Of a DNA stretch of 20,000 nt, positions 1 to 20,000 are shown piece after piece. The translations under genes were made by a program, and so were the position numbers. Within the stretch, counting starts at the first letter, position 1. The number at the start of each line of letters is the position of its first letter. The notes beneath the pieces were generated by a model, which worked only from the letters and a program-made list of their open reading frames with translations, made no database searches and was not told the DNA's origin. The stretch lies in IMG/VR virus record IMGVR_UViG_2061766007_000075, positions 45,783 to 65,782 of that record; one strand, given 5' to 3'. Source of the stretch: an uncultured virus (IMG/VR IMGVR_UViG_2061766007_000075) (taxonomy: Duplodnaviria > Heunggongvirae > Uroviricota > Caudoviricetes).

Positions 1-279
1 TGGTACGATTGGGACAAGATACAGCAGATATGGGACATGTTCGACATGGAGCATGTTAGTTACTGCATTGAGGACTTGTACTATAATATCCATTATGCGG
101 ATAGATTGCCAATTCTTCTGAATGAGGACGGAGGCAACATGAAATTGGGGGTGTACTCGGAAGGGTACGATATGGACTTTCTGCAGTCCGCGATAGGGCA
201 CAAGATATGGATAACGAACTCCCCCGTCGGATGGAGCCCTATCCTTGAAGAGTTTTTAACAAAATATTATGGAATCTAA
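1..279 (+). CDS. Hypothetical phage protein, 5'-truncated (C-terminal part only)
   Basis: Frame 1 is open from base 1 (WYDWDKIQQIWDMFDMEH...) to TAA at 277-279, so the track's ATG at 37 is probably internal. It overlaps the start of the next gene. Confidence 0.7.
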   Translation, partial: WYDWDKIQQIWDMFDMEHVSYCIEDLYYNIHYADRLPILLNEDGGNMKLGVYSEGYDMDFLQSAIGHKIWITNSPVGWSPILEEFLTKYYGI

Positions 280-799
280 ATCGGAACAGTTCTTACATGG
301 TGCTTATGAAACCATCGTGCATGCGCCATGCGTGGTTGAGGTTGGCGGGCGCAAGTACAAAGTGCGCCAAGTGGCACAGAAGGTCAAGACCAAGATTCAA
401 CTGCTTGAACTTGAGGCGCAATATCTTGAGGCGAAAGGTAAAGAGGGGACGGACATAAAGGACGCGAAGCGGATAGCGAAGAAACTGTATTCGCTTCACT
501 CCAAGAAGGCGGCTTATTACCTTCTTGGGAATTGGGCGCTTTTTGCGCCATGGTTGTGGGCGCTGAAATGGCGTATTCTGCAACTGCGGGGAAACGAAGT
601 CACATTTAGAATTAACGCAGCGGGGGCGATAAGCGAAGACTTGGGTTTTTTCAAAGCCAACTTGCAACTCTCAAAGCAGGAACGCGAGCTTTGTATGAAG
701 CAGGTTGGCGAAGTCGCCAAGCAGCAGCAAGAGCGGCTGGAAAGCGTGATGAATATGTTGGAGAAGGACGCTTTGGGGATAAGGGAGGACGACAAGTAA
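269..799 (+). CDS. Putative tail assembly chaperone (lambda gpG-like, 0-frame product), 176 aa
   Basis: Lies just upstream of the tape measure gene, carries an in-frame XXXYYYZ slippery site (643-649) and is overlapped by an open -1 frame. This is the canonical G/GT layout. Confidence 0.75.
   Translation: MESKSEQFLHGAYETIVHAPCVVEVGGRKYKVRQVAQKVKTKIQLLELEAQYLEAKGKEGTDIKDAKRIAKKLYSLHSKKAAYYLLGNWALFAPWLWALKWRILQLRGNEVTFRINAAGAISEDLGFFKANLQLSKQERELCMKQVGEVAKQQQERLESVMNMLEKDALGIREDDK
643..709 (+). other. Programmed -1 ribosomal frameshift signal: slippery G GGT TTT (643-649; overlapping T TTT TTC 646-652) plus 3' stem-loop
   Basis: The heptamer is phased correctly to the 269 frame. After a 6-nt spacer, GCCAACTTGC (656-665) pairs with GCAGGTTGGC (700-709; 9 Watson-Crick pairs and 1 G-U), with an inner stem CAAAGC (672-677)/GCTTTG (688-693). 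Confidence 0.75.
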
Positions 800-1119
800 A
801 CTCGGCGTTCTCTTGCTCAGAGCATAACGAGCGGATTAAACATATATACGGCAACTACGGATTTTGGTCATGGTTCCGCTATTGGTACATCGATTCCGTG
901 AACTACGTGACGATGTTGTTGCTCGACAAGGGCTACTTTGACTACGACTTCGAGAAAGTCGAGAAAGAGGTGAGATGGGAAGACACGATCAAAAGTGACG
1001 AAGAGGTCTCAGATATGCTCGCAATGTTCGGCATGGGCCCGAAGGTACAAGCGGCGAGGAGACCCGAAACGGCAGAGGAAATTCAAGATTATCTTATAAA
1101 AAACATGAAGGAGGAATAG
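649..1119 (+). CDS. -1 frameshift extension of the tail assembly chaperone (gpGT-like; fusion about 283 aa)
   Basis: The -1 frame is open from 616 (after TAA 613-615) to TAG 1117-1119 and ends 3 nt before the TMP start. The earliest initiator in this frame is the weak TTG at 691. Confidence 0.7.
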   Translation, partial: FQSQLATLKAGTRALYEAGWRSRQAAARAAGKRDEYVGEGRFGDKGGRQVNSAFSCSEHNERIKHIYGNYGFWSWFRYWYIDSVNYVTMLLLDKGYFDYDFEKVEKEVRWEDTIKSDEEVSDMLAMFGMGPKVQAARRPETAEEIQDYLIKNMKEE

Positions 1120-1122
1120 GTT

Positions 1123-4100
1123 ATGGCAGAAGGTGTAAAAATACCAGTAGTAATCGATATTGAAGGGGCGTTTAATGCAGCTGCTAAGAGCGTTAAGACA
1201 GCAATGGACCCTTTACGCGATGCGATTGAATCCGCGCCGCTATCTCTTTTTATAGATGTCAAGATTCCGAATAAAGGGAAGAAAGTCCTTATCGAACTTT
1301 TCGACGACGCGAGGACTTCTACAGAGGAATTCCAAATAGCACTCAATCAAGTTATACAGAAGATTGACAAAATTGCGCTCAAGGGTGGGTTCAATTTAGG
1401 CAAGGGTCTTTCGGAAGATGAACGGAATCTCCTCGAAGCTGCTACTCTCCTTGAAAGGAAACTGACAGGCGTCGGCGATGAGGCGTCTGCTATGACTCGC
1501 GTCTTCTCCATTAACATGAAACGAGCCGAGGCCGACTTACAGAAGTATGCCTCGCAACTCGACAAATTAACGATCAAACAGAACCGTCTCAAGAAATTCG
1601 ATGCTAACGGCCTTGTTAGCACCAAGCAGTCGTCTCAGTATAAGAGGGTCTCGACAGAGATCGACGGCATGAACCTTAAGATTGCCCAAACAAGGCAATT
1701 CCTTGCCGCATGCAGCGTTGAACTTGATAAAATCACTCACGGAAGCAAGAATGCGGGAGTAGCCATGTCCGTGCTTCCGTCCGAGGCGGTAAAGATGGCT
1801 GAGGGCTTTCGCCAAGGCTCTGTTTACCTCGCGCAATGGAATGCTGCATTAGGTACGGCGAATAATAGAATGGGGATGCTCTTAAAGAGTGCCGCGTCGT
1901 TATTTGCACTCCACGCCGCTACAAGTTTTGTAAGGAATGTCAGAGAGGTTACGTCTGAATTTGAAATGCAGAGAGTCGCGCTCGGCGGTATTATTCAAGA
2001 TACCGAGATGGCGGGAAAGCTCTTCAAACGGATCAAGGCAGCGGCAATTCAGTCCCCGTTCGAAATTAAAGACCTAGTCTCCTTTACAAAGCAGCTTTCA
2101 GCTTATCGTATCGAAACTGAGAACTTGTTTGATGTCACGATGAGGTTGGCCGACATCTCTGCTGGTCTCGGCGTCGATATGTCTCGCCTTGTTCTTGCAT
2201 ACGGTCAGGTCCGCGCCGCGTCTGTTTTGCGTGGTCAAGAACTTCGTCAGTTCACCGAAGCGGGCATCCCTCTCGTTGAGTTGCTTGCAAAGAAATTTGA
2301 GAAGTTAGGTAGGGTTGGCACGACAACCGCCGATGTCTTTGAACTTATATCCAAACGAGCTGTCCCCTTTAGAATGATTGAGGAGATATTCAACGATATG
2401 ACATCTGCGGGAGGCATCTTCTACAAGATGCAAGAGAAACAGTCTGAGACGCTTAAGGGCCAGTGGATGAAGTTAAAAGACGCTCTTTCTATTATGTACG
2501 ATGAGATAGGTAACACGCGTGTCGTACATGGCGCCATGGAGACGCTTATGAAGGACGCGATGAAACTCATGCAGAATTGGAAAGAGGCATCAAAGTACAT
2601 AGGCATTGCCGTTACCGCCCTTACTGCATATAAAATTGCGCTTATTAACGCTAGGATCGCGGAGAATGCGCTGACTGCGGCACAAGTGTCTGAGATTTCT
2701 GCCCTTCAGCTTAATGTAGTGCAAAGAAATAGGGTGATTGCGTCTTTATTTGGAGAGACGGCAGCCACGAAGGTGCAAGTTGCGATGGGGAATCTGTATG
2801 TCGCCGTAAAAAGGCGCGAGCTAGCGGCGACTAATCTTTTTACCGCGTCTCTATACAGAATGACGGCGGCCTTACTTGCGAATCCGTATGCTATCGCCCT
2901 CGCGGGGATTGCGGCCCTTGTCGCTATTCTAATTAAGTTTACAATTAAAAGTAAAGAGGCCAAAATAACCGTTGATGCTTTCCAAAAGTCAATAGCGAGC
3001 TTTGACAAGGCAAAAACTCACGCCAACGATATAAGTAATCTTTGTGATGTCTATGATGAGTTAAGCAAGAAGGCGACAAGGACAAAAGACGAAGAAGAAA
3101 AATTAGCAAGGGTAACTAAGGATTTGGCAAAAGCATATCCGTCCGCAGTTTCTGGCGCTGAAAATCATACGCGAGCAATAACTCTTGATACAACCGCCAT
3201 TCGAGAAAGAAATGACGCAGTAAAAGAAGCAATTAAGCTGTCCTTGCTCCAAGATAAGGCGATGGCGGAGGCAGAAATATCCAACCTACAAGCAGAATAT
3301 AATCAAATCTCGGAGACATTAAAGCGCGGTACTGTTATTAAAGGCGCTTTTGGCGGCACTTGGGAGGAGGTGCTCACCGAAGAACAAAAGGCTCGTTTAG
3401 GTTCAAGACTAATTGAATTAGAGCAATTATTGGGAGATTTTAGGGAAGCGAGTAATGAAGCCGAGGAGTCTATTAAAGAATTTTCGGCAGAGCTTATTGG
3501 CCCCGAGGTCCCTAAATTTTTCGGAGACGCTTGGAGAATGCAAATTTCTCAATATACAGTCATGCTCGATGAGGCTGCGGGAAAGACACAAGTCTTTGGC
3601 GACGACCAAATCAAGCAGTTTAAAAGCGTTAAAGACGCATGTGACGAAGCCGCGAAAGGATATAAGGAGCAGGCCAAACTTGTTGAGTTTTATGCAAAAG
3701 CGTTAGAGAAGGCGACGGGCAAGCAGAAGGAACAATTACTCTCGCTAAAGACAAACGCGGAGGCGATGAAGAACATCTATGGGCAAGTTCTTACTGATTA
3801 CAACGCATGGAATCTTGTTGAAGAAAAGAAGCCTCGCGGCGGCGACAAGCGGTTATCGAACCTTAACAAGAGAATCAGCGAGATAAAGAACGCATATAAT
3901 AAATATAACGAACTTCTGAAATACGTCAGCAAGGAGAATGCCCTTCTTAATATTGACGAGATGTTCCCCACCCTTGAGGGTTGGCAACCGACTTATGAGA
4001 ATATGCTCGGTAAGTTAGAAAAAGAACTTAAAGATGTCGAGGAGAGCAGAAAGAAGAAACCATACGACCCCGTCCTTCTCGATATGGAGCGTGTCTTGCG

Positions 4101-6423
4101 TAAGGAGATTGCCCAAGTTAAGTTTGATAAGATTAAGAAGGATATTGAAGAACAACTTCAGAAACTTTCTAATGAGATTAAACGTAGTGAGGCGGCACAA
4201 AATTTCTATCGTAATATTCTTGGAACAACTGGTGATACGGAATTATCAAGAACACTGACGGTCGCTGTCTATGGCAATATTGGCGAAGATTTTGAGAAGC
4301 GCATCGAAAAGGAACTTGATAATGCTTTTGCGCGCATAGACCCGAGCGAGATGGACCAAACCGCTTATGAGGAATTAATTAAGGCGCGTGTAGATAAGAA
4401 CTTCGATGCTATTAGGGACAACATAGACAAGATACCCGAGAATGTTAGGTCTATGTATTTGAAGATTCTTGATGAGGTAGACAAGTATAACTCAAGCCTT
4501 CAGAAAAAGTTTGCTGACGCCATCGCCAAGTCTGGCAACGCCGCTCAAAGAATTGCCACCATTGAGGCGAAGGCAAATCAAGATATTCTAGACCTTCAGC
4601 AAGCGGCGGCGCAAGCCACAGCCAAGGCCAAGACACAGAAAGAAAAAGACGCGATTAACGCAGCTCTAGAGCAATCAATAGAAATGATAGAGGGCAAGAA
4701 GCGTCTTGACATTTTTAAGGCGAGCGAGGACTATATAAGATACTTTGCCGAGTTGAATGTCATGACTGCAGAAGAGGCGGCTAAAATACAAGGAGATTTT
4801 AAGCAACAACTTTACGACGCTTTCAGGACAGGCGCCATAGGTGCTGATGAACTTGTTCGCTCTCTGCGCGCGGTCGATAAACAGTTCAATAAGATAACAA
4901 AAATATCAACGGATTTCACAACATATCTTTCTGATGGCATTGACGGCATCATTAAGCGTTTCGAAGACTATGCCACGACGGTAGAATATATCGGCGCAAA
5001 GATTGGCAAAGGGGAATCCTTGACTGCGGGAGAGACGCAGTTCGCCGACAAGATGCTTAAGAGATTTGCAAGCACTTATGGCGACGACCAAATTAAGAAT
5101 GTAAAGAGCGTTTCCGAACTTTTAGAACAATTCCCTAAAAACAAGGAAGGGCTACAATCCGCTGGTATGGCCTTCTCTCAGATGGGGCAAGGTATGTCGG
5201 CTATGGCGGGCAAGGGTTCTGCCGCCCTCGCCATCGTCGATGCTATCTTCAAGGCGATTAACGGCGCTATTACGGGCATCCAAGAGTTTATCGACGAGCT
5301 GAACCGCACGCGTACCGAGGAGAACAAAGTCGCGGAGGGAATGAAGTACATCAGCGACATAAACAAATATGTTTATGAGGGATGGGAAAAAGTAAAGGCA
5401 GGAGATGTTATCGGCTCCTTGATGAACCTTGCTTCTGCAGTCGCTTCTGTTACAAGCAATATTCAAGAGGACAAAGTTAAGCGGTTCAACGACGAAATTA
5501 AGGACCAAGACCGCCTCTTGAAGCGTCTAACCTATTCTTACGAGCGCTTGACTCAGCAAGAGGAGAAACTCTTCGGCGCCGACTTTATCGAGTCGCAGAA
5601 TCAGAAACTCGCGGTGCTTCAAGCACAAAGGGAAGCATATCTTCGTCAAGCGGCGGCAGAAGCGGCGAAAGGCAAGAGCTCTGATAGCGACAAGGTTCAA
5701 GAGTACAAGGATTTGGCTCGCGACATCGCGGACCAAATCTCTGACATGTACGACGAGATACAGCAGAAGTTCCTCGGCACCGACCTTGCGTCGGCTTCGC
5801 GTGATTTCGCGTCTGCATGGATTGACGCATACGAGGAATTCAGTAGCACGACAGATGCCATCAATGACAAGTTCGAGGAGATGATTAAGAACATGGTCAT
5901 TGAGTCTATGGCGGCTAAGATTATTGAGCGGAACCTTTCTTCTGTCTTTGACCTTGTTGACAAACTCACCGAAGATGACGGTCAGCTTACAGTAACCGAC
6001 GCGGCGTTAGTCGCCTCCAAGATGAAGGGCTCCATCGAGGATATCAATGTCGGCATGACGAACCTCATGACTCAGCTCGATGCCGTCGGCATCAACTTCC
6101 GCTCAATGGGTTCGGGGCTCACTGGTATCGCGAAGGACTTTCAAGGTGCTAGCGAGGAGTCTATTCTTGGACTCTCCGCTGGGGTCAACACGCAAAACTT
6201 CTACATGTCGCTTATCCACGACGACGTACAGACAATTAAGTCGATTCTGTCGGGGACAACGACGGCTCCGAACATCAATGTTTCCGTGCTCCCCGAGACA
6301 GACCCGCTGCGAAACCATGTTTCAAACATCAATGTAAATCTCGCGGAATTGCTCCGTAAAGTAAACAGTGTAATTACTTCGGGAAGTTCGAGCACAAATA
6401 CAGCTTTTATTGCTGTGAAGTAA
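1123..6423 (+). CDS. Tape measure protein, 1766 aa
   Basis: Contains a recognisable tape-measure domain (SPFEIKDLVSFTKQLSAY...LADISAGLGVDMSRLVLAYGQVRAASVLRGQELRQFTEAGIP), long Ala/Lys/Glu-rich helical tracts and a hydrophobic segment (YAIALAGIAALVAILIKF). It follows the chaperone. Confidence 0.95.
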   Translation: MAEGVKIPVVIDIEGAFNAAAKSVKTAMDPLRDAIESAPLSLFIDVKIPNKGKKVLIELFDDARTSTEEFQIALNQVIQKIDKIALKGGFNLGKGLSEDERNLLEAATLLERKLTGVGDEASAMTRVFSINMKRAEADLQKYASQLDKLTIKQNRLKKFDANGLVSTKQSSQYKRVSTEIDGMNLKIAQTRQFLAACSVELDKITHGSKNAGVAMSVLPSEAVKMAEGFRQGSVYLAQWNAALGTANNRMGMLLKSAASLFALHAATSFVRNVREVTSEFEMQRVALGGIIQDTEMAGKLFKRIKAAAIQSPFEIKDLVSFTKQLSAYRIETENLFDVTMRLADISAGLGVDMSRLVLAYGQVRAASVLRGQELRQFTEAGIPLVELLAKKFEKLGRVGTTTADVFELISKRAVPFRMIEEIFNDMTSAGGIFYKMQEKQSETLKGQWMKLKDALSIMYDEIGNTRVVHGAMETLMKDAMKLMQNWKEASKYIGIAVTALTAYKIALINARIAENALTAAQVSEISALQLNVVQRNRVIASLFGETAATKVQVAMGNLYVAVKRRELAATNLFTASLYRMTAALLANPYAIALAGIAALVAILIKFTIKSKEAKITVDAFQKSIASFDKAKTHANDISNLCDVYDELSKKATRTKDEEEKLARVTKDLAKAYPSAVSGAENHTRAITLDTTAIRERNDAVKEAIKLSLLQDKAMAEAEISNLQAEYNQISETLKRGTVIKGAFGGTWEEVLTEEQKARLGSRLIELEQLLGDFREASNEAEESIKEFSAELIGPEVPKFFGDAWRMQISQYTVMLDEAAGKTQVFGDDQIKQFKSVKDACDEAAKGYKEQAKLVEFYAKALEKATGKQKEQLLSLKTNAEAMKNIYGQVLTDYNAWNLVEEKKPRGGDKRLSNLNKRISEIKNAYNKYNELLKYVSKENALLNIDEMFPTLEGWQPTYENMLGKLEKELKDVEESRKKKPYDPVLLDMERVLRKEIAQVKFDKIKKDIEEQLQKLSNEIKRSEAAQNFYRNILGTTGDTELSRTLTVAVYGNIGEDFEKRIEKELDNAFARIDPSEMDQTAYEELIKARVDKNFDAIRDNIDKIPENVRSMYLKILDEVDKYNSSLQKKFADAIAKSGNAAQRIATIEAKANQDILDLQQAAAQATAKAKTQKEKDAINAALEQSIEMIEGKKRLDIFKASEDYIRYFAELNVMTAEEAAKIQGDFKQQLYDAFRTGAIGADELVRSLRAVDKQFNKITKISTDFTTYLSDGIDGIIKRFEDYATTVEYIGAKIGKGESLTAGETQFADKMLKRFASTYGDDQIKNVKSVSELLEQFPKNKEGLQSAGMAFSQMGQGMSAMAGKGSAALAIVDAIFKAINGAITGIQEFIDELNRTRTEENKVAEGMKYISDINKYVYEGWEKVKAGDVIGSLMNLASAVASVTSNIQEDKVKRFNDEIKDQDRLLKRLTYSYERLTQQEEKLFGADFIESQNQKLAVLQAQREAYLRQAAAEAAKGKSSDSDKVQEYKDLARDIADQISDMYDEIQQKFLGTDLASASRDFASAWIDAYEEFSSTTDAINDKFEEMIKNMVIESMAAKIIERNLSSVFDLVDKLTEDDGQLTVTDAALVASKMKGSIEDINVGMTNLMTQLDAVGINFRSMGSGLTGIAKDFQGASEESILGLSAGVNTQNFYMSLIHDDVQTIKSILSGTTTAPNINVSVLPETDPLRNHVSNINVNLAELLRKVNSVITSGSSSTNTAFIAVK

Positions 6424-6435
6424 AATTATTTTTTG

Positions 6436-6443
6436 TACCTTTG
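6436..6443 (+). promoter_or_regulatory. Bacteroidetes sigma-A -7 element TACCTTTG (TAnnTTTG)
   Basis: Exact TAnnTTTG match in the short T-rich gap after the TMP stop, 4 nt before ATG 6448. No clean -33 TTTG at consensus spacing. Confidence 0.5.
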
Positions 6444-6447
6444 TGGT

Positions 6448-6936
6448 ATGATGGAATCAAATTGGAAAAAGATACTTCGGCGCGGGGCCTCCTTACACCA
6501 TATGTGCGAGGAGAACCGCTCCGCGCTTGAAGAATGTGGTTCCAAAAGTGACGCCATCGCTCTTTACAAAAAGACTATTGATTGGGCTCTCGAGGAGGGT
6601 TATCCTTCATTACAAGTATTGGAGTCGGAGTTCTCCGACTGCGAGGCTGACGGCGTCTTCGTTGGCAAACATTTTAACGGTGAATTGCTCGATGCGCAGC
6701 AAGTGTATGTCTTCCACCACTGCAGTGGGTGGATTCGTACTGGGCTGAACATTCAAGAGCAGAATATCCCGATGCTTTACTTTGCCAACGGATGCGATAT
6801 GAAGGTCTTGGGGAACGGCGTAGGCACCCCCTCATCTCCTTCTCGAGTCCCTCTCTATGTCTTCGGTGACAACAAGGTCAGAACGACCGCAGACGATAAC
6901 ATTGAATGGGTTACATACCCCTTTGAAGTAAAATAG
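6448..6936 (+). CDS. Hypothetical phage protein (about 162 aa) of a type seen next to TMP genes in Bacteroidales phages
   Basis: The ORF fills the gap between TMP and the next gene. ATG 6448/6451 is preferred over the track's TTG 6433, which overlaps the promoter motif. Family resemblance is from memory only. Confidence 0.75.
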   Translation: MMESNWKKILRRGASLHHMCEENRSALEECGSKSDAIALYKKTIDWALEEGYPSLQVLESEFSDCEADGVFVGKHFNGELLDAQQVYVFHHCSGWIRTGLNIQEQNIPMLYFANGCDMKVLGNGVGTPSSPSRVPLYVFGDNKVRTTADDNIEWVTYPFEVK

Positions 6937-6948
6937 GAGGGCATTATT

Positions 6949-7356
6949 ATGGCAGCAGCGGAAGGTACAGCAACATGGCTCATAGTTCTCGAGAACTGTG
7001 TATTGCCGATAGTGACATTAATTCTTGGATGGTTTGGCAATGTTTGGCGAAACAAACAGAAGAAGGAGCAAGACATCCTATCGAATGTGCAGCAGATTCT
7101 GAACATTCAGAAGGACTACATCGCCGAACAGCAGAGTACGCTTCAAGACGCGAAGAATGTCAACAAGCGCCTCGAAGCAAAATTAGACAAGAAAGACCGT
7201 GCCATCCGCAAGGCAAATGGATGCAAGTGGACTAACGACGGCGACGGATGTCCTGTCCTCGGTGAAGTTGACCGCTTGGAAGACCATTACGTAACTGACT
7301 GCGAACATTGCAAATATCACCAAGAAGAGAAACCCGAAAGCGAGGAAAAACAATGA
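6949..7356 (+). CDS. Putative holin-like membrane protein (one N-terminal TM, coiled coil, Cys-rich C-terminus), 135 aa
   Basis: TM segment CVLPIVTLILGWFG followed by basic RNKQKK, a heptad-like coiled coil, then C-x8-CP and CEHC motifs. The stop overlaps the next start (ATGA). Confidence 0.5.
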   Translation: MAAAEGTATWLIVLENCVLPIVTLILGWFGNVWRNKQKKEQDILSNVQQILNIQKDYIAEQQSTLQDAKNVNKRLEAKLDKKDRAIRKANGCKWTNDGDGCPVLGEVDRLEDHYVTDCEHCKYHQEEKPESEEKQ

Positions 7357-7865
7357 TAACGGTTAGAGTCAAAATAGGCGACGGTGCTATAACGGATACT
7401 GCCGACTTAGGGCTGATTTACCTCGATTCCGACAAGCGGGTCGGGTCAGACAATAAAGGATATGAATCGACTTCATATCCCGAGGAGGCGGGGGAGCATA
7501 TTCTTCCGAAGATAGCGGATGCTCCGTTCGACTACAAGGTTAAGTTTTTTGTTGACCCGAATTTCTTTTCGGGCAACCCTGTCACTCTTCAAAATGTCAA
7601 CAAAACCATAAATGCGTTCAATAAGTCTCTCTATACATTAGCGACGGGCAGTACGCTCAAGACCTACAAACAAGTCACCTTCTACAACGACTACAAGCGC
7701 CATAAGATAGTTGGCTATCCTTACGAAATATCTGAGGCGACAGACTTTTGGCGCGGTGTGTCGAGTTCGCGCAATGACATCGCCGTCGTCGAATGGACTA
7801 TAAGAGTGAACGATCCGAGCCTATGTGAATACGAAACGCCGTTTAGCGATGATTCCTCAAATTAG
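7353..7865 (+). CDS. Putative distal tail (Dit-like) protein, 170 aa
   Basis: Sits between TMP and the tail hub gene and is beta-rich (PFDYKVKFFV, VTFYNDYKRHKIVGY). ATG 7353 is coupled to the upstream TGA and is preferred over 7308. Confidence 0.6.
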   Translation: MITVRVKIGDGAITDTADLGLIYLDSDKRVGSDNKGYESTSYPEEAGEHILPKIADAPFDYKVKFFVDPNFFSGNPVTLQNVNKTINAFNKSLYTLATGSTLKTYKQVTFYNDYKRHKIVGYPYEISEATDFWRGVSSSRNDIAVVEWTIRVNDPSLCEYETPFSDDSSN

Positions 7866-10800
7866 CGAAATAAACTTCCCCGTAGACGCAAACGGGCATC
7901 AGATAGCGACGCTGTCATCGGCGACAGTCTCCATGAGTGACATGGGAGACAAGAACATTACGGCATCAGTTAAGGTCGATGGAGGCATCAAGGTCCCTTT
8001 TGAGGGCAGTGACGGCGAACCGTGGCAGATAGAGTTCCGTGGCGAGCGCTATATTCAGCCCTTACTGATTCCGCAAGCATCGAAGGGTAACGACTCGCTA
8101 TTCCAAGTTTTCGACTTGACCTTCCAGCATTGGGCGATATATCAGATGAAGCGATTCTTCTTCTGCACACTTGCCCCGATTGAGTCGAGCACTGCCATCG
8201 CGGACAAATACATCGCCTCGCTGACGGTTGACCTCCCTGACTTTGCGAAGGCAATAGACGAGATGCTCGAGTTCTACTTCCCCGACAGAAGTGTATATGT
8301 CCATGTCGAGGACGACTCGTATATCAATCCTTTGTTTGACGACTATGACAAGCAGAGAAAAACCATTGAAATCAGTTATTCTTACATATGGGAAGTTCTC
8401 CAAAAGACCTACGAACTTTTTGATTGTCATTGGGAAATCCGAAAGGACGACAACGACAACTACGCGATATGGTTCGGATACCCCGTCGAGGATGGAGAAC
8501 TGACCCATGTGTTTCAATATGGTTACGAGGGCGGACTCATGCGAATAGAGAGGCAAGTCCAAGACGATAATATCCGTAACCAAATCCTTGGTCGTGGCGG
8601 AGAGAAGAATCTCCCGTATATGTACTTCAAGGACTACGAGAAGTTCCATCCGAACAGCACGAGTTCTGCTTACGAGAACATCGGCGACCCCGACCCCGAC
8701 GCTATCCCCGAATTGGAGAATGTTTATTTCGACCATCTCCGAGACAGTAATTTCCGTTCGTATATTCAAGGATGGAAAGTCAACCCGCATCGCCAAGCCT
8801 CGACAGAAGACGGATGGTCTGTTACATGGGATGAGAACCTTGAGTTCTTGGAGTCAGATGGAACCGTTTATTCCTTTGATGCTGAGCGCGCCGAGGAGGA
8901 TTGGGCTTATGCGAAGGGCGCATCGGATGAGACGTTCGACCCCGTCGAGTATGTCAAGGACGACGAGTCAATAGAGAAGTATGGGCTTTTGCAAGCGGGG
9001 CTCGACGACAACGAGAAAGTCTTCCCGACCATCCAAGGGATGACGAGGGCGCTTCCTTGTATCATTCCCAATCATGGTGTTGACCATACCGTTGTGACTC
9101 GAGTCGATGAGGTAGTCGACGCCGAGAAGGTTGAGACTGATGAGATTGACACGAGCGACCCGATGTCAAAGGCGGTGACAGAGGAGGGGATGGCGTCGCC
9201 GAGGATTGATATCCCCCTGGCGAGCAGAGATGACCACACGATAAACCAACACGGTATCTTTCACGATTTGGAGATAGAGCTGACGCCGACCGAGAGTGAC
9301 ACTATTGTTGAACTTGACGATATCGCCGTCAGAGAAGGTTATCTCGGTAATATTTTGAGCGAGATTGCGATATCTGTAAAGGCAAGCTATAATCTTAGGC
9401 TGCGTACAGGATTCTATCGGGACTCTGCAGGCTCAACTACGGGATTGACGACTATTTACCAACGCGTAACAGTAGAAATCCCCAAAGAGAATTACACGGT
9501 AACAGATTTTCGCTTCATCGAGAAGTCGACGGGAATCGAATACACAGAGGGCTACACTAATATTCCTGCGGGTGTATATAAGGCCGTTATGACTATTCAT
9601 ATGACCTCGGCGACAGCAGTGATTTACCATAAGCAAGACCCTGATGGGCGAGTCACTATCCCAGATGGCGCGCGTGCTGGTTCCTCGATGACCGCTGGCT
9701 TCTCCTTCGTATTCTCTTGGGTCAAGTTTAACGGAATGGTTGTCCCAAATCGTAACGGCATCTATCATATTACCGTATCCGCGACTGTCTCCCCGAATGA
9801 GACTGCTGTGGTGAATGTCACGGGCGATACCTTTACGGTGCCCGAGGGAGGCGCGCTCTTCATTGAAGTCCCCGTCACTGCTGATGATAAGGCGTGGTGT
9901 GGCATCTCGCACGTAGACCGATTGGTCAATACAGCAACTGGGCAAGTCGTCAGTTCGTCGAATATCCCCGCAGGAACATACGAACTCCATGTCGAGATAA
10001 CTTTCCTTAACCGAGACAGTGCCAATACTCATACCTTTACGGCGACACTTGGCAATGCTTACGTCTATTTCTCAACAAATGCAGAGTCATGGAAGCCGAC
10101 GTTCGACATTTGGATAAAGAACCTCTTTGGTACCGACCGAAAGGCATTCCCCTATGGGGATGCGGGCGATTCGCAGTATGTGCATTCGGTATGGGAAAAA
10201 CTACAAGCTGCAGAATCACAAGAGATGACCGTCACCTTCGCGACGGGCAACCTCTCGGGGCATTCCGATTGGGAATTCAAGGTCGCGAAAGACGGCATCT
10301 TCTACGACAGCAGCAAGAGCATAATCGTCCTTGATGATAATGGTAATGAGCATGAAGTTCAGTCCGAATGGCGCCTAAGACTAATTAAGTCTGACGCCGA
10401 GGCTGAGACCATACATAAGTATGTCCCATATAAGGACTTCGACGCTCACGCGGGGGATTTATTTTTCTTCACGAACATCTACCTCCCATGGGAGTATGTT
10501 TTCGCTGCTGAACAAGAGCTGAATGCGGTAAAGACCGCCGAACTCGAGAAATGCAAGGAAATCCTTCCGACATGGGTTGTCCGACTGGACAAAGTTAGGG
10601 TCAGCGAATATGACACAAATCTAATAAATCGTATCGCGCTTGGTGGCAGAGTCAAAGTCAAAGACGGTCGCTTCACCGAGGAGGCGGGCGTATGGCTCTT
10701 TGTCAAATCGATAACGATTACATGGCCCGAAAACTATGATAGCGGCATCGGTCTCCCCGACGTAGATATCGTGCTTAGCGACGAGATCGAAACCGCCGTG

Positions 10801-12567
10801 TCTACAGTGGAGCGCATCCAAGGCGATATCGAGACACTCTCCACACAGATGCGGTCAATTACGGACCTCGAAAGGGCTGTCCGCAAGGTGGGTGACTTGC
10901 TTTATCTCCGCAAAGATGGTGTAGATGAGGTGTCTTACTCCCCAACTCAGTTTGCAAGGACGATGTCGTCGCTCGATTTCCGCACTGGCGCGGTGGGTGG
11001 TGCGGGGTGGGCAGTCAGCACCGACGCTGAGGGGAAGGCTGTCGCGGAGTTTGACAAGGTGATCATACGAGACGAATTGCAAGTCAATAACCTTGTTGTA
11101 AACCAAGTATCTGCCGTTGGCGGATATGAGGTGATGTCGGCGGCAAGTATGATTGTATCTAAGGTCATTGCGATCCCGATGGGCGACGAAGAACCTTACA
11201 CCGACTACGAGTGCCATTTCGACCAAAGGGACGGGACTGTAGGGAATCTTTTTGTCGTAGGCGATATCGCGAGGTCCGTCCGCTTTGACGCCGTCAATAA
11301 CGAGACCTCAAACTATAGGATGAGGGTCATAGAGGTCGGAGATGATTATATTCGTCTCTCAGGTCAGTACCGTAGTGGTAACTCCGTCCCTCAAGTCGGC
11401 GATACTATAGTACAGTACGGCAACTATACCGACGAGGATCGACAGAATGTTATCGTACGTTCCGTGATCGGCGACGGCTATGAAGAAATGTTTACGGGCC
11501 TTAACAGCGTCACGGCGAGTGGGTCTTCATATTATTATGCGGGCTCTCTCGACGGGCTCCCGACCTTCTGGATTGGCAACCAATCGTCCTATATCAATTA
11601 TGCCTCGGGAGAGGTCAATATTAAAGCAAGGGTCAACATCTTGCCTGGCTCACAAGGCGCGGACAATATTCTTTCTTGGGTATCGACAGATACTACTGGA
11701 GATGTAACCACCATTGCGGGTGGCGCGGTCTTATCTAATATAGTCGCGGTAGCAAGCGATGGCGAGATGGTCGCGGGGATGAGTTCGTCCTCGCAGTGGG
11801 CAGACCCGACTCACGGGAAGGTTACTTTCTTCTCGGGGACAGATGCTCAGACCGCCCCTGACGATGCCCCCCTGCAGATATACGAGGACGGACACATTAA
11901 GGCAACCTCGGCAGATATTGAGGGTAAAATCCAGTCTTCGGAAGGCAAGGTCGGAGGATTTACTATTGGCGAGTTTTCGCTAGAAGCCAAACCGAACGAC
12001 CCAGACGACCCGCGGGAAAGGAAGGCGCAACTTCGGCTTTCACGATATATGATTTCCTTCGAGGATAGTGATTTTGGGCAGCGCGCTTTTCTTGGGACAA
12101 ATGTTATCCCCGAACCAGGTCCCGACGCGGGTGTTTTTCGCGCAGAAGTTAATCAGTCAAGCACCATTCAGGAGAACGCTAAAAACATTTGCGCGTACCT
12201 ATCTGCGATGGGGACGAATCGTAAGAACTATGCGGTTTATGCCCCCTATGGGATGTTCGCCGGCCTTCGCCCTGTCACACAAGCCGTGAGCGCCAATCGG
12301 TACCTTACGAGCACCGATTTTTGGTTAATCGTGACAGCCCAATGCACGCTGACGCTCCCCGCCGCCCCTCAGGACGGACAGACCTACTTTATCATGGGGA
12401 CAAGCGGCATGTACAGTACCATGTCAACGATAAGCGGCAATACTAAGAATATTCTTAAGGTGAATTCTCTTGGGTCCGAATCGTCTTCGCAGGTGTTCGG
12501 CAAAGGTTTGTTTATCCTAGTCTTTGACGCTTCACAGGATAAATGGTTTATGGCTTCAATAACTTAA
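7849..12567 (+). CDS. Tail hub/Tal-like protein fused to a central fibre, about 1572 aa
   Basis: N-terminal hub-like region (NQILGRGGEKNLPYMYF, YVKDDESIEKYG), a coiled linker plus YLRKDG, beta-repeat fibre motifs (AEFDKVIIRDELQVNNLVVNQ; GKIQSSEGKVGGFTIG) and a C-terminal tip domain (TLTLPAAPQDGQTYFI). Start placed at ATG 7849 (MIPQISE); 7825 is possible. Confidence 0.75.
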   Translation: MIPQISEINFPVDANGHQIATLSSATVSMSDMGDKNITASVKVDGGIKVPFEGSDGEPWQIEFRGERYIQPLLIPQASKGNDSLFQVFDLTFQHWAIYQMKRFFFCTLAPIESSTAIADKYIASLTVDLPDFAKAIDEMLEFYFPDRSVYVHVEDDSYINPLFDDYDKQRKTIEISYSYIWEVLQKTYELFDCHWEIRKDDNDNYAIWFGYPVEDGELTHVFQYGYEGGLMRIERQVQDDNIRNQILGRGGEKNLPYMYFKDYEKFHPNSTSSAYENIGDPDPDAIPELENVYFDHLRDSNFRSYIQGWKVNPHRQASTEDGWSVTWDENLEFLESDGTVYSFDAERAEEDWAYAKGASDETFDPVEYVKDDESIEKYGLLQAGLDDNEKVFPTIQGMTRALPCIIPNHGVDHTVVTRVDEVVDAEKVETDEIDTSDPMSKAVTEEGMASPRIDIPLASRDDHTINQHGIFHDLEIELTPTESDTIVELDDIAVREGYLGNILSEIAISVKASYNLRLRTGFYRDSAGSTTGLTTIYQRVTVEIPKENYTVTDFRFIEKSTGIEYTEGYTNIPAGVYKAVMTIHMTSATAVIYHKQDPDGRVTIPDGARAGSSMTAGFSFVFSWVKFNGMVVPNRNGIYHITVSATVSPNETAVVNVTGDTFTVPEGGALFIEVPVTADDKAWCGISHVDRLVNTATGQVVSSSNIPAGTYELHVEITFLNRDSANTHTFTATLGNAYVYFSTNAESWKPTFDIWIKNLFGTDRKAFPYGDAGDSQYVHSVWEKLQAAESQEMTVTFATGNLSGHSDWEFKVAKDGIFYDSSKSIIVLDDNGNEHEVQSEWRLRLIKSDAEAETIHKYVPYKDFDAHAGDLFFFTNIYLPWEYVFAAEQELNAVKTAELEKCKEILPTWVVRLDKVRVSEYDTNLINRIALGGRVKVKDGRFTEEAGVWLFVKSITITWPENYDSGIGLPDVDIVLSDEIETAVSTVERIQGDIETLSTQMRSITDLERAVRKVGDLLYLRKDGVDEVSYSPTQFARTMSSLDFRTGAVGGAGWAVSTDAEGKAVAEFDKVIIRDELQVNNLVVNQVSAVGGYEVMSAASMIVSKVIAIPMGDEEPYTDYECHFDQRDGTVGNLFVVGDIARSVRFDAVNNETSNYRMRVIEVGDDYIRLSGQYRSGNSVPQVGDTIVQYGNYTDEDRQNVIVRSVIGDGYEEMFTGLNSVTASGSSYYYAGSLDGLPTFWIGNQSSYINYASGEVNIKARVNILPGSQGADNILSWVSTDTTGDVTTIAGGAVLSNIVAVASDGEMVAGMSSSSQWADPTHGKVTFFSGTDAQTAPDDAPLQIYEDGHIKATSADIEGKIQSSEGKVGGFTIGEFSLEAKPNDPDDPRERKAQLRLSRYMISFEDSDFGQRAFLGTNVIPEPGPDAGVFRAEVNQSSTIQENAKNICAYLSAMGTNRKNYAVYAPYGMFAGLRPVTQAVSANRYLTSTDFWLIVTAQCTLTLPAAPQDGQTYFIMGTSGMYSTMSTISGNTKNILKVNSLGSESSSQVFGKGLFILVFDASQDKWFMASIT

Positions 12568-12579
12568 ACTCTGTAAGAT

Positions 12580-13167
12580 ATGCCTAGTAGCACATTAGAC
12601 CCCGGCCACTGGAGAGGCGAGCCAGGAAAAGGTTCTCCAGACGGACGCTTCAAGGAATGGGCGTTTACGCACGACGTCGCATTGATTGCGACAGAGACAC
12701 TAAACGCAAAGGGCATCACCTGCACAAACATACACCCAAGCGGCGAGGATTACCTATCCTTGCCCAATAGGTGTAAGAAAATCAAGGAAATCACTAAGGT
12801 GCGCCCAGACAATATCAACGTGGATATTCACGTCAACGCAGCAGGGATGGGCGACAAGTGGTATAGCGCACGTGGCTGTCAGGTTAACACGAAGTTGTCC
12901 CCCGATCCCGAGTCTATACGGTTGGCAAACATTATATACGATGAGATGGTCGCCAAGGGGTTTAAGGTCCGGCCAGACAGCCCGACCAGACACTATCGTC
13001 CGAAGAATCTCGCGATGTGCCGGGATGCAGGCTGCCCGTCCGTGCTGATTGAATTCTTCTTCATGGACAATGAGCAGGACCTGGAGTACCTCTGCTCGGC
13101 TATGTCTATATACGAATGTGCCGAGGTTGTTTCGAATAGCATCTTGAAGTATTTCGGCAAGTTATGA
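12580..13167 (+). CDS. Endolysin, N-acetylmuramoyl-L-alanine amidase (Amidase_3 family), 195 aa
   Basis: The Zn-amidase motifs appear in order: LDPGH, E (FKEW), IHVNAA and PSVLIEFFFMDN (catalytic Glu). Confidence 0.92.
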   Translation: MPSSTLDPGHWRGEPGKGSPDGRFKEWAFTHDVALIATETLNAKGITCTNIHPSGEDYLSLPNRCKKIKEITKVRPDNINVDIHVNAAGMGDKWYSARGCQVNTKLSPDPESIRLANIIYDEMVAKGFKVRPDSPTRHYRPKNLAMCRDAGCPSVLIEFFFMDNEQDLEYLCSAMSIYECAEVVSNSILKYFGKL

Positions 13168-13676
13168 ACAAGACATCTATCATACTCGCCTGCATTCTTG
13201 CGGCAATACTCATCATCGGGGCTTTCGTCGGCGGATTTTTCGCTGGCAAGGGGAAGCGGCCCGATGTGCAGAGAGACACGGTGACGACTGTCGTTACAAT
13301 CCGTGACACGCTTACCGTCTATGAGCCGAAAGAGGTCACAAAGACGGTTATCCGTAAAGAGTACATAGCGGTCACGGATACGGTTGTCGTGAATGATACG
13401 ACATACATCGCCCTCCCCGTGGAGAGAAAGGAATACAGGGATTCTAACTACTATGCCGTGGTATCTGGTATCAACCCCTCGCTGGATGAGATTTCGGTAT
13501 ATCCAGAGACCAAGATTATCACCAAGGAGGTGACGGTCTATGAGAAGAAGAAACCCACCCGTTTCGGTGTCGGACTGCAAGTGGGCTTCGGTGCGCAGTA
13601 CGGCATAAGGTCAAAGCAATTCGATGCCGGGCCGTATGTGGGCATCGGCATATCATATAACTTCGTAAGATTCTAA
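13164..13676 (+). CDS. Putative spanin-like lysis protein: N-terminal TM, V/T-rich beta linker, C-terminal amphipathic beta-hairpin ending in Phe, 170 aa
   Basis: ATGA-coupled to the endolysin. TM IILACILAAILIIGAFVGGFF, repeated RDT/TDT/NDT motifs, and C-terminus FGVGLQVGFGAQYG...GPYVGIGISYNFVRF. Confidence 0.6.
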   Translation: MNKTSIILACILAAILIIGAFVGGFFAGKGKRPDVQRDTVTTVVTIRDTLTVYEPKEVTKTVIRKEYIAVTDTVVVNDTTYIALPVERKEYRDSNYYAVVSGINPSLDEISVYPETKIITKEVTVYEKKKPTRFGVGLQVGFGAQYGIRSKQFDAGPYVGIGISYNFVRF

Positions 13677-13687
13677 TCTCTAATGCC

Positions 13688-13981
13688 ATGAACAGTTACA
13701 CCATCACCGATTCCAATCTACAAATTGTGGATTCGTATCAAGTCAGCAAGAAGAAATTCGATCCGTTTCTCAACTCCGTCCAAGCCATACACGGCGACAG
13801 CAATGTATGGAAGCGCTCTCGTTGCTCCCTCAAACTCGAGTGGGCGACGCACAATGCCGCTTACGCAATGCACATTATGCGTAGCAGGACTAAGGATGTC
13901 GACCTTAATTACCCTCAGCCATTTTATATCCAAGCGGCATACACAATCGTGGGTGTTTTTGTTTGGGTTTTTATAAAATAG
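13688..13981 (+). CDS. Hypothetical protein with a C-terminal TM anchor, 97 aa
   Basis: Compact ORF in the operon with an EWATHN motif and a hydrophobic end (AAYTIVGVFVWVFIK). Confidence 0.7.
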   Translation: MNSYTITDSNLQIVDSYQVSKKKFDPFLNSVQAIHGDSNVWKRSRCSLKLEWATHNAAYAMHIMRSRTKDVDLNYPQPFYIQAAYTIVGVFVWVFIK

Positions 13982-13994
13982 TTTCGTATCTTTG
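13962..13994 (+). promoter_or_regulatory. Bacteroidetes sigma-A promoter: -33 TTTG (13962-13965) and -7 TATCTTTG (13987-13994)
   Basis: Both consensus elements are present with a 21-nt spacer, 16 nt upstream of ATG 14011. Confidence 0.65.
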
Positions 13995-14010
13995 CTGAAA
14001 CTGATTCAAT

Positions 14011-14322
14011 ATGGCAGAAAGGAATTATTTACCGAACGACCTTAAGTACATTGTCGACATCAAGGCGGCGGGCTTTGATATGGACATCAACGAGTGGAGT
14101 GTCGGCGTAAAATGCGGTTCGAAAATCGTACATATATATACAAAGGATGAATGCATCCGCGACGATAACGGGAAGTGGTTTGTTTGCATCGAGAAGGAGG
14201 TCTTGAAAAAAGGGGACCTCTATCTGATTGGCTACGCGGAGGTCCCCGACTCGGATTTCCCCGACGGTTATCGCAGCGAATGCGATAGATCGCCGAAACT
14301 CGGCACATTGGAAGCGTTATGA
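14011..14322 (+). CDS. Hypothetical tail-associated protein (possible fibre-attachment/baseplate adaptor), 103 aa
   Basis: Beta-rich small protein with VPDSDFPDGYRSE, first gene after the promoter and upstream of the fibre gene. Function is inferred from position. Confidence 0.65.
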   Translation: MAERNYLPNDLKYIVDIKAAGFDMDINEWSVGVKCGSKIVHIYTKDECIRDDNGKWFVCIEKEVLKKGDLYLIGYAEVPDSDFPDGYRSECDRSPKLGTLEAL

Positions 14323-14513
14323 GTTGTCTTTCCTTCGACGCCACCCGAATAGGGGGCACGAAAATTACCGCGACGAGGGTGCGCGATTTCAGCGCCACTT
14401 TCGCTTTGGTATGTGGGACAAATCTCGCGGGCGAGTATCAACTCCTCTTCGCGAGCGATGGGCAGCTCTATACATCGGACGGCGGTTATATAATGGTAAA
14501 ACGGAGGGCTTAA
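14319..14513 (+). CDS. Small hypothetical tail-associated protein, 64 aa
   Basis: ATGA-coupled to the upstream gene and ends 1 nt before the fibre ATG. Confidence 0.65.
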   Translation: MSCLSFDATRIGGTKITATRVRDFSATFALVCGTNLAGEYQLLFASDGQLYTSDGGYIMVKRRA

Positions 14514-14514
14514 T

Positions 14515-17500
14515 ATGGCAGGAACAAAACTTACTCAGACGGGCGAACAAGTCCAATACTTACTCAACAATGCCATTCAGACAAAACTGTCTGAACTTGA
14601 AAACGACATGGGGTATATTACCGAAGATGCCGTTGCTGAGGCATTAACGGGCAAGGCCGACAAGGGATTTGCGACCACGAATCAGTCTGTATATATTAAA
14701 TACGGGGTATCGGACAAATGTGCTTACATCGTCCGCATATCTTTTGATAGCCGCGCGATTGAAGACACTATTCTGTTATATCAGTCGGGGCTGACTGCTG
14801 ACGGACCTCGCCTCTACAAACTCACCGACTCAGGCAAGGCTATTGAAGTCGACCTTATGGGTAAGATGTGGACAAGCGAGCGTTGGTGCCGTATCAGCTG
14901 CTTCGTAGTGGGATACAAGAGTATGAGACTCATTCCGCTGTATGACGAGACTGATATCGCCGACTCATTGCCCGACGGCGTAACCTATATTGAAGGATAC
15001 CGAGTTTCACCCCTCCCGTTATACCAAGAGAGACTAGTAGATGGCGAGAACATAAAGACCATTGACGGGACCGCCATCCTTGGGGAAGGCAACCTCGCTC
15101 TGAGAGATGTGAAGTATGTCTCTCAGTCGCTGTCGGAAGAAGAGAAGGCTCAAGCGAGGACGAATATCGGGGCATCGTCAGCGAGCGATATCGAGACCAT
15201 AAATGCCAAAATCCCTTCCGCCGCATCTCCCTCCAACCAGCTTGCGGACAAGGCTTATGTCAACGAGAAGATACAGACCGAGACGGCGACCTTCAAGGGA
15301 TGCTATGATGATTGGGAGGACATACTCTACGGCGGTGTGACCGCTGATAATAATGACTATTTGGTATTGCTCGATGCAAGTGGGTATGCCCCCCTTGTGG
15401 ATGGGAATGGTAGTTATTTTATCGATGAGGTTGTAACCGACCATAATACCTTGTACAAATGTATCGCTCCCGTCAACTACGAAGAGACTCCGGAAGCGCC
15501 CCTCCCTTATAATGATGAAGAGAATCTTCATTGGGAAGAGGCATCGAGCAATCCTAAGTACGAAGGCACTTGGCGTTTCAAGTATGCCGCAAACGGGGCG
15601 TACAATCCATACAACTGGCTCCCCGAATACCAGATTAACGAGGAGCCTTTGACGCAGGCGCAGCTCGATGCTCTGAACAGCGGCATAACTGCGAACAAGG
15701 TGAGCAAACTGGATGCGCTACCGACGAACTCCGAACTTGAGACGGCGCTCGGTGGCAAGGAGGACAAAACCAACAAGGTAAACACAATCGTCGGCAACGA
15801 ATCCAATACAACGAAATATGCCTCCACGAAAGCCGTTGCAGATGCTATCGCAAAAGTCAAGGCTTCCTACTGGGACGCATCTTCCGACAAAGACTTCACG
15901 ATTCGGCTGGATGAGAGTGTCTCGACCCTCAGGCTCGATATTTTCGCGGAGACATCCGACCTCCCAGCAGAGAAAGGGAAGGCCATCATCATACTGAACA
16001 CCACCGCCACCGCAAGCGAGGCGTCCGTAATTGAACTCGCGGGAACGAGCCTTTTGGGGTATCAGCTTGTCACATATAATGGGCACAAATACTTTTATCT
16101 CGATAGAAGAGGCGGTGCTGTGGTAGATGTTAACATAGACGTCTACGTTACCCTTCTCTCTGGCACCTTGCCGACAGTACATCTTTATGATGCGGATGTA
16201 TTATATGATGGGGGAGCGACCTTCACTGACTTCGCGGCGGTCACTCGATTCCAAGAGACCCTTGTCTCAGGCACGAACATCAAGACCATCAACGGTTCAA
16301 CTATCCTCGGCAGCGGAAACCTTGAGATAAACGGCGCGTTCAAGGCGGAGTACGGCACTACCACCTATGCCGAGGTGTCTGCCGCCTTCAACGCCGGCAA
16401 GGTCGTAACCATAGAGGTTGAATGGGCAAGTGGATATGAAACTCTTTACCTTACTTCATACAACGGGGATACCGGCCTGTTCTTCTTCTCCTCTCCCGTT
16501 GAGCAGGATATGATAAGGTCTTGCTATGTGGATGATGCGGATAATTGGAGCAGCATCTTCACCTTCGAGCCACAGATGTATGCCCTTGTCACCGCTCTCT
16601 CCAGTAGTTCCGATAATTCGCACTACCCTTCCGCGAAGGCCGTGTATGATGAGCTCGCTACGAAGGCGAGTGCTACCATAGAAACCTATATCCCCGCACA
16701 GGCATCGGCAAATAACCAGCTTGCGGACAAGAACTTCGTCAATAGCTCTATCCAGACCGCCACTGCGACCTTCAAGGGGAATTGGGAGACGTGGGCAGAT
16801 GTGCCTACTGACTACACCGACTATCCCGACGAGACGAAACCCGACAACAACGACTATATGGTCGTGCGGGATGCGAGAGGCTATGCGCCTGCGTGGAGCG
16901 CTACAAAGACCTATGCGAGTGGCGACCTTGTTTGCTACGATGATCTTCTCTACAAGAGCCTTGAATCCCATCAGCATGGTAATCAGCCGGATGAAAGCCC
17001 TTCCTATTGGGAGATGGTTGATAGCAACCCCGCTTACGAAGGTACTTGGAGATTCAAGTACAACGGCTCTTGGGATGCTGACGGCAAGGAAGGCTGGCGC
17101 CCCGAATACCAGGTGAACGAGAAACCCCTCACGGCGGCTCAACTCGCGGCCCTTAACTCCGGCATCACCGACACGAAGGTGGCGAAACTGGACGCCCTGC
17201 CCGCGACGATTCCGACGGAGGTATTCTGGTGTACCTATGGTACTACCACTTATGCTGAAATTACCGCTGCGATTAGTGCAGGCAAGGCAGTAATGCTTTT
17301 ATACAATTCCAACCGACAGTTTACACTTGCAGGTCTTCACGCAGGATCATATGCGTTTAATGAAACCTCTGGAAGTACAATATATACCATAGAGTGCTCT
17401 ACACAGTCTGCGTGGACACACACAGGCGTAGCGTGGGAGAAAACATCCTACAAGAAGTCCTCTTGGTCGTCCGCCCCGAACAACACCAACTATCCCTCCG

Positions 17501-18306
17501 AGAAACTCGTCAAGGACAGCATCGACGCGGTGGCGGATGCGCTCGGCAAGATGGGTGTCATCTCGCAGGTGCAGACCTGGAGCGGGACGGGCAGTCAGCC
17601 TCGCACCTACACGATAGATCCCGACTCCATTGTCCGTGGAATTATTCCGCAGGCGAACATAGACCTCTTTGAGAGCGCAGGAGCGGTGTTCAATGCAACG
17701 AGCGGATATTTTGAGCTGAACGGACTGACGGATATTTCATACGATGAAATGAAGGAGATTTATGGATATAAAGGTGCTTCCGATATGGCTGGGCAGGTCG
17801 GTAACAATACATTACGGAATCTCCCTACTTGTCCGAGAACCCTTTTCCCCATAACGCAGAACGTGGCGGGGGCAAGCTATATAAACTTCCTGCGAGTTTG
17901 CACAACATCTTATAATCCATCGCGGATAGAGTCGATATGTATAGGAAAGTCCTCATCTGATTTACTGATGGGGAATAATATGGAAAACCTTATATATAAT
18001 TGCCAATATCTAAAATACGTCGGAATTCAAGGGTCTCTTAATCCTACATCATCTGCTTCCGTCACTAACTTTGCGACGTCGTGCTATAATTTGGAGGAGA
18101 TTAAGATAACAGGCTTGGCGAAAAACATAGGTTTCAACCAATCTTCCTTATTGTCTGCTGCCTCCGTTGCCTACATGATTACCAACGCCGGAACTGCGAC
18201 CATCACCATCACCCTGCACGCCACGGCATACGCAAGAGCAAATGCCGATGCAGATGTGCAGGCAGCACTCTCGGCTCATACAAATGTATCACTCGCAAGC
18301 GCTTAA
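14515..18306 (+). CDS. Tail fibre/receptor-binding protein with internal repeats, 1263 aa
   Basis: Fibre motifs TKLSELEND, LVSGTNIKTINGSTILGSGNL, LSEEEKAQARTNIGA and YPSAKAV; a CBM5/12-like insert (AWSATKTYASGDLVCYDDLLYKS); a degenerate LRR-like C-terminal head. Confidence 0.8.
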   Translation: MAGTKLTQTGEQVQYLLNNAIQTKLSELENDMGYITEDAVAEALTGKADKGFATTNQSVYIKYGVSDKCAYIVRISFDSRAIEDTILLYQSGLTADGPRLYKLTDSGKAIEVDLMGKMWTSERWCRISCFVVGYKSMRLIPLYDETDIADSLPDGVTYIEGYRVSPLPLYQERLVDGENIKTIDGTAILGEGNLALRDVKYVSQSLSEEEKAQARTNIGASSASDIETINAKIPSAASPSNQLADKAYVNEKIQTETATFKGCYDDWEDILYGGVTADNNDYLVLLDASGYAPLVDGNGSYFIDEVVTDHNTLYKCIAPVNYEETPEAPLPYNDEENLHWEEASSNPKYEGTWRFKYAANGAYNPYNWLPEYQINEEPLTQAQLDALNSGITANKVSKLDALPTNSELETALGGKEDKTNKVNTIVGNESNTTKYASTKAVADAIAKVKASYWDASSDKDFTIRLDESVSTLRLDIFAETSDLPAEKGKAIIILNTTATASEASVIELAGTSLLGYQLVTYNGHKYFYLDRRGGAVVDVNIDVYVTLLSGTLPTVHLYDADVLYDGGATFTDFAAVTRFQETLVSGTNIKTINGSTILGSGNLEINGAFKAEYGTTTYAEVSAAFNAGKVVTIEVEWASGYETLYLTSYNGDTGLFFFSSPVEQDMIRSCYVDDADNWSSIFTFEPQMYALVTALSSSSDNSHYPSAKAVYDELATKASATIETYIPAQASANNQLADKNFVNSSIQTATATFKGNWETWADVPTDYTDYPDETKPDNNDYMVVRDARGYAPAWSATKTYASGDLVCYDDLLYKSLESHQHGNQPDESPSYWEMVDSNPAYEGTWRFKYNGSWDADGKEGWRPEYQVNEKPLTAAQLAALNSGITDTKVAKLDALPATIPTEVFWCTYGTTTYAEITAAISAGKAVMLLYNSNRQFTLAGLHAGSYAFNETSGSTIYTIECSTQSAWTHTGVAWEKTSYKKSSWSSAPNNTNYPSEKLVKDSIDAVADALGKMGVISQVQTWSGTGSQPRTYTIDPDSIVRGIIPQANIDLFESAGAVFNATSGYFELNGLTDISYDEMKEIYGYKGASDMAGQVGNNTLRNLPTCPRTLFPITQNVAGASYINFLRVCTTSYNPSRIESICIGKSSSDLLMGNNMENLIYNCQYLKYVGIQGSLNPTSSASVTNFATSCYNLEEIKITGLAKNIGFNQSSLLSAASVAYMITNAGTATITITLHATAYARANADADVQAALSAHTNVSLASA
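15211..15723 (+). repeat. Copy 1 of a 171-aa (513-nt) diverged intragenic duplication
   Basis: IPSAASPSNQLADK...YEGTWRFKY...PEYQINEEPLT...LNSGIT...KLDALP. The 18-mer AACCAGCTTGCGGACAAG at 15235 is identical to that at 16714. Confidence 0.9.
16690..17202 (+). repeat. Copy 2 of the 171-aa intragenic duplication (offset 1479 nt)
   Basis: IPAQASANNQLADK...YEGTWRFKY...PEYQVNEKPLT...LNSGIT...KLDALP. Confidence 0.9.
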
Positions 18307-18310
18307 CGAT

Positions 18311-18502
18311 ATGAAGAACGAAATGAAAGCAAAGGACGGGATGTGGCTCACGCAGGCCACACTCGAAAACGAGGACGAGCGCTCCTTCTGGAAGAAGGTC
18401 TGCGGCTACGGCGACCTCGAGGCACTATTCACCCTCTACACCGACGAGCAGAAGGCGCAGTGGGAGGAAGAACACCCGCAGGAAGAACCCATAAACGACT
18501 AA
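18311..18502 (+). CDS. Small acidic protein following the fibre (possible fibre chaperone), 63 aa
   Basis: ATG lies 4 nt after the fibre stop (MKNEMKAKDGMWLTQA...). The track start at 18242 lies inside the fibre gene. Confidence 0.7.
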   Translation: MKNEMKAKDGMWLTQATLENEDERSFWKKVCGYGDLEALFTLYTDEQKAQWEEEHPQEEPIND

Positions 18503-18506
18503 CGAT

Positions 18507-18800
18507 ATGAAAGACTTTTTCAAGAAGATCGCGGCGTTCTTTACAGCGCCCAAGAAACTCTCACACATTTTTATCATCAACTCGATAGCGATGTGTGTGT
18601 TCGTATTCCTTCTGTACTTCGGGCGCATCCGCCTCGGTTATTTCGCGGCAAACATCGTCGCTGTCTTAGGCGCGTTAGGCTACGAGGTAATTGCGTACAA
18701 GCATTTAGAGAAGTCCTCTTTTGAATGGAGCGACCTTTGGGCTGACATGATGGGGATTATCCTATTCAACGCGCAGTCAATCTTCTACATGCTCAAGTGA
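18507..18800 (+). CDS. Small multi-pass membrane protein, VanZ-like motif pattern, 97 aa
   Basis: KLSH followed by a TM, a second TM ending in E (LGYE), then FEWSDLWADMMG before a third hydrophobic stretch. This fits the H...E...D-x-x-A-D-x-x-G pattern. Confidence 0.55.
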   Translation: MKDFFKKIAAFFTAPKKLSHIFIINSIAMCVFVFLLYFGRIRLGYFAANIVAVLGALGYEVIAYKHLEKSSFEWSDLWADMMGIILFNAQSIFYMLK

Positions 18801-18807
18801 TGCGTAG

Positions 18808-18987
18808 ATGGCCAAGGTACGAGTAAAGATAATTCCAAAGCCGAAGAAGAGCGGCGTGAAACTTGCGAGTGCAACGGTTCGCGTCGCTCCCATTGCTCGT
18901 CCTACAGGAAAGCCTATCTATCAGACCACGGCACAGATACACGCGAAGATATACACGACAAGCAGTGGACAACCAAGACGCTATTAA
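18808..18987 (+). CDS. Small highly basic protein, 59 aa (not in the ORF track)
   Basis: MAKVRVKIIPKPKKSGVKLASATVRVAPIARPTGKPIYQTTAQIHAKIYTTSSGQPRRY: 13 K/R and no D/E. It starts 7 nt after the previous stop and fills the gap to the next gene. Confidence 0.6.
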   Translation: MAKVRVKIIPKPKKSGVKLASATVRVAPIARPTGKPIYQTTAQIHAKIYTTSSGQPRRY

Positions 18988-19354
18988 GTATATTATTGGT
19001 AAGCTGAGAGCGATCACCACGGCAGTTCAGATTAAACCTTTTATCTACGCTTCTCTCTATATCGGTGTTCTCGCCTCCTATCTTTTTGTCACGGACCGTG
19101 TCTTGGCTATCCTTGATACATTGTTCTATGTCTCCCCGATAGTGGTCATCGGCAATCTACTCGAGTCCCGCATCTTGAAGTTATGCAAATGGCACCGCGC
19201 GAGCTGCATCTTACCTTTATGCCCTCAAGTTAATCTCTTCATTGACAGATACATTTATGAGTTTTCGTTCTATGCCGAACTCGCACACATCATAATGATA
19301 ATCGCGATGACCGCTCTTTTATTGGTCTCGGCATACAAAGTTTTCATGAAATGA
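18965..19354 (+). CDS. Multi-pass membrane protein with an LCKWHR motif, about 129 aa
   Basis: Three to four hydrophobic segments. GTG 18965 is preferred over TTG 18863, whose extension overlaps the basic ORF. ATGA-coupled to the HTH gene. Confidence 0.7.
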   Translation: MDNQDAIKYIIGKLRAITTAVQIKPFIYASLYIGVLASYLFVTDRVLAILDTLFYVSPIVVIGNLLESRILKLCKWHRASCILPLCPQVNLFIDRYIYEFSFYAELAHIIMIIAMTALLLVSAYKVFMK

Positions 19355-19638
19355 CGGAACAAGATTTTATCATTGAGGTTCTTGACCTTTTCAAGAGCAA
19401 GATTAAGAACAACAACTGCACGAAAGAACAAACCGATGCGCTCTATAAGGTCGCATCCGAGAACTTGCCGATATTCGCTTCCGCAGAAGAAATCGCAGAG
19501 CACTATGGGAAATCGCTAACAGCCGTTCACAGCGTCATCAAGAACAAGATGACCGAGAAGCCTCGGAGGAATCTCACGCTTTACAACTTCAAGTTGTTCC
19601 GCAGATTAGTGCCATCATCTTGGCAAAAGCCCCACTGA
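19351..19638 (+). CDS. Putative helix-turn-helix DNA-binding protein, 95 aa
   Basis: ASAEEIAEHYGKSLTAVHSVIKNK fits the helix-G-turn-helix pattern; the C-terminus is basic. Confidence 0.6.
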   Translation: MTEQDFIIEVLDLFKSKIKNNNCTKEQTDALYKVASENLPIFASAEEIAEHYGKSLTAVHSVIKNKMTEKPRRNLTLYNFKLFRRLVPSSWQKPH

Positions 19639-19662
19639 TTATCAATGACATAACTAAATCTT

Positions 19663-19691
19663 GCCCATTGCTTCATCGCGGTGGGCTTTTT
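19663..19691 (+). terminator. Putative intrinsic terminator
   Basis: Stem GCCCATTGC (19663-19671)/GCGGTGGGC (19678-19686) with 2 G-U pairs, a 6-nt loop and TTTTT, 24 nt after the HTH stop. Confidence 0.6.
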
Positions 19692-19706
19692 CGTCAACTT
19701 TGCATC

Positions 19707-19730
19707 AGACAATCGTGGCCACGAGCGTCT
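19707..19730. promoter_or_regulatory. Palindromic operator or 5'-UTR hairpin AGAC-aa-TCGTGGCCACGA-gc-GTCT
   Basis: Perfect 12-bp palindrome at 19713-19724 with AGAC/GTCT outer arms, just downstream of a near-consensus -7 element CAACTTTG (19695-19702). Confidence 0.45.
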
Positions 19731-19764
19731 AGTGTGAAGTTTAATTTTTAAATGCTAAATAACT

Positions 19765-20000
19765 ATGGCAGAGGACAAGACAATTATTATGCCTGACAAC
19801 CAGAACGGTTGGGGCAACATCCCGTTTGCTATGACTCTCCCCCTGTGGGGCAACGGTTATGGCGCTTACGGTAACTACGGTGGATTTGGCAGCGGATTCG
19901 GACCTTTCGGCACCGGCGGATTCATCCCCGGTATTCTCGGAGGTATCCTCGGCGGTCTGATCCCCGGATTCTTCGGTGGTAACGGCTTCGGCTGGAGCGG
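19765..20000 (+). CDS. Gly/aromatic-rich protein, 3'-truncated (not in the ORF track)
   Basis: ATG after an AT-rich leader, open to the window end: MAEDKTIIMPDNQNGWGNIPFAMTLPLWGNGYGAYGNYGGFGSGFGPFGTGGFIPGILGGILGGLIPGFFGGNGFGWS. Confidence 0.8.
   Translation, partial: MAEDKTIIMPDNQNGWGNIPFAMTLPLWGNGYGAYGNYGGFGSGFGPFGTGGFIPGILGGILGGLIPGFFGGNGFGWS

Follow-up and report, generated by a model that had tools for sequence, protein, structure and literature searches.

A conserved trio of small genes ahead of a predicted terminator and promoter box in rumen and gut phages

The window, that is, the whole stretch of 20,000 nucleotides analysed here, forms the final 20 kb of a phage contig of 65.8 kb that comes from a bovine gut metagenome. 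Near its end, three small genes with overlapping stops and starts occupy positions 18808–19638: a basic 59-aa ORF, a gene for a 129-aa membrane protein and a gene for a 95-aa helix-turn-helix (HTH) protein. They are followed by an intrinsic-terminator-like hairpin, a promoter box, an inverted repeat and the beginning of a Gly-rich gene (Table 1). All of these features had been listed in an initial annotation, along with the overlaps and the LCKWHRASC stretch of the membrane protein, and we found every one of them in place. Judged from its promoter motifs, the host of the phage is probably Bacteroidota-like.

Table 1. Coordinates of the genes and sequence features at the end of the window.
Feature	Position	Strand	Details
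59-aa basic protein gene	18808..18987	+	ORF; new family, alignment A4
129-aa four-helix membrane protein gene (predicted)	18965..19354	+	ORF; new family, alignments A2/A3
95-aa protein gene, N-terminal helical hairpin and C-terminal winged helix-turn-helix (predicted)	19351..19638	+	ORF; new family, alignments A1/A5
Intrinsic-terminator-like hairpin and T run	19663..19691	+	Hairpin 19663-19686, 9 pairs, 6 of them G-C, then TTTTT
-7-like promoter box CAACTTTG	19695..19702	+	7 of 8 positions agree with the consensus
Imperfect inverted repeat	19696..19741	.	26-nt arms 19696-19721 and 19716-19741, 77% complementarity
Conserved A/T-rich leader motif TTTAATTTTTAAA	19740..19752	+	13 nt before the ATG; TTTAAYYTTWAA-like motifs in relatives
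Gly-rich gene, first 78 codons	19765..20000	+	ORF runs off the contig end; remainder at the start of the same contig (from base 1, L016 1-663)

The membrane gene starts with a GTG (18965) inside the end of the 59-aa ORF, giving an overlap of 23 nt, and an ATGA overlap joins the HTH gene to the membrane gene; the genes of the trio are translationally coupled. An alternative TTG at 18863 would extend the membrane ORF to 163 aa, and the relatives start with M-D-N/S-Q-D at the equivalent of 18965. Frameshift fusion of the 59-aa and membrane ORFs was also considered and rejected: only the window and two other loci (L005 and L006) have a membrane frame that stays open further upstream.

We scanned viral contigs with the membrane-protein alignment (A3) and species genomes with the HTH alignment (A1). 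Among the 37 loci found via the membrane protein, the HTH gene adjoins the membrane gene in 35. The basic ORF, intact and starting with ATG, was detected by jackhmmer in 25 of the 37, and six more were recognised by eye. The Gly-rich gene comes next in 27 of the loci, and a shorter membrane/coiled-coil gene replaces it in four inspected loci and in a near-identical twin of one of them. In two of the 37 loci (L041 and L044), the membrane gene and its motif are present but no HTH gene is detectable. The three are real genes, conserved and syntenic among related rumen and gut phages.

In the viral-contig scan, the HTH protein as a single query gave 0 loci and alignment A1 gave 14. None of 185,579 species genomes yielded a relative with alignment A1, and therefore neither a prophage nor a named host was obtained. 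Against 50,697 named phage records, the DNA of 18200–20000 gave no match, nor did the HTH and membrane proteins by tblastn. Rfam returned nothing for 18000–20000 at E ≤ 1. Profile searches in Pfam and PHROG matched none of the three trio proteins to a family. The initial remark that none of the genes here resembles a virion, lysis or replication protein needs some correction: the unit adjoins lysis genes in many relatives, and the Gly-rich gene belongs to PHROG 16490.

The 59-aa protein contains 13 K/R residues and no D/E, and a hydrophobic segment is absent, as no 19-residue window reaches a hydropathy of 1.6. It is therefore not a secreted peptide. The same basic, non-hydrophobic pattern is repeated in 18 aligned relatives. 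The ORF is under purifying selection, with a median dN/dS of 0.33 (109 usable pairs among 18 sequences) and most variation at codon position 3. Conservation at the C-terminus of the protein falls where its gene overlaps the start of the membrane gene. The family has no consistent Pfam family, a sequence profile against the PDB gave no significant match, and in the Protein Atlas the best score was 0.76, to an unnamed cluster that offered no lead. Homology to a ribosomal protein was rejected: no Pfam ribosomal family recurs, and one member matches Ribosomal_S5_C at E = 0.054.

The membrane family is larger, comprising 132 cluster representatives (50% identity) at E ≤ 0.001 among 1.84 billion proteins. 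Its most conserved feature lies within LCKWHRASC and reads C74-x-W76-H77-x3-C81. In 54 membrane-family sequences C74 is invariant, and conservation reaches at least 90% for W76, H77 and C81; C81 is substituted in a few members. The AF2 model of the protein (pLDDT 89.6) contains six helices and places C74, W76, H77 and C81 on one short helix (residues 75–82), flanked by K/R and situated between hydrophobic helices. By topology reading, this motif helix would face the cytoplasm. Among the matches of the 54 members there was no consistent Pfam or PHROG family and no holin family. Foldseek against the PDB gave no match to the model at E ≤ 0.001. A structural search retrieved generic helical bundles only, with a best Z of 8.7, which is within the range for unrelated helical models, and the Protein Atlas again yielded an unnamed cluster without a lead (best score 0.84). 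The zinc-binding anti-sigma motif is H-x3-C-x2-C. A zinc-binding anti-sigma domain was rejected for this protein, in which C-x-W-H-x3-C is not followed by C-x2-C and which has no Pfam match.

The family of the 95-aa protein grew from 66 to 486 clusters at 90% identity, none of them with a precomputed Pfam domain. C23 and P71 are invariant, and longer forms were looked for and not found. The AF2 model (pLDDT 77) has two N-terminal helices followed by a winged helix. Its best structural match is the mycobacteriophage Pukovnik Xis (PDB 4j2n; Z 5.0, rmsd 3.0 Å), on which residues 39–95 superpose over 51 of 54 residues with 24% identity. About 20 of the 50 structural matches shown are excisionase, MerR-type (including BldC and GlnR/TnrA), Par/ParA, RacA, TniQ and packaging DNA-binding domains, all with Z < 5, and small-terminase DNA-binding domains are also among the matches. 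Foldseek found nothing in the PDB at E ≤ 0.001 (E about 1). The C-terminal half is thus modelled as an excisionase/MerR-like winged helix, with a best match that is weak (Z 5.0), and this fold class suggests that the protein binds DNA. Sigma70 region 3/4 was rejected as an assignment (Pfam Sigma70_r3, E = 0.085; 13.4 bits, with the cut-off at 25.3), as was a YlxM-type HTH (structure 1s7o, only E = 0.65). One member of the family is named YlxM-like by one database source.

From the fibre gene onward, the genes of the window are separated by gaps of 4–7 nt or overlap. An endolysin gene (Amidase_3) lies at 12580–13167 and a gene for a DUF6808 protein at 13164–13676; the endolysin is 5.6 kb upstream of the trio, with a fibre-like gene of 1263 aa in between. 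In the relatives, Amidase_3, Amidase_2 or Peptidase_M15_3 occurs at most 3.3 kb upstream of the trio in 8 of 31 loci. DUF5675 occurs upstream in five more, which brings lysis-type domains to 13 of 31, and DUF6808 is found upstream in 10 of 31. Many relatives have spanin-like genes directly upstream, which encode either a lipoprotein signal with a C-terminal hydrophobic segment or an N-terminal hydrophobic segment with DUF6808. One locus (L026) carries, beside an endolysin-like gene, a Phage_holin_4_1 gene above the Pfam cut-off together with the trio, and another (L030) has a weaker Phage_holin_4_1 match. Other small membrane ORFs with two or three segments lie nearby in the window (18507–18800) and in L004 and L011. 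Two loci (L037 and L047) have RusA-like genes upstream in place of lysis genes, and therefore the link between trio and lysis may be positional only.

We compared the region behind the HTH gene in 26 loci. In 15 of them, a hairpin with a T run comparable to that of the window separates the HTH stop from the box, and the predicted terminator would mark the end of the late operon. The Bacteroidetes -7 consensus is TAnnTTTG and the -33 element is TTTG. The description of CAACTTTG as a near-consensus -7 box proved correct, and a box of the A[ATC][CT]TTTG type precedes the downstream ATG by 29–62 nt in all 26 loci. Boxes of the TAnnTTTG consensus type also stand before other operons of the same genome. 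By eye, no clear -33 TTTG was seen at the expected spacing from CAACTTTG, where the terminator hairpin occupies the region. The layout of terminator, promoter and new gene is conserved.

The inverted repeat had been described as a perfect palindrome controlling the Gly-rich gene. Perfection is confined to its 10-nt core CGTGGCCACG (19714–19723), and the long arms pair imperfectly. A repeat at the equivalent place is individually significant in 10 of the 26 loci (p ≤ 0.05 against shuffles). The sequence of the repeat shows no conservation, and five of the 26 loci, which have short leaders, lack the repeat. Among phages with near-identical HTH recognition helices, the palindromes are unrelated or absent. 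This independence from the recognition helix does not agree with palindrome control and argues for a leader hairpin instead: at the predicted 5' end of the transcript, the palindrome looks like a variable leader hairpin and not a conserved operator. The sequence TTTAATTTTTAA was rejected as a site for the HTH protein: elsewhere in the genome it occurs just once, within the A/T-rich leader of a minus-strand gene, and so resembles a translation leader.

The product of the Gly-rich gene has about 300 aa, its remaining codons standing at the opposite end of the same contig, and a 45,459-nt contig of run X1 extends beyond base 20000 of the window. The relatives of the gene are single ORFs of 285–321 aa, and tblastn found relatives in 32 phage records. 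The protein combines a hydrophobic Gly-rich segment with a coiled coil and a Cys cluster, and ends in a Gly/aromatic tail; it contains an invariant CCC and further Cys residues. Its C-terminal part matches PHROG 16490 (E = 4.7e-27, residues 6–204 on profile positions 79–286 of 286), whose proteins, from crAss-like and other Bacteroidales phages, are labelled in GenBank as 'spike protein/glycoprotein' or 'outer capsid protein/viral fiber'. Profile comparison also gave a weak resemblance to the part of class I fusion proteins that comprises the fusion peptide and helix (E 0.005–0.07). The two genes after the Gly-rich gene are also common to cr4_1 (gp17 and gp18) and C3_41T2LP (gene 34), as recognised by eye and through PHROGs 31654 and 28898. 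The module that starts with the Gly-rich gene is shared with crAss-like phages. The inspected crAss-like phage and Bacteroides phage are without the trio: hmmsearch found no membrane or basic protein in them, and in C3_41T2LP only a weak HTH-like 99-aa ORF.

We tentatively favour, at a little under even confidence, the reading that the late tail/lysis operon of a siphophage clade from rumen and gut ends with the trio, which would serve the lysis region as an accessory or regulatory unit expressed late, not as a means of peptide communication. The 59-aa product would be a strongly basic cytoplasmic protein and the 129-aa product a four-helix inner-membrane protein. The winged-helix protein would bind DNA as a regulator or architectural factor, and the three proteins may work together. 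The late operon would end at the intrinsic terminator, and the -7-like box directly behind it would start a second unit with the Gly-rich gene as its first gene. However, shared ancestry alone can keep genes of related phages in tight synteny without any joint function, and the fold match of the HTH protein is weak. L041 and L044 dispense with a detectable HTH gene, and in the window the fibre-like gene and several kilobases separate the trio from the endolysin.

An alternative is that the trio consists of three functionally unrelated accessory genes, together only through phage kinship and a compact operon end. All relatives come from one group of 60–75-kb gut and rumen phage contigs, no fused forms exist (the longest membrane representative has 203 aa, and no longer forms of the HTH protein were found), and there is no family annotation. 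Against this, gene order and stop/start overlaps are kept down to about 30% protein identity, and the trio persists both when the upstream context shifts from lysis to RusA-like genes and when another type of gene replaces the downstream one. We consider it unlikely that the genes are unrelated. Slightly less probable, in our judgement, is that the membrane protein is a holin or antiholin with the basic and HTH proteins as its cytoplasmic regulators, the unit setting the timing of lysis. It resembles holins and antiholins as a small late multi-helix membrane protein near endolysin and spanin-like genes; its position is at the end of the lysis cassette, directly behind such genes in many relatives, and late, coupled expression can be read from the gene layout. 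Yet the phage with a recognised holin family member (L026) keeps the trio, L030 may be a second such case, and further small membrane ORFs lie nearby. The near-invariant Cys/Trp/His motif and the obligatory HTH partner are unusual for holins, and L037 and L047 have no lysis genes upstream. The lack of a holin family match among the 54 members also counts against a holin, though only to a degree, because holins are very diverse.

The motif could instead belong to a membrane-tethered switch, in which a Cys/His (metal or thiol) site holds the winged-helix protein and releases it on a membrane or redox change, so switching the neighbouring promoter. The clustering of the four residues on one K/R-flanked helix, the invariant C23 of the HTH family and the coupling of two genes that stay together in nearly all loci are consistent with such a switch. 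It is nevertheless improbable: two loci keep the motif without the HTH gene, C81 is replaced in a few members, and the pattern differs from the zinc anti-sigma motif. We give an equally low rating to a role of the 95-aa protein in DNA processing (recombination directionality or excision, or packaging recognition) and not in transcription. Its best structural matches are excisionases (Pukovnik Xis, TorI, RdfS and the GIsul2 excisionase) and partition and packaging-motor DNA-binding domains, and the genome has a Resolvase-domain recombinase (L016 9131–9889). However, distances of 29 kb and 9 kb separate the HTH gene from the large terminase gene and the recombinase, respectively, the search of the species genomes gave no prophage copy, and all Z scores are 5 or lower. 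The protein superposes on the Xis/MerR fold but has no sequence-family match; it differs from Xis in its extra N-terminal two-helix part with an invariant Cys, and its gene neighbours a membrane-protein gene, not an integrase gene, where the late operon ends. Least probable is a circuit of peptide, membrane sensor, regulator and target, analogous to phage peptide communication, as had been proposed for this locus. In the Arbitrium system (AimR/AimP/AimX), a small pre-peptide carries an N-terminal secretion signal, and the receptor-regulator has a large peptide-binding repeat domain. The trio is similar in that a phage genome carries a small ORF near the gene of a DNA-binding protein; the layout (small ORF, membrane protein, HTH protein, separate downstream unit) and the conserved synteny also fit. 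However, the small protein is basic over its whole length and has no segment resembling a signal peptide, and its C-terminal conservation falls where the membrane gene begins. The HTH protein has no receptor-sized or ligand-binding domain, the palindrome is not a conserved operator, and a membrane protein in between and the late-operon expression read from the layout are further differences. The analogy with peptide signalling was thus not supported.

In a more far-reaching proposal, which we put forward as speculation and think improbable, the trio and the next unit would together make up a module that completes lysis in Bacteroidales phages. With its fusion-peptide-like segment, coiled coil, Cys cluster and Gly/aromatic tail, the Gly-rich protein would be a new type of envelope-disrupting or membrane-fusing factor that replaces spanins. 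The winged-helix protein would switch the promoter of the Gly-rich gene, and the Cys/His site of the membrane protein would hold or release the winged-helix protein on a late membrane change. An i-spanin-like outer-membrane disruption protein would be expected to have an N-terminal membrane anchor, a periplasmic coiled coil and conserved cysteines, and its gene to lie in the lysis region; for the Gly-rich protein, the observations that bear on this are the hydrophobic segment, the invariant CCC and the weak resemblance to fusion proteins, and no lipoprotein partner was seen. A survey of spanins counts a Bacteroides phage among those without an identifiable spanin (PMC6139136). None of the titles and abstracts retrieved on holins, spanins or endolysins of crAss-like or Bacteroides phages dealt with the trio, and a literature search for DUF7841 found nothing.

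Bacteroidota phages of the gut and rumen are abundant, and to our knowledge their lysis and late regulation are almost unstudied. If the trio consists of accessory genes only, the finding would be an ordinary annotation of new families. The three families, for which Pfam and PHROG gave no match, have a fixed place where the lysis genes border on a module shared with crAss-like phages. This position provides a well-defined and testable way into late gene control or lysis of these gut and rumen phages.

We recovered every feature of the initial annotation at its position in the window. The most defensible reading of the sequence is that the 59-aa basic ORF, the membrane gene and the HTH (winged-helix) gene, here called the trio, belong to new families and make up a conserved unit of three genes that is expressed late and terminates the lysis region. 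A separate, predicted conserved transcription unit, headed by a Gly-rich gene, would follow it. The function of the trio we can only infer.

Features of the window around the lysis genes, the trio and the downstream unit
Feature	Position in window	Details
Amidase_3 endolysin	12580-13167	
DUF6808 protein	13164-13676	hydrophobic segment at N-terminus
Fibre-like protein	14515-18306	1263 aa; CBM_5_12 match
Basic ORF	18808-18987	59 aa; 13 K/R, 0 D/E; no hydrophobic segment
Membrane ORF	end at 19354	129-aa form from GTG 18965
HTH ORF	19351-19638	ATGA overlap with membrane ORF
Terminator-like hairpin	19663-19691	9 pairs and T run
-7-like box	19695-19702	CAACTTTG
Inverted repeat	19696-19741	26-nt arms 77% complementary; perfect only in 10-nt core 19714-19723
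Gly-rich ORF	19765 to contig end (runs off)	remainder at bases 1-663 of the same contig (L016)

The viral record is 65,782 bp long (window at 45783-65782), is classed as linear, with a rated completeness of 91%. Its genes run from replication genes through the large terminase, portal, major head protein, a 1766-aa tape measure and a 1580-aa tail protein to the Amidase_3 endolysin, the DUF6808 protein, three small ORFs and the fibre-like protein, and the trio region is final. The fibre-like protein shows by eye an internal duplication: two blocks resemble each other, and both close with a Q-[IV]-N-E-x-P-L-T-x-A-Q-L-x-A-L-N-S-G-I-T stretch; its gene sits between the lysis genes and the trio, which abut in many relatives. 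Elsewhere, the minus strand of L016 (9131-9889) encodes a protein of 253 aa that has a Resolvase N-terminal domain and matches the PHROG annotation 'DNA invertase'. Several operons are preceded by consensus-type TAnnTTTG boxes, a pattern of Bacteroidetes promoters that we take to point to a Bacteroidota host. The DNA runs with this stretch are labelled bovine gut metagenome, two of them possibly being the source itself. No prophage relatives of the phage were found in the genome collections searched.

Eighteen homologues of the 59-aa ORF could be aligned and show a clear alternating-residue pattern. In the part outside the membrane-gene overlap, the median dN/dS was 0.33 (109 usable pairs, dS largely saturated), and the non-consensus fractions at codon positions 1, 2 and 3 were 0.26, 0.26 and 0.44. 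Judged by its alignment, this small ORF is a genuine gene. Its C-terminal conservation says little, because those residues coincide with the membrane-gene start in another frame. The 129-aa membrane protein is likely the true form, because in relatives the protein opens with M-D-N/S-Q-D where the window has GTG 18965.

Viral loci were retrieved with the HTH alignment (14 loci) and the membrane-protein alignment (37 loci, six near-identical pairs among them). Synteny across related phages, a check put forward in the initial annotation, held: the HTH gene directly follows the membrane gene in 35 of the 37 loci (exceptions L041 and L044), with recurrent overlap or abutment of stop and start. In the near-identical L046 and L047, the HTH gene lies in two ORF pieces (about 4389-4700) behind an intact membrane gene. 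The basic ORF was detected by jackhmmer in 25/37 loci and by eye also in L045, L047, L048, L052, L053 and L054, as a very basic ORF of 46-72 aa abutting or overlapping the membrane start. The Gly-rich gene comes next after the trio in 27/37 loci; L022 and L028 end too early to judge. In L037, L042, L045 and L047 (its twin L046 left out), it is replaced by a 164-188-aa gene whose product has a hydrophobic Gly/Ala-rich segment and a helical part. L042 also carries, about 0.8 kb upstream of the trio, a reverse-transcriptase (RVT_1) gene (2029-3219), which may be a diversity-generating retroelement.

In large protein collections the HTH protein had 66 clusters at 60-100% identity; a search with a broader alignment gave 486 clusters (90% identity), all of which lack a Pfam domain, and no longer forms were found. 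The membrane protein had 132 representatives at 50% identity, the longest of 203 aa, and thus no fused forms. Named phage records gave no match to the trio by DNA search or by tblastn of the HTH and membrane proteins. The initial annotation had called the cassette possibly undescribed. Scans of every alignment member assigned none of the three proteins to a Pfam or PHROG family.

The AF2 model of the membrane protein (pLDDT 89.6) has helices at 3-38, 44-53, 58-70, 75-82, 85-97 and 102-128, and the hydrophobic stretches are at about 23-66 and 100-129. C74 never varies, and conservation is at least 90% for W76, H77 and C81; these residues lie on the short helix 75-82, which has K and R on its flanks. 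The charge distribution suggests a four-pass protein with this helix facing the cytoplasm. Structure searches retrieved generic helical bundles only. The HTH model (pLDDT 77) has two N-terminal helices that carry the invariant C23; the HTH (45-52, 56-66) comes next, and a short strand then leads to the final helix. For residues 39-95 of this model the best structural match was Pukovnik Xis (Z 5.0, rmsd 3.0, 51 aligned). Par, TniQ, excisionases, a packaging-motor DNA-binding domain, RacA, BldC and many MerR-type regulators ranked after it, and no match exceeded Z 5; sequence-profile matches were marginal.

A domain scan covered 87 ORFs, each 100 aa or longer, in the 3.3 kb 5' of the membrane gene at 31 loci (six twins left out). 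Amidase_3, Amidase_2 or Peptidase_M15_3 occurred in 8/31 loci, DUF5675 (weak Tlde1 likeness) in 5 more, and DUF6808 in 10/31. Directly 5' of the basic ORF, many loci encode a protein that starts like a lipoprotein and has a hydrophobic segment at its C-terminus, the architecture of unimolecular spanins as outlined in PMC6139136. Thus, the trio usually closes a lysis cassette. Because L037 and L047 have RusA-like genes upstream in place of lysis genes, this link may be positional. A Phage_holin_4_1 gene above the Pfam cut-off accompanies the trio in L026 (the L030 match is just below it), and other small membrane ORFs lie near the trio, so that 'the' holin need not be the membrane protein. In the window, a 97-aa ORF with two or three hydrophobic segments (18507-18800) lies directly 5' of the trio. 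It shows only weak VanZ/MlaE likeness and is a further holin-like candidate; in L044, L048 and L052, relatives lie 1-2 kb ahead of the trio.

The intergenic region was compared in 26 loci; that of the window had no Rfam match. A terminator-like hairpin with T run lies 3' of the HTH stop in 15 loci, a -7-like box lies 29-62 nt 5' of the ATG in all 26, and an A/T-rich motif of type TTTAAYYTTWAA precedes the ATG in many. The leader motif TTTAATTTTTAA (chance expectation 0.03 copies per 20 kb) has its sole other genomic copy at L016 7166-7177, where a minus-strand gene for a 344-aa protein starts 14 nt further on. Leaders fall into two length classes, of 29-44 nt (8 loci) and 53-62 nt (18 loci). 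In the longer class the box is immediately followed by an inverted repeat, which was individually significant against shuffles in 10/26 loci (about 1.3 expected by chance).

The initial annotation had proposed a signalling circuit of peptide, membrane protein, HTH regulator and palindrome-controlled target. This interpretation is unsupported: the 59-aa protein has no hydrophobic segment, and the repeat is no conserved operator of the neighbouring HTH protein. Its sequence varies from phage to phage. In L020, L002, L031, L034 and L036, whose recognition helix is nearly that of the window, the repeat is absent, different or, in L036 only, similar, with paired changes in the core. In L036, L038 and L048 the arms reach over the box itself. 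The repeat has few G-U pairs and both strands fold about equally well, so the sequence cannot separate an RNA hairpin from a DNA palindrome. On the simplest reading, it would be a variable stem-loop with which the mRNA of the downstream unit begins, or else a variable protein site that has nothing to do with the trio HTH.

The missing C-terminal part of the Gly-rich protein is encoded in frame 1 of the contig's first 663 bases, and in related loci one ORF of 285-321 aa spans both parts. As read from these ORFs, the break in the gene comes from where the contig ends and has no biological cause. In a sequencing run (X1), a contig of 45,459 nt equals window 18700-20000 without differences and extends past base 20000, which makes a circular or circularly permuted genome probable; this run is possibly the source of the record, and the contig is not independent evidence.

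Profile matches in the downstream unit are to PHROG 16490 for the Gly-rich protein and to PHROGs 31654 and 28898 for the two genes behind it. One further gene carries DUF7841, and all of these lack a functional assignment. Relatives found by tblastn are spread over 32 phage records, for the most part of crAss-like phages, and C3_41T2LP, a Bacteroides phage. The homologue in crAss-like phage cr4_1 lies behind genes annotated as endolysin and holin; annotated genes there, when read with table 11, have TAG codons in frame, which fits the stop-codon recoding known from crAss-like phages. The C3_41T2LP homologue lies behind recombination genes, a homing endonuclease and a 99-aa HTH ORF weakly like the HTH family (hmmsearch E=0.019 in a tiny database; hhalign probability 31%).

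Across 19 aligned full-length Gly-rich proteins the N-terminus is conserved. They further share a hydrophobic Gly/aromatic segment that is fusion-peptide-like, a helical region in which CCC is invariant, and a C-terminal tail, again Gly/aromatic, that often ends in F or WG. The profile of this alignment weakly matches the N-terminal part of influenza HA2, the fusion peptide plus first helix (E 0.005-0.07); the likeness is one of architecture and composition and does not imply homology. It probably explains the GenBank 'spike/glycoprotein' labels. As a lead from sequence, the Gly-rich protein could possibly be membrane-active or envelope-disrupting.
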